This document shows positions 1 to 64,000 of a stretch of DNA of 64,000 nucleotides, one piece after another; positions within the stretch are counted from its first letter, which is position 1, and the number at the start of each line of letters is the position of its first letter. Where the stretch lies: IMG/VR virus record IMGVR_UViG_3300013132_000024. One strand, written 5' to 3'. The stretch comes from an uncultured virus (IMG/VR IMGVR_UViG_3300013132_000024). Its lineage: Duplodnaviria > Heunggongvirae > Uroviricota > Caudoviricetes. A model generated the notes under the pieces. It was not told where the DNA came from and made no database searches. It saw only the letters and a list, made by a program, of their open reading frames with translations. The translations under genes and the position numbers were made by a program.

Positions 1-82
1 TAGGGAATAATGTATTTAAAACATACTCTAAATCTTCTTTATCTTTATTTTTAGAATTTGTTTTAAAAAATAAACTAAACAT
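1..82 (-). CDS. Hypothetical protein, partial (runs off the window's left edge)
   Basis: Read manually: ATG at 82 gives MFSLFFKTNSKNKDKEDLEYVLNTLFP..., open to the edge and overlapping the stop of 75..353. Confidence 0.5.
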   Translation of the reverse strand, partial: MFSLFFKTNSKNKDKEDLEYVLNTLFP

Positions 83-353
83 CTTTATAATCCAATTTAG
101 TTTCTATATCAAATTTGCGTTCTTGTAAAGTCTTTTTTGATTTATATCCATGCCTAGGATTTCTACACATCATACAAGAGCAACATTTCATATGATCAGC
201 AAATATTGCTGATCCATATATCTTTTTAGATTGTTTCTTCTTACGTTCTTTATTCTTACGTTTTTTAGAATGTTTATATTGGTTTATCACCTTATTTTCA
301 ACAGGCGAATCTATGTAATCCGTATATTGTGTAAAATATTTTTTAAATTTCAA
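75..353 (-). CDS. Small basic hypothetical protein with a CCSCMMCRNPRH (possible Zn-binding) motif
   Basis: TTG start overlaps the regA stop (TTGA); Cys cluster C-x-C-x2-C-x-N-P-R. Confidence 0.6.
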   Translation of the reverse strand: MKFKKYFTQYTDYIDSPVENKVINQYKHSKKRKNKERKKKQSKKIYGSAIFADHMKCCSCMMCRNPRHGYKSKKTLQERKFDIETKLDYKDV

Positions 354-751
354 TTTACCTTTTTTCTCCCAATATTATATTTTGCCTCAAGGACCCAATT
401 AGTTTTTTCTTTAAAAGGCACTATTTTAATATGATTTAAAGAAGATATAGGAGATAAAGTTTTACCATCATTTACGATTTTAACTAATCCCCATTCTTGT
501 AATAAATTTGCTATTGTATTTCTACGGCCTTTATCTTCTTCAGAAAACGTTGAAGTTTTACCATCTAACATAAACAATTCTTTAAAATGAACTATATAAT
601 ATTTTCCTTGTTTATGTAATATATGACATGTTTGATATAATTTATTGTCCTTTTTAGAAGCTATACCTATCCTAGTCAATGTTTCTTTAATTTTAAGAAA
701 ATCTTCTTCTTCAGCTATCTTCACTTCTACTAGTTTTTCGATTAGATTCAT
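350..751 (-). CDS. regA: Translational repressor RegA
   Basis: FLKIKETLTRIGIAS, LYQTCHILHKQGKYYIVHFKELF; position after gp62 as in T4. Confidence 0.97.
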   Translation of the reverse strand: MNLIEKLVEVKIAEEEDFLKIKETLTRIGIASKKDNKLYQTCHILHKQGKYYIVHFKELFMLDGKTSTFSEEDKGRRNTIANLLQEWGLVKIVNDGKTLSPISSLNHIKIVPFKEKTNWVLEAKYNIGRKKVN

Positions 752-1139
752 TTTTTACACCACCCTTTTCAGTTTTTTCTTTTATCATTTTTATTTGTTC
801 CTTATTAAGGATAGAAAGAGCTTCTTTAGTTCTTTCGTCATTATATTTATAATATTCTTTCACTAACTGAAAATTTGGGGTTTCTGTTGTTTTCTTCTTT
901 TTAAAGAACCTCTTCTTAGGTTTAACCATATAAAACAAAAAATCATATTGTAATTTATGATCTAAATGCGCATTCATATTCATTTCATTAACTATAAGAA
1001 TAGTATCTATATAGTTAGATAGAATATTATTGGTTCGCCAAGGAACATACTTATGTTCTATAGCATATACTTCAGTTTCTTCGTATTTCTTACTGAACGA
1101 AATAGAATTCTCGTATCTCCAATCGTATACTATTGTCAT
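711..1139 (-). CDS. gp62: Clamp loader small subunit
   Basis: NEMN...LQYDFL, VKEYYKYNDERTKEALSIL; synteny gp45-gp44-gp62-regA. Confidence 0.9.
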   Translation of the reverse strand: MTIVYDWRYENSISFSKKYEETEVYAIEHKYVPWRTNNILSNYIDTILIVNEMNMNAHLDHKLQYDFLFYMVKPKKRFFKKKKTTETPNFQLVKEYYKYNDERTKEALSILNKEQIKMIKEKTEKGGVKNESNRKTSRSEDS

Positions 1140-1277
1140 TCAATACATCTTTACAGGAAATTTAGAATATGCTCTGTCTTTAAGCATAATTATGTTTAAT
1201 TCTGACCACCAGAAATCTTTATGTACTAATTTTAAATCATTTATCAATTCAGGATTTAATTTAAATATTTCATTCAT
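1140..1277 (-). CDS. 45-aa hypothetical protein between gp44 and gp62 (not in the ORF track)
   Basis: MNEIFKLNPELINDLKLVHKDFWWSELNIIMLKDRAYSKFPVKMY*; TAATG overlap with the gp44 stop; TGA abuts the gp62 ATG. Confidence 0.55.
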   Translation of the reverse strand: MNEIFKLNPELINDLKLVHKDFWWSELNIIMLKDRAYSKFPVKMY

Positions 1278-2209
1278 TATAATTTACACTCTATCATACA
1301 TTCGGTCAAAAATGCCATAAAATTAATATCAGGATTCGCTGAAAACGCATTCTGATATTGATATTTCGCTATCAATAATACCAACATTGGTACTGATTGT
1401 TTTTCAAAATAATCGTATGCTATATCATAAAATTCTCGATATAAGCTATTGATATCAGTATCTAAATTAGCTGATACCCAATGTCTCATATCTGAGTAAT
1501 TTTTACCTTTCATAAGAACTATTAATTCTTTAATAGAAGCTTCCTGTAGATTGGCTAATATACCAGAATCTATATTACCAGTTGAAGAATATTTTTGAAG
1601 CTCGTTAAGAGTCCTTCTCCAATCAGGAAAATACTTCTCTAATACTTTAGCAACAACAGCTTTATCATATTCTATTTTTTCTATATTAAGAATATATTCT
1701 ACTCTTTTAAAGAACATAGAAGCTAATTTAGCCATATCTTTTTTTGAAATTTTAAAATCAACAACCGAACATCTAGAATGTAGAGGTTCAATAATTCTAT
1801 TTTTAAAATTACATGTAAGAATAAATCCACAATTCTTAGAAAATTCTTCCATGAAATTTCTAAGAGCTGGTTGAGTAGAATTTGGATTTAGATAATCTGC
1901 CTCGTCCAAAATTACATATTTTCTACCTCCAGATAAAGATATTGAAGAAGCGAACGTCAATATCTCATTTCTTAATGTATCTATATTACCGTTCATAGAA
2001 CCGTTAATTTCTATATAATCACAACCTAATTCTTCAAGCATTGCTCTAGCTACAGTAGTTTTACCTACTCCAGCAGTACCTGAAAGTATAAGATTAGGTA
2101 CATTCCTTTGAGCAACGAATTGCTCAAAGGTTTTCTTTAATTCTTGTGGTAATATTGTATCACTAACAGTTTTTGGGCGATATTTTTCAACCCATAAAAA
2201 ATGATCCAT
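1277..2209 (-). CDS. gp44: Clamp loader large subunit (AAA+)
   Basis: LWVEKYRP, GTAGVGKTT, ILDEAD, LHSRC (RFC boxes). Confidence 0.97.
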   Translation of the reverse strand: MDHFLWVEKYRPKTVSDTILPQELKKTFEQFVAQRNVPNLILSGTAGVGKTTVARAMLEELGCDYIEINGSMNGNIDTLRNEILTFASSISLSGGRKYVILDEADYLNPNSTQPALRNFMEEFSKNCGFILTCNFKNRIIEPLHSRCSVVDFKISKKDMAKLASMFFKRVEYILNIEKIEYDKAVVAKVLEKYFPDWRRTLNELQKYSSTGNIDSGILANLQEASIKELIVLMKGKNYSDMRHWVSANLDTDINSLYREFYDIAYDYFEKQSVPMLVLLIAKYQYQNAFSANPDINFMAFLTECMIECKL

Positions 2210-2269
2210 AATCTAGCCGTCCTATCTTCACAACCAAATATTATATAATATTGTTTTTTACACCAACAA

Positions 2270-2923
2270 TTAGAATGTGGAAGTCGATTCAACTGCAATA
2301 AAATACTCCACATTAGGAGACTTCCACAAGGAAATACCCTTGGCTGATATAGTAACATTATATGTATCTGGAAGAAGCTTAATATTCTCTGGTTTAAATA
2401 TGGCAGAAAATTTCTTTTCTGTATTACCAATTTTTAAAGAATATACGTCTCCCGAAGGATTTTTTGTATCTAAAGCTTGTAAATAAATATGTTGTCCATC
2501 ACCATGAACAACTATTTCGGGCACATTAAGAACCGATAAAGCTTTTTCGACATTCTTCATTTCTTCGTTAGTAATTTCTAACTCTACTTCTTTAGAAGGA
2601 AGAATTAACTCTTTTTCTGGAGCCTTTGTAAGTAAAGCTTCTTCGGCATAAACATATTTAATGTTTTTATTTTCGTCAGAAATAGTCACATACTTGTCTT
2701 CAAAAGTTAATTCTGGATCATTAAACAACGATAACGAAGATAAGAATCTATCTAAACTGTAAATAGCAAAATCTTGTTCAAATGATACAGCTATAGCAGC
2801 TTTACCAACGATAGTTTTAATTGGTGATATTGTTCTAAGAACGTTGCCTTGTTTTATAAAAATAGAATTATTAATTTTAGAAAAATTCTTTAAAACAGCA
2901 ATAGTATTAGCATCAAGTTTCAT
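2270..2923 (-). CDS. gp45: DNA polymerase sliding clamp
   Basis: MKL...TIAVLKNFSKINNSI, FAIYSLDRFL, EYFIAVE; synteny. Confidence 0.95.
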   Translation of the reverse strand: MKLDANTIAVLKNFSKINNSIFIKQGNVLRTISPIKTIVGKAAIAVSFEQDFAIYSLDRFLSSLSLFNDPELTFEDKYVTISDENKNIKYVYAEEALLTKAPEKELILPSKEVELEITNEEMKNVEKALSVLNVPEIVVHGDGQHIYLQALDTKNPSGDVYSLKIGNTEKKFSAIFKPENIKLLPDTYNVTISAKGISLWKSPNVEYFIAVESTSTF

Positions 2924-2938
2924 TATATATAATCTCCA

Positions 2939-3184
2939 TTATTTTACACAGTTACATAAATTAGCAGATTGATTTTTCTTTACTAATTCCATTATTTCTT
3001 CACAAGATTCTAAACATGTTATAGTTTTACCCATTTTTAATACAACAACAGTAATTTCTGGTACTTCATCATCCGGTTGTATAATTGATGACTTTATTTT
3101 CTTTTTCCTTTCCATAACAACAATTTCGTTCACATCAACCCATAAATCATGAGTATCTAATGGATGCATTAATTTAATTAACAT
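2939..3184 (-). CDS. Hypothetical protein
   Basis: Tightly packed ORF in the operon; no motif recognised. Confidence 0.6.
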   Translation of the reverse strand: MLIKLMHPLDTHDLWVDVNEIVVMERKKKIKSSIIQPDDEVPEITVVVLKMGKTITCLESCEEIMELVKKNQSANLCNCVK

Positions 3185-3185
3185 A

Positions 3186-4031
3186 TTAACCCTTTCCGCC
3201 TAATTTATTAGGATCAGCAGTTGCTGCAACTCCTACAGCAGCTAAATCTGCTAAAGAACCACCAAAAATATATGTTCCGACGTGAGAAAGTCTCATCCAA
3301 GGACAAAACCAAGTTTTAAGTCCTATTTGTTGAGCTTTTTGACAAAACCAATAATCTTCAGATAAATATCTTTTAGTTACAGGATCTACTTCTGCTTGAA
3401 AAAACATCATAATTTCTCTAGAACCATCAAAATGTTTAGTTCTTACATGATCAGGTTTATAGAGGTAATTATTATACTTTTCTTGGAATTTGAGTAAAGC
3501 TTCTTTTTTAATCATCATAAAACCTGTACCAATTTCTAATACCTCTACAGGTTCTCCTATTGGTATTTGAGATTGTCCAGCTATAGGATTAAAAACATAA
3601 TCTCCAACAAATTTTTCTAAAACATTAGGGTCTTCATCCGCTACTCCACGATCTACTGCATGCTTAATTTTTTCCCAAGAAATACATTTCTTGGGATACG
3701 GTCCACCAATAATATCGTAAACAGGGTTTTGTATTTGAAGAGCCATTAAGGCTATAATATCTTGTGATTCAAACCCAATATCTGAATCAATGAACATTAA
3801 ATGCGTAGCATCTGATCTCATAAATTCATCACAACAATAATTTCTAGCTCTAGTAATTAATGATTCATTGAATAAGAAATATAACTGTAACGGAATTCCA
3901 TGTTTAGCACAAAATGCAGATAAATCTGAAATAGATTTAGTATAAATACCAGCACATTGACCACCATACATTGGTGTACATACCATAAGTTTTCGTTCTC
4001 TTAATTTTTCAATATCAATTTTTATCTCTAT
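3186..4031 (-). CDS. GT-A-like glycosyltransferase-family protein; probable start is ATA at 4031 (track start 3986)
   Basis: TPMYGG, NESLITRARN, THLMFIDSD (DxD), GTGFMMI, YLSEDYWFC, HVG; AAGGAG RBS 8 nt before an in-frame ATA. Confidence 0.7.
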   Translation of the reverse strand: MEIKIDIEKLRERKLMVCTPMYGGQCAGIYTKSISDLSAFCAKHGIPLQLYFLFNESLITRARNYCCDEFMRSDATHLMFIDSDIGFESQDIIALMALQIQNPVYDIIGGPYPKKCISWEKIKHAVDRGVADEDPNVLEKFVGDYVFNPIAGQSQIPIGEPVEVLEIGTGFMMIKKEALLKFQEKYNNYLYKPDHVRTKHFDGSREIMMFFQAEVDPVTKRYLSEDYWFCQKAQQIGLKTWFCPWMRLSHVGTYIFGGSLADLAAVGVAATADPNKLGGKG

Positions 4032-4079
4032 GATACTAACTCCTTTTTAATAAATTTACCAATTAAATATGTATAAGGC

Positions 4080-4397
4080 TTACCTTTTCTTAGTTCTTCC
4101 ACGTCTATTTTTATTTTCATTCACATTTTTCCCTTTATAATGATCGTTATATAAACACATTAATATATAATGCATAGCTTTCATAAGATCAGCTTTATTA
4201 GAGCCGTTCTTCTTTCCATATCGCCAAAGGTATTTTAATGCTGTATTTCTAAAGGTAGGTGTTGCATCATCTAAAGCAATCCAAGCATCAAAACATTCGA
4301 CTTTAGTTTCTTCTGTTTTGTAATGTTCATTGTATGTCGCCAGAACATAATTTTTAAAATCGTTTATTATTTCTTCTTCACAATATTTAGTATTCAT
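4080..4397 (-). CDS. DUF3310-like protein
   Basis: HY...ECFD...NTALKYLWRYGKKNG...DLMKAMHY pattern. Confidence 0.7.
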   Translation of the reverse strand: MNTKYCEEEIINDFKNYVLATYNEHYKTEETKVECFDAWIALDDATPTFRNTALKYLWRYGKKNGSNKADLMKAMHYILMCLYNDHYKGKNVNENKNRRGRTKKR

Positions 4398-4400
4398 ATT

Positions 4401-5186
4401 TTATCCAAAAAAGCTGTCTAATGTTGAACCAATTTTAGAAGATTTATCTTTTAATCTAAGTTCTGCATGACCAGTAGCAGGACGAATATACATAGTACAA
4501 TATTCTGGAAACATATCAGCTATTTGTTTGATAGATTTATCATTATATTCTTTATTTCGAACTGTTTGTAACCCACCAGGTTCTTTACGAAAATTTGTAT
4601 CTACTGTATAATTATCTAATCTACATAATACACCATTCTTAATATATTGTCTAATAGAATATTCATAATCTTCGCCATGATTTGTAATCCGTTCTAAAAA
4701 CGGATCATGTTGAATAATTATACCGCTAAACCAAGCTAAAATATAGCAAAGTTTAGTATATGTTCTATCTTTCATAAAATAGGCATTAGCCGCACCATAT
4801 AAACCAAATGTTTTTGCACCAACTCTATCACATTCAGAAAAACCTAATTGAATTAATTTCTCTAAATCATCAACTTTTCCAAGTTTTTGTTCTCCAACTT
4901 TAACTTGTATTTCGTTTAAATCATCATCAAAAGTCATCAAATATGTATTTTCAGGATAATATTTTTCGATAAAATTTCTGGTTGCTCCAATTGTTGGAAC
5001 ATTTGAATTTACAATATTATACTTTCCTTCTAATGATTTATTATATGAATCATATTCTTCAGAGTTAGATACAAATACTGTAATTTTATCTTTGTTTATA
5101 CCATATTCGTCTAAAAGTTTTAGTGTTTTTTTCTTAATTGTTTCTGACCTTTTATAACTAGGGACAGAAATGACATAATCTACCAT
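4401..5186 (-). CDS. TET/JBP-associated glycosyltransferase (TAGT/GREB1/JGT-like)
   Basis: ISVPSYKRS, RNFI, FDDD, EDYEYS, GGLQ motifs; directly downstream of the TET/JBP-like dioxygenase. Confidence 0.75.
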   Translation of the reverse strand: MVDYVISVPSYKRSETIKKKTLKLLDEYGINKDKITVFVSNSEEYDSYNKSLEGKYNIVNSNVPTIGATRNFIEKYYPENTYLMTFDDDLNEIQVKVGEQKLGKVDDLEKLIQLGFSECDRVGAKTFGLYGAANAYFMKDRTYTKLCYILAWFSGIIIQHDPFLERITNHGEDYEYSIRQYIKNGVLCRLDNYTVDTNFRKEPGGLQTVRNKEYNDKSIKQIADMFPEYCTMYIRPATGHAELRLKDKSSKIGSTLDSFFG

Positions 5187-5199
5187 TATAAAACCTTTC

Positions 5200-6495
5200 T
5201 TAAGCTAAAAAATCAGATAAATTAGACTGTTTTATGATTGGATATGGATTTTCTATATTATAATGTTTCATATAATTATACCATTCATCTTGATTCCACA
5301 TATCCGGAGATACTCCATTCCATCCTTTTCTCCATAATGTATGATTTTCATTTAATCTACGTTCTTCTACATATTGATGACGTAATGACTCATATTCCCA
5401 TGATTTTAATTCCATCATCTTTTCACGAAAATAAGCAACTACGGTCATTCGATCATTATTATCACCAATAAGAGCATCATTGCCATGTATACCGTCATGA
5501 TTGTTAACTAACAACATATCACCAGGTTGAATATTAATAGCTATACGATACTCTGGAAGAATAAATTCCCCGCCTTTCCATCCTTTACCTTCTGGTCCAG
5601 TAAGACCACATATATTTGAGAATCCTTCATGTAAATCACCTGCGTCTCTATGACACGCTGTTCTCCAGTTATGGTTTACAGTTAATGTAGTAAATACGGT
5701 TGAAGATATAAGAAATCTGTTATCTAGATAACTAGAAGATTTATGTTGCTTTCTCCAACGATTAGGCAAATGTTTCTTAAATTGTTCGTTCAATTTTTTC
5801 AAATATGGAAAACATAAAGAAAATTTCTCAAAATTTTTCTCAGTATAAGCTGTTGCTCTTCCGTATGGAATACGTGGATATCTATCAAAATATCCAGCAA
5901 TACCAGAAATTACAGGATTAGCATAATTGGTATCTGAAATATAATTATCAGAAACGTATTGAGCTTCTTTACGTTGTTCTTCTCTAGATAAATTATGTAA
6001 TCCATTTACCCATTTATCAAACCAACCATTATAATCTTCATAGCGTTCTAAGATTTTATTTCTTAACCAAACAAACCCACGAACTTCATCTTTCTTAATA
6101 CAAGAAAGATGATGATTACGAATATATTGTATAGATTGATCGTCAACAAGTATATTGTCTGGACGCAATAAAAAATCCAGAATATCGTGATGATATTCTG
6201 TTACCCAATCTCTATTTTGGAGTTTTTCATTACGAGGGCCAGCGGCTACACCTCTATTTTGAGATTCTATAGCCGCTCCGCGTAATCCTGCATAAGCAGA
6301 ATCACACTTTTCTTTAGTAAATATATTCTTACGATATTTAAAGATTATATTTGCTTCAGTAGTAGTTCCATCTATTGTTTCTGCATAAAGATCAGTATCA
6401 TCATTAATGATTTCGTCAGCATATTCAGCACAAGTAATATACTTACCTAATGTTTCTTCAGAATCAACTTTTTTCTTAACTAATATTCTTACCAT
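5200..6495 (-). CDS. TET/JBP-family 2OG-Fe(II) 5-methylpyrimidine dioxygenase
   Basis: SGIAGYFD; FTTLTVNHNWRTACHRDAGD (HxD); IHGN (distal His); RMTVVAYFRE (2OG-binding Arg). Confidence 0.8.
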   Translation of the reverse strand: MVRILVKKKVDSEETLGKYITCAEYADEIINDDTDLYAETIDGTTTEANIIFKYRKNIFTKEKCDSAYAGLRGAAIESQNRGVAAGPRNEKLQNRDWVTEYHHDILDFLLRPDNILVDDQSIQYIRNHHLSCIKKDEVRGFVWLRNKILERYEDYNGWFDKWVNGLHNLSREEQRKEAQYVSDNYISDTNYANPVISGIAGYFDRYPRIPYGRATAYTEKNFEKFSLCFPYLKKLNEQFKKHLPNRWRKQHKSSSYLDNRFLISSTVFTTLTVNHNWRTACHRDAGDLHEGFSNICGLTGPEGKGWKGGEFILPEYRIAINIQPGDMLLVNNHDGIHGNDALIGDNNDRMTVVAYFREKMMELKSWEYESLRHQYVEERRLNENHTLWRKGWNGVSPDMWNQDEWYNYMKHYNIENPYPIIKQSNLSDFLA

Positions 6496-6916
6496 TTAAT
6501 ACTCTCTCAATATCTGCTGGTTTATAATTTGGTCTTTTTAGAACCTTACCATCTTCACGATATATTGGGTTACCATCTTCACCTAGTTTGCTCATATTTG
6601 AATAATGAACTTCTCTATATACATCATCAATAGGAATACCATAAGCAGCCGCAGTACCATATACTACATAAAGTAAATCTGCAAGTTCTTTGGCTAATTT
6701 TGGTAAATTTATAGAATAAGAATAATCACATATTACAGGACCACTAGCCTGAAAATAACCCATTTCCTCCATAACTTCTTTATATTCTTCAACAATCAAT
6801 TTTACTCTTAGATTTCTTATATCTTTAGATTGTTCTGTTGGTACTTCTGGATCTTTTACTTTATTAAATGCTTGATGGAATTCTTTCACTAACTCAAAAT
6901 TTGTTTTCATAGCCAC
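6476..6916 (-). CDS. MazG-like NTP pyrophosphohydrolase (PRA-PH-like)
   Basis: VKEFH, LIVEEYKE, KELADLLYVVYG, EVHYSNMSK, REDGKVLK. Confidence 0.88.
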   Translation of the reverse strand: MAMKTNFELVKEFHQAFNKVKDPEVPTEQSKDIRNLRVKLIVEEYKEVMEEMGYFQASGPVICDYSYSINLPKLAKELADLLYVVYGTAAAYGIPIDDVYREVHYSNMSKLGEDGNPIYREDGKVLKRPNYKPADIERVLNGKNIS

Positions 6917-7422
6917 TCCGGGGGATTTCTATTAGTCCAACGATGTAAATCTTTTTTACCTAATCTGTAATAGTTTCTATAACTATTTATCACAGAATTT
7001 GGATCTTTATACTCGTCAGGCATGCATTTTGGCATTTCTGTCATATCAAAATCGCATAAATTCTTAGGTGGGCTTTGTAAGATATAACCCATAGAAAAAC
7101 ATTTATGTTTCTTATTATATCTATGAGTATATTCGTTACATAAGGCGAAAAAATGGTCAACTAACCAATTATAATTTTCTACAGCTGTTCTAGTCCATAT
7201 AGCTGATGGATGATTGATATGTGTTGCTTTATACATTATAGGTTCACGTTCATCATATAATGTATATACTGTTTTATTATTTACTTTTGTTTTAGTACCA
7301 TCTAGTATTCTGTGTGCAGTAGAAAGAAGTTGAGCAGATTCCAATATCATTTTTACTACATGTTTATCTACCATCCATTGTGCTGCTTGTACAGGATTTT
7401 CATCAATATAAAATATGTTCAT
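6907..7422 (-). CDS. Pyrimidine-dimer DNA glycosylase / endonuclease V-like protein
   Basis: MNIFYID...DKHVVKMILESAQLLSTAH, YKATHINHPSAIW, YRNYY. Confidence 0.75.
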   Translation of the reverse strand: MNIFYIDENPVQAAQWMVDKHVVKMILESAQLLSTAHRILDGTKTKVNNKTVYTLYDEREPIMYKATHINHPSAIWTRTAVENYNWLVDHFFALCNEYTHRYNKKHKCFSMGYILQSPPKNLCDFDMTEMPKCMPDEYKDPNSVINSYRNYYRLGKKDLHRWTNRNPPEWL

Positions 7423-7423
7423 T

Positions 7424-7684
7424 TTAATCCTCCATTACAGAAAAATTCATACCAGATAAAATAATTGGTATCATAAACAATTCACTGCCAACGGTTACTT
7501 TTAATCCTACTTGACCGGAATATAAATCTACAAACCCATATATTTCAGTATTCTCATCTGCTATAGATGTTTTTAAAAATTCTCTTATTTCTGAAGCTAA
7601 AATATATGATTTATTATCATAACCATGTTTGTTTATAAATTCGCCTATTCTAGCAAATGCTATATCTGATTCATTATTATTCAT
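7424..7684 (-). CDS. Hypothetical protein
   Basis: Packed ORF with ATGA overlap with def. Confidence 0.55.
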   Translation of the reverse strand: MNNNESDIAFARIGEFINKHGYDNKSYILASEIREFLKTSIADENTEIYGFVDLYSGQVGLKVTVGSELFMIPIILSGMNFSVMED

Positions 7685-8160
7685 TTTTTCTTTAACTTTT
7701 TCAACGCCATATCTAATTTTAATTTTGAAACAAGATCTGTAAAAACTTTACCTTGAAGGTGATCATACTCGTGTTGAAATATGCGAGCAGATAGTCCTGT
7801 AAATTTTTTGGTTAAAATGTCACCATTAGGTGTATTAAATCTCACACGAATATGTTGTGGTCTTTTTATTTTTAATAAAAGACCAGAAAAAGATAAACAT
7901 CCTTCTTCTAATTCTATTAGAGAATTAGATGACCAAACCACTACAGGATTAAAACAAACAAAATTTTCTGGTGCTCCTCTCATAGCAAATATAGAGTACG
8001 GAACACCAACTTGATTCGCCGCCAACCCCAAACCGCCTTTATCATACATATATTTTACTATATCCTTGGAAAAGAGTATAGGGTCAAAAGGCGGCGAAAG
8101 AAAATTAAATTTTTCTGTTGGCGTTCTTAATATAGGATCATTTTTATCGACTAAGTTCAT
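7681..8160 (-). CDS. def: Peptide deformylase
   Basis: GLGLAANQVG, EGCLS, QHEYDHLQG. Confidence 0.96.
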   Translation of the reverse strand: MNLVDKNDPILRTPTEKFNFLSPPFDPILFSKDIVKYMYDKGGLGLAANQVGVPYSIFAMRGAPENFVCFNPVVVWSSNSLIELEEGCLSFSGLLLKIKRPQHIRVRFNTPNGDILTKKFTGLSARIFQHEYDHLQGKVFTDLVSKLKLDMALKKLKKK

Positions 8161-8161
8161 A

Positions 8162-8842
8162 TTATTTCATCGCATATATTAAGCTTGTCCAAGCCTTTAA
8201 AGTTGGCGGAGGGGCAATAACAGTACTAAAATTTGCTTTAAGATAACTTGTTATGTATTTGAATTTACTTTGATCTTTATCGTTAAGGTGGGATTGATGC
8301 CATTCCATCATAATAGTATCTGCCGAAGACCAGTCTATATCGTTATTAAGGAATATATCATATTCCGCGCCTTCAATATCTAATTTGATTTTATTAGGCT
8401 TGATTCGATTAACTTCTTCGGAAAATCTTTTAGCATTAACGGTAACAGCAGTTCTTCCTCTTTTTTCGATAAGAGAATGCATACCTTTGTTTTTTAAATT
8501 GTTTACATAAAAAGAAACATTAGGAACATTATTTGATATTAGAGCATAATTATATATTGTAACATTATTACAATTATTATGTTGTAAATTTTTACTAGCT
8601 AATTCAAAATTGTCTTTATCTGGTTCATAAGAATGAACTTCTTTTACTAATTTAGATACTCTTGTTGAATATCCACCTATATTAGCACCTACATCTAAAA
8701 CAATATCTGTTGGTTTATAACTGAAAAACTTTTTGAAATATGTTGTACCATAACATTCATCAATCACAAGTTGATCAGAAGTTCCTTGTCTTACATAAAA
8801 AGATTCTGATATGTTTTTTTTATTATATATTTCTAATTTCAT
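8162..8842 (-). CDS. FkbM-family SAM methyltransferase (likely start MKLEIY at 8842)
   Basis: VLDVGANIG, YEP, IKLDIEGAEY; GGAG RBS upstream of 8842. Confidence 0.85.
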   Translation of the reverse strand: MKLEIYNKKNISESFYVRQGTSDQLVIDECYGTTYFKKFFSYKPTDIVLDVGANIGGYSTRVSKLVKEVHSYEPDKDNFELASKNLQHNNCNNVTIYNYALISNNVPNVSFYVNNLKNKGMHSLIEKRGRTAVTVNAKRFSEEVNRIKPNKIKLDIEGAEYDIFLNNDIDWSSADTIMMEWHQSHLNDKDQSKFKYITSYLKANFSTVIAPPPTLKAWTSLIYAMK

Positions 8843-8856
8843 CTTTTCTCCATATT

Positions 8857-9132
8857 TTATCTTCCACACGCTTCATGTATAGCAGACATATAATCTACTG
8901 GTTCAAGTTTAATTAACTCGCTAGGCAATTCTAATTCTTCGCTTGTTAATGTATGATATAATTCGTTTATTAAAATTTTATGTAATTCAAAACTTGGATC
9001 TAATCCTACTAATTGATTACAATCTGTTTCTAATTCTTTTATTTCTTCAAGAGTCATCTTACCTAAAATAACCAATATTGCTCCTAGTTGAGAACTCTCT
9101 AATGATTTAATTTTATCACGTAAATATCTCAT
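8857..9132 (-). CDS. Hypothetical protein
   Basis: ORF with a GAGGA RBS; no motif recognised. Confidence 0.55.
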   Translation of the reverse strand: MRYLRDKIKSLESSQLGAILVILGKMTLEEIKELETDCNQLVGLDPSFELHKILINELYHTLTSEELELPSELIKLEPVDYMSAIHEACGR

Positions 9133-9188
9133 TTATTATTCAATCCTCTAGTATAACCATTATCTATATATTTTTGTAACAAATAGTG

Positions 9189-9968
9189 TCAGATTCGAGC
9201 TGCCTGAATCTGCATCCAATCATAATTTCTAGATCTACCTAAACTTAACCAACCTTCTTCTTCCCATATATCCCAAAATCTAGCACAATCTGATTTAGCT
9301 AATCTAGCTCTATCTCTTCCCCACTTTAATTGGTTTCTATCAGGATCAAAATCAATAGCAATACCCCATGAATGCATTGACCAAGCAGAACCACCGCGCA
9401 TCTTACGTACATTTAAACTACCACCAAATAAATCTAATCCCAATTTTCTACGAACATCAGCATCAGGATATGCATCAGCTATACGAGCAAAACAACGCTT
9501 TGCTGAATCGTGTACCTTTTCGTGTACTGATATTCTTCTAATTACTTTATCCGTATCCCAAGCTAATACCATTGGAAATGGTAATACTAACATTGTTTGA
9601 TTTTCACCAACTTTGCCGTAATATTTAGATACTCCAGATTGTGTAGGCCAAGCGTTCTTTTTAGCTTCCTGAAAATCTTTATCTTTCCAAGTTTCTACTT
9701 CTTTAACTTTCTCAGGATCTCCAGATTGTTTAGCTTCCCATACTTCTCTAGCATGTCTAGTTTGAGGGCCAACTAAACCATCTACTGTTCCTGCATTTAT
9801 TTTATTTGTCGAATAGATTGCTTGTTCGGCAGCTACAAGTAATCTATCTTTATTCCATGAAGCGGTTTTAAGCTTAGGATAAGCTCTTTTTAGATAAGAT
9901 TTTATTGCTTCTAATAAATCGTCTGTTGCCGATATTTTTAAAAATTGTTGAATTTCAGATACTTCCAT
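9189..9968 (-). CDS. Endolysin: peptidoglycan-binding segment plus M15 (L-Ala-D-Glu-type) peptidase
   Basis: VDGLVGPQT (PG-binding); R...SMHSWGIAIDF (SxHx6D); DWMQIQ. The usual distal His reads as Q here. Confidence 0.8.
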   Translation of the reverse strand: MEVSEIQQFLKISATDDLLEAIKSYLKRAYPKLKTASWNKDRLLVAAEQAIYSTNKINAGTVDGLVGPQTRHAREVWEAKQSGDPEKVKEVETWKDKDFQEAKKNAWPTQSGVSKYYGKVGENQTMLVLPFPMVLAWDTDKVIRRISVHEKVHDSAKRCFARIADAYPDADVRRKLGLDLFGGSLNVRKMRGGSAWSMHSWGIAIDFDPDRNQLKWGRDRARLAKSDCARFWDIWEEEGWLSLGRSRNYDWMQIQAARI

Positions 9969-9981
9969 GGGCGTTTCCTTT

Positions 9982-9989
9982 TATAAATA
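9982..9989 (+). promoter_or_regulatory. T4-type late promoter TATAAATA for the GIY-YIG endonuclease
   Basis: Exact consensus 21 nt upstream of GTG 10011; GGAG RBS at 10001-10004. Confidence 0.7.
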
Positions 9990-10010
9990 TAATAAAAATT
10001 GGAGTTTATT

Positions 10011-10586
10011 GTGTTTTGCACTTATTTAACAATTTATAGAGGAAATAAACTTCCTCCGTTTTATATAGGTTCTTGTAAATTAAGCAAGATAGAAAAAGGT
10101 TATCACGGTTCTGTTTCTTCTAAAATGTATAGTAAAATTTGGAATAAAGAACATAAAGAAAATCCAAATTTATTTATTACCAAAATTTTAACATATCATA
10201 AAATTGATACAGAAGCTAGAGAAAAAGAATTATATTTTCATATTTCTTTAAATGTTGTTAAATCTCCTATGTATATCAATATGTCTAGCGCTCGTAAAAA
10301 TGGATTTTTTGGTATGAATGTTTCTGGTTCTAATAATCCTATGTATGGTAAAAGCAGAAAAGAAAATCACCCTAAAGGTATGTTAGGCAAACATCATTCT
10401 ACTAAAACTAAACAATATATGTCTAAAATAAGAAAAGGCAAACAAACCGGTTCTAATAATCCTATGTACGGTAGAAAATGGACGTCTGAAACAAGATCTA
10501 TTATTCTATCTAAAAGAATAGGTGTTAAACGAGGTCCATATAAAACTAAGACTAAGAAATTCGTGAAAAATTCTGAACTTTCTTAA
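10011..10586 (+). mobile_element. Free-standing GIY-YIG (Seg-like) homing endonuclease with NUMOD3-type repeats
   Basis: CTYLTIY...FYIGS, YHGS; two GSNNPMYG repeats and GKHHSTKTK. Antisense to its neighbours; overlaps the gp46 3' end. Confidence 0.85.
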
Positions 10587-12258
10587 ATCTTATAACGTGT
10601 TCGAATTTTTCTACCATCTGTTCTTTATGAGAAATAATAAAAATGTTACTATGACTCATAATAGTTTTAATAGTATTCATAAATAATTCAGTAGAATTAC
10701 CGTCTAAAGAAGAATCTAATGTTTCATCAAATATTAATAAATTAGTGTTCATTGAATTTCTTAATTTAGATACTGCTCTCCAAGTAAACAATATTGCTAG
10801 ATTAATTTTTGACTTTTCACCTTCTGAAAACGACGCATAACTGAAATCGTCTCTATATCGTGACTTAATAGTTTCTTTAAACTCTTCGTTTAGTTCAAAT
10901 TGAACAAAAAAATCTAAGGCCGAAAGATATTTATTAATCAATTTATTAATGATCGGAACATATTGCTTAATAATCTTCGCTTTAATACCAGAATCTTTCA
11001 ATAAAGAAGAAGCTATAGATAATAATTCTTTTTCAGTATTAGAGTCTGATATTTCTTTTTCTATTACAACTAATTCTGTTTCTAAAGCTATCAGCTTATC
11101 TTTATCTTCTTGATTGTTTTTAACTTCTACAGAACGTACTTCTCTTTCTAACTCGTTTTTATAAGATTGTAAAGATTTTTCTTTAGTTTTTAATTCAGCT
11201 AACTCTACCTTTGTTTGAGATAGAACTATTCTGTTTATCTCATCGTCTTTTAATATTTCTTCACAAGATTTTAATGATTCTTCTAATTTATTTAGACCGT
11301 TTAACAATGCAACTAATTTTTCATTGTTCTCTGCTAATTTCTTAGCCTTAAAATCTTCATGAATGTCCTGTAAACATGTAGAACACTTGTTATTTTTATT
11401 ATAAAAATTTATCTCTTTAGTAGCATTATCTCTATTAAATTCGATGCCATACTTTAAATCATTAAGTATTTTATGTTTGTTTCTAATACTATCATTATTA
11501 GACAACATAACTTGTATGTTGTGTTGAAATTCTTCTTTTGTTTTTATTTTTTCTAATAAATCTTTAATATCTGTTCCACACTTTTCAATTCTTTCTTTTT
11601 TCTCGTTAATAAATTCTTGAGTAGAGTTCATCAATTTTGTTAAGTGATCTTTAACAATATATATCTTATCTTCAATACTTTTCTTAGAATTTATGGCTGT
11701 ATTGTTTCTATGCCCATTCATCATTATTCTGTTTTTCAACAACGAATTCATAGAAGTAAATATTTTGAGATCTAATAAATCTTCTATAACTTCTCTTCTT
11801 TCATAAGCTATCAATTGCATGAACGGTTTAAAAGTAGCTGATCCTAGAACAACCACTTGACAGAACGATTTAAAATTGACCTTTAGAATTTGAGTTTCTA
11901 GAGTAGCTTGATAATCTTTATTGTTAGCAGCTTTATTAATAAGTTCATCGTTTTTATATATTTCAAAAATTTTAGGAAGCAATCCACGAACAATCTTATA
12001 TTCTATAGAACCAACAGAAAATTCTATTTCTACTATAGTATTCTTTTTTGTTATAGAATTAACAAGCTGTGGTATATTAATAGGTCTGTAAGGTTTACCG
12101 AATAGACCAAAAGTAAGAGCGTCCAGGATCGTAGACTTACCAGAACCATTTTCACCAACGATTAGAGTAGTTCTGTTTCTTATAAGATCTATTTCGGTAA
12201 ATTGATTTCCTGTAGATAAAAAATTCTTATAACGCAGTTTCTTAAATATTATTGCCAT
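10552..12258 (-). CDS. gp46: Recombination endonuclease ATPase subunit (Rad50/SbcC-like)
   Basis: KNFLSTGN, GENGSGKST, CSTC hook, FSEGEK, FDETLDSSLD, ISH. Confidence 0.97.
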   Translation of the reverse strand: MAIIFKKLRYKNFLSTGNQFTEIDLIRNRTTLIVGENGSGKSTILDALTFGLFGKPYRPINIPQLVNSITKKNTIVEIEFSVGSIEYKIVRGLLPKIFEIYKNDELINKAANNKDYQATLETQILKVNFKSFCQVVVLGSATFKPFMQLIAYERREVIEDLLDLKIFTSMNSLLKNRIMMNGHRNNTAINSKKSIEDKIYIVKDHLTKLMNSTQEFINEKKERIEKCGTDIKDLLEKIKTKEEFQHNIQVMLSNNDSIRNKHKILNDLKYGIEFNRDNATKEINFYNKNNKCSTCLQDIHEDFKAKKLAENNEKLVALLNGLNKLEESLKSCEEILKDDEINRIVLSQTKVELAELKTKEKSLQSYKNELEREVRSVEVKNNQEDKDKLIALETELVVIEKEISDSNTEKELLSIASSLLKDSGIKAKIIKQYVPIINKLINKYLSALDFFVQFELNEEFKETIKSRYRDDFSYASFSEGEKSKINLAILFTWRAVSKLRNSMNTNLLIFDETLDSSLDGNSTELFMNTIKTIMSHSNIFIISHKEQMVEKFEHVIRFKKVQNFSRIS

Positions 12259-13304
12259 GTTTCTTCTAAACTCACTGCCTCAGTATATAAATCTACAATC
12301 AAATTCTCTAAAGATTCCTTAATAGAAGATTGTATCTCTAATTTTCCTATATATTTTCTAAAAATATCTAATGTAGATTCTGCTTCATCAATAATATTTG
12401 ATTCATCTTCCAAATGTAGATTTAGATGATCTTCTACTATTTGTAATTCTACAGGATTAGCCGCTTCTAATTCTGCTATAAAATTGTCGAATTTATATGG
12501 ATCCTCTTTAGATTGAATCACTACTTTAATTATAGAAGTATTTACATTATCAGGAATTACTGGTGTTATACTATCCTTGTAAAATATTTTATGAAATACT
12601 CTATATGGATTTTCTATAAAAGTCAATTCTCTTGTTTGTGTATCAAATATATGAAATCCTCTTGGATCATTATAATCTGACCAAGTAAATTCTGCGTGTG
12701 CACCTAAATACCAAATATTTTTAGCATGACTTCTAGTATGATAATGTCCAGACATAACCATATCAAATTTTTGAACCATAGAAGGCGAATCACCGTATTC
12801 AGAAGGCATTCCTTTATACATAGGAAATTTTTCAATTTCAAAATGCCCCATACATATTTGAGCTGTAGTATTATCTATACATTCAAGAATATTTCCTCTA
12901 TTATTATCACATATCCAAGGCACCAATAACATATTTAATCCATCAAAAGTTACTTCTAATGGATCGTTATCTATAATATGAAATGGTTCTAATACTAATT
13001 CTTGTAAAGCATTAATCTTATTAGTATTTTTATAAAAACAATCATGATTACCAGCTATAATATATACATTCATACCCCTTTCTTTTAGAGGATCAAGAAA
13101 ATCCTGACGAACACGAGTTGCTGTTAGAATATTTACATATTTTCTACGATCTACTAAATCTCCTAAATGAATAATCGTGTTTATGTTTTGTTTCTCTAAT
13201 TCTGGGAAAAAAACTGTATCCAAGAATTTTTTATTTAGATCTAAAAATAACGTACTATCGTTTCTAACCCCCCAATGCGTATCAGTAATTAATGCTATTT
13301 TCAT
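12249..13304 (-). CDS. gp47: Recombination endonuclease nuclease subunit (Mre11/SbcD-like)
   Basis: TDTHWG, LGDLVD, GNHD, GHF, SGHYH. Confidence 0.97.
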   Translation of the reverse strand: MKIALITDTHWGVRNDSTLFLDLNKKFLDTVFFPELEKQNINTIIHLGDLVDRRKYVNILTATRVRQDFLDPLKERGMNVYIIAGNHDCFYKNTNKINALQELVLEPFHIIDNDPLEVTFDGLNMLLVPWICDNNRGNILECIDNTTAQICMGHFEIEKFPMYKGMPSEYGDSPSMVQKFDMVMSGHYHTRSHAKNIWYLGAHAEFTWSDYNDPRGFHIFDTQTRELTFIENPYRVFHKIFYKDSITPVIPDNVNTSIIKVVIQSKEDPYKFDNFIAELEAANPVELQIVEDHLNLHLEDESNIIDEAESTLDIFRKYIGKLEIQSSIKESLENLIVDLYTEAVSLEETWQ

Positions 13305-13537
13305 ATATCACTAGCCTGCCTTTGTTTTCTATCAGAAGATTGTTTACTCCTTATTTGAGATAAAGGAATTGGTTGATCAGAAACAGCTATAACATTCCAT
13401 AATCCACTTTCTCCTTTTAATTCAACTTTATTGCCTTTTTTTGCGCCATAAACAGGAATATAAGCAACTTCTATTAATATACTACCATCTTCTAATTGTT
13501 GATTTAATCTACATTGTACATATAATTCTTCTTTCAT
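13301..13537 (-). CDS. Hypothetical protein
   Basis: GGAG RBS; ATGA overlap with gp47. Confidence 0.6.
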   Translation of the reverse strand: MKEELYVQCRLNQQLEDGSILIEVAYIPVYGAKKGNKVELKGESGLWNVIAVSDQPIPLSQIRSKQSSDRKQRQASDI

Positions 13538-13705
13538 TTATCTTTTTTTCTCCAAATTGTACACCAATAAAGCTTTTTCTATTGCAGTTTTCGTTTCTTC
13601 TAGATATCCTGCATAATTTTCTTTTATAAAGATTGAAGAAGACTTATCATTAAGCTTTTCTATCCATTGTATTACAATGGGCGCGACAAAATGTTTTTTA
13701 TTCAT
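13538..13705 (-). CDS. 55-aa hypothetical protein (not in the ORF track)
   Basis: MNKKHFVAPIVIQWIEKLNDK...NLEKKR*; fills the gap after gp55, and its TAA abuts the next ATG. Confidence 0.6.
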   Translation of the reverse strand: MNKKHFVAPIVIQWIEKLNDKSSSIFIKENYAGYLEETKTAIEKALLVYNLEKKR

Positions 13706-14204
13706 TTTCAGTTTCCTTTATTATATTCTCTTTTTTATTTTTAATCAAGTTGCTTTCAAATATTCTTATGATATCATCTGAATACTCATTTTTAAGTTCT
13801 TTATTATGACTAAACTCAGACATATCATTTAACATAGTTATTTGAAAATTTTTATGCTTAATATAAGATTGTTTCTTTTCTTTATGGATACGCCTTACAA
13901 AAGCATTCCAAGCTATTTGTGTAAAATATGCGAATGGGTTATTTGTTTTATTAGGATCAAAATTATCTATTGCTGCTAAACAATCTACTAATCCATCGCT
14001 TATCATCTCATCTCTATATGTATAACCACCAAAGTTTGATTTAGTAGATAAGTTTTTACATATAAAATATATAGATTCACCAATATAATTAGATACTAAT
14101 GGTTTTGGTTTGTTTAATTCTATACATTCTTGCGTTTTTTGTTTGTGTAAAATCATATTTTCATAAAGCGTTCTATTGTTTATATAATTCCTTGGTTTTT
14201 TCAT
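13698..14204 (-). CDS. gp55: Sigma factor for late transcription
   Basis: NYINN, NFGGYTYRDEMISDG, NPFAYFTQIAWNAFVRRI. Confidence 0.95.
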   Translation of the reverse strand: MKKPRNYINNRTLYENMILHKQKTQECIELNKPKPLVSNYIGESIYFICKNLSTKSNFGGYTYRDEMISDGLVDCLAAIDNFDPNKTNNPFAYFTQIAWNAFVRRIHKEKKQSYIKHKNFQITMLNDMSEFSHNKELKNEYSDDIIRIFESNLIKNKKENIIKETENE

Positions 14205-14213
14205 AAATTTACC

Positions 14214-14242
14214 TTTACTTCCTTTAAAAACATCAGTATAAT
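14214..14242 (+). promoter_or_regulatory. Sigma70-type promoter pointing antisense into uvsW
   Basis: TTTACT(14214-19)-N17-TATAAT(14237-42); the same hexamers occur at 16623 and 35743. Confidence 0.55.
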
Positions 14243-14273
14243 AACATTGTTGTTTATGTCCTCCTGGATGATA

Positions 14274-15176
14274 TTATATTCTTAGTTGTACTTTATAGTT
14301 TTTGTATACAAATTTCTCTTCATTATATATTTTTATTCTTTCCATAAAATGTGTCAAAGTAGTATTCTTCTTTTCTCTCCAAGTTAAATCATCAGAAATA
14401 TCGTATAATGTTGATACCATATTCTTCGTAGATAATCTTAATAATCTACCAATAGATTGTAAAGTATTAACTCTAGCTTTTGAAGGGGAAGCAAATATAG
14501 CATTATGTAATTCAGGAATATTCGTTCCAGTTGACATAGTTCCTTCTGATGCTATTGTAATAGATTTTTTATGTGAATTAATTTTTAATCTTATTTCTTC
14601 TCTAGTATTACCATCTACTTTACCATGTATATAATATACTGGACAATCTGGATTAGCACTCTTTATAAGATTATATAATTTATCTCCATGTTTCTCAATA
14701 TATCTGAAAAGAACTATGGTATTTCCTTCTAATGATAATGCTAAATTAGCTATAAATTGATTTCTCTTGTCACAGTCAAAAAGAAAATTTCTTTCGTCTT
14801 CGTACTTTAATTTAGAAACCATTTTTCTTACATCATCAGGATACGATAAAACTATATTTTTAATTTTAAAATCAGCAGCATATTTCTGTTCAATCATTTC
14901 ATGAGTTGTTATAATTTTTTCTACTTTACCGAATAGTCCTTCTAGAACTAATTTATTAGTTTGAGAACCATCTAAAGTACCAGTAGTACCATATCTATAT
15001 TCAGTAGTTTTTAATTTTTCCATTATAGAAATTAGAGATTTTGCTTTAAACTTATGCGCTTCGTCTCCAATAACAACCTCAATATCTTTAAAGAAATTTT
15101 CTGGTTGTTGATATATAGATTGCCATGTTGTACAAATTAACTTTGGTATTTTGTGTTCGATTTTAATTATTTTCAT
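14274..15176 (-). CDS. uvsW: UvsW SF2 helicase, C-terminal part (split gene)
   Basis: TTWQS, DEAH, GTTGT, QSIGRLLR, YDISDD; preceded by 9 extra residues MKIIKIEHK. Confidence 0.92.
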   Translation of the reverse strand: MKIIKIEHKIPKLICTTWQSIYQQPENFFKDIEVVIGDEAHKFKAKSLISIMEKLKTTEYRYGTTGTLDGSQTNKLVLEGLFGKVEKIITTHEMIEQKYAADFKIKNIVLSYPDDVRKMVSKLKYEDERNFLFDCDKRNQFIANLALSLEGNTIVLFRYIEKHGDKLYNLIKSANPDCPVYYIHGKVDGNTREEIRLKINSHKKSITIASEGTMSTGTNIPELHNAIFASPSKARVNTLQSIGRLLRLSTKNMVSTLYDISDDLTWREKKNTTLTHFMERIKIYNEEKFVYKNYKVQLRI

Positions 15177-15315
15177 TTGTTTCTTTCTTTAAAATCAAAT
15201 TCGCCATTTTTCCTTTTTTGGTATTCTACCAGAAAGAATATAGTTAAAAATAGATATAGACCAATTGTTTAGATTACAATTTTTTTAACTGGCAAATTAG
15301 GCAAATCAATCCATG

Positions 15316-15460
15316 TTATTCCGTATTTGAACCGTTTAAAGATCTAGATATTATATGATGTTTTTCAGAATATTGTTCTAAAGATATAGGATTTTTTATT
15401 CTATTGATTATAATATTTCTATATCATTTAAAATACTTATTGGTTATAATATTTGTGTAA
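15316..15460 (-). pseudogene. Decayed HNH homing endonuclease (Mob-like) remnant
   Basis: Manual translation: DGYTNIITNKYFK*YRNIIINRIKNPISLEQYSEKHHIISRSLNGSNTE*; TGA at 15424-26 sits where Trp is expected. Confidence 0.75.
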
Positions 15461-16165
15461 CCATCTATCGTCAATTTCGTCATTAATAGTAATATCCTTT
15501 GCTTTCTTATATAAAATATCACTGTTTAGTATTTTTATATTTACATTGCCGTCAAATATATATTCTTTGCCTAAATCTGAAATTATATGTACTTTTAATG
15601 GTTCTTTTTCTTGTCCAGCGTATATTTTATACATATTATTAGTATCTTCGTATCCATAAGATATGAAATCAGAGTACATTTGATGTATAAGGTTTAAATT
15701 CGGAACAACTAACAAAGTTCTTTTATTTAGATATCTGTAAATAAGGTATATAATCAAAGATTTACCAGAAGCCGTTGGAGATAAAAGAAGCTTTCTTTTA
15801 TCTCTTATAGAGTGTATAAAAGCTTTTAACTGATAATCTCTAGGTTCAAACGGAAGATTTAGTGAATTTATAAATTGTTTAGCTTCTTTTACAGAAAATT
15901 CATTAGCAGAAATATCTGTAATATACGAAATATCATACTTTTTTTCTTGTGCAAATTCTTCTATATACGGCAGCAAGCCCGCATATACTAAGTTTGTTAA
16001 AGGATTAAAAAGGTAGATATCTCCATTCCATTTTTTATTTTTATAAGCAGGAGTAAATTGATATCCAGGAACTTTAAATGTAAAACGATCTTTTAATTCA
16101 TACAAAATATGAGGTTCAGCATATACTTTAATATGTACTTCGTTTATTTTTTCTATATTTAACAT
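15437..16165 (-). CDS. uvsW: UvsW helicase, N-terminal part (split gene) with a 54-aa non-helicase C-terminal tail
   Basis: FTFKVPGYQF, PRDYQ, SPTASGKS (Walker A), LLVVP, KIYAGQEK. Confidence 0.92.
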   Translation of the reverse strand: MLNIEKINEVHIKVYAEPHILYELKDRFTFKVPGYQFTPAYKNKKWNGDIYLFNPLTNLVYAGLLPYIEEFAQEKKYDISYITDISANEFSVKEAKQFINSLNLPFEPRDYQLKAFIHSIRDKRKLLLSPTASGKSLIIYLIYRYLNKRTLLVVPNLNLIHQMYSDFISYGYEDTNNMYKIYAGQEKEPLKVHIISDLGKEYIFDGNVNIKILNSDILYKKAKDITINDEIDDRWLHKYYNQ

Positions 16166-16599
16166 TATCCTCCCATTGTAAATCTAGCCCAATCTATACC
16201 GTTTTTAATGATATAACCTCTATTCATTATAGTTCTGATAATTGATTCTAGAAATTCTAATTTTTCTTGTTGAAGCCCTATTTTTAGAGAAAGATTAATT
16301 ATATCCTTATCTGCATCTAAATAAAGAGGAATATCAGATTTTAAAATCATTCCTTTAGCTGGTAAAACCCAACCTTTATTACGTGTTTCTTCGTTATGTC
16401 CATCTTTATAAAACTCATATTTTTGGAGTTTTAATTCTTTCATAAATGCTTCATATTTTTTTAGAAGCAATCTTTCTTGTATTAATATTTGGTAATATTT
16501 TTGATGAAGTTTAGGAATTTTAAGAGATTCTTCACCTAATTCTGTTTTATCTATATTAGAATCTATAGCCCATAGTTCTACAATTTGTTCTATGTTCAT
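16165..16599 (-). CDS. uvsY: Recombination mediator UvsY
   Basis: W..DS.ID..ELGEESLKIPKLHQKY, NRGYIIKNGIDW; synteny gp3-uvsY-uvsW. Confidence 0.9.
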   Translation of the reverse strand: MNIEQIVELWAIDSNIDKTELGEESLKIPKLHQKYYQILIQERLLLKKYEAFMKELKLQKYEFYKDGHNEETRNKGWVLPAKGMILKSDIPLYLDADKDIINLSLKIGLQQEKLEFLESIIRTIMNRGYIIKNGIDWARFTMGG

Positions 16600-16622
16600 A
16601 ATAACCTCACGAATAAAAGATT

Positions 16623-16651
16623 ATTATAATACATATTTGATAATAAGTAAA
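16623..16651 (-). promoter_or_regulatory. Sigma70-type promoter of uvsY-uvsW
   Basis: TTTACT(16651-46)-N17-TATAAT(16628-23), followed by a GAGG RBS and the uvsY ATG. Confidence 0.7.
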
Positions 16652-16654
16652 GTC

Positions 16655-17176
16655 TTATAAACTCGTGATTTTATAGTGTGTGTATTTGAAAGCTGCTTCT
16701 ACAGTTAAATATTTTACATCTAAATCAACAGTATTTAATGTTAAATCGCCTAGACGTATTGGAAAAGCATCAATAAATGTTATTTCATAATTGATCATTT
16801 TGTTATTATTTTGTATTAATAATGAAACATCAGAATATATACCATCACCAGTATATTGTGGATGATTTTGTATTTCTTTATATTGTTCAAAAGATTCAGG
16901 TTTACCATATGCTATTATCCAGTTCCAAATTTCTAGATAATTTATAAGATCTTCATCAACTTTATATACTATGTTTAATTCTCCAAAAGTAACATGTTCA
17001 CCAGTATAAGGTGCTACGACAAAAGGATTACCTACATCTACAGATTTAACAAATATTGAAGGAAGATTTATCTTTTGTATGAAAAAATTAACAGAAGGAG
17101 CCTTTTTAATCTTAAATTCGAAATTAAGTTGTGATAAAAAGTTTCTGTTTTCTGGTATGTTTGATAATACTGTCAT
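16655..17176 (-). CDS. gp3: Tail completion / sheath stabilizer protein
   Basis: NRNFLS, FFIQKINLP, VDEDLINYLEIWNW, DAFP. Confidence 0.88.
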   Translation of the reverse strand: MTVLSNIPENRNFLSQLNFEFKIKKAPSVNFFIQKINLPSIFVKSVDVGNPFVVAPYTGEHVTFGELNIVYKVDEDLINYLEIWNWIIAYGKPESFEQYKEIQNHPQYTGDGIYSDVSLLIQNNNKMINYEITFIDAFPIRLGDLTLNTVDLDVKYLTVEAAFKYTHYKITSL

Positions 17177-18009
17177 TAATAGACTACTTTCGGTTTATTT
17201 ACTATTGTATATTTATTAATTAAAGGATGTATAGTTTCTTCTACTTTCTTTTTATTTTCTGGTGTTAATTTATCATACCAATCCGGTATAGTTCGTTCTT
17301 CTGAATCTAAACCATGATCAGAAATTATTGCTAATTTATCTCTAAAATTATTATTTCTATAATGATATAATCTATGTCTTATTGGCAATTCAGTATAACT
17401 TCCTGTTTGAGAAATAGATTTATTGTTTCTTAAAAATATTCTTTCTATTTCATGTCTTTTTTGTGCAGTAAAAGCAGATAATTCTCTCTTAGAATTATAA
17501 TATCCTGTTGGATCTGATTGATCGTCGTATTCTGGATCTTGTTCAATGGCTTTGCCATGATAATCTACTAAATGTTGAAACTCATGTCTAAACGCACCAT
17601 AATGATTGTTTAATGAATCTAAAAATTTTCTATGTGTTACTTCAATATGATCGTTAGGATCAGGTTCATGTATTCTATTTAATAATATAAAATGTTGTCT
17701 GTTTTTTACTATATCTCTTTTAGAATTTGGTGTTTGTCTATATTCTGCTTCATTAACACTATCAGTTTTTCCTAAAAATATGCTAGATTTACTATATTTT
17801 CTTTTTAAACTTTTGTTTATAGGAAGATCTTGTATACGAACACCAAAGTGATTGTAATCAAAATTGTTAATTTTTCCTGTTTTTAAAAGCCTCTTAAAAT
17901 TATCAGGATCTCTTAAATGTTGTTTAAGACCCATCCAAATTAATTTAGAATCAGTATCATGTATACTATTATTATTATATTTAATTTGTTCTAATATTTT
18001 ACGAAACAT
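17176..18009 (-). CDS. Putative internal head protein with a zincin-like HExxH motif
   Basis: N-terminus MFRKILE; RHEFQHLVD...YYNSKRELSA. Confidence 0.55.
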   Translation of the reverse strand: MFRKILEQIKYNNNSIHDTDSKLIWMGLKQHLRDPDNFKRLLKTGKINNFDYNHFGVRIQDLPINKSLKRKYSKSSIFLGKTDSVNEAEYRQTPNSKRDIVKNRQHFILLNRIHEPDPNDHIEVTHRKFLDSLNNHYGAFRHEFQHLVDYHGKAIEQDPEYDDQSDPTGYYNSKRELSAFTAQKRHEIERIFLRNNKSISQTGSYTELPIRHRLYHYRNNNFRDKLAIISDHGLDSEERTIPDWYDKLTPENKKKVEETIHPLINKYTIVNKPKVVY

Positions 18010-19057
18010 ATCTAGCAGCTAATCTTATTTCTTTATGACCTAAATGTTTTTCTATAGGATCTTTATTGGATATAGAAAAATATTTATTTGTTCTACCATC
18101 ATAACCATCTACAATAATATTTGGTTTTCTTCTTAATTCGTCCCAAGTTTTAATTTCTTGTGGAGATAATGACCCTGAATGTAAATGTAATTTTTGTTTA
18201 GTTGTTAAATGATGGTAGAAATCAGCATTAGACATATTAGAACCAACAGTAGAGCCTGAAGATTTTATCATAAAAGTTTTTCTTGGTCCATGTTCTCCAA
18301 TTACCCATGATCTAATAGATTCTTCATTAGGAAGGTGAACAGTATATTCTCCTTCTTTTTCTTTCGTTGTTTTTTTATATTTAATTGTTCTGTATTTATC
18401 ACTATAAACAACTTTTCTTGATAAAATTTGTTTAGTTCCAATTAATAATTTAGATTTTTGTTTTGTTTTTTTTGTTGCTTCTGTTATGTTACCATATTTT
18501 TCCGGTTTTAAATGTTTCCATAATGCTAAAGATTCTGTTATTTCTTCTTTTTTCTTTACAGAAAATCTACTACTTTTATTCATATATGTATCTAAATTCG
18601 TATTAGGAGGGATATCTTGATATTCTCTTTTAGCCATATCGTATACTTGCATATGAATATCAGGCATACTTTTTAATCTGTCATATACTTTAAATGCGCC
18701 TTTAGATAACGCATAATCTGAATGCCAATGTATTCCATGATTTGTTACTAAATGATGTATAAATTCATGTGCTGGCAACTTATTTCCAAATCCATTCATA
18801 TTATCAACATAAAATTTGTTGTCTCTAGTAATATTACCATATACTCCTAAAGAAATATGATCGTTAGGCTCATGTAAAGCAAAATGTACACCAGGACTGT
18901 TTCTATGATAATATCTAGATACTTTATGATTACCAATATTTGAAATATATTCTCTAGTAGGTTTTTTTGGTTCTTCTTTATATGGTGTTAAATCTTTTTC
19001 TTTATCTACATCATTATAAAAAGGGGCTTCTTTTAAATATTGTTTAAACTTTTTCAT
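17999..19057 (-). CDS. Putative internal head protein with two tandem related domains
   Basis: MKKFKQYLKE leader; internal ITE sites; duplicated F.HHL...H.HS..LS....K..D.L...P.I....YD. Confidence 0.6.
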   Translation of the reverse strand: MKKFKQYLKEAPFYNDVDKEKDLTPYKEEPKKPTREYISNIGNHKVSRYYHRNSPGVHFALHEPNDHISLGVYGNITRDNKFYVDNMNGFGNKLPAHEFIHHLVTNHGIHWHSDYALSKGAFKVYDRLKSMPDIHMQVYDMAKREYQDIPPNTNLDTYMNKSSRFSVKKKEEITESLALWKHLKPEKYGNITEATKKTKQKSKLLIGTKQILSRKVVYSDKYRTIKYKKTTKEKEGEYTVHLPNEESIRSWVIGEHGPRKTFMIKSSGSTVGSNMSNADFYHHLTTKQKLHLHSGSLSPQEIKTWDELRRKPNIIVDGYDGRTNKYFSISNKDPIEKHLGHKEIRLAARYVS

Positions 19058-19322
19058 ATCTTATTACCGCGTAATGGATTTCTAAAATTGCATCTTCTAG
19101 CAATATATTAAACCATTCACCCTTAGTTCTTTTATGATTTAATACTTTATGTATTTTCTTTTCTATGTTCTTTACATCTGATTCTAATACTTCTTTAGTA
19201 TATAGAAGGCTTAATTTGTGTGGATATCCTGTTTGTAACGATTTTAATCGTTTTTGAGGTTCTTTGGAAAATCCTATTTTATATGGTGAAGATATAGATC
19301 CAATTATATAGATGTAACTCAT
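19044..19322 (-). CDS. GIY-YIG-related T5orf172/MUG113-like protein
   Basis: YIYII...KIGFSKEPQKRLKSLQTG...E..IH...GEWF. Confidence 0.8.
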   Translation of the reverse strand: MSYIYIIGSISSPYKIGFSKEPQKRLKSLQTGYPHKLSLLYTKEVLESDVKNIEKKIHKVLNHKRTKGEWFNILLEDAILEIHYAVIRYEKV

Positions 19323-19783
19323 TTTAATCCCTTTAATATATCTTCATTAGGAGTATTTATAGGATGTTTTGCTACTCTAGTTAAAATATTATGATCTAAT
19401 ACGGCTACTTCAGTTTGATCTATAGGCAATCTGCTAGTTCTTATTTGTGGTTCTTTACCTGATTCTCTAGGAGAAGGTAAATCAACATACTTTTTAGATC
19501 CATAACTAGCTATCGTTGTTTTGGGTATTTTAAAAATATGTAATGTTTTTAAGCCTTTTGCGTATTTTTCAGAATATCTTTTTGCCCAATTTATAGCACC
19601 ATGTGCTTCTTCTTTATTATTAGGGTCAAGTATATATCCATATAACCCCTTTCCTAATGGCCTAATATTTCCTGGTTCCCCCGTACCATATTTTTTAGGG
19701 TCTATTTGATCAAAATCACTTCCACCATGAATCATATAGTAATGATCTTGTTGTTCTTTTAAAAAGGATTTAAACGACATCAT
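19319..19783 (-). CDS. Putative internal head protein, ADP-ribosyltransferase-like (H-Y-E clade)
   Basis: MMSFKSFLKE leader; IHGGSDFDQID...GTGE...LGKGLY; TEVAV. Confidence 0.55.
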   Translation of the reverse strand: MMSFKSFLKEQQDHYYMIHGGSDFDQIDPKKYGTGEPGNIRPLGKGLYGYILDPNNKEEAHGAINWAKRYSEKYAKGLKTLHIFKIPKTTIASYGSKKYVDLPSPRESGKEPQIRTSRLPIDQTEVAVLDHNILTRVAKHPINTPNEDILKGLK

Positions 19784-20247
19784 TTTTTAGTGACTCCAAA
19801 TTGTATTCTACCATCAGTTGTTCTATGCAAAGCTGCTACTTTAGGATCTTGTTTTATTTTTGGTGGTTCTTGTAAATCAGTATATCCTAATCCTTTTAAC
19901 ATAGAATGAGCAGCATGTCTAGCTAATGTTGTATCTTCTAGAGCTTTAGATTTATCATATAAATTATCTTTATGATTTATCCAATAATCTCTTTTTCTTC
20001 TTGCTATAGACATTTGATGTGTATAATGTATTTTTGTATTTGGTTTATCATCACCTAAATGTTTTTGTATATGTTGTAATACATACATATTAGTTAGATG
20101 TCTTCTAACATATTTGTGTACATTTTCTGGTGTTAATTTAGGTTTTAAATCGTCAGAAACTTTAGCATTATCATCATAAAATGTTAATTGATCGTGATTG
20201 GCTTCTGTTAAAGATTCGATATTAATATATTGTTTAAAAGATTTCAT
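19780..20247 (-). CDS. Putative internal head protein
   Basis: MKSFKQYINIESLTE leader. Confidence 0.6.
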   Translation of the reverse strand: MKSFKQYINIESLTEANHDQLTFYDDNAKVSDDLKPKLTPENVHKYVRRHLTNMYVLQHIQKHLGDDKPNTKIHYTHQMSIARRKRDYWINHKDNLYDKSKALEDTTLARHAAHSMLKGLGYTDLQEPPKIKQDPKVAALHRTTDGRIQFGVTKK

Positions 20248-20336
20248 TTTAAGAATTTCCTAAAATGTTTATTTAAAGTATTATCATCGTTATAAGGATC
20301 AAATTCTTCTTCTATAAAAAATTTAAAAGACCTCAT
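20244..20336 (-). CDS. 30-aa micro-ORF with a capsid-targeting-like leader (not in the ORF track)
   Basis: MRSFKFFIEEEFDPYNDDNTLNKHFRKFLK*; AGGAG RBS; ATGA coupling to the next gene. Confidence 0.65.
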   Translation of the reverse strand: MRSFKFFIEEEFDPYNDDNTLNKHFRKFLK

Positions 20337-20366
20337 TAAATTGCTCCTGTATAAATGTTTATCTAG

Positions 20367-20374
20367 TATTTATA
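20367..20374 (-). promoter_or_regulatory. Late promoter TATAAATA for the internal-protein cassette and gp3
   Basis: Exact consensus 30 nt upstream of ATG 20336. Confidence 0.8.
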
Positions 20375-20434
20375 AAAACAACTAGTCTTATATATTATGG
20401 TATAGTATAATTTAGCCTAAAAGGAGGCTATACT

Positions 20435-20797
20435 ATGCTTGAGAAAACAAATCCTCAATTTCTTGTTGGACCTACAAAATTTGGATCAATAGGAGAAGTA
20501 CGTGTTGGTAGATATATGGATGGTATGCTTGCATTAAAATTAATAGATCCTAAAACTGGAGAACCTATATTAGTAGCCACAGTATGTATGTATCCTGCAC
20601 AATATGCCTCAAAGAAACATGTTTGGATTAAAAATTGGTCAGAAAACGAAGGAATTTTAACGGCTTTAGAAAACGCTAATGTTGTTGAAGCAACAGGAGA
20701 TACTATACCTGCGGGATATGTAGAAGCTTATGAAGCTGAATTAACCTCAAAATTTATTGATGCTCTTCCTGATAATGTTAAAGAATATATAAAATAA
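20435..20797 (+). CDS. Hypothetical protein (DUF4313-like), opposite strand
   Basis: AAGGAGG RBS; TATAAT at 20406-11; GEPILVATV...KNWSENEGI...TG...GY. Confidence 0.7.
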   Translation: MLEKTNPQFLVGPTKFGSIGEVRVGRYMDGMLALKLIDPKTGEPILVATVCMYPAQYASKKHVWIKNWSENEGILTALENANVVEATGDTIPAGYVEAYEAELTSKFIDALPDNVKEYIK

Positions 20798-20830
20798 TAT
20801 TCCGTACTTTTCTTGCATACTTAATCCCAT

Positions 20831-20866
20831 AAATAAAAAATCCAGGGAACCGGATGGTCCCTGGAT
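20831..20866 (-). terminator. Rho-independent terminator of gp23
   Basis: Inverted repeat ATCCAGGGA(20840-48)/TCCCTGGAT(20858-66) followed by a T-tract on the minus strand. Confidence 0.85.
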
Positions 20867-20889
20867 CTGTTTAGGTTAAAGCGTATGCG

Positions 20890-22251
20890 TTACATCAAAT
20901 TATTTACAATAATTCTTCTGTAATACTTATTAGTGCTGATCACATTAGAACGACCAGAACCCTTTGTTAAACCTTCAGCGAATGGATTTGCTACCATACC
21001 ATAACGGGTTTTAAATCCAATCTTAGGTTGGAATGAACCTTGATCAACAGCACGCACCATTTGTAGAGGAACGTAAGGACAATAGAACAGACCTGCGTCA
21101 AACGCATTAGATCCTTTATATCCCATAGTTAGATAATTGCCACCGATAGCATAAGGATCGATATAAACTCTTATACGTCCATTAAGCACACCAGCAAAGG
21201 TATTACCTGTATCGTCTACTTGTAGATTGTTGCTATTTAGAGCAGGTGTATAATCTAGAACACCAGCCATTTGTAGAGCCGAAGCTACGTCAGAAGAACA
21301 GATAACGATATTACCTTTCCCTCTACGGGTTTGTTTAGCGATTTGGTTAGCTTCACGTTCTAATTGGAACATTAAGCCTTTAAACTTTTCAACCATCCAA
21401 CGACCGTTAGAGTCGGTATCTAAGTCGAATACACCAGCTACAGTTACGTTTTCTTGTGCACCAGGAACAGCTGTAATATTAATTGTACGAACAACTTCAC
21501 GATTAATTTCGGCTAGAATTTCTGCAGAAAGAATATTAGATAATTCTGTTTCTGCGTCTAATCCATGAATTGCCTTTAAGTCTTGTGCAAGTTCCATGGT
21601 ATATTCTGCTTTTAACGCGCGAGTATTAGCAGTAACAGTAACCTTTTCAATGGTGAACGCCATTTCTGGGAAGGCTGTGTTAGAATCAGTACCTAACGCT
21701 TCTGCTTGTGCAACACCCATACCCAAACCAGTATTATATGTATTAACAGCGGTTAACGGAGAAGTATTAGTTGCTCCAGGTATTGTACCAACGAATTTTT
21801 GACCGAAGGTATTAGCACCAGTAGTAACAGATGAATGTTGAGTATTTACTTCGTTATAGAATGTTTCGTCGCCTGTTTGATTTGCATATCTTGATCTCAT
21901 TGCGAAAATAAGACCAGTAGGACCAGTCATTGGTTGTACGCCACAAACATCATATGCTATTAAATTAGGCATAGCACGACGAACTAACGAAATTAATACA
22001 GGATCGAAAGTATCAATACCACCTGAACCTGCTGTAGAGCTAGAAGCCCCCATAAAGTTAACAGGAATAGTAGAAGATGTTTCTGTTAATGTTTGATATT
22101 GACCGTGTACTCCTGCTTCTATTAAAGCTCTTTCAGTATTTTCAAGTACTGTAGCAGTAACATAACGTTTGTGATAGTCTTTAATTTGACCACAAGATTC
22201 GTGGTCTAATACAGGCCCCCACTTTTTTTGAATTTCCTCAGCTAAATACAT
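20890..22251 (-). CDS. gp23: Major capsid protein
   Basis: LVRRAMPNLIAYDVCGVQPMTGPTGLIFAMR, RALKAEYTMELAQDLKAIHG, DAGLFYCPYVPL. Confidence 0.99.
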   Translation of the reverse strand: MYLAEEIQKKWGPVLDHESCGQIKDYHKRYVTATVLENTERALIEAGVHGQYQTLTETSSTIPVNFMGASSSTAGSGGIDTFDPVLISLVRRAMPNLIAYDVCGVQPMTGPTGLIFAMRSRYANQTGDETFYNEVNTQHSSVTTGANTFGQKFVGTIPGATNTSPLTAVNTYNTGLGMGVAQAEALGTDSNTAFPEMAFTIEKVTVTANTRALKAEYTMELAQDLKAIHGLDAETELSNILSAEILAEINREVVRTINITAVPGAQENVTVAGVFDLDTDSNGRWMVEKFKGLMFQLEREANQIAKQTRRGKGNIVICSSDVASALQMAGVLDYTPALNSNNLQVDDTGNTFAGVLNGRIRVYIDPYAIGGNYLTMGYKGSNAFDAGLFYCPYVPLQMVRAVDQGSFQPKIGFKTRYGMVANPFAEGLTKGSGRSNVISTNKYYRRIIVNNLM

Positions 22252-22289
22252 TGTTTCTTCCCTTAAACTATTAAAACTAGTTGTTTCTT

Positions 22290-22297
22290 TATTTATA
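22290..22297 (-). promoter_or_regulatory. Late promoter TATAAATA (gp23)
   Basis: Exact consensus upstream of gp23. Confidence 0.85.
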
Positions 22298-22302
22298 TTA
22301 TT

Positions 22303-23442
22303 TTATCTTTTACCTAATCTAGATAAAGATTCTACATATCTATTAACTGCAGGATTAGTTACAACTTGTTTCTCTTCAGTATCAAAAGTTTCTTCTTCTA
22401 TATTAGAAGAAATCACTTTCGTTTTATCTGAGAAATAAGTTTCCTTAATAATCTTCAGTTTCTTTTCAAATGTTTCTATATCACCATCGAATTCGATACC
22501 TTCAGCAAGAGTTTTAAACTTTTCTTGTTGTGTTAGTGCAAGACCTTCTGAAAGTTCTTCCAATATTTCCTTTTTAGCAACAGTTATTAAAACTTCTTTA
22601 TATTCATTATTTTCAGTTAATACTGAATCTAAATCTTTTTCTAATACTTCTATCTTATTAGATAAAGCTTCAACAACATCTACTTTGCTTTCAGGGATAT
22701 CAAAATTATGTTCAACCATCAAATTCTTTAATCCATTAATAAATTCTGAAGTAATTTCATTTCTTAATGTAGATTCAATTGCTACTTCGTTTTCAGACAT
22801 CCAATTTTCTACTACATAATCTATATATGAATCTAATTTATCTGTTAATTCTTCTGTAAATATTTGTAATTCTTCTGTTACTTGTTGTACATATTCTTCT
22901 TCTAATTTAGCAACTTCTAATGCAACCCTAGCGCCAACTGCTGCTTCAAATAATACAGATGCTTTTTCTGTAAATTCTTCTGATAATTCTTTAGAATTAA
23001 ACATAATTTCTATTTCTTCTTTTGACAAAGAAGGCATATAATCTTTATAATGAGGTTCTCCTCTACCTACAGCAGCAGAAGGTTTCATATTTAAAGTAGA
23101 TTGATTATGATCAGAATTATCATCTACTCCATAAGATTTACCTGGTCCAAATTGAGACATTACTTGATTGAAAAAATTAACTTGATCTGATGCTGACATT
23201 CTATTCATTGCATTCATTACACCAGACATCATTCCTAATTTAGATGTAGAAAGAGCTTGTGGGTCTGTTATTGATTTAGCAGCAGGATGTAATGAAGATG
23301 CAGCTTCTGTTTCTTCTTCAACTGTTTCTTCTTCAACTGTTTCATCTTCAACTGTTTGTTGTTCTGTTACAGATTTTTTAGAGATAGCTTTTTTAGAAGT
23401 TACCTCTTTAATTACTTCTTCAAGTTTTCCTTTTTTTAACAT
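22303..23442 (-). CDS. gp22: Prohead core scaffold protein
   Basis: LSEEFTEKASVLFEAAV, DSYIDYVVENWMSENEVAIE; acidic ETVEE repeats. Confidence 0.93.
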   Translation of the reverse strand: MLKKGKLEEVIKEVTSKKAISKKSVTEQQTVEDETVEEETVEEETEAASSLHPAAKSITDPQALSTSKLGMMSGVMNAMNRMSASDQVNFFNQVMSQFGPGKSYGVDDNSDHNQSTLNMKPSAAVGRGEPHYKDYMPSLSKEEIEIMFNSKELSEEFTEKASVLFEAAVGARVALEVAKLEEEYVQQVTEELQIFTEELTDKLDSYIDYVVENWMSENEVAIESTLRNEITSEFINGLKNLMVEHNFDIPESKVDVVEALSNKIEVLEKDLDSVLTENNEYKEVLITVAKKEILEELSEGLALTQQEKFKTLAEGIEFDGDIETFEKKLKIIKETYFSDKTKVISSNIEEETFDTEEKQVVTNPAVNRYVESLSRLGKR

Positions 23443-23473
23443 CAGAAAATTACTCCTATTCTATCTTTTGTTT

Positions 23474-23481
23474 TATTTATA
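23474..23481 (-). promoter_or_regulatory. Late promoter TATAAATA (gp22)
   Basis: Exact consensus upstream of gp22. Confidence 0.85.
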
Positions 23482-23483
23482 TA

Positions 23484-24155
23484 TTACTGTTTTTTAACTA
23501 ATAAAGAGGCTAAATGATTTTCCCAAAGAATTAATTTTGCTTCTTCTAATTGTTGTTTAGAATAAGTTTTAATTTCTTTCTTTACTTCATGTAGTTTTTC
23601 TTCTAACCATGTACCTTTAATTGGATCATAAATCCAATCTACATTTTCCATAATACCATTAACGAATGCACCTGGTGCACTAGGATCAGCTACTATATCT
23701 GCTGCAGTTGCTAATTTAAAATCGTTTTGAACTTCCATTATTCCGTTCGAATTTTTTTGTAAAGAACCTAAACCTCTTGAAGAAACACCTAAAGAAGCAC
23801 CGGAATTTAATAATCCTTTTGCTAATTCTCCCATTGGAGTTTCTGTTAATTTTGCTTTACCAATAAATACATTACCATCTCTCTTTAATTCGGTTATAAG
23901 ATGAGATACTCTATGAAGATTAATTTGTGGTCCTTCCGGGTGACCTAACTCGCCATATCCTCTTCCTTGTTCTACATTTTCTTTAAGATATCTAGCAACT
24001 TCTTGTTCTAAAACATTCATACGATATATTCTACCGTTTTTATTTTGTTTTTCTGCTACTAAGAAAGGTCCAGTGATATAATAATCTTTGCCACCTTTTT
24101 TATTATCTTCGGTAATATATTCTATGTTTTCGGTTAATTCTGTTATAAGTTTCAT
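23484..24155 (-). CDS. gp21: Prohead protease
   Basis: MKLITE, NKNGRIY, GELGHP, GVSSRGLGS, DIVADPSAP. Confidence 0.97.
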   Translation of the reverse strand: MKLITELTENIEYITEDNKKGGKDYYITGPFLVAEKQNKNGRIYRMNVLEQEVARYLKENVEQGRGYGELGHPEGPQINLHRVSHLITELKRDGNVFIGKAKLTETPMGELAKGLLNSGASLGVSSRGLGSLQKNSNGIMEVQNDFKLATAADIVADPSAPGAFVNGIMENVDWIYDPIKGTWLEEKLHEVKKEIKTYSKQQLEEAKLILWENHLASLLVKKQ

Positions 24156-24643
24156 TGCTTAATCTTTGCTCTTATTGTTGATAATGGAGTTTTTTTAAAG
24201 CTAATTACATGATATCCATATGGTGCCATTTCATGTTGTTTAGTTTCAAACTTACCATTATGTACTCTTGCTAATTTTTGTCCAAATTTTGCATATAAAT
24301 CCTTTTTTACACTAGAATTAGGGTTCATCATTAGTACATTTGGTTTAAAATGATGTACAAAAGAATGTACAGAATTTTGAACAAAATGTAGTGCCTCCAT
24401 TTTATGATCTAATCTACCAAAATTACTTCTCAAATTAGAAAACGTGTCATCAACTTTAAAATCTACATAAGATGTATTCGTATGCCCTTGTGTATCGAAA
24501 TAAACATCTACATTTTTATCGCCTATTTTTCTAGAAATAATATGTTTTGTTACTGTATCACCATCAGACGTATTAAATCTCTTAGGTTTAAATTCATCTC
24601 TATTATATATTTCTTCTTTTAAAAAATCTTTAAATTTTATCAT
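24152..24643 (-). CDS. Putative internal head protein
   Basis: MIKFKDFLKE leader; lies in the head operon. Confidence 0.6.
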   Translation of the reverse strand: MIKFKDFLKEEIYNRDEFKPKRFNTSDGDTVTKHIISRKIGDKNVDVYFDTQGHTNTSYVDFKVDDTFSNLRSNFGRLDHKMEALHFVQNSVHSFVHHFKPNVLMMNPNSSVKKDLYAKFGQKLARVHNGKFETKQHEMAPYGYHVISFKKTPLSTIRAKIKQ

Positions 24644-24888
24644 TAATAACGATATGCTATAGGAGAAGCGACCAATCCTGTTCCTTGTATTCTATAAGTA
24701 GGCATTTTTTCTATTAATATTTCAGAATTAGCTAATACAGAAAATGAAGCTATATTTACAGAAGAATTAACAGACATTGTACAATTAACCACACCTGTAG
24801 TAGAATTTACTACTCTAATAATAGGACAATCATATACAGTATTTGCTGTACCTATAGAAAGTTCATTATTACTAAATTTATATATCAT
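24643..24888 (-). CDS. Small virion-associated protein
   Basis: Packed in the head operon; beta-rich composition. Confidence 0.55.
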   Translation of the reverse strand: MIYKFSNNELSIGTANTVYDCPIIRVVNSTTGVVNCTMSVNSSVNIASFSVLANSEILIEKMPTYRIQGTGLVASPIAYRY

Positions 24889-25142
24889 TAATTCAATCCT
24901 TGTTTAGCTCTATAATATCTGTTATTTGTTTTATTTGTTTTATTTGTTGGTTTATTATTAACAGAACGATTTCCTGGTTTTTTAACAATACCTTTTTTTC
25001 TATTGTATTCTGCCCAAGCATGTGCAGCTATTGTTTTTAATTCTTCTGGCGTTTTTGCTTGTGCAGCTTCTTTTCTAGCTCTTGCTGCTATAACACTATC
25101 TGGAGGAAATGCTTCTGTTAAAAAATCTTTAAACCTTAACAA
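24888..25142 (-). CDS. Putative basic internal head protein
   Basis: MLRFKDFLTE leader (TTG start). Confidence 0.6.
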   Translation of the reverse strand: MLRFKDFLTEAFPPDSVIAARARKEAAQAKTPEELKTIAAHAWAEYNRKKGIVKKPGNRSVNNKPTNKTNKTNNRYYRAKQGLN

Positions 25143-25398
25143 GATTAACCCTTTTTATTTTTTCTTCATTAGCCAATTTTTGTACAGGATCAGACAATCC
25201 ATGACGTTTCATTTTTGCTTGTTTTATACTTCCAGCTTTATATATATCATCTTTATTTCCAACACGATCTGCATGTTTTTCAACAGAATGTTGTCCAATA
25301 AAATCTCTATTTCCTGGTGCTTGATTTAAATCATCAAGATTCATAGGTTCTGTTTTGCTAGAATTACAACTTACTATTTCTCTTAAATACTTAGACAT
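25129..25398 (-). CDS. Putative prohead core protein (likely start MSKYLREI at 25398)
   Basis: GAGGA RBS before 25398; sits in the T4 gp68 position. Confidence 0.5.
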   Translation of the reverse strand: MSKYLREIVSCNSSKTEPMNLDDLNQAPGNRDFIGQHSVEKHADRVGNKDDIYKAGSIKQAKMKRHGLSDPVQKLANEEKIKRVNLVKV

Positions 25399-25606
25399 TT
25401 TCTTCCTCTGATTCTGGTTGATCTTCTGTTTCAAAATCTTCTGTATCTATATCGGAATCACCAGAAAACATAGTTCTAGCCAAATCAGATTTTCTATTAT
25501 CTATAGCAGTACTTATTTTATCTAACAATATATTTTTTAAATGATCACCAAAATCTGAAGGCTTTTGTTCTAAAGATGTCGATAATAAATCTTTAATATC
25601 ACTCAT
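25391..25606 (-). CDS. gp67: Prohead core protein gp67-like
   Basis: Small protein with an acidic tail directly downstream of the portal. Confidence 0.65.
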   Translation of the reverse strand: MSDIKDLLSTSLEQKPSDFGDHLKNILLDKISTAIDNRKSDLARTMFSGDSDIDTEDFETEDQPESEEENV

Positions 25607-28383
25607 TATTGTCTACTCCATTGTTTTCTATTTTTAGAATCAGAAACACCTATTGCTGATAATAAATCTTTATTTTTAGCAACTATTTGAACTGCTGCTT
25701 TATATTTAGATTCATCAGTCATAGATCTATTACCTTTTTTACGTTTCATTTGATCTATAGTTACTTGAGCTTGTCTAAGTTGTTCTAATTTTTTTCTCAT
25801 TTCGTCACCACCAGGGCCATTTCCTTGATGTGTAGTATCTGAATGCATATCTTGTGGATTTGGTTGGGCATCACTAGTACCGTCATCAACCAATTGTTGT
25901 GGTTGTTGCATTAATTGGTTGTTTTGTTCAATCATTGGATTAAACCATCTAGGTTCATTAGATTCCATTTCCATCATAATATTTTCATCTCTTTCTTCAA
26001 TATCCTCATCACTTTGTCTTAGAACATTTTTTCTAATCCATCTATGATCGTAATATTTACCAGCCATATCTTGGAAATTACGAGCAAGATTAACTCTAGC
26101 TTCAGCTATTTCAGCGTCTTTTAATTCTGTGAAATAATTATCTCTAGCATAATTGTATTTTATTTGTTGTGCTAATAATTCCCAATCTTCAGGAGTAACT
26201 ATTTGTTTTAAAATTAATTGTTTTTCTAACATTTTTGTGAATAATTCAGAAAAACGTGATCTTAATCTTACTACAAATCTAGCAAATTTTAATTCATCTC
26301 TAGTAATTTCTGTAGCTCTACCTATAGAAAATAAAGCATCGGAGCTTAATCTAGAAACAGGAACGTTTAAACATTGTAAAAATTTCTTTTGAAAATATAA
26401 AACGTCGTCTAATTGTCCTAATGTTTCACCAGCAGGTAATGTTGTAACTTCAGTTCCTCTGCCACCTTCTTTTCTTGGAAGCCAATAATCTTCCAACATT
26501 GTATTTTTTGTATAAACGCCGGCATCAAGTAAATATGTATGATTACTATGATATGTTTCATCTAAATCAATAGTTAAACAACCTACATCCATAGTTTCTT
26601 CTAACCATTCTACAGAAATAGCTTTATGATTTATAAGTTGTTCTGCAAAATATTTTTTAGATCCGAATTTTCCTTTAATATTTGTTCTATTTAAATTATT
26701 ATTTCTACAAAATTCGCTTAAATTTTCTAATATAATTTCTTCACTTGTTGGTATTTTAATTTTCCATGTTTTACATTTTGGTATACGATTTTTAGCAGCA
26801 ATACTTAATTTAGCTCTCCATTCTAGAGTAAAATCTTCTGATTTATTAATTTTATTACCAAATCCATATTTTGCGCAATCCCAATGATAATTCATATGAT
26901 CATTTCTGTTCATACGAACTAAATTATCTGGTGAATTGTTATATTTATTAAAATCTTTATGATGTATTGTGTTTTTTATGGAATTAGCGTATTTTTCGTT
27001 GTGTATCATTTCTTCACGAATATTATTATTATCTTTCCATTCTGCTACTTCTCTATGAGTAAATTCCCAAGTTTTAGTATCGTTTTTATAAATTTGTTCA
27101 TAAAGTTTATTAGAATATAATTCTTTTTGTTTTCTATATCCTGGAATGATAGATTCTCCAATCAAATGTTGAGCTTCTATCATTCCTTTACCCCAAACAG
27201 GAAATTTATGATCTGGTGTACATATTATTGTTTTACCATTATCTAATGTAACTTTTACAACTTGTGCTTTTTTCTTAGTTATACCTGCCCAAGATATTGG
27301 ACCAGGTACAAATTTTCCAGTAATGGGATCACAAGAATAAACCCAATTTTTCTTTCCAGATTCATATTCTTTTTGAATTTCAAATAAAGTTAACGTTCTA
27401 CCATCAAGCAATGGTATTTTAGTTGTCATATCTAAGCACATAAATTTACGATCATCTCTGATTTCACCAGTAGTTGCGTCATATATCAATCTATTTTTAT
27501 GTTTTACCATAATTTCGCGAATATATTGTTCCGCTTTCATTTTTGGCAAATTACCAACGTCAATATACCATACTCTTCTTTCTGGTGCTCTTGCTAATCT
27601 ATAAATTACTAACGCATCTTCCAGAGTTCTTAATTGATTTAATGCCTTAATTGCTTTATGCAAATAAGACAATACCATTGTTTGGTTATTATCTGTAAAT
27701 CCAGAAACTACATGTAATATAGAATCTTTGGTAATTTTTAATCCTGTAGTTGAAGGTCCAACGTTTTTATTACCAAAATTAAATCCTCTATCACTAAAAA
27801 CGAAATATTCGTTAACAGTTTTAGATACATTTACATCGCCTAAAGCGTTTAATCCCATGTTATTAGGAAGTTTTTTTCTTTGTATTTCTTTAACTTTTCT
27901 AATTTTTCTTGGATCAATATATCTTAATTCTTTAATACCCATTTGAGGGTTTTTTTCGTCAATTACAACATGATAATATAACCTTCCATCTATATACCAA
28001 CGTCTGTATATATCATATGCTTTTGTATTAAATTCTAATAATCTTAAACAAGTATTAAATTCTTCTCTAATAACCTTTTTAACATTATCAGGAATTTGTA
28101 TATTATTTAAATTAATATCTACAATTACATCTTCATCTATAGATATGGATTCGTTTATTATTTCATCCACAGCAGAATCTACTTCGGGATGAAGGGACAT
28201 TTCTCTATATTTTGTAACTAATTCAGCTTCTGTTCTTACTGTACCTTCTAAATCTACATAAGTACCATAAGCACCACCAGCTGCAACTAATAGTGCTCCA
28301 TCATCTTCTTCTTTGTTAACAAAAGATGGAGCACTATTAGATTCTTGTTCTGCTTTTTTAAACTCAAAACCGAATAATTTCAT
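25606..28383 (-). CDS. gp20: Portal protein, intein-containing
   Basis: RRWYIDGRLYY, EDALVIYRLARAPERR, IDVGNLPK, MLEDYWLPR, EITRDELKF. Confidence 0.98.
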   Translation of the reverse strand: MKLFGFEFKKAEQESNSAPSFVNKEEDDGALLVAAGGAYGTYVDLEGTVRTEAELVTKYREMSLHPEVDSAVDEIINESISIDEDVIVDINLNNIQIPDNVKKVIREEFNTCLRLLEFNTKAYDIYRRWYIDGRLYYHVVIDEKNPQMGIKELRYIDPRKIRKVKEIQRKKLPNNMGLNALGDVNVSKTVNEYFVFSDRGFNFGNKNVGPSTTGLKITKDSILHVVSGFTDNNQTMVLSYLHKAIKALNQLRTLEDALVIYRLARAPERRVWYIDVGNLPKMKAEQYIREIMVKHKNRLIYDATTGEIRDDRKFMCLDMTTKIPLLDGRTLTLFEIQKEYESGKKNWVYSCDPITGKFVPGPISWAGITKKKAQVVKVTLDNGKTIICTPDHKFPVWGKGMIEAQHLIGESIIPGYRKQKELYSNKLYEQIYKNDTKTWEFTHREVAEWKDNNNIREEMIHNEKYANSIKNTIHHKDFNKYNNSPDNLVRMNRNDHMNYHWDCAKYGFGNKINKSEDFTLEWRAKLSIAAKNRIPKCKTWKIKIPTSEEIILENLSEFCRNNNLNRTNIKGKFGSKKYFAEQLINHKAISVEWLEETMDVGCLTIDLDETYHSNHTYLLDAGVYTKNTMLEDYWLPRKEGGRGTEVTTLPAGETLGQLDDVLYFQKKFLQCLNVPVSRLSSDALFSIGRATEITRDELKFARFVVRLRSRFSELFTKMLEKQLILKQIVTPEDWELLAQQIKYNYARDNYFTELKDAEIAEARVNLARNFQDMAGKYYDHRWIRKNVLRQSDEDIEERDENIMMEMESNEPRWFNPMIEQNNQLMQQPQQLVDDGTSDAQPNPQDMHSDTTHQGNGPGGDEMRKKLEQLRQAQVTIDQMKRKKGNRSMTDESKYKAAVQIVAKNKDLLSAIGVSDSKNRKQWSRQ
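26503..27438 (-). mobile_element. Intein (312 aa) with an HNH endonuclease, in the portal
   Basis: RDDRKFM|CLDMTTKI...CTPDHKF...IHHKDFNKYNNSPDNL...H...GVYTKN|TMLEDYW. Confidence 0.93.
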
Positions 28384-28410
28384 AAACTAAAATCCTTATA
28401 TTTCAATAAT

Positions 28411-29025
28411 TTATGCTGGTCCTTGAGGGCCATCTATATTAATAGAAGGTCCATAAACATTAACACCACCAGCCTTCTTATCAGAAGTTTCTACTAACGG
28501 TTCCCAATAATCATAAGCAAATGTCACATTAAACAATTCATATTGATTTTGAGCATCCCAATCTAATCCTATTGGTCCTATATCAGTTGGAAATGCACCA
28601 ATAACAGTATAAGATCTAATAATAGAACCATCTTTAGAATATTGAACAACTTCTAAATCAGATTTATATTCTTCTGCTGCTAAATTAGGATCTCTAACAT
28701 TAGCAACTAGTCTATTCATACCGTTAGACCAAGTTTCAAATAATGCACGAACAGAAAAATCTTCGTCATTAATAATAGAAACAGTCCAATCTGGAAAATT
28801 ACGATCACCAGCTACCTTAATTTTTCTACCAAAATAACCTACATCAATTGCTCCCAATAATGCTGGAGGCAATTCTGCTTGTTTACACATAAATCTGAAT
28901 TTATTAACAGAAACATTATCAATACCTAAAACTGGTGGTACAGATAAGAAAACATTAAATAAGGAAGGTCTTGCACCACCATAAACTGGTCCGTTTGCTT
29001 TAAACGATGCTATATTAAAAGGCAT
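28411..29025 (-). CDS. gp19: Tail tube protein
   Basis: GGARPSLF, GRKIKVAGDR, WTVSIINDEDF, FAYDYW. Confidence 0.96.
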   Translation of the reverse strand: MPFNIASFKANGPVYGGARPSLFNVFLSVPPVLGIDNVSVNKFRFMCKQAELPPALLGAIDVGYFGRKIKVAGDRNFPDWTVSIINDEDFSVRALFETWSNGMNRLVANVRDPNLAAEEYKSDLEVVQYSKDGSIIRSYTVIGAFPTDIGPIGLDWDAQNQYELFNVTFAYDYWEPLVETSDKKAGGVNVYGPSINIDGPQGPA

Positions 29026-29052
29026 TTATTACTCCTTGTTGTAAATCTATAT

Positions 29053-29060
29053 TATTTATA
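29053..29060 (-). promoter_or_regulatory. Late promoter TATAAATA (gp19)
   Basis: Exact consensus right after the gp18 stop. Confidence 0.8.
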
Positions 29061-31343
29061 TTAATTTCCAGCCTTTCCTACAACTTCAGAGAATTGAACC
29101 CCTGTACCAACAGCAACAAAGTTCAATTGAATAAAGTTAATAGAACGAGCAGGTTTAATGTAAATATCTCCAACAAATTGATTGCTATCAATTATAGCTG
29201 GTGTATTATTGGTGTCATCACATACAACTAAGAAATCTGTTATACCTCTACGTCCTTGTATAGTTCTTAAATAAGGAACAACTAGGTTCTTAAATTGTGC
29301 TCTAGTAAATGCATCGTTAAATTCGAATAATGAATACTTAGCAGCAACAGATATTGCTTTTTCTAGAACTATAAACAATCTTCTTACATTAATTCTATCA
29401 AACGCAGAAGGTTTTGCTTGAAGTGTTTTATCTCCGAATAATATAGTTCCTTGACCAGGGAATGTAACCACTGGATTTACACCATTCTTATAAAGAATAT
29501 CTCTTTCTGCTTTTCTAGGGTTATATGCTAATTTAACTAGATTTTTAATTTGACCTCTGTTAAATCCAGCAGGAGACCACCAAGCATCATTAGTATTGTC
29601 TGTTCTTACACATACGCCTGCTATATCTCCGTTTAATGGAATCCAACGATATAAATCGTTGTATCTATCATACATATATTTGTATCCGGAATCCATTACA
29701 GCATAAGAGGTACTATGTAATGCTCCTCTCCAAGCTTCTAAGTTTAATGCTTCATTACCTAAAGCATTATAAATTAATGATTTTTCAGGGCTTACTAATG
29801 CCACACAATCTTTTCTTATTTCACAAATATTATCTATAATATAATTTGCCAATTGATATCCTGTAACTGTTCTTCCATTAACAACAGTAGAACCTCCAAG
29901 CGGTTTTCCTTGTAATACAAGAGAAATATCTACATCTTCAGAAGAAACGAATAAATCATATGCTGATCCTATTACTGATAACGGAGCAGTTGATTCTGAA
30001 TATCCATCATTGCCTAATGTAAAATTAATATTCAATGGTTTTGTAGATGTAGAAGAAGCAACATTAGTAGAATTAGCTGATGATGCAGTAGATCTATCTC
30101 TACCCCACCAAACATATCCTGAATTTTGATTAATAACCTCTTTATAGTAATTTGTAGTATTATCTAAATTCTTAGCATCTGTAGCTCTAGATACATTTTT
30201 ATATACTTCAAGAATAGTTCCAGGAGTACCAGTAAATCCTCCATCTTCGTCTATTACAACTACGTGTAATTCGTCATTAGCTGAAGTGTTCCCATTATTT
30301 AACACATAAGGAGATTGTCCAGGAACAGTATCTACCACATTGAAAAATTCCCAATTTCTTTGTATTGTATTTGAAGAATAAGCAGTATGTAATCTATATG
30401 GATCTTCAAAATTAATAGTTAGAACAGTATTAGAAGAAACGCTGTTATTAACCGCTACAGAAGTAATTTGCATATATTGATAACCAATAGAAGCATTTCC
30501 TGCTAATATTTGGTCGCCAGTATTAAAACTTGTTTTAATTGTAGTAGCAGAAGCATTAGAAGTTCCAGAAAATTGAGCTGTAGCTTCAGTATTTCCTATA
30601 ACAAAATCTAACGTAGTGGCCATAGAAATATTAGATTGATAAGAAGCTGCAGTATCACAAACAGCAACTCTTAAAGAATTTCCTAATGCACCAGGATATT
30701 TTGCCAAATAAAGTACATCTGTATCAAAAGTACCTTCTTTATTATTGTAATCTTCAGAATTTTTAACTATTTGGTTTACTAAATTAGCAACAATACCAGC
30801 AGAAGAACCATCTGAATCTATAGCGATTGAATTATATGCAGTTCCTGGGTTTGCGAAATATAGTAATGTAGCAGTATTAACAGATGTATTTTGAGATAAT
30901 ACTATTGCTGTAGAATTTACAGAAGAAATAGTAACATTATTACCTGAAGACATAACAGAAGAATTAGAGCTTTGACTAACATACATACCTGCCAATAAAC
31001 CAGTAGTATTTCCTGTGAATATATTATTACTTACTGTAGAGTTAGCAGTAGATAAGAATGATGCTGAAGGAGTATTTCCAGAAGTATTTGCTCCTCTAGA
31101 AATATATAAACGATTAGCATACGATAAAAAGCTTGCTGCTGTAAAAAATGTTTCTGCGTTGAAATTAGTAGGTTTTCCAAATCTAGAAACTAATAGGTTT
31201 TCAGAATCTATTAATACTCTTTCTCCTACTGGTCCCCATCTGAAAACTCCTGCAAAAGCTCCATCTGATGTAGCTACAGCAGGCACAACAGTTGTCAGGT
31301 CAATTTCAGTAATATTTACACCTGGACTTAATTGAAACGCCAT
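29061..31343 (-). CDS. gp18: Tail sheath protein
   Basis: LSPGVNITEIDLT, WGP, SPAGFNRG, FDRINVRRLF, KPARSINFI. Confidence 0.98.
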   Translation of the reverse strand: MAFQLSPGVNITEIDLTTVVPAVATSDGAFAGVFRWGPVGERVLIDSENLLVSRFGKPTNFNAETFFTAASFLSYANRLYISRGANTSGNTPSASFLSTANSTVSNNIFTGNTTGLLAGMYVSQSSNSSVMSSGNNVTISSVNSTAIVLSQNTSVNTATLLYFANPGTAYNSIAIDSDGSSAGIVANLVNQIVKNSEDYNNKEGTFDTDVLYLAKYPGALGNSLRVAVCDTAASYQSNISMATTLDFVIGNTEATAQFSGTSNASATTIKTSFNTGDQILAGNASIGYQYMQITSVAVNNSVSSNTVLTINFEDPYRLHTAYSSNTIQRNWEFFNVVDTVPGQSPYVLNNGNTSANDELHVVVIDEDGGFTGTPGTILEVYKNVSRATDAKNLDNTTNYYKEVINQNSGYVWWGRDRSTASSANSTNVASSTSTKPLNINFTLGNDGYSESTAPLSVIGSAYDLFVSSEDVDISLVLQGKPLGGSTVVNGRTVTGYQLANYIIDNICEIRKDCVALVSPEKSLIYNALGNEALNLEAWRGALHSTSYAVMDSGYKYMYDRYNDLYRWIPLNGDIAGVCVRTDNTNDAWWSPAGFNRGQIKNLVKLAYNPRKAERDILYKNGVNPVVTFPGQGTILFGDKTLQAKPSAFDRINVRRLFIVLEKAISVAAKYSLFEFNDAFTRAQFKNLVVPYLRTIQGRRGITDFLVVCDDTNNTPAIIDSNQFVGDIYIKPARSINFIQLNFVAVGTGVQFSEVVGKAGN

Positions 31344-31383
31344 TTTTTTCTCCTTGTATTATATATTATCTTGATTTTATTTA

Positions 31384-33045
31384 TTAAAAATCAAGTTTTA
31401 CGTCGTCAGCCCACATCCAAGCTTCTTTAGAAAAAACGGGTTTATCGTCATCGAAATAATCTATAGGTTCTTGTCCAGTAACTAAAAACCCAAAAGGCGC
31501 TAAATCTTGTTCTAAATCTTCTTCAGATTTTTCTCTTAAACTTCTTAATGTGTTAATATCAGTATAATCTTTAAAATATTGTTGTTCTGTCATCCAACCA
31601 AATAATACTAATCCCATAACTAAATCGTCAGTTTTACCTGGTTCTGCTTCGTATGAATTGTGTCTTCTTGAAAATGTTTTTAATTCTGATATTGTATCTG
31701 CATTATTTACTATTAATTGGTTTTGTTCTATTAATAATTTCAATATAGAACATCCAATAGATTTAACAACTTTAGTTGTTTTTATACCTTTATCCACCGA
31801 ACCAGAACCACCAAAGCCAGAAGTTATTCTTTTTCCACTTCTTCCAGCATTTTCAGTATATAATATATTTTCATATCCAAAATCATAATGTAATGCATGA
31901 GATACAGATTCACCAATATCGTTTATTTCTACTAATACTGAAGCATTATTGTGTCCTTTAGCTACTCTATGTATAACTTCTGCGTAATCATGTGGACCAA
32001 TAGCATTGCTTCTATATACTGCAACTTGTTGATAAGGCATTTCAGTAACATCTAAAACATGAAACGCAGAATAATCTAAACCTTTTCCACGAGATACATC
32101 ACATATTATAATATAAACACGTTCTTGTTCTGGTTTAAAATATTGCCACAATCCTTCTTTTCTAGATATAGGCATTTGTTCCACTAATTCTTTTAATTTC
32201 CATCCAGATATAAGCGTACCCGAAGATCCTAAGAATTCTACTTCATGTTCTTGTGCGAATTTTTCAACATCAAAATTCATACCAGATAAAGTTTCTTGTT
32301 TCCATTTTTCAGATCTACCGGGCACATCTGACCAATGTACACGAATCCATTTGTAATTATTTTTTTCGTTTATTGCATTAGCCCAAGTAGTATGAAAATG
32401 ATTTAATCCGTTAGGAGTAGAAACCAAAATAATTTTAGATTCTGAACCAGAAGAAATAGTAGGAAATACAGATGTAAAAAATTGATCCCAATTATCAATA
32501 AAAGCTGCTTCGTCAATGAATAAAAGATTAATAGAATATCCACGAATAGAATCAGAACTAGTAGAACCAGCTATAACTCTAGAATTATTTTCTAATTCAA
32601 GAGAACCTTTGTTCCATTCAACAATACCTTGTTGTAACCATTTTGGAAGATGTTGATATGCTAATTGAATACGCCCTAGAATTTCTCTAGCTGTATCCCC
32701 TTTATTAGCCAATAATGCTACTGTTTTTTCTTCGTGGAACAATACGAACCATAAAATAAAAGCACAAGTAGTGGTAGACTTACCTGCTTGTCGCGCTGTT
32801 GCTACAATATTATATCTATTTTCTGCAAAATTTTGTAACATTTGTTTTTGATAAGGATATAATTTAAAATTCACTAATCCTTTATCAACATTAATAATTT
32901 TCATATAATTTTCAATAAAATAAATTACATCTTGAGAACATTTAACATATTCTTGTATAAGATGTTCATTCCATTCTATTTCTTGATTTGCTTTTTTTAA
33001 TAATGGATTACCATTATAAGATTTAAGATTATTCGTTTCCATCAA
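31384..33045 (-). CDS. gp17: Terminase large subunit
   Basis: YNGNPLLK, RQAGKST, FIDEAAF, STPNG, DVSRG, DDLVM. Confidence 0.98.
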   Translation of the reverse strand: MMETNNLKSYNGNPLLKKANQEIEWNEHLIQEYVKCSQDVIYFIENYMKIINVDKGLVNFKLYPYQKQMLQNFAENRYNIVATARQAGKSTTTCAFILWFVLFHEEKTVALLANKGDTAREILGRIQLAYQHLPKWLQQGIVEWNKGSLELENNSRVIAGSTSSDSIRGYSINLLFIDEAAFIDNWDQFFTSVFPTISSGSESKIILVSTPNGLNHFHTTWANAINEKNNYKWIRVHWSDVPGRSEKWKQETLSGMNFDVEKFAQEHEVEFLGSSGTLISGWKLKELVEQMPISRKEGLWQYFKPEQERVYIIICDVSRGKGLDYSAFHVLDVTEMPYQQVAVYRSNAIGPHDYAEVIHRVAKGHNNASVLVEINDIGESVSHALHYDFGYENILYTENAGRSGKRITSGFGGSGSVDKGIKTTKVVKSIGCSILKLLIEQNQLIVNNADTISELKTFSRRHNSYEAEPGKTDDLVMGLVLFGWMTEQQYFKDYTDINTLRSLREKSEEDLEQDLAPFGFLVTGQEPIDYFDDDKPVFSKEAWMWADDVKLDF

Positions 33046-33409
33046 ATTTCATCTGTTTTAATATTTTTTGTAATTCTGCTGTTGAACCAACGATTAATGT
33101 ATTATTAATCGTTTTTCCAGAAGATTTTCTATTGGTTTCTCCTGTTAGTTTTTTAGTTTTTTCTTGTAAATCTAAAAGACTTTTATTGGCAAATACAGCT
33201 GAATCTGCTAATTTACCTAAAACTTCAAATGCTCTAGGATGTTGTGATTGTGTTGCTATTTCTGATAAAGATTCCATAGCAGTTTTTATTGTATCTACTA
33301 CAACACAAATATTAGATCTTGCAATTTCAAAATCTTTTTCTATAGAATCATCATTAGCGTTTTCTATAATTTCTGTTACTGTATCAGAAGAAATTAATTC
33401 GTTATTCAT
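33029..33409 (-). CDS. gp16: Terminase small subunit
   Basis: DFEIARSN, HPRAFEV, VGSTAELQK. Confidence 0.93.
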   Translation of the reverse strand: MNNELISSDTVTEIIENANDDSIEKDFEIARSNICVVVDTIKTAMESLSEIATQSQHPRAFEVLGKLADSAVFANKSLLDLQEKTKKLTGETNRKSSGKTINNTLIVGSTAELQKILKQMKFDGNE

Positions 33410-34253
33410 TATCTAAATCCTCGCTATTGTATATTTGAGTAATATAGCCGAAATCATCATCTATATTTATTTCTGTATATGCTATTGTATTACTTATATT
33501 AGATGTTGGTTCACCGTTAGCAGTTAAACCTGGTTGAACCGTTATTCTTTCTACTGGACTTGTTATATCTACTGCTTTATCTAATTCACCATCGGGAACA
33601 GATGGTATATGAAAATTAACTTTAACAAATTTAATAATTCCTGATTTTTTAATAGGACCAAATAAATATCCATGACAAACAAAATGTAAAGTCCAAATAA
33701 TAGCTCTTCTTTCTGTAAAATTACCAGTATAAGTATCTTGGTATTCAATATTTTTAAGTATTATTGATATATCTTTTTTATCATTCATTTCTTCTATTAA
33801 ATAAACTGGTGTAGTCCAATCTGGAGTAAAAAATGGTAATATTTGTTCTATTATTTTTGTTCCGTCTTCTGCATTTTTAGCATATATGTACGCTTTAAAC
33901 TCTATATCATAAGGAACCCAATTATATTGATATTTTACTAAGTTTGAATTTGTATCGTCTTTTACAGAAACTCTTTGTGTTGTACCTAATTTTCTATCTC
34001 CAGCATAATACATATTACCTTTTTCAAAAGAAATCATAGGTAATGGTGCAGTAGCAGAAGGTCTATCTATATTAGGGTCTTGTATAACTCTAGCCAACAT
34101 TTTATCTTTTGGTGCGTATGTAATAGGAACCTTAATTAATCCTACATCATTACCATTTTCGTCTGTTCTAGTAATATATATGTCGTTTAATAATGTTCCC
34201 ATTAAAATAACATATTTTCTTATAAGACCATGGTAAAAAACTTGACCGAACAT
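33402..34253 (-). CDS. gp15: Tail sheath stabilizer / completion protein
   Basis: FYHGLIRKY, VPITYAPK, IIEQILPFFTP. Confidence 0.94.
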   Translation of the reverse strand: MFGQVFYHGLIRKYVILMGTLLNDIYITRTDENGNDVGLIKVPITYAPKDKMLARVIQDPNIDRPSATAPLPMISFEKGNMYYAGDRKLGTTQRVSVKDDTNSNLVKYQYNWVPYDIEFKAYIYAKNAEDGTKIIEQILPFFTPDWTTPVYLIEEMNDKKDISIILKNIEYQDTYTGNFTERRAIIWTLHFVCHGYLFGPIKKSGIIKFVKVNFHIPSVPDGELDKAVDITSPVERITVQPGLTANGEPTSNISNTIAYTEINIDDDFGYITQIYNSEDLDNE

Positions 34254-34991
34254 TTATATATTTCTTTCTGAAAATGGATCTTGTTGAGTAAAATCTACAA
34301 ATTGATCTGATTCTTGTTGTATTTCATCAGAATCATCTCCAGGAATATCATTTTCTCCTGTTGGATTTAATGGAGAAGAATCTAATATAAAATAATTACC
34401 AAATTCGTCAGTAAGGTAATATCCTTCTTCGTCTAATATTCCCCAATTAAATACGTTGGTATCTAGAAGTGTTTGTACTTGATCTATTTCTTCAATTCCA
34501 GTATTAAAGTTTTCGCCACCATATTCGAATAGTTCACAAGTTAGTTCCCAAGTTTGTAATGCGCCTAATTGATAAAACATTTCCATTTTGTTAACATATT
34601 TAATTTGAAATGCTTTTTGATTTAATGGAAAATATATAAGGTCGCCTTCGTTTGGCCTTATTTGTTGTGTATATCTACCAACTTCATGTTGAAATGTTCT
34701 TCTAGCAACTGTAAAAATAATTCTATCTCTAATTTCTAATCCTGCAACATTAGAAAAGAATGTTCCATCACCAGTAAATCCTTCTACAGATTTAATATAT
34801 ATTTCTATAGGATATGCTTTTTCAAACGAAGAAATACTGTCTTCGCCATATACTGAATCATAATTATTAAGCTTGCGAGGAATATAAAACATATCCTCGC
34901 CCCACATTTTAATTGATTCAATAACTAAATTTTCTAATAATTCTTGTTCTTGAGAAGATTGATAGTTATTGAAATAAAAATTTGTAGCCAT
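34254..34991 (-). CDS. gp14: Neck protein
   Basis: ESIKMWG, YIPR, RPNEGDLIYFP, FYQLG. Confidence 0.94.
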   Translation of the reverse strand: MATNFYFNNYQSSQEQELLENLVIESIKMWGEDMFYIPRKLNNYDSVYGEDSISSFEKAYPIEIYIKSVEGFTGDGTFFSNVAGLEIRDRIIFTVARRTFQHEVGRYTQQIRPNEGDLIYFPLNQKAFQIKYVNKMEMFYQLGALQTWELTCELFEYGGENFNTGIEEIDQVQTLLDTNVFNWGILDEEGYYLTDEFGNYFILDSSPLNPTGENDIPGDDSDEIQQESDQFVDFTQQDPFSERNI

Positions 34992-34992
34992 A

Positions 34993-35733
34993 TTATCCTA
35001 TCATATCGCTAGCAGGAAGTGAATAAGTGTAAATCATTTCTTGTTCTAATTTGCCACGTTCTAAAACAGCATCATCATATATTTTTTCACCATTAAGCAT
35101 AATACCACCAGTCATCTTAGCTCCAACAAATTTAGTAATATTAGATCCCCATTGTTCTTTTAATAAACAAGTAGCATATCTTTGTAGCCATCTATCTTTC
35201 CATACATCAGTATATGTAGTCGGATCTACTACTTCATAACATTCGGCAATTAAATAGTTTCCCTCGTCTACTCTTTCCCAATCCATATCTATATATAATT
35301 TATTTGTATGTCTATTATATCTTAATGGTTGTTTGCCCACCAATATTTCTTCTAAAAATTGAATATGATGAATAGCCATATAGTATGGTATCATAGATAC
35401 AGATGTTAATGTGTATAAATCGTTTAAAGCTATTTGATAACGAATATTGAACATATTATTAGTGTTCAATGCGTGTCCTATGTCAAATATATTAACAACA
35501 CCTATGATGTTTTCTGGTATTGTAATATATTTGTCTATCTTATTATTGGCCGTTACTTGATGCTTTAAATACACTTTTTCTGTACCATCGAAATGATAGT
35601 CCCAATAATATCTTAAAGCTTCGTCTACACGATCTTCTACTTGATCGTCGTCTATATTAATTTCTATAACAGGTGCACCTAACTTTCTTAGGCAAAAATC
35701 TTTAAATTCTTGACGGCTTGATGGTGAAGGCAT
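34993..35733 (-). CDS. gp13: Neck protein
   Basis: CLRKLGAPVIEINIDDDQ, YHFDG, KEQWGSN. Confidence 0.95.
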   Translation of the reverse strand: MPSPSSRQEFKDFCLRKLGAPVIEINIDDDQVEDRVDEALRYYWDYHFDGTEKVYLKHQVTANNKIDKYITIPENIIGVVNIFDIGHALNTNNMFNIRYQIALNDLYTLTSVSMIPYYMAIHHIQFLEEILVGKQPLRYNRHTNKLYIDMDWERVDEGNYLIAECYEVVDPTTYTDVWKDRWLQRYATCLLKEQWGSNITKFVGAKMTGGIMLNGEKIYDDAVLERGKLEQEMIYTYSLPASDMIG

Positions 35734-35742
35734 GATTTCCTC

Positions 35743-35771
35743 TTTACTTGTTACTAAATATTATTTATAAT
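35743..35771 (+). promoter_or_regulatory. Sigma70-type promoter for the 2OG oxygenase
   Basis: TTTACT(35743-48)-N17-TATAAT(35766-71); GGAG RBS before ATG 35800. Confidence 0.7.
35762..35769 (-). promoter_or_regulatory. Late promoter TATAAATA (gp13 operon)
   Basis: Exact consensus upstream of gp13. Confidence 0.8.
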
Positions 35772-35799
35772 ATCATGAATATAAAGATGGAGATTTATC

Positions 35800-36420
35800 A
35801 TGAAAAATAATATAATCTATAATAACCCTACACAAAGAGCTGCATATACATATCCCTGGGCTTATTGGGACGATTGTTTTACAGAAGAAGATCTAAATAA
35901 TGTTATTAAATATTGTGAGTCTTTTGATCTGAAAATGGGTACTACAGGCGATCTTACAGAAGAAAATAAAGAAAAAATAGAAAAAATAAGAAAATCTCAA
36001 GTAAATTTTCACGAAAGAACTCCAGACAATGCCTGGATATTTAATAAAATAAATTTCATATTACAAAATATAAACGAAATGTATTATGGATTCGATTTAA
36101 ACGGATATTCATTTTTCCAATATACTACATATAATGTTGGCGATAATTATACTTGGCATATGGATACTTTTATGGGCGATGAAGTATCTGCTGATTTGGG
36201 CGGTATAAGAAAATTATCTCTGACTCTTCTTCTTAATGATGATTTTGAAGGCGGTGAATTTCTTATAAACAATGGTAGAGAAAACAATCCGATTAAAGTT
36301 ATCAGTAAAAAAGGAAGAGCTATACTCTTTCCTTCCTTTATGATACATAAAGTAGAACCTATATTAAAAGGCACTAGAAAATCTCTAGTAGTTTGGTGTT
36401 TAGGACCCAAGTTCCAATAA
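35800..36420 (+). CDS. 2OG-Fe(II) oxygenase (prolyl-hydroxylase/PiuC-like)
   Basis: QYTTY...YTWHMD (HxD), RKLS, FEGGEF, FPSF.IHKV, RKSLVVW. Confidence 0.9.
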   Translation: MKNNIIYNNPTQRAAYTYPWAYWDDCFTEEDLNNVIKYCESFDLKMGTTGDLTEENKEKIEKIRKSQVNFHERTPDNAWIFNKINFILQNINEMYYGFDLNGYSFFQYTTYNVGDNYTWHMDTFMGDEVSADLGGIRKLSLTLLLNDDFEGGEFLINNGRENNPIKVISKKGRAILFPSFMIHKVEPILKGTRKSLVVWCLGPKFQ

Positions 36421-37365
36421 TTTATATTCTTTACTAAATTCTGATGAAACCATATTAATGAATTTGTTTATTTTAATAGATTCATTTAATATACTGTTTT
36501 TGTATATGTCTAAAAATTCTTTATGTATCTTTATATATTGATTTAGAATTACATTGACTTCGCTATAACAAGCAGGATTATCTAGAACCCATTCAGGCCT
36601 AGATACTGATTTTATTGGCGATATTAATGAATTATATTCATCTCTAATAGCTTTCTTAACTTCAATATAAGATATATCAGGGTTTGTTTGTAATAATCTT
36701 GCGTTAATATAACATTGTTTGATGTGTAATTTTGGAAATTGTTTATCTGTAAAAAATAGTGTGTTTTTATAATAATTAGATGGATTAAATTTTTGTCTTA
36801 CATTAAATTTTGCATAATATCCATCTTTCTTTTTAATTACCCAAGGATCTGTTTCTCCATATAAATGACAAGTTTTTCCTTTTCTATTCATAGAAATAGT
36901 AATGTTATTTTTTTCAAAAAATTCTACATTAAATCTAGCACAAGAATGAAGTAATCCTGTAAAATTTGGAGTGTCAGATAATATCTTATCGTTTCTTAAT
37001 ATATTCAATATATCTATTATAGATAATTCTATCCTGTTAAATACTCCACAAAAATTGTTATTAATAAGGTCTAATCTAGCTTTAATTCCTGATACACAAG
37101 GATAATTTATACCATTAAAAGAAACTGTTATAATTTCGTCTAATGGAATTTTATTTCTTAAAAAAGAATTTAAAACAGTAGTAGAATCACTACCACCAGA
37201 ATGATATAGAATAATATAATCGTAAGAATCTCTTAATTGTTGTGCTCGAAGTTTACATAATTCTTGAAAAGATTCGATTGGTTCTTTAGACCAATCGAAT
37301 TTATCGTAATTAAAATTTTCTTGAATATATTCAAAATTTATATTATGGCGTGTTAGCTGAGACAT
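36400..37365 (-). CDS. PP-loop (adenine nucleotide alpha-hydrolase-like) protein
   Basis: LRAQQLRDSYDYIILYHSGGSDS (SGGxDS). Confidence 0.6.
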   Translation of the reverse strand: MSQLTRHNINFEYIQENFNYDKFDWSKEPIESFQELCKLRAQQLRDSYDYIILYHSGGSDSTTVLNSFLRNKIPLDEIITVSFNGINYPCVSGIKARLDLINNNFCGVFNRIELSIIDILNILRNDKILSDTPNFTGLLHSCARFNVEFFEKNNITISMNRKGKTCHLYGETDPWVIKKKDGYYAKFNVRQKFNPSNYYKNTLFFTDKQFPKLHIKQCYINARLLQTNPDISYIEVKKAIRDEYNSLISPIKSVSRPEWVLDNPACYSEVNVILNQYIKIHKEFLDIYKNSILNESIKINKFINMVSSEFSKEYKLLELGS

Positions 37366-37783
37366 CTAATTTATTTGTTTCTTCAATTATTTCTACATAC
37401 TCAACCGTATTAGCAGTTACTTGATCTTTTGGAGTTTTTAAAAATATTTCTATTTCGGTTGCATCTTTCTTAAATGTTCTTTTAACTAAAGTAGATAATA
37501 TATTAAGTTCTTCGTTTATAGTTTTGTTTTGTATTTTTTCCATTCTTTCTAATGCAGCTTTAGGCGCATAAGTTAATAAATATTTATGATATTTTCTTTC
37601 TGTTGGCAACGCAGGTATTGGAATGTTTATAGAAACATCGCTACGGCATCGTAGTGGTCTGCCATCTTTATCTTTTTTATTATCAGAAGCTAATAATTCT
37701 TCTGTTAATTCGTCAGTCCAATATCTTACGGTCATAGTTCCATTATCTGGATATATATCTAATATTCTATAATATATATTCAT
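37343..37783 (-). CDS. Hypothetical protein (possible adhesin/fibre chaperone)
   Basis: GAGGA RBS; directly downstream of the adhesin genes. Confidence 0.55.
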   Translation of the reverse strand: MNIYYRILDIYPDNGTMTVRYWTDELTEELLASDNKKDKDGRPLRCRSDVSINIPIPALPTERKYHKYLLTYAPKAALERMEKIQNKTINEELNILSTLVKRTFKKDATEIEIFLKTPKDQVTANTVEYVEIIEETNKLDVSANTP

Positions 37784-37793
37784 TCTTTCCTCT

Positions 37794-38258
37794 TTAACTT
37801 GTTGGTCCTGTTATTGTTCCAGTATTAACCCATCTAATATTTGAATATCCTAAAACTGCTAATCCTTGTGGTCCATTAGAACCAGATCCTCCAGGAGTAC
37901 CAGTAGAGCCGGTTGGTCCTGTTGGACCAGAAGAACCAGCAGGGCCAATTGAACCAGCAGGTCCAGTTGAGCCAGCAGGCCCAGTTGAGCCTGTAGGACC
38001 AGTTGAACCTGCTATACCTCCGCTTCCTGCTCCGAATCCAACATTTACACCAGGTGATCCTGCTGATCCTAAATTTCCGCCGCTGCCACCTCTGCCGCCT
38101 GGATAAGTACCAGCACCAGCACCACCAGTACCACCTGTTGTAGATGTTCCTGGACTTCCTATGTCAGCACCACCACTGGCAGATCCTCCAGTACCAACAG
38201 GAGAACCTGCACCGCCGCCACCTCCTCCTCCATAACCTGGATTAGCTGGACTACCCAT
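37794..38258 (-). CDS. gp38-like polyglycine adhesin, C-terminal part
   Basis: GGGGGGGAG; (G-S-T-G-P-A)n; C-terminus LAVLGYSNIRWVNTGTITG resembles the T-even gp38 end. Confidence 0.65.
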   Translation of the reverse strand: MGSPANPGYGGGGGGGAGSPVGTGGSASGGADIGSPGTSTTGGTGGAGAGTYPGGRGGSGGNLGSAGSPGVNVGFGAGSGGIAGSTGPTGSTGPAGSTGPAGSIGPAGSSGPTGPTGSTGTPGGSGSNGPQGLAVLGYSNIRWVNTGTITGPTS

Positions 38259-38282
38259 TAAATTTCCTTTCTTTTATTTTTA

Positions 38283-39089
38283 TTATCCTACTGGCCCACC
38301 ACTGCCACCTCCTCCGCCGCCTCCGCCTCCAGAACCTCCTGGGCCTCCTGGACCTCCTGGACCAGCAGGGCCTCCTGGACCTCCGGGACCTCCTGGACCT
38401 CCTGGGCCTCCTGGGCCTCCTAAACCTCCTGGACCTCCAATAATAGAACCATCATTATTAAATACAACTACTAATCCAGTAACAATTGGTACTTGTAAAG
38501 CTGTTGATCCGGTAGCCCCCGTTCCGCCAGTTCCTCCAGTACCACCAGTTCCTCCAGTATCACCAGGGCCTCCAGTTCCACCAGGCCCTCCTATACCACC
38601 AGGGCCTCCAGTTCCACCAGGCCCTCCAGTACCTCCAGTACCCCCTTGTCCGCCTGTACTTCCAGAAGTACCACTACCTACAACATAACCTCCTGGACCA
38701 CCAGCACCACCAGAACCACTAGATCCTTTAGAACCAGGCGATCCGGTAGAACCAGGCGATCCGGTAGAACCAGGCGATCCAGTAGAACCAGGCGATCCGG
38801 TAGAACCTGTAGAACCTGTAGATCCAGTAGCTCCCGTAGTTCCTGTATTTCCTGTTAATCCAGATATAGTAGCATTATTATCTATGTATATATAAGTTCC
38901 TGCTTTCCATTGATCGCTTACTTGAAACGCTGTATTTCCTGCGACATTTGAATTAACATTAGCATTAACAATACAAATTACATTAAGAGGATAAGAAGGC
39001 GAAGAAGAATCTACAAATAAATTGTAATTATTTACTTGTGCGTTTATTTGTACGATTTTAGTTGGTCTAGGTAATATGCTTAAAAACAT
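38283..39089 (-). CDS. gp38-like polyglycine adhesin, N-terminal part with Gly-X-Y repeats
   Basis: IYIDNNATISG, VFNNDGSIIGG, GGGGGGGGG; (GST/GSP)n, (GGT/GGP)n. Confidence 0.65.
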   Translation of the reverse strand: MFLSILPRPTKIVQINAQVNNYNLFVDSSSPSYPLNVICIVNANVNSNVAGNTAFQVSDQWKAGTYIYIDNNATISGLTGNTGTTGATGSTGSTGSTGSPGSTGSPGSTGSPGSTGSPGSKGSSGSGGAGGPGGYVVGSGTSGSTGGQGGTGGTGGPGGTGGPGGIGGPGGTGGPGDTGGTGGTGGTGGTGATGSTALQVPIVTGLVVVFNNDGSIIGGPGGLGGPGGPGGPGGPGGPGGPAGPGGPGGPGGSGGGGGGGGGSGGPVG

Positions 39090-40054
39090 TATCTTACATC
39101 CGGTATAAATGTTCCATATAAATTAGTACCATCACAAACAAACGAAAATATATCTCGAGTATTAGCAGCAGTTGATAATGTAGGAGCAACACCAGCAGAC
39201 CATTTAAATACAGAATTCCATGTTGTTATTGTTTTATTACCTGCTCCATCTTGTATTACATTTAATATATATGTTCCAATTTTCATATTTGTTGGAGCGG
39301 CCATTGTTCTACCAGTACCTGAAATAGTTAAAAATCCTATTCTTCCACCAGATAAATCCCAATTAATAGTAGCAGCATCAGTTAATGTTTGAGAAACAAC
39401 ATTAGCTGCCGCATCACTAACTGATCCGGTAATATATACTCCCACACCGTTAGCTTTTAATCTTTCTGTAATACCATTATAAGAAAGTACAAGGTTATTT
39501 CCTGCTAAATATAAATCTTTATTAGAGACACCAAGAGTAGCATCCATTGCTTGAATAAACGCAGCACCATCACCACTAGACTGATATATTCTTATACCTG
39601 CATTAGAACCTTGTATACCAACATATTTTGTGCCGCTTCCTAAATCAAATTGTGCTCTCATAGTAGAAGATGGTGATGTATTATCACCAACAACGAAACA
39701 ATTAGCTAATAAAGCTGTATTTGTTGTTTTGTTAAATATAAATCCGTTAGAAGCACCTGATGTACCTGAATCGTTAAAAAGAATGTTGGTATTACTACCA
39801 GGAATTGAAGAAGATATAGTATTCCAATATAATGCGGTACCATTAGAAGCTAATACTTGTCCTGCAGAACCCATTATACCATTAGCTATTAATCCTGATA
39901 TTATGGTTAAATTACCTGAAACATATACTGGGCCTTGTACAGTTAATTTATGTACTGGTGCTGTATTACCTATACCAACATTAGCTCCTGATGTTATAAT
40001 TACATCATTAGCTACTGTTAGTCCTTTTCTTACTTCAAAATTTTTATCTGCCAT
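39089..40054 (-). CDS. Tail fibre protein
   Basis: MADKNFEVRKGL, NVGIGNTAP, GQVLASNG; C-terminal domain shared with 40078..41055. Confidence 0.75.
   Translation of the reverse strand: MADKNFEVRKGLTVANDVIITSGANVGIGNTAPVHKLTVQGPVYVSGNLTIISGLIANGIMGSAGQVLASNGTALYWNTISSSIPGSNTNILFNDSGTSGASNGFIFNKTTNTALLANCFVVGDNTSPSSTMRAQFDLGSGTKYVGIQGSNAGIRIYQSSGDGAAFIQAMDATLGVSNKDLYLAGNNLVLSYNGITERLKANGVGVYITGSVSDAAANVVSQTLTDAATINWDLSGGRIGFLTISGTGRTMAAPTNMKIGTYILNVIQDGAGNKTITTWNSVFKWSAGVAPTLSTAANTRDIFSFVCDGTNLYGTFIPDVR
39186..39255. repeat. 70-bp near-identical repeat, copy 1 (copy 2 at 40175..40244)
   Basis: gcaacaccagcagaccatttaaatacagaattccatgttgttattgtt(t/c)tattacctgctccatcttgta; 1 mismatch. Confidence 0.85.
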
Positions 40055-40077
40055 TTTTCATTCTCCAAATGGGATTA

Positions 40078-41055
40078 TTATTTTACGTCAGGTAGAAAAG
40101 ATCCATATAAATTAGTACCATCAGAAAAGAATGATACAATATCTCTAGAACTAGCAGCTGTAGATAATACTGGTGCAACACCAGCAGACCATTTAAATAC
40201 AGAATTCCATGTTGTTATTGTTCTATTACCTGCTCCATCTTGTAATATATTTAGTATATATGTTCCTACTTTTAAATTCGTCGGCGCAGCCATTGTTCTA
40301 CCAGCATCAGTTAGTGTAACTGTTGCTATTTGTCCTAACGAAGTATCCCAATTAATTGTAGCCGCGTCTGTTAATGTTTGAGATAATGCATTAGCACCAG
40401 AAGTAGAATAGACCCCATTAATATTTAATCTGGTCGTAACTGTTATAGAATTAGAAGTATTATCATAAGTTAACCCTGAAGCACCTCCAGTAACACCAGA
40501 ATTATTATATTGAAATTCTGTATTTGATCCCGCAGGAGCAGCTACTGCAGTTGGTGTTCCCCAATATATTGCTGATCCGTTCGTTAATAATGATTGATTA
40601 GCAGTACCAAACCCTCCGTTAGCACTTAATCCTGCCCCAGATAATATTACAACATTACCTTGAAAATATGATGTGCCGTTAACTGATAATTTATGTGCAG
40701 GAGCATTATTACCAATACCAACATTACCAGAAGGATCTGAAACTACTCTTATATTTCCTGCACCATCTGATAATACTATATAACCGCTTCCTGTATTAGA
40801 TATAGGAGCCCCATTACCATTATATCCACCAATTACAACATTATTAGACCCAGTAATATATCTTCCTGCTTGATATCCTAATGCTACATTGTTTCCTGCT
40901 GTTGTACAATTAAATAATGCTTCTGTTCCTACAGCAACATTTCTTACACCAGTAGTTGTAGAATTAAGAGCAGAAGCACCTACAGCAATATTAGTGTTAG
41001 AAGCACTAGCTCCATCATAATCTAGAACTCTTACTCCTTGTATTTTTATTGCCAT
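40078..41055 (-). CDS. Tail fibre protein
   Basis: N.AVG..AL repeats, GNVGIGNNAP, QTLTDAATINWD C-terminal domain. Confidence 0.75.
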   Translation of the reverse strand: MAIKIQGVRVLDYDGASASNTNIAVGASALNSTTTGVRNVAVGTEALFNCTTAGNNVALGYQAGRYITGSNNVVIGGYNGNGAPISNTGSGYIVLSDGAGNIRVVSDPSGNVGIGNNAPAHKLSVNGTSYFQGNVVILSGAGLSANGGFGTANQSLLTNGSAIYWGTPTAVAAPAGSNTEFQYNNSGVTGGASGLTYDNTSNSITVTTRLNINGVYSTSGANALSQTLTDAATINWDTSLGQIATVTLTDAGRTMAAPTNLKVGTYILNILQDGAGNRTITTWNSVFKWSAGVAPVLSTAASSRDIVSFFSDGTNLYGSFLPDVK

Positions 41056-41058
41056 ATA

Positions 41059-41721
41059 TTATCTCGTAGGTTTTATTATTTTAATCCAATTATAAAAATC
41101 GCCTTGCCATTTTTTAACACCAATATGTCCACAATTAATTGTGGGATCTATGTATATCTTTATACCCAAATTCGCTAATTTATTACAAAAAACTATATCT
41201 TCTGAATACAACATATTATCTTCTACAAGAACTTCAAAAATAGCTTTTGATTTTCCTCTATTATTTGGTTCTTCGTATTCTTTGTATTCTTTTTCCCACA
41301 TAAGTTCAATAATATCTTTTCTAATGCGCAAAAATCCTGTACCAATACCATCAACTTCTGCTAAACCATTTTCTAAAACTTTAAAATCGCCAAGAAGTCG
41401 TACATTATATTGTTCTATATCAGATTTTTTACATACAGGAGCGCCTACTACAGAAACATTATGTTCTAGTAATTTGAAAAAATCATTAGAATTCCAATCT
41501 TGATCAACATCTATAAAAACTAGATCATCTACTTTTGCTTCATAGGCTAATTTAAAAATATCATTACGAGCACGTTGAATCATAGCATCATAAGACATAT
41601 AAATTGGGAAAATATTAATATCTTTAGTTAATCCTATTTTACATGTTTCTACCAAAGCCGAAACATGCCAAGCTTCTACTTTGCCATCATAGCAAGGAGA
41701 ACCAATCATTACATTTTTCAT
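41059..41721 (-). CDS. GT-A-like glycosyltransferase-family protein (paralog of 3186..4031)
   Basis: GSPCYDG, IQRARN, LVFIDVD, GTGFLRI, SEDIVFC, GHIG. Confidence 0.7.
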   Translation of the reverse strand: MKNVMIGSPCYDGKVEAWHVSALVETCKIGLTKDINIFPIYMSYDAMIQRARNDIFKLAYEAKVDDLVFIDVDQDWNSNDFFKLLEHNVSVVGAPVCKKSDIEQYNVRLLGDFKVLENGLAEVDGIGTGFLRIRKDIIELMWEKEYKEYEEPNNRGKSKAIFEVLVEDNMLYSEDIVFCNKLANLGIKIYIDPTINCGHIGVKKWQGDFYNWIKIIKPTR

Positions 41722-41723
41722 AG

Positions 41724-42050
41724 TTATTGTCTTTGTTTCAAAATATTAACAGAAAAAGAATCTAATTTTTCTTCAGTTGGTTCAGTATTATGTGCATCAT
41801 AATGTGCATCAAATATAACATCCATATTCGGAGGCATAAAATTTATTAATTCTTCTTTTGTAAATTTATCTGGTGTTTTATCAAGATATTCTACTTCTTC
41901 TGTATGCGAATATGCACGAGACCATGTTGTATTATTAGGTCTTGTATAGGTATACAAAACTTCTATATCCCAACGAACTGTTATTCCGTCTGCTATTTTT
42001 ACTGTTGGTTTAGCTAATTTAAGTGTTTTCACCGTTTCATATTTTGCCAT
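41724..42050 (-). CDS. Hypothetical protein (possible fibre assembly factor)
   Basis: GGAGG RBS; follows the fibre gene. Confidence 0.55.
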   Translation of the reverse strand: MAKYETVKTLKLAKPTVKIADGITVRWDIEVLYTYTRPNNTTWSRAYSHTEEVEYLDKTPDKFTKEELINFMPPNMDVIFDAHYDAHNTEPTEEKLDSFSVNILKQRQ

Positions 42051-43347
42051 CTTCGACCTCCTTTAGGATTACTAGGCTGTTTAAATGATTATTTATATAA
42101 TCTATTTGTAATTGTTGTGATTTTATACAATCTATCAATAATGCTATTAATTGTATAGAAGATATAGTTTTTAAATCTCCCTTTTTATGCACAATATCAG
42201 GGATAATTTGCTCTACTTGTTGTGCTATTAATCCATAATTTATTCCTTCGTTATTTTTAAAATTAAAAGATACTGGACATAATTGTTTAATTATATCTAT
42301 AGAATTTGATAATGTTTCTATATTTTCTTTAACATTAATATCAGAAATATTATCAAAATGAGTAGCAGATATAGTATTAGCTACAGATAAATTATTAGAA
42401 GTAGATGTAAAAGTAAACCCTGCACTACCACCAAATACTCCAGAATTGTTAAATTGTACTTGTGTATTTGATCCTCCTGGTGTTACAATTAAAGGAGTAG
42501 ACCAATAAGTAGAAGATCCATTTGATGTCAATACTTGAGTTGCTGATCCAAAAGAACCATTAGCCATAAGGCCTGAAATAACTAAATTGGCTGTTACAGT
42601 TAATGTTGTACCAGTAAAATTAATGTTTGAACCAGAAAAACTTAAATTGCCAGATAATACTCTAGAATCTGTATTTTGTACGTAAGAATTTCCTTGAATT
42701 CCTTCTAAATATGCAGAATTATTGGCTGTTAATGCGTTATTAACATTTAATGCTGATTCAGCTTTACCGTTTAAGAATGACGAATTATTGGCTGTTAATG
42801 CGTTATTAACATTTAATGCTGATTCAGCTTTACCGTTCAAGAACGATGAATTATTAGCAGTTAGAGCACTATTAACATTTAATGCTGATTCAGCTTTACC
42901 GTTTAAGAATGATGAATTATTAGCTGTTAATGTAGCAATATAACCTGAATTTACAAAGATACCTGTAGAATTTACTACTAATCCTGTATTAGGAACTAAT
43001 TCTATGGTACCAGTAGTTGTTATAGGACCACCAGAAAGACCATTTCCAGTTAATATTTCTGATACACCACCTACACCATTACCCGAAACTACTACCCAAG
43101 AACCATTTGCGTTTAAATAATATGATCCATTATTAACTTGTGCTAAAGTAGGAGATTTCAGAGTAAAAGATAATGTAGTATTTGAGATAGTTAAAGATGT
43201 AGTATTTACAACAACATTGTACGAGTAATCAGCATTGGCAATACCAATAGTATCAATATTGACTACAGAGCCAATATTATCATATTTGTATGTATAAAAT
43301 ATTCCATCTACAATAAATGTATAATTGGTATTTGCTGGTATACTCAT
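42037..43347 (-). CDS. Tail fibre with a C-terminal intramolecular chaperone (peptidase S74)
   Basis: SDINVKENI...PVSF...GLIAQQVEQIIP...LLIDCIK. Confidence 0.85.
   Translation of the reverse strand: MSIPANTNYTFIVDGIFYTYKYDNIGSVVNIDTIGIANADYSYNVVVNTTSLTISNTTLSFTLKSPTLAQVNNGSYYLNANGSWVVVSGNGVGGVSEILTGNGLSGGPITTTGTIELVPNTGLVVNSTGIFVNSGYIATLTANNSSFLNGKAESALNVNSALTANNSSFLNGKAESALNVNNALTANNSSFLNGKAESALNVNNALTANNSAYLEGIQGNSYVQNTDSRVLSGNLSFSGSNINFTGTTLTVTANLVISGLMANGSFGSATQVLTSNGSSTYWSTPLIVTPGGSNTQVQFNNSGVFGGSAGFTFTSTSNNLSVANTISATHFDNISDINVKENIETLSNSIDIIKQLCPVSFNFKNNEGINYGLIAQQVEQIIPDIVHKKGDLKTISSIQLIALLIDCIKSQQLQIDYINNHLNSLVILKEVEDGKI
42716..42930. repeat. 66-bp (22-aa) tandem repeat, about 3.3 copies
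   Basis: LTANNSSFLNGKAESALNVN(S/N)A x3; attggctgtt at 42721 and 42787. Confidence 0.9.
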
Positions 43348-43414
43348 TAGGTTCTTTTTAGTTTGGTTTTAACATAATTAATTATGTTTTTTACAGTTAC
43401 AGTTACTCTAACCA

Positions 43415-43741
43415 TTATCTAGTAACTCTTGGCGTAACTGTAACTACTCCTTCTAATACCCTAGTAACAATACCAGAATTAGCAGAAATTTTTACGTCAT
43501 ATACATATCTGCCAGCTACAATATTAGCAGTTTGTGCTGCTGTTAATGTTAATGTGATTTTATTATTAGCATCTATACCTGCCGAAAATGCTACATTAGT
43601 ATTAGAACTATAATGTTTTCTTAATTGAGCATTTGCTGTATGGCCAGTCAAATCTATTATATTACCATTAGCATCTGCTACATCTAATTCTACAACATAA
43701 TCTGCTCCTTGATCTATTATCAAGTTAGATTTAATTGCCAT
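43415..43741 (-). CDS. Virion structural protein (Ig-like/BppU-N-like)
   Basis: NLIIDQGAD, DLTG.TA.AQLRK, GRYVYDV, RVLEG.VTVTP.VTR. Confidence 0.75.
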   Translation of the reverse strand: MAIKSNLIIDQGADYVVELDVADANGNIIDLTGHTANAQLRKHYSSNTNVAFSAGIDANNKITLTLTAAQTANIVAGRYVYDVKISANSGIVTRVLEGVVTVTPRVTR

Positions 43742-45081
43742 CTTTTTTACCTCTTAATCTTTCAATTATACGATATGATCCGGTTATATCTTTTGGTGTT
43801 TTTATATTTATTTGTATTACATTATTAGCTGTATATGCGGTTGATATTTTCTCAATATTTAAATATCTTCCTACTTTGCTTATTAATCCTATAACACCTA
43901 TATTCGCAGATGTATTCGCAGATATAATAACAGATGTTTCTATCTCTTTATCGAAAGGTCCTATAGAAGATATGGTATTAGCTGAAACTAATATATCCCC
44001 CTAATATTGTTCTAGATATATTATCTAATGTAATATTAGTAGAACCAGATACTAATATATCGCCATCTATAGTTTTTGTAAATTCACCAATTGATTTATT
44101 TAATGTTAATGATATTTCTGGATCGCTTATAGATCCTTCTATAGATTCCGTAAATATTCCTATTGATTTATTAACAGCACCCGATACAGATACTATACCA
44201 TCTATAGATTCAGTAAATTCGCCGATTGATTTATTAACAGAACTAGATACTAATACGTCACCATCTATAGATTCAGTAAATGTACCGATTGATTTATTAA
44301 CAGAACTAGATACTAATACGTCACCATCTATAGATTCAGTAAATGTACCAATTGATTTGTTTGTTGATGCTGATATAGCAGGGTCATTTATAGATCCTTC
44401 TATAGATTCAGTAAATATTCCTATTGATTTATTAATAGTTCCTGATATTAATACATCACCATCAATTGACTCAGTAAATTCACCGATTGATTTATTAACA
44501 AAACCAGATACTAATATTGTACCATCGATTGATTCGGTAAACTCACCAATTGATTTGGATGTTGATGCTGAAATTGATACATCACCATCTATAGACTCAG
44601 TAAATGTGCCAATTGATTTATTAACAGATCCAGATATTGATACATCACCATCAATAGATTCAACAAATTCACCGATTGATTTATTAAGAGAACCAGATAC
44701 TAATACGTCACCATCAATAGTTTCAGCAAACGTTCCTATTGATTTGGATGTTGATGCTAAAACTAATACATCACCATCAATAGATTCTGAAAACTCGCCA
44801 ATTGATTTATTAAGAGAACCAGATACTGCAGGATCAGTAATAGTACCTTCTATTGATTCAGTAAATGTACCTATTGATTTTGATGTAGATGCTGAAATTA
44901 ATACAGTACCATTAATAGATTCAGTAAATGTACCTATTGATTTGGATGTAGATGCAGATACAGATACAGTACCTGTTATAGAAGAATTAAAATTACCAAT
45001 TGATTTACTAAGAGTTCCGTTAGAAGAAGTATCGCCTTGTAATTGAGCAGTACTTTCTAATAACGGCTGAAATGGCCACAT
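43731..45081 (-). CDS. 21-aa repeat fibre-like protein, frameshifted at a G5 run (43997-44001)
   Basis: 15 KSIG.F repeats; removing one G restores LGDILVSANTISSIGPF..., open to TAA 43731-33. Confidence 0.7.
44050..45010. repeat. 63-bp tandem repeat array (15 copies; three 72-bp variants)
   Basis: NKSIGTFTESIDGDVLVSSSV unit; ccgattgat at 44222 and 44285. Confidence 0.88.
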
Positions 45082-45082
45082 T

Positions 45083-45430
45083 TTACGCTACTTTTCTAAT
45101 TGACCAATCTATAGATCTATCTGTACCAGTTATTTTTTTAATGGTCATATCCCAACCATGTAATAATATTAAAGAAGGAGACGCCCAAATAGGTCCTGAT
45201 TGAGATCCCGCTATTCTGGCAGAATATACTGCTCGTTGTGTTCCTGAAGATATTACTTTCTCATATACTTTATATTCAAAAACATCACTACCAGCGGAAT
45301 TATTAAAATCTATAAATGCTTGATATACCCCATCATTAGTATCAGTATCTGGTCCTGCTGTATTGGTTGTTAAAGACCATTCAGTAGTATTAGCAGTTAT
45401 TGTTCCTGAATATGCTTCTGAAATTGCCAA
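45083..45430 (-). CDS. Hypothetical structural protein
   Basis: Beta-rich ORF; TTG start in TAATTG (possibly TAATG with an extra T). Confidence 0.65.
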   Translation of the reverse strand: MAISEAYSGTITANTTEWSLTTNTAGPDTDTNDGVYQAFIDFNNSAGSDVFEYKVYEKVISSGTQRAVYSARIAGSQSGPIWASPSLILLHGWDMTIKKITGTDRSIDWSIRKVA

Positions 45431-46285
45431 TTAATAAACTCCGTATACACAATAATTATGTATCTCTGCTGTACCACTAGCAGTACCTCTGCATTGAAAT
45501 ACTGTATTTGCAGGTGTATTGCAAGGAATAATAGTGGTTGCATTTTTACCCATTAATTCGGCTGTTGATCCGCCACCATAATATGTTTGAGAACCAGGTA
45601 ATTGTAAGTTGTCTATCCCAAATTGAAAAAAATAATTTACTGCAGTCGTAGATGAATCTGTTGCATTTAATCCAAATTGAACCGCACCATAATTATACGA
45701 AGAAGCAGTAGCATTAGCCCAATTTCCCCATGCAGAAGAATTTCCTGGTGTAATATTAATACCTTTAGAAGCAGCCGTATTTGCTCCTATTGTCTCTACT
45801 TTTTGACCACACCACCACATTTCTGGGCGACTAGGTTCTCCATATACTACTAATATTGCTCTAACTGTAGTCAAATTAGCCGTGTGTCTAGTTTGACCTC
45901 TTATACCTAAAGATGTACCTGATTTTATCCAAATTGGAAAATGATACCATTGAAAACTTGGATTAGATGCTATGGAAGTAACAACAGATCCTGCACATAA
46001 GTTATCAATAAACCCATTAGACCAAGAAGTACCTCCTGCTGGATCAACCATTATATCAATTAATGCGTTACAATCAGCAGTAGACAACCCAGTTCCATTG
46101 ATACCTATAGTCAAATAATGAACATCATGTTGTAAATTGGCAATTAAAGATACTGTTGTACCTTTGGTACTATTAGCGTTTATTGTAAAATTTGTTCCAT
46201 AATTGTTCGTTGGAGTACCTGTATTTGCATACAAAGGCAAATTACTAGACATTCTACTCCAACCCCAAGGACTTCCAAATAACAT
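45431..46285 (-). CDS. Hypothetical tail-associated beta-rich protein
   Basis: Packed ORF in the fibre region; T/G/S/N-rich. Confidence 0.65.
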   Translation of the reverse strand: MLFGSPWGWSRMSSNLPLYANTGTPTNNYGTNFTINANSTKGTTVSLIANLQHDVHYLTIGINGTGLSTADCNALIDIMVDPAGGTSWSNGFIDNLCAGSVVTSIASNPSFQWYHFPIWIKSGTSLGIRGQTRHTANLTTVRAILVVYGEPSRPEMWWCGQKVETIGANTAASKGINITPGNSSAWGNWANATASSYNYGAVQFGLNATDSSTTAVNYFFQFGIDNLQLPGSQTYYGGGSTAELMGKNATTIIPCNTPANTVFQCRGTASGTAEIHNYCVYGVY

Positions 46286-46691
46286 TTACGCTCCAGGAGC
46301 AGTTATTGTAAACGTAGTAACAGTAACAGATTGCCCAGTATTAATAGAAGTATTATCTAATTCCATATCCCAACCAGAGCTTGTTGTGCTTACATTACCT
46401 TGGAAATGACAAAGTTGATCCAGCAGAATCAAAAATTCTAAAGTGTCCTGCTGTTCCTGTTCCAGTTGCTGTATTAGACCAAGTACCACTCTTAGCTTTA
46501 GAACCACCGCTAGCAGCAGCCATCCAATCAGAAGGAAGTGTTAATGTGGCTAATAAAGATCCAGAATTAGCAGTAGCACAAGTTGCTGGTGGTCCACCAG
46601 TCCAAATTGTTAATAATGGAGCAGTTGAAATTGTAGTTTCAAATTGATCCAAAACATTATTTCTTAAAGTAGTAGAAAATTGTAAAGACAT
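46286..46691 (-). CDS. Structural protein, frameshifted at 46411-46413 (joins track ORFs 46395..46691 and 46286..46507)
   Basis: Removing one T gives ...GHFRIFDSAGSTCHFQGNVSTTSSGWDMELDNTSINTGQSVTVTTFTITAPGA*. Confidence 0.75.
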
Positions 46692-46703
46692 CTATTCTCC
46701 TAA

Positions 46704-47378
46704 TTATACTTGTATAAGTTGTTTATACCCTTTAACTTGGGTATTTGATGCAGTTGGTGTTAATAATAATCTAACATGAGTTGTATTAGCATTTGCTGAA
46801 TATGTACCTAATAATGTATTAGAAAACATAATACTATATTCATTCCAATGAATCGACCCTCCATCATGTAATATCAATATCTTATTTGTTTGATATCCAT
46901 TTGCTGAATTATTCGTAATATTTAGTATATATTCAGCAGATCTATATGTAGCTATAGCGAAAGAATCTACTATTTGTGCAGAAGTTCCTGAAGTTTGTGT
47001 ATTCACATAATATGGTAACACATCAATATTGCTACGATTAATTGTAGTATTAGTTACGCTTAAAGAACCAATAGTTATACTAGAAGAATTTGTTACTACA
47101 TTTATAGTAGAATTTCCTACAGTTAATATATTTCCAGTAGCTATAGTTAAATTAGATGTTACTGTTAATGCTGTAACAACAGTAGAATTTCCACCATTTA
47201 TAGAATTACCTATTAATCCTGTTGCAATTACATATCCATTTACAGTAGCATTACCTGTTGTAGTATTAGAATTAGTCGTAACTACTTTATTCGACATAGC
47301 ATCTGCTAGTTCGTTAGTACGAGTTTTCCAATAATCAAATGTATTAGTATTTGCTGTATTAGCAACGGCTATAGTCAT
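46704..47378 (-). CDS. Virion structural / fibre-base protein
   Basis: NTFDYWKTRTNEL N-terminus; VDSF...YRSAEY...LHDG C-terminal domain. Confidence 0.7.
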   Translation of the reverse strand: MTIAVANTANTNTFDYWKTRTNELADAMSNKVVTTNSNTTTGNATVNGYVIATGLIGNSINGGNSTVVTALTVTSNLTIATGNILTVGNSTINVVTNSSSITIGSLSVTNTTINRSNIDVLPYYVNTQTSGTSAQIVDSFAIATYRSAEYILNITNNSANGYQTNKILILHDGGSIHWNEYSIMFSNTLLGTYSANANTTHVRLLLTPTASNTQVKGYKQLIQV

Positions 47379-47560
47379 TTAATTCTTTCTAAAATTAATG
47401 TTAATAAAGATTTTATATCTTTAATTTCTTGTTTTAAATTATCTATTTCATCAATTTTTTTATTTTTTTGTTTTAACGATTTATAAGCCTTTAATCCAGC
47501 AATATCAGTATTTAATACTGCACCAAGATTATGTTTATCTCTTATATATAACTCTTTCAT
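47375..47560 (-). CDS. Small coiled-coil protein
   Basis: RD...GAVLNTD...EIDNLKQEIKDIKSLL. Confidence 0.65.
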   Translation of the reverse strand: MKELYIRDKHNLGAVLNTDIAGLKAYKSLKQKNKKIDEIDNLKQEIKDIKSLLTLILERIK

Positions 47561-47561
47561 C

Positions 47562-50500
47562 TTATACCTGTAATGCTATTCCTCTAACATCATCTATTTT
47601 AGGTACTAAGACAGGATTTGAAGATAATAATACCAATTTAATAGCAAATTCTTTATATCCTTGATATCTAGTACCAGTAGAATCATAATATTCTACAACT
47701 CCATCAGCAGTAGTAGGTTTAAATACATAAAACAATGAAGCAGTATTAGTAAATTCTGTTCCTGTATCTATAGTTAAATATGTATTGTTTGATATTGATG
47801 TAATAGTTTTTATAGAAAATGTGCCACTAGCTTCTTGTATTCTTATTCTATCTCCAACATCAAAAGTTTCATTAAAGAACGATCCAATTAAAGTATGTCC
47901 TGTTTCAGAAATAGAAGAAGCAGTTATATTAATATTAGCACCTGTTCTTGTTGATGCTAACGCTAATCCTGTAGTATTTGCAAACGATACATAATACTTA
48001 GTATTAGAAGTTAAACCAGAAACAGCGGTATTTCCTGTTGATACGTGATACATAATAGCATCACCAACACTAAAATATGTATTTGCATTAGTTATTGTAA
48101 TTACATCTGCAGCATTATTTATTCCTGTATTAGCATTAAATGTGTGATTTTTTCCAACAATTACTACATTACTAGAACCTATTTCAACACCACCAGGAAG
48201 AGCTTCGTATATATCTACTCCTGAATTAGAAAACGCAGATTTTGTGTTTATTGATACTATATTAATAGATCCTGTAGAAGACCCTGTTGCTGCTCCAGAA
48301 GATAATAATCCGCTTTCCATATCAACAGTAACATTATTACCACTTCTAAATACTACAGTTCCTATAGAACTTGATTGTGTAATAGTTTCTCCTACTTGCA
48401 ACGAATTATTATTTGCAACAAAATAAACTTTTCTAGTAATAGAAAATCCTAATTCATATTCTCTAAAATCTTTTTTATTAGACGAAGAAGAATATACTTC
48501 ATCACCATCGTCTATATATTCTAATTCTGTCCAATTTTTATCATTAAAATCTTCAAAATCTTGAGCATTTTTTATTTTAATATATGCTTTAATATCAGTA
48601 CCAGATGGTCTATAAGCAGAAAATAACATTTTTACATCTTCTGCATCTTGATCGTCTTCTAAAATTATTTTTTTAGATATATATTTTGTAGAAGAATTAC
48701 CATATCTAGTATGTTCATTAAGAGTATCATTGTTTATTTGATTTTCTATAAACAATGATGTTTTTTGTGATAGATTTATCACAGGAGAAACATAATCGTT
48801 TACCGTAGCAAATGATATCTTATATGTACCAGATTTTGCAGAACTCAAACTTGCCACTTCATTAGATTTAGACATAATATGACGTTCTTTGTCAATATAT
48901 TCTAATTCCATATTATTCTGAACAATTTGATAATTACTATCTGCTACATTTGTATTAGACACACCTTTGTATTCGTAATTAATAGAAGTACCAGAAGGTT
49001 GCATAATTCCAAATTTAGGTACAACTATATGATACGATTTATTATCAACTGTTGTAATTGTAGTCCAGGCTATTAATGTATTAGCATTAATAACAGTAGA
49101 ATTAGCTATAGTAACATTATTTGGTCTATAAACTGCTATAATATCTGAATTACTAAATCCACCATTTGCTGAAGAATCTAACCATACTTCTCCGGTTTCT
49201 TCGTTAAAATATTGTATTCTTCCTTTTGGTAGATTATTTGTTGAATTAGATATTAATGTATTGCTTACAATACTTGTTAAATTAGCTGTATTTGCAGATG
49301 TATTAGCTCTATATACAATATCTCCTACTGCTATAGATATATTAGAATTAGCTTTAGTAAATCCAGACACAGTTAAAAATTCATCATTTTCGTTAGTGAA
49401 TCCTGCATAACCACCTGAACTATTAAATTTAGCTCTATACAACTTAAATTTAAGATCTTCTTTTTGTATTGGAGTCCATGTTTTTCTATTAGAAGAAATA
49501 AAGGCTGTTCCTGAGTATGGATTAGAATATACTTGTTGATTGGTTAAAACATCGAACCCACCTGTTTCTCCAACCCAAATTGTATATTCTGGGCTATTAC
49601 CATCAGGTTGTACTATAAATGCATAATCTTTATTTGCCATCAAATATACTGGAAAATCCAACGTAAATTCTGTTTCTGCGCTGCTTGTAGAAGAAACAGT
49701 TATATCAGCAGCTTTTTTATACGATTTTCCTATTATTATATTTTCATTAGGAGTGCTATTTTCCATTTCACAAATATATAAAGACACACCTAAATTTTCA
49801 TCTTTAGATTTAAAAAACACACCTACTTTACTTAAAAATAGACCAGAACCTTCTTGAGGTATATTAACAACAGTAAAGGATTGTGCTATAGGATCATCCC
49901 ATTGCGGCCAAAATAAAGCTTGTGAAATATTTTCTGATGTTGTTGTAGAAGTTCTTCTTTCTGTTCTGTCTTGAACAGTAATTTCTGGTTGTCTTACGTT
50001 AATAGTTGTAGAAGTACGAGTAACAGATAAAGAATCTGCGGTATATGTAGTTTTCCCTAATGTTAATCTTGCGTCTGCACCAGTTACTAAATCGTCTACA
50101 TTAGTTAATTGGAATATTCTATCTCCTGTTCTAAAAGTTTCAGCAGGAATTAAAAATACTCCAGAAACAAACCCATTAGCATCAGATACTAAAGCATCAC
50201 CAAAATTACCAGTTCTAGAAACTACATTATCTTCTATAGATTGTGCATAATCATATGGAGTATTATTTCCATTATATGTACCAGGTGCACAATATATATC
50301 TACATTAACAGCATCAAAAAATGCGTGCAATGTAGTATTAGGTTTCATATTATACGCAACGAAAGATACTAATCTAGAAGCCATATAAGGTTGTAATGCT
50401 ACATCTTTAACATAAGAACCTAAATCAATAGTTTGCGAATTAACATCTACAACTAATCCTTGAGAAGTTCTTTCTTGTGTATTTGTAGCTGTTATAGTTT

Positions 50501-53500
50501 CTATATTAGTTAGAACACTAGCTCCAGCATTAATACCTTCTGTTATATTTGTCCAAGTTTCTGACCAATCACGAATAGCATCTGAAGATACAGTTCTCCA
50601 ATCTCCCCAACGAGAACCCCAAGGAGAATTAGCAAATTGTTCCCATGGAGAAACTAAATCTATATCAACATTAACATTTGGTGCTGTATCTTCATCTCTA
50701 TGAAAATCATAAGAAGGATATAAAGAAACTTTACCATTCCATTGCCATACTGCTTCTGCACAGTTACGGAATTTAGTTGCCATATTTTGATTTATATATA
50801 ATTCATCAGTATAGCTTAATGTAACATATGGACCAGTTATTACAACATTACTAGATAATGTATTTGAATACATCATATCTATATCATTTCTAACGATAAA
50901 TGGTCTTATTACAGTTTCTGTAGGATCTACTGCAATCTTATATTCAAAATCTGAAACATTTCCTAAATTGTGAGAATTAAATGGATCAGCAAATATACCA
51001 TTCTTAAATCTGTCCAACCCATTAGAATCAGGAATTGTTAAATCTTTAGCTTGTTGCTCTAAAGAATTTAATACTGTATAGTATTCTATTTTCTTAATAC
51101 GTTTTTCCAACGAAGCTATATCTTTCATTGTATAACGTTTGTTTGATTTAATTTTTAATAATGTTTTAGAATTAGTATTATATGTTTCTTGTTCTCTTAC
51201 TGTTGGTGTAGGATACGGAGGAACATAACATTCAGCAATTAAACTTTGATCATTTTCAAAAAACGGAGACACAGGATTTACAGCAGGATTTCCTTGTTGT
51301 ACTTTAAAATTACCATAAGGGTCTAATGTAATTAAATCATATCTAGGCAAATAATATTCAAAATCTGCTATAAAGTTTGTGTCCGGCGAGATTACATATT
51401 GTCCAGAACCAGATACTGAAAATGTAGTATTAACTACTGGATTAATAGTAGCTCCTGCTTCAGTAGTAGAATTATTCGCAGAATTATTATATCTAGGTCT
51501 ATAATCTATCACATTTCTTAATTCAACACCGTTATATACTGGAATTTCTATAGTTTGTATAGCATTAGTATTAGAAGTATTGGTATCATCTATTGGATAA
51601 GATTCCACAGAAAAGAAACCAACAGAATATGATGTATTAGCAGTAAAATGATCAAGTTCAATCAACATTTTTGTTGAACTTGTTATTTGTGATCTATATG
51701 TAGGTTTAATAACTAATTTAGAATGTGAATATTTGTCGTCTGATTGTCCTGTATATAATTCAAACCAATTACTTCTGTCAGAATTAGTGTTGGCATATGT
51801 TGTTCCAACATATACATGTCTTATTTTATGTACATCTACTAAACCTAAATCCCAAGGACCAACTGTATTAGCCACATTGTTTGAACAATCTATTTTTACA
51901 TATCTGTTTTTGTTAATAACTTTACTTATAGCACTTGCTTGATTTCTATACACAGGGAAAGAACAATATACGTTTTGTGTACCTGAATCTAATGTTACAC
52001 CTAATTGTGAAGTAAAAGACGTATTAGAATTTATTGTAACATTAGCAATAGACAATACTGTTCCGTCTATATAAAATCTTTGTATTTTAGTAGAAGTATT
52101 ACCAGCCGCATCATTTATAGGGCTATCTATAGTTAATGATGTAGAATTAGTAATACCTGTAACTCTTCTTATATAAGTTTGAGTAGAATTAGCAGTTATT
52201 CTAACAAGATTATTAGCAACCAATTCTGTAGTAAATAGTGTTCCTGTTCCTGTTATAGTTATATTGCTACTATTAGAAAATGCTATATTTCCTGTCAAAT
52301 TGGCAGAATAAGCATTAGTTGATAATATAATATTGTAATCGTTTAATTGTGAACCAATTAATACAGAACCTGTGGTTGAAGTTAATTTTTCTTCTGCAGA
52401 ACCAGGAGCAGCAGTACGTAATGTTACAGTTACTGCTCCATTAGAATTTATTGTAGAAGGTTTTATTTGATCATATACATATAATGTGTCGCCAATTCCA
52501 GTATTATCTGTTAATCTTTTTATAGCTGTTAGTGCAGTATTAAAGATTAATTTATTACTTCCTGACGATTTTAATACAGCTAATCCGCTTTCTAATACAA
52601 TATCTGCTTTTGCTTTACCATATGTAGCATGAGAAGCATATAAAGACTTAACATCAGTATTAAAAGATTTATCCGCATTCATTCTAATATCAGTCAAATA
52701 TACTAGATATTGTGATGAAGATAACCCTTTTGTACCATTATAAAATACTATAGCACGAACAGAAGCTGTACCTACTGCATTTCCTATAGGATTACCTAAT
52801 GCTGCGCCTTCTTTATCAGTAATAGCATATTGTGGTTGATCGTATAATGTTACTTGAGATAAAGTTTCAAAATCAAAAGCACCCAAAAATTCACTACATA
52901 TAACATAATTACCATAATTTCCTGTAATTATTTGATTTTGTGCATATTCTGTAGTTATACCTTTATCTGCTTCTACCCTAGTAGAATTAATTTTTTCAAT
53001 TCTATGCCCTCTAACATATCCTATACCAGAAGAAATTTCATAAAAGAATGATTGTGAATTTGCTTCATTTACTCTAGTTTCAATTTGAAAAGGTTTGGTA
53101 ACATAATCACCAGATTCTTCATATGTTCTAACAGCAAATTGGTCTAATATTTTATTATATTCTGTATTTTCTTTTTGTTCTGTTGGTTTATCACCATCAA
53201 ATTCTACAATAGAAAAGAAGTTGATATTATTTGATGTGTCTGTGCGTGATTTAGCAACTAATTCTGGAGTAAGTTTTAATCTATGCGCACCTGGAGCATT
53301 TTCGTTAGAATATCCTAATGCATTATCATATAAATTAGGATCAGCATATTCGTCTATTATTTCTTCTGTAGTTTCAAATCCTACTACATAACCAGAAACA
53401 TTAGTAGAAAAATCTCTTACAGTTATTACATGTTTTGGTACTTTTATAAAATATCCCTTTTGGTATACTATACCATCAGTACATCCTATTAAATACGCAT

Positions 53501-54074
53501 ATCCATTAGAATTAAAAACTACGTTTGATGATAACGTATTAATGCTATTTACTAAATTATTAGCATCAAGATCACCAAACTTATTTTGTGTATTACTGTA
53601 AAAATATAAAATATCTCCTGGTGAAAATACGTTAACATCTTCTCCAGAACCATCTGTACCTGTTGTTATATAATCAAAGTAAATTCTGTTAGTTTCCGGA
53701 TATGCAGCTTTAACACCATTTTTACCAATTTTTATTACAGCTCTTACAGCATTATTAGAATCTGTAGAATTAGTGATTAAATAAGAAGAATTATAATCTG
53801 TAACAAAAGCATTTGCATCTATGTTAAAATAATCTTCTAAAGAAATATAATGAGTATTAGGGTGATATATAATACCGACACCTTCGATAACAGTGCCGTC
53901 TTTAAACATATGTTCGCCTAATCTTCTAATTTGATCTTGAAGAATAAACTCTATTTCTGATAGTTCTCTTGCTTGAACAGCCGTATGTGGTCTAAATAAT
54001 AGAGCATGATATCTATTATTAGCGTCATAATCTATATTGTATGGAGGTACATTTAGGTTTTTATCTAATGCCAT
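47562..54074 (-). CDS. Large baseplate/tail structural protein (VrlC/DUF4815-like)
   Basis: LNVPPY.D, LFRP..AVQAREL, APGAHRLK, RTYEESGDY, RYTMKDI, DRFKNGIFAD.F, DPIAQSF. Confidence 0.85.
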   Translation of the reverse strand: MALDKNLNVPPYNIDYDANNRYHALLFRPHTAVQARELSEIEFILQDQIRRLGEHMFKDGTVIEGVGIIYHPNTHYISLEDYFNIDANAFVTDYNSSYLITNSTDSNNAVRAVIKIGKNGVKAAYPETNRIYFDYITTGTDGSGEDVNVFSPGDILYFYSNTQNKFGDLDANNLVNSINTLSSNVVFNSNGYAYLIGCTDGIVYQKGYFIKVPKHVITVRDFSTNVSGYVVGFETTEEIIDEYADPNLYDNALGYSNENAPGAHRLKLTPELVAKSRTDTSNNINFFSIVEFDGDKPTEQKENTEYNKILDQFAVRTYEESGDYVTKPFQIETRVNEANSQSFFYEISSGIGYVRGHRIEKINSTRVEADKGITTEYAQNQIITGNYGNYVICSEFLGAFDFETLSQVTLYDQPQYAITDKEGAALGNPIGNAVGTASVRAIVFYNGTKGLSSSQYLVYLTDIRMNADKSFNTDVKSLYASHATYGKAKADIVLESGLAVLKSSGSNKLIFNTALTAIKRLTDNTGIGDTLYVYDQIKPSTINSNGAVTVTLRTAAPGSAEEKLTSTTGSVLIGSQLNDYNIILSTNAYSANLTGNIAFSNSSNITITGTGTLFTTELVANNLVRITANSTQTYIRRVTGITNSTSLTIDSPINDAAGNTSTKIQRFYIDGTVLSIANVTINSNTSFTSQLGVTLDSGTQNVYCSFPVYRNQASAISKVINKNRYVKIDCSNNVANTVGPWDLGLVDVHKIRHVYVGTTYANTNSDRSNWFELYTGQSDDKYSHSKLVIKPTYRSQITSSTKMLIELDHFTANTSYSVGFFSVESYPIDDTNTSNTNAIQTIEIPVYNGVELRNVIDYRPRYNNSANNSTTEAGATINPVVNTTFSVSGSGQYVISPDTNFIADFEYYLPRYDLITLDPYGNFKVQQGNPAVNPVSPFFENDQSLIAECYVPPYPTPTVREQETYNTNSKTLLKIKSNKRYTMKDIASLEKRIKKIEYYTVLNSLEQQAKDLTIPDSNGLDRFKNGIFADPFNSHNLGNVSDFEYKIAVDPTETVIRPFIVRNDIDMMYSNTLSSNVVITGPYVTLSYTDELYINQNMATKFRNCAEAVWQWNGKVSLYPSYDFHRDEDTAPNVNVDIDLVSPWEQFANSPWGSRWGDWRTVSSDAIRDWSETWTNITEGINAGASVLTNIETITATNTQERTSQGLVVDVNSQTIDLGSYVKDVALQPYMASRLVSFVAYNMKPNTTLHAFFDAVNVDIYCAPGTYNGNNTPYDYAQSIEDNVVSRTGNFGDALVSDANGFVSGVFLIPAETFRTGDRIFQLTNVDDLVTGADARLTLGKTTYTADSLSVTRTSTTINVRQPEITVQDRTERRTSTTTSENISQALFWPQWDDPIAQSFTVVNIPQEGSGLFLSKVGVFFKSKDENLGVSLYICEMENSTPNENIIIGKSYKKAADITVSSTSSAETEFTLDFPVYLMANKDYAFIVQPDGNSPEYTIWVGETGGFDVLTNQQVYSNPYSGTAFISSNRKTWTPIQKEDLKFKLYRAKFNSSGGYAGFTNENDEFLTVSGFTKANSNISIAVGDIVYRANTSANTANLTSIVSNTLISNSTNNLPKGRIQYFNEETGEVWLDSSANGGFSNSDIIAVYRPNNVTIANSTVINANTLIAWTTITTVDNKSYHIVVPKFGIMQPSGTSINYEYKGVSNTNVADSNYQIVQNNMELEYIDKERHIMSKSNEVASLSSAKSGTYKISFATVNDYVSPVINLSQKTSLFIENQINNDTLNEHTRYGNSSTKYISKKIILEDDQDAEDVKMLFSAYRPSGTDIKAYIKIKNAQDFEDFNDKNWTELEYIDDGDEVYSSSSNKKDFREYELGFSITRKVYFVANNNSLQVGETITQSSSIGTVVFRSGNNVTVDMESGLLSSGAATGSSTGSINIVSINTKSAFSNSGVDIYEALPGGVEIGSSNVVIVGKNHTFNANTGINNAADVITITNANTYFSVGDAIMYHVSTGNTAVSGLTSNTKYYVSFANTTGLALASTRTGANINITASSISETGHTLIGSFFNETFDVGDRIRIQEASGTFSIKTITSISNNTYLTIDTGTEFTNTASLFYVFKPTTADGVVEYYDSTGTRYQGYKEFAIKLVLLSSNPVLVPKIDDVRGIALQV

Positions 54075-54083
54075 TATTTGTTT

Positions 54084-55631
54084 TTACACCTGTATGAAAA
54101 TCTTAAAAGTTTCGGTTTGAGTATTTGATCTATTTACATTATTTATATTGTTTACGTACAACGGAGATAAATCTTTTGTATATATATCTCCTCTAGAAAT
54201 TATGGTAATAACAGTAACATTTCCTACTGAAGTATTACCCACATATTCTCCGCTTTGAAATTGTTTTTCACCAGTTAAAAATGTTTGAGTAGAATTAGAA
54301 AATACTACAATACCTTGTGCTTTACTGTTTGATCCTATTACTGTTTCTCCTAAAGTAAACGTATGAGATGGAGATACAGTAAATTTTAATAAAGAATCAA
54401 AAGTATTTGCTGTATATAACGCACCTTTTGTATTATTGGTCTCTAATATATAAGGATTCTTTATAATTCCTATTTTATTGTAAACCGTATTGCTAGTTAC
54501 TATAGTGCTATTTTCATTATTAGAAAATCTAATTCCTACAACAAATCCTTTCACGTTTAATTCTTTTACTGGATCTGAACCATGACCTCCTGGTGGAGGA
54601 ACTATGGCATAAATATTAGCTCCAGAACCAAAACTACTTTCTATATATACATTAGCTCTTGTAATATTTGATCCTATATCTAATATTTGTACACCCGATA
54701 TAGCATTTATAGAAGTATTAACTATCGCATATCCAATAGGAAAAGTATCTCCATCTGTATCAAATACTAATTTGGGCGTTATTAGATATTCTGTTTGTGA
54801 TGGTAATATAATTGTAGTATTTGCTTCTTTTTCTAAAATAACCCAATTACCTGTTGAATTTACAATATAATTAGAAACATTACTTAATTGCGCTGTTCCT
54901 AAACTACTATTATACATATAGATTGCATTGTTATTGTAATAAAAGTTAGAAGGATTAGCAACTGCTTCTATTTGAATTAGTGTGCTATTAACTATAGATT
55001 GTATTATTCCATTTGTATACGCAGAATATCCAGTTCCTGTATTAGAAACAATTATTTTTTCAACACCAGCATAATTATTTGCTGAAGCGACCAGTATATT
55101 GTTTGCGTATATTGGCATATAATCATCAGAAAAAAATCTATTATAGATAGTAGCAGAAACTGTAGTCACATATCTCCATTTATAACCATCAACAGTTTGA
55201 AATGTAGTTGGTTGTGATGGAGTTCCTATAGTTCCTGGATCTACTGTTGAATTCGCACCATTATTATTATCTATACATTTATATACATTATAAACACCAC
55301 CAACTTCATTCGGATCTGATACTACATAATAATTATTATTAGAATATAAAGTATTAGAAGTTTGGTCATAAAATTGATAAACAGTATTACTTTCCCACAA
55401 ATTAGAATTTATGATAGGATATATATCATTTTTAGTTATTTTTTTACCAAATATCATACGATTAATAAATTCATAAGAAAAATTTGATTCATTATTAGCA
55501 ATTGTTGGTATCGTATTAGCAAATTCTATTGGATTTGCACCGAAAATATAATAATTAGAAGTATTTGTAGATATAGAATTAATTAATTCTTCTATAATAG
55601 ATTTTTTATACGAAGGTAGTATTTTGCTCAT
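54084..55631 (-). CDS. gp8: Baseplate wedge subunit gp8-like
   Basis: MIFGKKI, NVYKCIDNN, DGYKWRY, PPGGHGSDPVKEL. Confidence 0.85.
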   Translation of the reverse strand: MSKILPSYKKSIIEELINSISTNTSNYYIFGANPIEFANTIPTIANNESNFSYEFINRMIFGKKITKNDIYPIINSNLWESNTVYQFYDQTSNTLYSNNNYYVVSDPNEVGGVYNVYKCIDNNNGANSTVDPGTIGTPSQPTTFQTVDGYKWRYVTTVSATIYNRFFSDDYMPIYANNILVASANNYAGVEKIIVSNTGTGYSAYTNGIIQSIVNSTLIQIEAVANPSNFYYNNNAIYMYNSSLGTAQLSNVSNYIVNSTGNWVILEKEANTTIILPSQTEYLITPKLVFDTDGDTFPIGYAIVNTSINAISGVQILDIGSNITRANVYIESSFGSGANIYAIVPPPGGHGSDPVKELNVKGFVVGIRFSNNENSTIVTSNTVYNKIGIIKNPYILETNNTKGALYTANTFDSLLKFTVSPSHTFTLGETVIGSNSKAQGIVVFSNSTQTFLTGEKQFQSGEYVGNTSVGNVTVITIISRGDIYTKDLSPLYVNNINNVNRSNTQTETFKIFIQV

Positions 55632-56285
55632 TTATACTCCTATTGCAGTCCACATAATATTAGACGCAGTAGCATTTCCTGTTCTTATAACCGCAACTGT
55701 AGAATTACTAGATATTATAGCTGGTTGATATGTTGAAACTGTACTATTTGCTGTTACACTTACATTATATAGTGTTGTATATGCTGAGGTAAATGTAGCG
55801 TTTCCTACTGTAGTATTGCTAGATACCCATCCCCAATTTAATTTTAATCCATTCGGTAAAAAAGTATACCCATTTGCCGCTTTAGTAGAAGAACCTAATA
55901 TTAATCCAGTGTTTGTTACAACGTTTGCTGTTCCTGTTCTTACTATTGAACTTGTTATAAATGTGTTAACTGTAGAATTACCAAAAAACATTGTAGTAGT
56001 ATTAACAGTAACATTAGATCCGACTGATAATACTGTAGAATTGGCTTTTACTATATTAGCAACATTAACATTAGCAGAAACTACTAATGAAGATGAATTC
56101 ATAGTTGAATTTATGGTAGAATTACCAATTAATAATGTATTTGCTACGGTAATATTATTTGTACCAAATGTTAAAGAATCATAAATTTCATCAAAATTAT
56201 CATTAGTTTTATCAAATGCATTACGGATAGTATCACCAGTCCCATCATTCGGAGTAGAACCAATATTGATTATTTGTTGTGCCAT
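55632..56285 (-). CDS. Baseplate tail-fibre connector (gp9/gp10 N-terminal-like)
   Basis: INIGSTPNDGTGDTIRNAFDKTNDNFDEIY; C-terminal GYTFLPNGLKLNWG. Confidence 0.75.
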   Translation of the reverse strand: MAQQIINIGSTPNDGTGDTIRNAFDKTNDNFDEIYDSLTFGTNNITVANTLLIGNSTINSTMNSSSLVVSANVNVANIVKANSTVLSVGSNVTVNTTTMFFGNSTVNTFITSSIVRTGTANVVTNTGLILGSSTKAANGYTFLPNGLKLNWGWVSSNTTVGNATFTSAYTTLYNVSVTANSTVSTYQPAIISSNSTVAVIRTGNATASNIMWTAIGV

Positions 56286-56294
56286 TATATCCCT

Positions 56295-58502
56295 TTATAT
56301 TGTTACACTATCCGCTGTATCTGAACTATCAGCAGTTTCGTTTATTGTATCTGCCATAAAATATTCTAATAAAGTTGTATTAGCAGTATTATTGCTTTCT
56401 AATACATTTATTAGCGAATTATCTATAGTTTTTAACATATATTTTCCAAAAAGTTCGGTGCCAGCAGTATGAAAAGTATTGTATAAAATATCTTTGTATT
56501 TAGATAAAATTTGTGGGACTTTAATTTCATAAGAAAAATCTTGATAATAAAAACTGTCTTGTATATATTTATCAGAATTCAAAAATCCTCTAGTTGTAGA
56601 CCAATACCCTTTTCCACTACCTATACCTTTCTTTTTTACAATTCCTGTAATACTACTTGTAGTATTAAATTCTGATAAAAATGGCCTTAATTCTGCTCCT
56701 GTACCATTAGCTGTATCTATAGCAGCAGAAGGATCTATAAAATACCCAGATCCTGGTTGATTAACAGTAACTGATGTTATACTTCCATTACCATTAGTAG
56801 TTATAAAACCATTAGCTTGTGTACCTGATCCTTGATTTCCTATAAAATATACAACTTCATTATTAACATAATTTATTCCTGGTAAAATAATTTGAATAGT
56901 ATTAGAAATAGCCCCATATAAATACGCAATTACTTGTTCTCCGTCTAAATAACCTTTTCCTGAATCTATTAATGCTGTTGATTGTGCAATACTATTACCA
57001 GAAAATGGATATCCTACGATATATTCGTTCATTCCATGTATTTCACCATCAACATTATACATTGGCTCTTCGTATAATGCGTAATTAGATTTTAATATAG
57101 TTGGTGCTATTTTATAAACACCACTAGCAGAAGTATTAACAGGTGGATTATATAGTGTAATAGATGTAGTATTAACTACTTGTTTTATAACACAAAATTC
57201 TGCTGTATCTGTTGCTGTGCTATTAGTTTGCAACATAATAACTTCGTTATTAACGAAAAAATTAGTAAATCCCGTACCAGATCCTGTTACAGTATTAGAA
57301 TTATTAGCATAAGAAATAGTACCAGTCATTGTTGTATTTGACAATAAAGTAGATCTAGCAAAACAATTAGCTTCTTGTAAATATCCATTACCCGTAAATA
57401 TATTAGATAAAGATAAAATAGTACCAAACACAGAATTAGTATAACTTAATGTAATCCCTATATTTGATGCTAAATTCGCTGTAGGACTTCCTGGCATTCC
57501 AAAAGCAGAAGAATTTAATGTTGTTGTAAGATAATCTGCTATTAAATCTGTATTATATGTATATTCAACAACATTAGATAATGTTCCTACATTAAAAGCC
57601 CCATTTTGTCCATTTCCATCTGCATTATATACAAAAGTTAATGCATTAGAAGTATAACCGAATCCACCATCTTCTATATTAAAGAATAATATACCAAATC
57701 CTCTAGAAAGATCTGTTACTCTTAAATACCCTTCTATTCCATGAGATATTATTGTGTTATTACTTTTATGTGCAATTTTTACTATATCACCAACAGAAAA
57801 ATTTCGTCCCCCATTGATTATTTCTAAATAATCTAAAGAACCTAATACGGTTGGTGCAGTTTCTATGATACTTGTATTATTTTCTTGTCCATAAAGAACA
57901 ATTTTTTCACCAATATCAAAATCACCTCCAATGGGTTTAATATTAGTAATGTACAGTAAATTTAATATATTGTAATCAAAAAATTCATTGGTACTAATTT
58001 CTATAATAGCTCTTGTACCAGAATTAATTCCTATGATTTCCATTCCTTGTGCATTTATGAATTTTTTATTCGAAGAAATTTCTATATATTTCGGAACATG
58101 CCATGTTCCATGAGATAATCTTAATACATCTCTACCAGGAAGATAAATTTCTATGTCTTCATCATATATTAAACGGAATAAAAGTTTGTATCCTTGAATA
58201 CTGCTTTTTGATCTATATACATCTAAAATATGTTTTAGAAGATATCTTTTATTAATAATAACATTAAATGGTATACCATACAAATATTTTTTTTGAAAAT
58301 GTTCTAAAAATTCTTCTAATGTATTATCAATGTCTCTATAATCGAATATTCTTCTACTTTGATATATAGATTGGTTTTCAGATTCCATCCATTCATAATA
58401 AGCTTTCATAAATAATATGAAATTAGGTCCCTCTTCTTGATAGAATTGAGGAAATTGATTTTCAATAAGATTGCTTATTTTCTTTTGTATATTAAAATCC
58501 AT
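56295..58502 (-). CDS. gp7: Baseplate wedge initiator gp7-like
   Basis: FMKAYYEW, YRDIDNT, LLFRLIY, IQDSFYYQDFSY, HTAG. Confidence 0.75.
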   Translation of the reverse strand: MDFNIQKKISNLIENQFPQFYQEEGPNFILFMKAYYEWMESENQSIYQSRRIFDYRDIDNTLEEFLEHFQKKYLYGIPFNVIINKRYLLKHILDVYRSKSSIQGYKLLFRLIYDEDIEIYLPGRDVLRLSHGTWHVPKYIEISSNKKFINAQGMEIIGINSGTRAIIEISTNEFFDYNILNLLYITNIKPIGGDFDIGEKIVLYGQENNTSIIETAPTVLGSLDYLEIINGGRNFSVGDIVKIAHKSNNTIISHGIEGYLRVTDLSRGFGILFFNIEDGGFGYTSNALTFVYNADGNGQNGAFNVGTLSNVVEYTYNTDLIADYLTTTLNSSAFGMPGSPTANLASNIGITLSYTNSVFGTILSLSNIFTGNGYLQEANCFARSTLLSNTTMTGTISYANNSNTVTGSGTGFTNFFVNNEVIMLQTNSTATDTAEFCVIKQVVNTTSITLYNPPVNTSASGVYKIAPTILKSNYALYEEPMYNVDGEIHGMNEYIVGYPFSGNSIAQSTALIDSGKGYLDGEQVIAYLYGAISNTIQIILPGINYVNNEVVYFIGNQGSGTQANGFITTNGNGSITSVTVNQPGSGYFIDPSAAIDTANGTGAELRPFLSEFNTTSSITGIVKKKGIGSGKGYWSTTRGFLNSDKYIQDSFYYQDFSYEIKVPQILSKYKDILYNTFHTAGTELFGKYMLKTIDNSLINVLESNNTANTTLLEYFMADTINETADSSDTADSVTI

Positions 58503-60301
58503 TAGTTACTTTCTTCTGTAACTGTAATATTAACATTATATGCATCTATTAATAAAATTTGTGAGTTATTGATAATTATATCTTTTTCTTTAACATAAAG
58601 ATATATAGATAAACTGTCTCCTGTATAATTAGCAATATTTAAATTGTTTATTGTAACAAATCCAGTTTCATAATTTATGGTTCCAATAGAACTATTCAAT
58701 ACTGTTAAAATATTGTTAATATAAGTGTAAACATATAATATACCTTCACCATCATCTTCTATCTTTGATAATTGATAATTTGTACCATCTTCTGCTACAT
58801 AAGTGAAATAAGAAGATTCAATAACTGAATGACCATGTGTGTTATCATGAGATTCATTATTAAACGATATAGTATAAGAAGTAGGATAATTTGATTTAGG
58901 ATACAATTTCTTAATCAATCTAACTTCAGTATTATTTGATGTTATAGATTCATCAGAATTATCTATAGCACTAATAAATTTGCTATATCTAAAATCTTCA
59001 TTAAAAGATTCTAAATTTTCTTCGCTATAACTCATAATAGCTTGTAAAATTATGCTGTTTATATCAGAAGCATATTTAGATGTTGAATTTTTATTATATT
59101 GTACAGTAGATGTAATATTTAAATGAAAATAATCCGGATCAGTAATCTCTACCCTAGTTGGCAAAGAAATAAAATCGTTCATATAAGAAGAAATTTGATG
59201 TTTTAAATAGTCTGGAGCAATTAAACCAGAAACTGGTTTTAAACAAATAACAACTATACCATATTGTTTTGGTTCTAATAATTCACCACCATATACATTA
59301 ACATCTTCTATAACATCACCGAATTTACTAAGAATAATAGAACTATAATCATCTGAAGAAACAGCTCTAAGTTGTGTAGCGAAATATCTAGGAGCATAAA
59401 AACGTATAGATTCAATGTTTTCAGAATTAGACCCTCCTGAAGAATTGGCATTAACAATTATACTATCTACTGAAACTAATCCTCCATTTATAGGCCCTAA
59501 ATCTGTGCCCATAGATAATTCATATACACCACTGGCATCTGAACCTGAACAAAGTATATATTCAGCAACAATTAATGCCTCGTTTTGTGGTTTTTTCCCT
59601 AAAAATCCGTCACCAAATAATATTTCATATTGATTATTTTGTGCAGCCTGTACGAAATATACATTAGATTGAGAATTTAATCCAAATAATGTATCTACTC
59701 TATTATATTCTGCAGAATCTTGTTGATTATTTTCATATACTGTTATAACTAAACTATCTAAATCAATATTATCATTAGTTAATACAAATCTTTGAGCTTC
59801 GTTTGAATAATCAACTATAAACGAATTATTAACATAATTACCTTCAAATACTTGAAGATTATTGATTGTTATTGTTGAATTAGAAGTAGTATATGTAGAT
59901 TCGTCTCTAGTTACAAAATTATATGTTCCATTTGAATTCGTACCAACAAATATAGTATTTTTCGGTACAGTAAAAGGACTTAATGTAGAATCAGCAGATA
60001 ATGTTATTGTAACATTAGCAAAAGCAGAACTATGTGATCGTGGAGTATAATTTAGTTCTTTTGCATGAGATACAACTGTATCTAATTTTTGAGCAGAATC
60101 TAAAAACATTTCAGAAGCTACCATATTAAGATAAAAAGCGTTCAAATATGTGTTGTATGACATTACATCTAATAATACATTTATATTAGATCCATCAAAA
60201 TTATAATCTTTAAATACAGATTGTGATTTTAAAAATGTTTTAAATTGTTCTTTTAATGTATCAAAATCTAATGAAGTTAAATTTAACGAACTATTAGCCA
60301 T
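58502..60301 (-). CDS. gp6: Baseplate wedge subunit
   Basis: LDFDTLK, FKDYNFDGS, EMFLDSA, FGDG, APRYFATQLRAV. Confidence 0.95.
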   Translation of the reverse strand: MANSSLNLTSLDFDTLKEQFKTFLKSQSVFKDYNFDGSNINVLLDVMSYNTYLNAFYLNMVASEMFLDSAQKLDTVVSHAKELNYTPRSHSSAFANVTITLSADSTLSPFTVPKNTIFVGTNSNGTYNFVTRDESTYTTSNSTITINNLQVFEGNYVNNSFIVDYSNEAQRFVLTNDNIDLDSLVITVYENNQQDSAEYNRVDTLFGLNSQSNVYFVQAAQNNQYEILFGDGFLGKKPQNEALIVAEYILCSGSDASGVYELSMGTDLGPINGGLVSVDSIIVNANSSGGSNSENIESIRFYAPRYFATQLRAVSSDDYSSIILSKFGDVIEDVNVYGGELLEPKQYGIVVICLKPVSGLIAPDYLKHQISSYMNDFISLPTRVEITDPDYFHLNITSTVQYNKNSTSKYASDINSIILQAIMSYSEENLESFNEDFRYSKFISAIDNSDESITSNNTEVRLIKKLYPKSNYPTSYTISFNNESHDNTHGHSVIESSYFTYVAEDGTNYQLSKIEDDGEGILYVYTYINNILTVLNSSIGTINYETGFVTINNLNIANYTGDSLSIYLYVKEKDIIINNSQILLIDAYNVNITVTEESN

Positions 60302-60566
60302 GCTCTGGTGATCCTAGATACTTTATTAATTCTTCAGGAGTAGTTTCGTGTTTTTTAGTATTAAACATATTCATTCTAAAATCTAAATTTCCGTGTTTCC
60401 AACCACCATACCTAGAATGCATTATTTTTTGTCCTGTTTTAATATTAGTGTATAAAACATTACCTTCATTATCAAGTTCATAATCTCTATAACCATATTG
60501 CTTAGCTATATGATGAATACTAAGAGATTGTTCTTTAATTATTCTTTTTATTAAATTTAAACTCAT
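60294..60566 (-). CDS. Small hypothetical protein (paralog of 61012..61335)
   Basis: IKRIIKE leader; IHHIAKQYGY...GGWKH...TPEELIKYL. Confidence 0.6.
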   Translation of the reverse strand: MSLNLIKRIIKEQSLSIHHIAKQYGYRDYELDNEGNVLYTNIKTGQKIMHSRYGGWKHGNLDFRMNMFNTKKHETTPEELIKYLGSPEHG

Positions 60567-61012
60567 TAACGGATTCTCTTTAATACGAAATTAACTGTTT
60601 GTACTTCTGAATTATTTATTAGATTAAATGTTATTTTTATTAACAAAGTATTTTCTTCTACATATATACCTTGGGTTAAATCTAAAGAAGTTAATACCTC
60701 AACAGAAATTAAATTTACTCTTGGTTCATTAAGTCTTATAGTATTTTCTATGTAAAATTCTAAATTACTTTTTATCAAAGGAGTATTTAATTCAAATAAT
60801 GAAGCATATACATTACCACCAACTACTGGATCAAATAATCTTTCTCCTAAATTAGTTTTAATGAGATTTTTAAGAGATTGAGTAACTGCTTGTATATTAG
60901 TAACTCTACCTAATTGATTCCCAATAGGTGTTTTATCAAAATTATTTAAGAAATCGGAGAAAAATTCCTGGTTTCTCTTTAATGCGGTAAATGAGTCTGC
61001 TCTCGTTGGCAT
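60566..61012 (-). CDS. gp25: Baseplate wedge subunit
   Basis: AVTQSLKNLIKTNLGERLFDP.VG, NEPRV. Confidence 0.92.
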   Translation of the reverse strand: MPTRADSFTALKRNQEFFSDFLNNFDKTPIGNQLGRVTNIQAVTQSLKNLIKTNLGERLFDPVVGGNVYASLFELNTPLIKSNLEFYIENTIRLNEPRVNLISVEVLTSLDLTQGIYVEENTLLIKITFNLINNSEVQTVNFVLKRIR

Positions 61013-61335
61013 TATGGATTATGTATACTTTCTAAATATCCGTCTAATTCTTCTGGTTTAGATCCTGATTGCGGGGCAGACATATATACATTATTATATG
61101 ATTGATGCCCCCATTTTCCATTATCAATATTATGATGTATGTCATAATGCATATTAGAATCTTTTCTAGTGTATATAACCCAATTACCTACATTTTTAGT
61201 TGGAGACGTAAAATATCCATGTTTAGTAGCTATATCATGTATTGTTTGTGAAGGTTTTTCTGGTTTTGGATATACCGGCTCTCCTTTATCGTTAGTGATA
61301 AATTCTAACATTAATTTTTTGAAATATTCTTTCAT
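61012..61335 (-). CDS. Small hypothetical protein (paralog of 60294..60566)
   Basis: YFKKLMLE leader; IHDIATKHGY...GKWGH...KPEELDGYL. Confidence 0.6.
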   Translation of the reverse strand: MKEYFKKLMLEFITNDKGEPVYPKPEKPSQTIHDIATKHGYFTSPTKNVGNWVIYTRKDSNMHYDIHHNIDNGKWGHQSYNNVYMSAPQSGSKPEELDGYLESIHNP

Positions 61336-61349
61336 ATAATTTTCTTCTC

Positions 61350-62153
61350 TTAAATAAACGTTGTAGGAGGAGCTACAATACCACCACCTTGTACCTTGGT
61401 TGCACTACCTTGTGTTACTATATCACCACTAGAATTTATTGTTATACCACTAGATGTTATATTTATTATAGAAGAACCAACCTTTATTTCTATCTCTGTT
61501 ACTGATTCTATTAATAATTTAGCTCCAGATTTTACTCTAAATCTGCCTGTTTCCACTTGAATATCCATGTTCCCACCCTGAACATGTAATCCTATTTCTC
61601 CATCTATCATAGATATTTTATTTCCAGTAACAGATTGAGTTAAATCGCCTTCAAAATGTGTAGCAGTATTACCCGTATGCTCACTTATTCTATTGCCAGT
61701 AGTAGTCGTGTATGTATCACCATTATCAGCGTTATATTGTCCAGCATCCGAACCATTAACATTAGATTCTCCTGCACCTGAATATATGTTTCCTTTAGCA
61801 GAAGAACCTCTATCACCAGCAAAATTTTCTCTTAAAGAGCCTTTTCCTTCTAAACTTGCATTATCTTGATGCCCGTCTGTAGTTAAAGAATGTCCTCCTG
61901 AAGAATATTGTCTAACTTCATGATTTAACGAATTAGTTAATCCCTTTTTATCTTCATCAGCGGTTTCATTTATTTGAAATGAAGCATCATGATTAAATTT
62001 CTCAGTAAAAGATTCTTTATAATTATCAGGATCAGCATATATTGTTGTTGTTGCACCCAATATATCAGATTCTCCTCTAATCCAAGGATATTTTGGATTA
62101 GATCTTCCTACCTCATATGGTGCTTCTTCTAATTTTTTATTATACTTTGTCAT
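61350..62153 (-). CDS. Baseplate spike, gp5 C-terminal beta-helix-like
   Basis: PKYPW; (V/T)xG(N/D) octad-like repeats (TTGNR, HTGNT, FEGDL, VTGNK); lies upstream of gp25. Confidence 0.7.
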   Translation of the reverse strand: MTKYNKKLEEAPYEVGRSNPKYPWIRGESDILGATTTIYADPDNYKESFTEKFNHDASFQINETADEDKKGLTNSLNHEVRQYSSGGHSLTTDGHQDNASLEGKGSLRENFAGDRGSSAKGNIYSGAGESNVNGSDAGQYNADNGDTYTTTTGNRISEHTGNTATHFEGDLTQSVTGNKISMIDGEIGLHVQGGNMDIQVETGRFRVKSGAKLLIESVTEIEIKVGSSIINITSSGITINSSGDIVTQGSATKVQGGGIVAPPTTFI

Positions 62154-63339
62154 TGATTAATTCATTCTTTATAGAAGATATTAAATTTTCAATTTTAGCG
62201 GCTGTATATACTATATTAGATACTCCTAATGTTGAAGATAATAAGCTTAATATAGATCCTCTATTTAACAATTGTAAAGGTAAAAACGCAGAATTTGTTA
62301 TAGATTTTAGTCTTTTAATTTTTCCTATATTCAATTTATGCTGTTGAATCGTTGCAGCAACAGAAGCAATATTTAATACTGATTCGGGTAAATGATTGCC
62401 TTCTGTTAAATCTACCATAACACCAGCAATACCAGCAAATTGTGATAACATTGATAAAAGATTATTTTTACTGTTTTTTCCATTAGTTTTTTCAAATAAA
62501 TCATCTTGTATTTTTGTGCAATAAAAAATTAATAATGCAGACAATATTTCTACAGTAAGATTATTGTTTTTTATATATTTATTTAATTCATAAGCTAAAG
62601 CAAATTCTGATAGAGTATATATTTCTTGTTCTGCAGATTCAAAAGGATAATCTATAGATAATCTGCGTATATAACAAGAAATATCATTATCATCCATATA
62701 ATGTATATATCCAGGATAAGGATCTAATTCTTTAGTATAATATTGTTGTACATAATAATCCGGGACTTCTTGATACGAATTAAATAATATAGGAGGAATA
62801 GAAGAACTATATACTATTTCTGGTATAACGGATACAGGTATATTAGTTTTACCATACTCATTTTCTTTTTTTATAACTTCTATTATAGATTCAAATACTA
62901 TTTCTTGATATTCGGTTGATAGTTTGTAATAATTATTATTACCTAAAACAGTAAATAATCTAAACATAACAGTATCAAACGAATGTTCTTTTATTAAAAT
63001 ACAAAGAGCACCAGTAAAAACATTAGTAATAGAATTTTTTGTATAAGCAGCTGGTGAGGATGCACTGTTATTTTTTGAATTAAAACTTCTTAATAAATTT
63101 CTTACCATCATAAATTTTCTATACATATGAGGTAATACTTGCGAAATATTATTAGGATCAACTTCTCTCAATGCTTCTGGTAAAGATAATAATACATTAG
63201 CAGCTGCTAATGTTGGCTTATCTCTATGTTTTGCATATTTTTTACGTGCAACTTCTATAGCTTTTTCGCCAGTTGTATTCTTAATATATTTCTTTTTATT
63301 ATATTTTGAATTAGAAGGAGTTGCTTTTTTCGTACTCAT
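62140..63339 (-). CDS. Hypothetical protein between the gp5 N- and C-terminal parts
   Basis: 399-aa ORF coupled to both neighbours; no lysozyme motif recognised. Confidence 0.65.
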   Translation of the reverse strand: MSTKKATPSNSKYNKKKYIKNTTGEKAIEVARKKYAKHRDKPTLAAANVLLSLPEALREVDPNNISQVLPHMYRKFMMVRNLLRSFNSKNNSASSPAAYTKNSITNVFTGALCILIKEHSFDTVMFRLFTVLGNNNYYKLSTEYQEIVFESIIEVIKKENEYGKTNIPVSVIPEIVYSSSIPPILFNSYQEVPDYYVQQYYTKELDPYPGYIHYMDDNDISCYIRRLSIDYPFESAEQEIYTLSEFALAYELNKYIKNNNLTVEILSALLIFYCTKIQDDLFEKTNGKNSKNNLLSMLSQFAGIAGVMVDLTEGNHLPESVLNIASVAATIQQHKLNIGKIKRLKSITNSAFLPLQLLNRGSILSLLSSTLGVSNIVYTAAKIENLISSIKNELINDKV

Positions 63340-63806
63340 TATACACTTTCTGTTTCAATATCATTAGGTGTTATTCTTGGATTTAAAGGATTTCTACCAA
63401 TATTATCTTCTATAGATCGAGCGTTAGAAGGTAAATCTACACCTTTTTGATCTTGATCTACTGAATCAAATCCATCTTTATTTGAATCTGATTGTTGTTC
63501 ATTAACTATTGGAGGATATGCTCTAAAAAACGAACCTAATACAATAGGATATTGTTTTTCTGTATCTTCTGCAGCAAACATTACTGCTACTCTAGATCCT
63601 ACTTGTAACCCAGTAGGTATTACTCCTGCTTTATTTGTAGAAGCAGAAGTTATTGGCATTAAAGGCATAGCCCAAGGCAAATCGTCATCTTTGATATTTT
63701 GTTCATCGCTATAATCTAATCCATATTGTGGATAAAATCTTAACTTTACCCTTCCACTTTTAGAAGGATCATCTTCTATATTTCTTATTTCTGCCCAATA
63801 TATCAT
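63339..63806 (-). CDS. Baseplate hub gp5 N-terminal OB-fold, stand-alone
   Basis: DDPSKSGRVKLR, DDDLPWAMP, PTGLQVGSRV...F...QYPIVLGS. Confidence 0.85.
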   Translation of the reverse strand: MIYWAEIRNIEDDPSKSGRVKLRFYPQYGLDYSDEQNIKDDDLPWAMPLMPITSASTNKAGVIPTGLQVGSRVAVMFAAEDTEKQYPIVLGSFFRAYPPIVNEQQSDSNKDGFDSVDQDQKGVDLPSNARSIEDNIGRNPLNPRITPNDIETESV

Positions 63807-64000
63807 TCTCCACCTCTATCGTACCCACCTGCTTTTGTTACTCTTAGAACCATTTGATACCTAGGTACTTGTCCTATAGGATTAATAATATGCCTTATTT
63901 GTGTTATTAATACAGGACCACTAAATTGTGATTCATATAAATTAGAATCTGTTGATTTATTAGGAATATTAATTCTTATAATATTTCCTAATTTTATTTT
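63803..64000 (-). CDS. gp27-like baseplate hub, C-terminal fragment (partial)
   Basis: Manual translation: KIKLGNIIRINIP...FSGPVLITQIRHII...GGE*; ATGA overlap with the gp5-OB gene. Confidence 0.6.
   Translation of the reverse strand, partial: KIKLGNIIRINIPNKSTDSNLYESQFSGPVLITQIRHIINPIGQVPRYQMVLRVTKAGGYDRGGE

Follow-up and report, generated by a model that had tools for sequence, protein, structure and literature searches.

In other hypermodified phages, DNA modification guards against host nucleases, and in the kinetoplastid JBP enzymes that make base J, J-binding and SWI2/SNF2 domains are characteristic features. Iyer et al. (2013) reportedly predicted that Tet_JBP dioxygenases pair with TET-associated glycosyltransferases (TAGTs). 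Phage thymine hydroxylases are by now established. The available text on the phage T-dioxygenases of clades C1 and C2 (O'Toole 2026, PMC13229309) ends at 5hmU and describes no glycosyltransferase assay; it reports C1 members without ParB as inactive and several with ParB as giving less than 5%. Conversion of T to 5hmU had already been inferred for TET_JBP-primed contigs by Lee et al. 2021 (PMC8989533), who describe a kinase and AADT acting on 5hmU DNA. A preliminary description of the locus studied here assumed that phage TETs usually use 5mC, a premise since overtaken: phage T-dioxygenases are described by O'Toole 2026, who finds a C5-methyltransferase in only 6% of pathways.

Here we analyse a window of 64,000 nucleotides from an uncultured T4-like phage (IMG/VR IMGVR_UViG_3300013132_000024; record 130 kb, 75% complete). 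We consider it probable that an oxidase/TAGT pair, tethered by its tails to the gp45 sliding clamp, hydroxylates thymine in the phage's own DNA and caps it with a single sugar. The pathway likely comprises two genes, the Tet_JBP dioxygenase (5200-6495) and the TAGT (4401-5186), within the setting listed below. The literature we searched, which took in few subscription papers, contained no report of glycosylated 5hmU from a T-dioxygenase and a TAGT, nor of clamp coupling of either enzyme; the relevant paper has clamps only for ParB/KorB.

Features of the dioxygenase/TAGT locus and its surroundings
Feature	Positions	Strand	Basis
gp45 sliding clamp, to which both tails are predicted to dock	2270..2923	-	RB69/T4 gp45 structures, E 6.6e-18
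Flanking gene for a putative GT-A protein (phrog_1574), probably starting at ATA	3186..4031	-	motifs, homologs
DUF3310-like protein, conserved flanking gene upstream of gp45	4080..4397	-	phrog_480, Pfam
TET-associated glycosyltransferase TAGT, GT-A, 261 aa, predicted 5hmU sugar transferase	4401..5186	-	Pfam PF20691, phrog_842, motif
TAGT C-terminal tail GSTLDSFFG, predicted clamp-binding peptide	4404..4430	-	motif
Tet_JBP Fe(II)/2-oxoglutarate 5-methylpyrimidine dioxygenase, 431 aa, long-insert form, predicted thymine hydroxylase	5200..6495	-	Pfam, alignment, model, tree
Dioxygenase C-terminal tail KQSNLSDFLA, predicted gp45 clamp-binding peptide	5203..5232	-	polymerase-like motif
107-residue variable insert of dioxygenase, residues 87-193	5917..6237	-	alignment
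MazG-like all-alpha pyrophosphatase, DR2231 type	6476..6916	-	DR2231 structures, phage homologs
FkbM-family methyltransferase, possible accessory	8162..8869	-	TIGR01444, 1.2e-24

The dioxygenase and its target base

The preliminary description placed five genes beside gp45, and an ORF check recovered all of them, on the minus strand, where it had put them; the oxygenase motifs that it quoted lie within the 431-aa protein, and Pfam matches the gp45 C-terminal domain in the neighbouring gene. Between 2270 and 9968 adjacent ORFs lie -20 to 56 bases apart, a spacing that fits one transcription unit; promoter-like sites show no excess over chance (45 found, 52 expected).

The dioxygenase belongs to the TET/JBP (5mYOX) superfamily by its iron triad, 2OG-binding arginine and fold. 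It matches Tet_JBP PF12851 (E 7.8e-17, 61 bits, cut-off 34.9), H282-x-D284, H337 and R349 are invariant among 140 aligned sequences, and a model built with those 140 sequences (pLDDT 90.8; a first model from 9 sequences, superseded by it, had 67.8) matches TET2 with Z 20.9 and rmsd 3.2 over 252 residues. Its insert is far longer than the 26-54 residues of the short relatives shown in the alignment and found no informative Atlas match, and the extension that follows R357 runs to 74 residues, against 20-27 in short C1 enzymes and 8-9 in C2. Across 42 long-form enzymes 96 columns are invariant, and parts 1-2 of the 4 parts of Dataset S11 (O'Toole 2026) hold no long-insert enzyme among their 5mYOX entries.

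Clade C1 supplies the nearest experimentally tested relatives, with core identities of 38-41% for C1 (39% for one protein whose sequence looks, by eye, the same as that of 5mYOX176), 33-35% for C2 and 21-24% for the methyltransferase-linked clade. The preliminary description had proposed a phylogeny that included phage 5mC oxygenases, and in a quick core tree, with the insert removed, the dioxygenase groups with C1/C2 behind a branch with 100% SH-aLRT support; the root was 11 C5-methyltransferase-linked enzymes, Melnitz-like and taken as a proxy for clade B alone by their polymerase/C5-MT/TET gene order. The ParB-independent, 5mYOX89-like C2 enzymes, among them those of the 5mYOX98 and 99 contigs, form a clade of their own (100%) at the end of a long branch, and the dioxygenase falls outside it. 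As for marks of clade A/B-type 5mC dioxygenases, no C5-methyltransferase lies within a few genes and the sequence stands apart from the clade B proxy.

Which base, then, is the target? The search for a C5-methyltransferase, another check proposed earlier, detected no PF00145 match in the phage's own, 75% complete record, five complete relatives or four partial ones, with Melnitz matching as positive control, and a C5-MT profile matched 0 of 99 long-form loci. The tree, the cassette slot described below and this absence together support the earlier suggestion that the oxygenase and the TAGT act on DNA, and thymine is the likely target base. A pre-replicative route to modified thymine was considered and rejected on the lack of any ThyA-family gene in the record, G001, DLP6 or S-CBWM1; Cr30 has one strong ThyA-family match, and for thymidylate synthesis the genome encodes ThyX.

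The tailoring slot and its flanking genes

By score and motif, the neighbouring enzyme is a TAGT/JGT-like GT-A protein. It matches PF20691 (E 2.6e-11, 44 bits, cut-off 27.5) and phrog_842 (1.3e-16), its profile found no match among PDB sequences, and R13, DDD87-89 and D173 are invariant in 19 sequences, E172 nearly so, fitting the R...DDD...EDY/F motif described by Pyle et al. in glycosyltransferases of phage DNA and in JGT. Within the family the transferred sugar is Hex, HexNAc or HexA (Pyle, bioRxiv 10.1101/2023.12.21.572611), and the one used here is most likely a hexose or HexNAc that is drawn from the host's pool and attached by a beta linkage. Heptose was considered as a donor and rejected: the genome carries a heptose-pathway-like cluster (SIS, HAD, GHMP kinase, GT1), but its kinase occurs in one AADT-type relative as well as two GT-type ones and is absent from the TAGT-bearing DLP6, and so is not tied to the TAGT.

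The slot occupied by the TAGT is variable. In 58 closed relative loci it holds AADT plus a P-loop kinase (37), a TAGT (14), or a BGT-like gene plus HAD (7; the BGT-like label of this cassette, c34, was assigned by eye, with no Pfam or NCBIfam match), which shows the TAGT to be one of several interchangeable tailoring cassettes. On a FastTree phylogeny of 79 proteins the cassette changes 14 times, as a raw count. C5-MT/TET clusters also contain kinase and AADT genes (Burke 2021, PMC8256090), and a P-loop kinase, though a weak match, lies beside the methyltransferase-linked Melnitz enzyme too, so these genes are not exclusive to thymine.

The genes around the slot behave differently. The 3186, DUF3310-like and MazG-like genes are fixed flanking genes, common in oxidase-free phages. 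The preliminary description had listed the MazG and DUF3310 genes in the operon and suggested that the second glycosyltransferase could extend the sugar; pathway membership of the first two and a chain-extending role for the third are unsupported, as these genes adjoin all cassette types, sugar-free ones included. The MazG-like protein (PRA-PH/MazG, 3.3e-14 in Pfam; DR2231 structures, E 2.7e-18 over residues 4-140) is likely the phage's dUTPase: the title of a reference gives DR2231 dUTP specificity, and phiM12 has a dUTPase behind regA, the position of the MazG-like gene in DLP6 and Cr30. Its homologs occur in 483 phage records, and those of the DUF3310-like protein (E 1.1e-4, 22.6 bits, just below the Pfam cut-off of 24) in 452, mostly cyanophages. 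Neither Pfam nor NCBIfam nor the PDB sequences gave a match to the 3186 ORF; its GT-A label comes from DSD and EDY motifs and from a single Atlas cluster in which 32% of the members carry Anp1, and its DLP6 homolog matches Anp1 weakly (E 0.003). Because homologs begin MEI(K/N)I, the gene likely starts at ATA 4031, behind AAGGAG, rather than at ATG 3986. Homologs appear in 65 phage records, compared with 9 that have the oxidase.

As a separate matter, an uncontrolled count of oligonucleotide bias in the genome finds CG, CTC, GTC, TCGA and ACGT depleted.

A shared tail and the gp45 clamp

Both enzymes end in a hydrophobic, acidic motif at the extreme C terminus in common with the phage's own polymerase, which ends ISTLEDFFS. 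Of the genome's 180 ORFs, just 3 have such an LxxF[FL] tail, those of the polymerase, the oxidase and the TAGT (0.39 expected from shuffles). It is present on 76 of 84 oxidases of the family and on 14 of 16 of its TAGTs, and on none of 65 short C1 or 7 C2 enzymes. It is missing from 13 of 17 members of another long-form set, from Cr30 and from S-CBWM1, where ParB is missing too. A similar tail is borne by 42 of 62 methyltransferase-linked enzymes under the strict definition, and the tail is thus uninformative about the target base. We think it likely that the shared tail ties oxidase and TAGT to the clamp. A modelled gp45-tail complex scores 0.45 against 0.02 for the best control, with contacts agreeing between runs at 65% or more and partner pLDDT of at least 46. 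The support from this model is weak, because a like complex, from RB69, is already solved and may simply be reproduced, and because such a pass, at scores no higher than 0.60, is achieved by 18 of 157 solved complexes and also by 2 of 215 mismatches.

The dioxygenase resembles C1 in having a C-terminal extension and departs from it in lacking ParB. The ParB profile matches 60 of 64 short C1 loci, the set from which it was built, and 0 of 99 long-form loci; neither the record nor the five complete relatives contain a match. We propose the following mechanism. Ordinary dTMP would come from ThyX, fed by the DR2231-type pyrophosphatase. After replication, the dioxygenase likely hydroxylates part of the thymines in the new phage DNA, giving 5-hydroxymethyluracil, and the TAGT encoded next to it likely attaches one sugar to the hydroxyl, yielding a base J-like glycosyl-hmU. 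The polymerase-type tails are predicted to dock both enzymes on gp45, letting them follow the replisome, and tether and long insert would take the place of the ParB activator needed by short C1 enzymes. The purpose is likely a shield against host nucleases, by analogy with other hypermodified phages.

A bolder version, which we regard as unlikely, has true base J (beta-glucosyl-hmU) made on the replisome of a T4-like lineage, the clamp replacing the ParB activator of small-phage T-dioxygenases and the oxidase heading a slot where cassettes for sugars and for amino acids replace one another. If the proposal is right, two genes are enough to make base J, or an analogue of it, outside eukaryotes, solitary TAGTs would be explained (288 of 753 genomes, PMC13216743), and the locus offers a direct test of ParB's role: a clamp able to replace ParB would imply that ParB serves to keep the oxidase on DNA. 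The oxidase family is common (516 viral contigs, cultured members included), and cultured DLP6, whose paper names an 18-enzyme digest of its DNA, has both tailed enzymes.

Alternative readings and comparison with known systems

The substrate of the oxidase might be 5-methylcytosine, supplied by a methyltransferase of the host or by one encoded in the quarter of the genome missing from the record, and the TAGT would then produce glycosyl-hmC. In vitro, the T-dioxygenases 5mYOX97 and 176 oxidise 5mC and T to a similar extent (O'Toole 2026), and the same GT-A motif serves 5hmC transferases (Pyle), but we find this distinctly unlikely given the lack of a C5-methyltransferase in the complete relatives and long-form loci, the distance of the dioxygenase from the methyltransferase-linked clade, the TAGT profile's failure to match any Melnitz-like locus, and undepleted GC dinucleotides (1.08). 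A thymine hydroxylase that depends on another activator, a remote ParB-like or host factor, or is barely active, its tail serving for loading or surviving as a relic, seems to us improbable: the complete relatives lack ParB, the invariant columns and conserved tail speak against decay, and an insert swap can abolish ParB dependence (O'Toole 2026).

Could the sugar instead be a disaccharide, built on hmU by the 3186-4031 protein and the TAGT, the latter acting as extender? The T2/T6 TAGT is such a second-sugar enzyme, adding a second glucose (PMC13216743), two-glycosyltransferase clusters make di- and trisaccharides on hmC (Pyle), and the 3186 protein, 370 bases from the TAGT, has DxD and EDY motifs. 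We nevertheless judge this quite improbable, since flanking genes common without the oxidase leave the idea unsupported: the 3186 gene also stands beside AADT-kinase cassettes and occurs in phiM12 (there between gp46 and gp45) and ACG-2014f, neither with an oxidase match; the tail is on 0 of 45 of its homologs, and a comparison of its profile with that of the TAGT finds no match (probability 0.6%). Very improbable, finally, is a methylated final base through the FkbM protein acting on 5hmU or the sugar. Related FkbM genes lie directly behind the oxidase in HTVC112P-like loci, L029 and L088, and ahead of the TAGT in L124, but they share 29-36% identity with this one, which sits four genes upstream, outside the slot and tailless, with a homolog in only 2 of 84 relative loci.

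Single-sugar capping of thymine, the reading we favour, connects the locus to several described systems. With the C1/C2 enzymes (O'Toole 2026) it has in common the Tet_JBP fold, the catalytic residues, the absence of a C5-methyltransferase and, in relatives, GATase/kinase/AADT neighbours, and with C1 also the type of C-terminal extension; those enzymes are ~290-330 aa, whereas this one has 431 aa, the long insert, a polymerase-type tail, a T4-like genome and no ParB. The 5-HMUDK/AADT thymidine clusters (Lee et al. 2021) place their kinase and AADT in the same slot of the 37 loci counted above, where a single TAGT stands here. Cytosine systems combining C5-MT, 5mYOX and glycosyltransferase (Burke 2021; Pyle) likewise occur in T4-like phages and use post-replicative oxidation followed by a GT-A enzyme, and Melnitz-like oxidases have a similar tail; the present enzyme differs in its separate clade, low core identity and missing methyltransferase. 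Kinetoplastid base J (JBP1/2 plus JGT) has the same predicted order, a thymine hydroxylase and then a GT-A enzyme with the R...DDD...EDY motif, a likeness drawn from description rather than alignment; no J-binding or SWI2/SNF2 domain is seen here, and the role is likely defence rather than a transcription mark.

The actinophage clusters of ParB, TET, TAGT and deacetylase (Acadian gp1-4, Prairie gp62-66) also have the TAGT directly behind the Tet_JBP gene, and their TAGTs are the nearest in cultured phages (27-35% identity). Both add a PIG-L deacetylase, which suggests GlcNAc, and Prairie also an annotated ParB; a deacetylase was not found in the 75% of this genome on record. For the clamp, T4 offers the closest parallels: gp43, gp55 and gp33 bind it through short hydrophobic, acidic C-terminal motifs like the tails here (PMC2988020), and T4 alpha-glucosyltransferase binds gp45 (PMC13216743), a DNA-modifying enzyme coupled to the clamp as predicted here, though gp45 binding is reported there not to be the main determinant of glucosylation share. 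T4 makes its hmC before replication, whereas in this phage the tail is found on the enzymes of both presumed post-replicative steps.

The locus and its cassette slot

The locus lies in a linear virus record of 129,988 bases (75% complete; the window is its 62001-126000) from a T4-like phage of ~30% G+C that encodes gp23, gp20, gp17, gp45, gp46/47 and gp55. Two lake-water runs, each a possible source, contain contigs that span the locus without a differing letter. An ORF check and Pfam bear out the five ORFs, gene order and motifs of the preliminary description, with the oxidase passing the cut-off for Tet_JBP and the 4401 gene that for TET-associated glycosyltransferases (TAGTs). The modelled oxidase fold (pLDDT 90.8, alignment of 140 sequences) matches TET2, CMD1, NgTET1 and CcTet best, at Z 18-21, with the next match at 13.9, and H282, D284, H337 and R349 do not vary. 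In the alignment the variable insert is 107 residues long, versus 26-54 in the short relatives, and 74 residues follow R357. TAGTs carry no annotation in two cultured phages (DLP6 gp28, S-CBWM1 gp9).

Features of the locus, the virus record (G000:C1) and relative loci (L numbers); unprefixed positions refer to the window
Feature	Position	Strand	Remark
gp45 (sliding clamp)	2270-2923	-	
3186 gene (putative GT-A)	3186-4031	-	probable ATA start, 4029-4031
DUF3310-like gene	4080-4397	-	
TAGT	4401-5186	-	C-terminus STLDSFFG
Oxidase (Tet_JBP)	5200-6495	-	C-terminus SNLSDFLA
DNA polymerase			C-terminus ISTLEDFFS
MazG-like gene	6476-6916	-	
Pyr_excise (DenV-like) gene	6907-7422	-	upstream of oxidase in 66 loci among those examined
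Probable homing endonuclease gene	9999-10586	+	NUMOD3; opposite strand, between endolysin and gp46
UvsW helicase	14274-16165	-	in two ORFs
gp20 portal protein	25606-28383	-	925 aa; intein-like segment PF14890 at 2.8e-07, below cut-off
Class II (B12) ribonucleotide reductase	G000:C1:3776-5674		
SET-domain protein	G000:C1:17669-18043		
Glutathionylspermidine synthase	G000:C1:27249-28376		
Sugar-pathway island	G000:C1:45490-52851 (L019:7490-14851)	+	
Other-family MazG-like gene	L025:324-689		replaces DR2231-type gene, also in six further loci (by eye; no Pfam match)
Oxidase, DLP6	L001:7001-8347		labelled 'SNF2 DNA repair protein'
Oxidase, Cr30	L002:7001-8329		same label
Oxidase, S-CBWM1	L004:3729-5165		same label

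Oxidase relatives turned up on 516 viral contigs in a profile scan, of which the best 80 were retained, so the sample leans towards close kin; with loci from a further search added, and two copies of the phage's own genome and two duplicate loci removed, the set holds 84 loci (73 distinct sequences). Their order is fixed: deformylase, Pyr_excise-like, MazG-like, oxidase, variable cassette, DUF3310-like, 3186 gene, gp45. Closed slots between oxidase and DUF3310-like gene hold an amino-acid:DNA transferase (AADT) with a P-loop kinase in 37 of 58 loci (20 of these also with an amidotransferase), a TAGT alone in 14, and a BGT-like with a HAD-like gene in 7.

A MazG-like gene (two families counted) stands at most two ORFs upstream of the oxidase in 74 of the 76 loci with upstream DNA. 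The MazG-like and 3186 genes had been proposed as pathway members, and the DUF3310-like gene listed in the same operon, but these flanking genes track neither cassette nor oxidase: deposited phage records with matches number 9 for the oxidase, 65 for the 3186 protein, 452 for the DUF3310-like and 483 for the MazG-like protein, and phiM12, which has no oxidase, carries a 3186 gene between its gp46 and gp45. The second GT-A protein of the preliminary description, the 3186 product, is a real ORF; its GT-A label is only weakly supported. Its start is probably an ATA 45 bases upstream of the ATG at 3986, 8 bases behind AAGGAG and where homologs show ATG; this start is likely real because the contigs of both runs show no differing letter there. 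The MazG-like protein matches DR2231 (called a dUTP-specific hydrolase in the title of a reference) over its full length, the place behind regA that the MazG-like gene occupies in DLP6 and Cr30 is taken by a dUTPase in phiM12, and the genome encodes ThyX; the gene thus reads as part of ordinary dTMP supply.

The target base

Which base does the oxidase act on? O'Toole et al. (2026, PMC13229309) showed that enzymes of the phage clades C1 and C2 act on DNA thymine as oxidases, that most of C1 needs a ParB partner, and that just 6% of pathways contain a C5-methyltransferase. IMG/VR supplied the reference enzymes: 5mYOX98, 99 and 173 through the ids of their contigs, and one protein identical to 5mYOX176 by eye. 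As a 5mC-type proxy we used phage Melnitz, ordered polymerase, C5-methyltransferase, TET, as in Burke's clade B (PMC8256090, in part), and 71 related loci. A quick maximum-likelihood tree of 50 insert-free cores (39 of 66 dereplicated proteins, four of five long-branch rows omitted, plus 11 Melnitz-like) places the oxidase with C1 and C2, and a 100% branch separates the Melnitz-like clade; the tree does not assign the oxidase to any one C1 subgroup. Core identity is 38-41% to C1, 33-35% to C2 and 21-24% to Melnitz-like enzymes. The lack of a C5-methyltransferase, first noted for the window, extends to the whole record (no PF00145; 75% complete) and to DLP6, Cr30, C48C1, S-CBWM1, a 100%-complete metagenomic relative and four partial ones, with Melnitz positive as control. 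A C5-methyltransferase profile matched 0 of 99 loci with long-insert oxidases (long forms) and 65 of the 71 loci used to build it.

Thymine is therefore the probable target. The alternative is 5mC: tested T-dioxygenases accept it too (PMC13229309), kinases and AADTs also occur in C5-methyltransferase clusters (PMC8256090; Melnitz-like loci), and the record lacks a quarter of the genome. C1 enzymes without ParB were inactive in E. coli (PMC13229309), which counts against thymine. We found no ParB in this record, five complete relatives or the 99 long-form loci; it occurs in 60 of 64 short C1 loci, by a profile built from those same loci.

A polymerase-type tail

Exactly 3 of the genome's 180 ORFs, those of polymerase, TAGT and oxidase, end in L-x-x-F-[FL] (0.39 in shuffles), an enrichment that is descriptive because the motif was defined after the tails were seen. 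It recurs in 76/84 oxidases, 14/16 TAGTs, 15/45 AADTs and 9/10 c26 proteins, and is rare or absent in flanking proteins (3186 protein 0/45, MazG-like 1/68, DUF3310-like 0/56) and in short C1 (0/65) and C2 oxidases (0/7). In T4 and RB69, gp45 is bound by the C-termini of gp43, gp55 and gp33, and it co-purifies with T4 alpha-glucosyltransferase (PMC13216743 / PMC2988020, both in part). When the gp45 trimer was modelled with the final 36 residues, the score was 0.45 versus 0.02 for the best control (shared contacts at least 65%, partner pLDDT at least 46). This is graded weak: the range takes in 18 of the 157 solved complexes and the two mismatches, out of 215, that passed, and the RB69 complex was already solved.

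We hypothesize that the tail replaces ParB. Three observations limit this reading: gp55 of these phages lacks the tail (0/31), Melnitz-like oxidases of T4-like phages (L198-L268) also carry it (42/62 strict, 61 loose; their methyltransferases 0/60), and tail and ParB are both missing from 13 of the 17 long forms that are more distant, as well as from Cr30 and S-CBWM1. This spread marks the tail as a feature of T4-like replisome-linked modifiers. A second long-insert group (L148, L150, L152, L161, L164, L167, L173) has a conserved (G)xLDI end in place of LxxFF and no ParB; this end may serve for docking on a different clamp.

The predicted sugar step and known systems

The TAGT retains the R...DDD...EDY motif of phage DNA glycosyltransferases and trypanosome JGT (Pyle et al., bioRxiv 10.1101/2023.12.21.572611, in part); the family covers first-sugar enzymes (same source) and the T2/T6 second-sugar enzyme (PMC13216743). 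Since it stands alone in 14 slots, the simplest reading predicts one sugar on 5hmU. The nearest TAGTs of cultured phages have a deacetylase gene alongside, and nucleotidyltransferase and HAD genes are present as well in DLP6 and S-CBWM1; the slot here has none of these, so the donor is likely a host nucleotide sugar. Identity of the product with true base J is possible but less likely than not. The sugar-pathway island (two TylF-like methyltransferases, one NanM-like O-methyltransferase, cytidylyltransferase, SIS isomerase, HAD phosphatase, transaldolase, GT1, GHMP (heptose) kinase) is not tied to the TAGT.

Building on the genes, motifs, fold model, clade, slot variation and tail, and on the lack of C5-methyltransferase and ParB in the genomes and loci searched, we propose that ThyX and dUTPase would supply dTMP, the polymerase would incorporate T, a clamp-docked oxidase would hydroxylate some of it, probably in a sequence context as seen for tested relatives (PMC13229309), and the TAGT would cap the hydroxyl, thereby protecting the DNA. 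In the literature, covered in part and without Iyer 2013, we found no paper on glycosyl-hmU from an oxidase-TAGT pair or on clamp coupling. The chemistry as far as 5hmU is already published, and TET_JBP/kinase/AADT clusters were described in 2021 (Lee et al., PMC8989533, in part).
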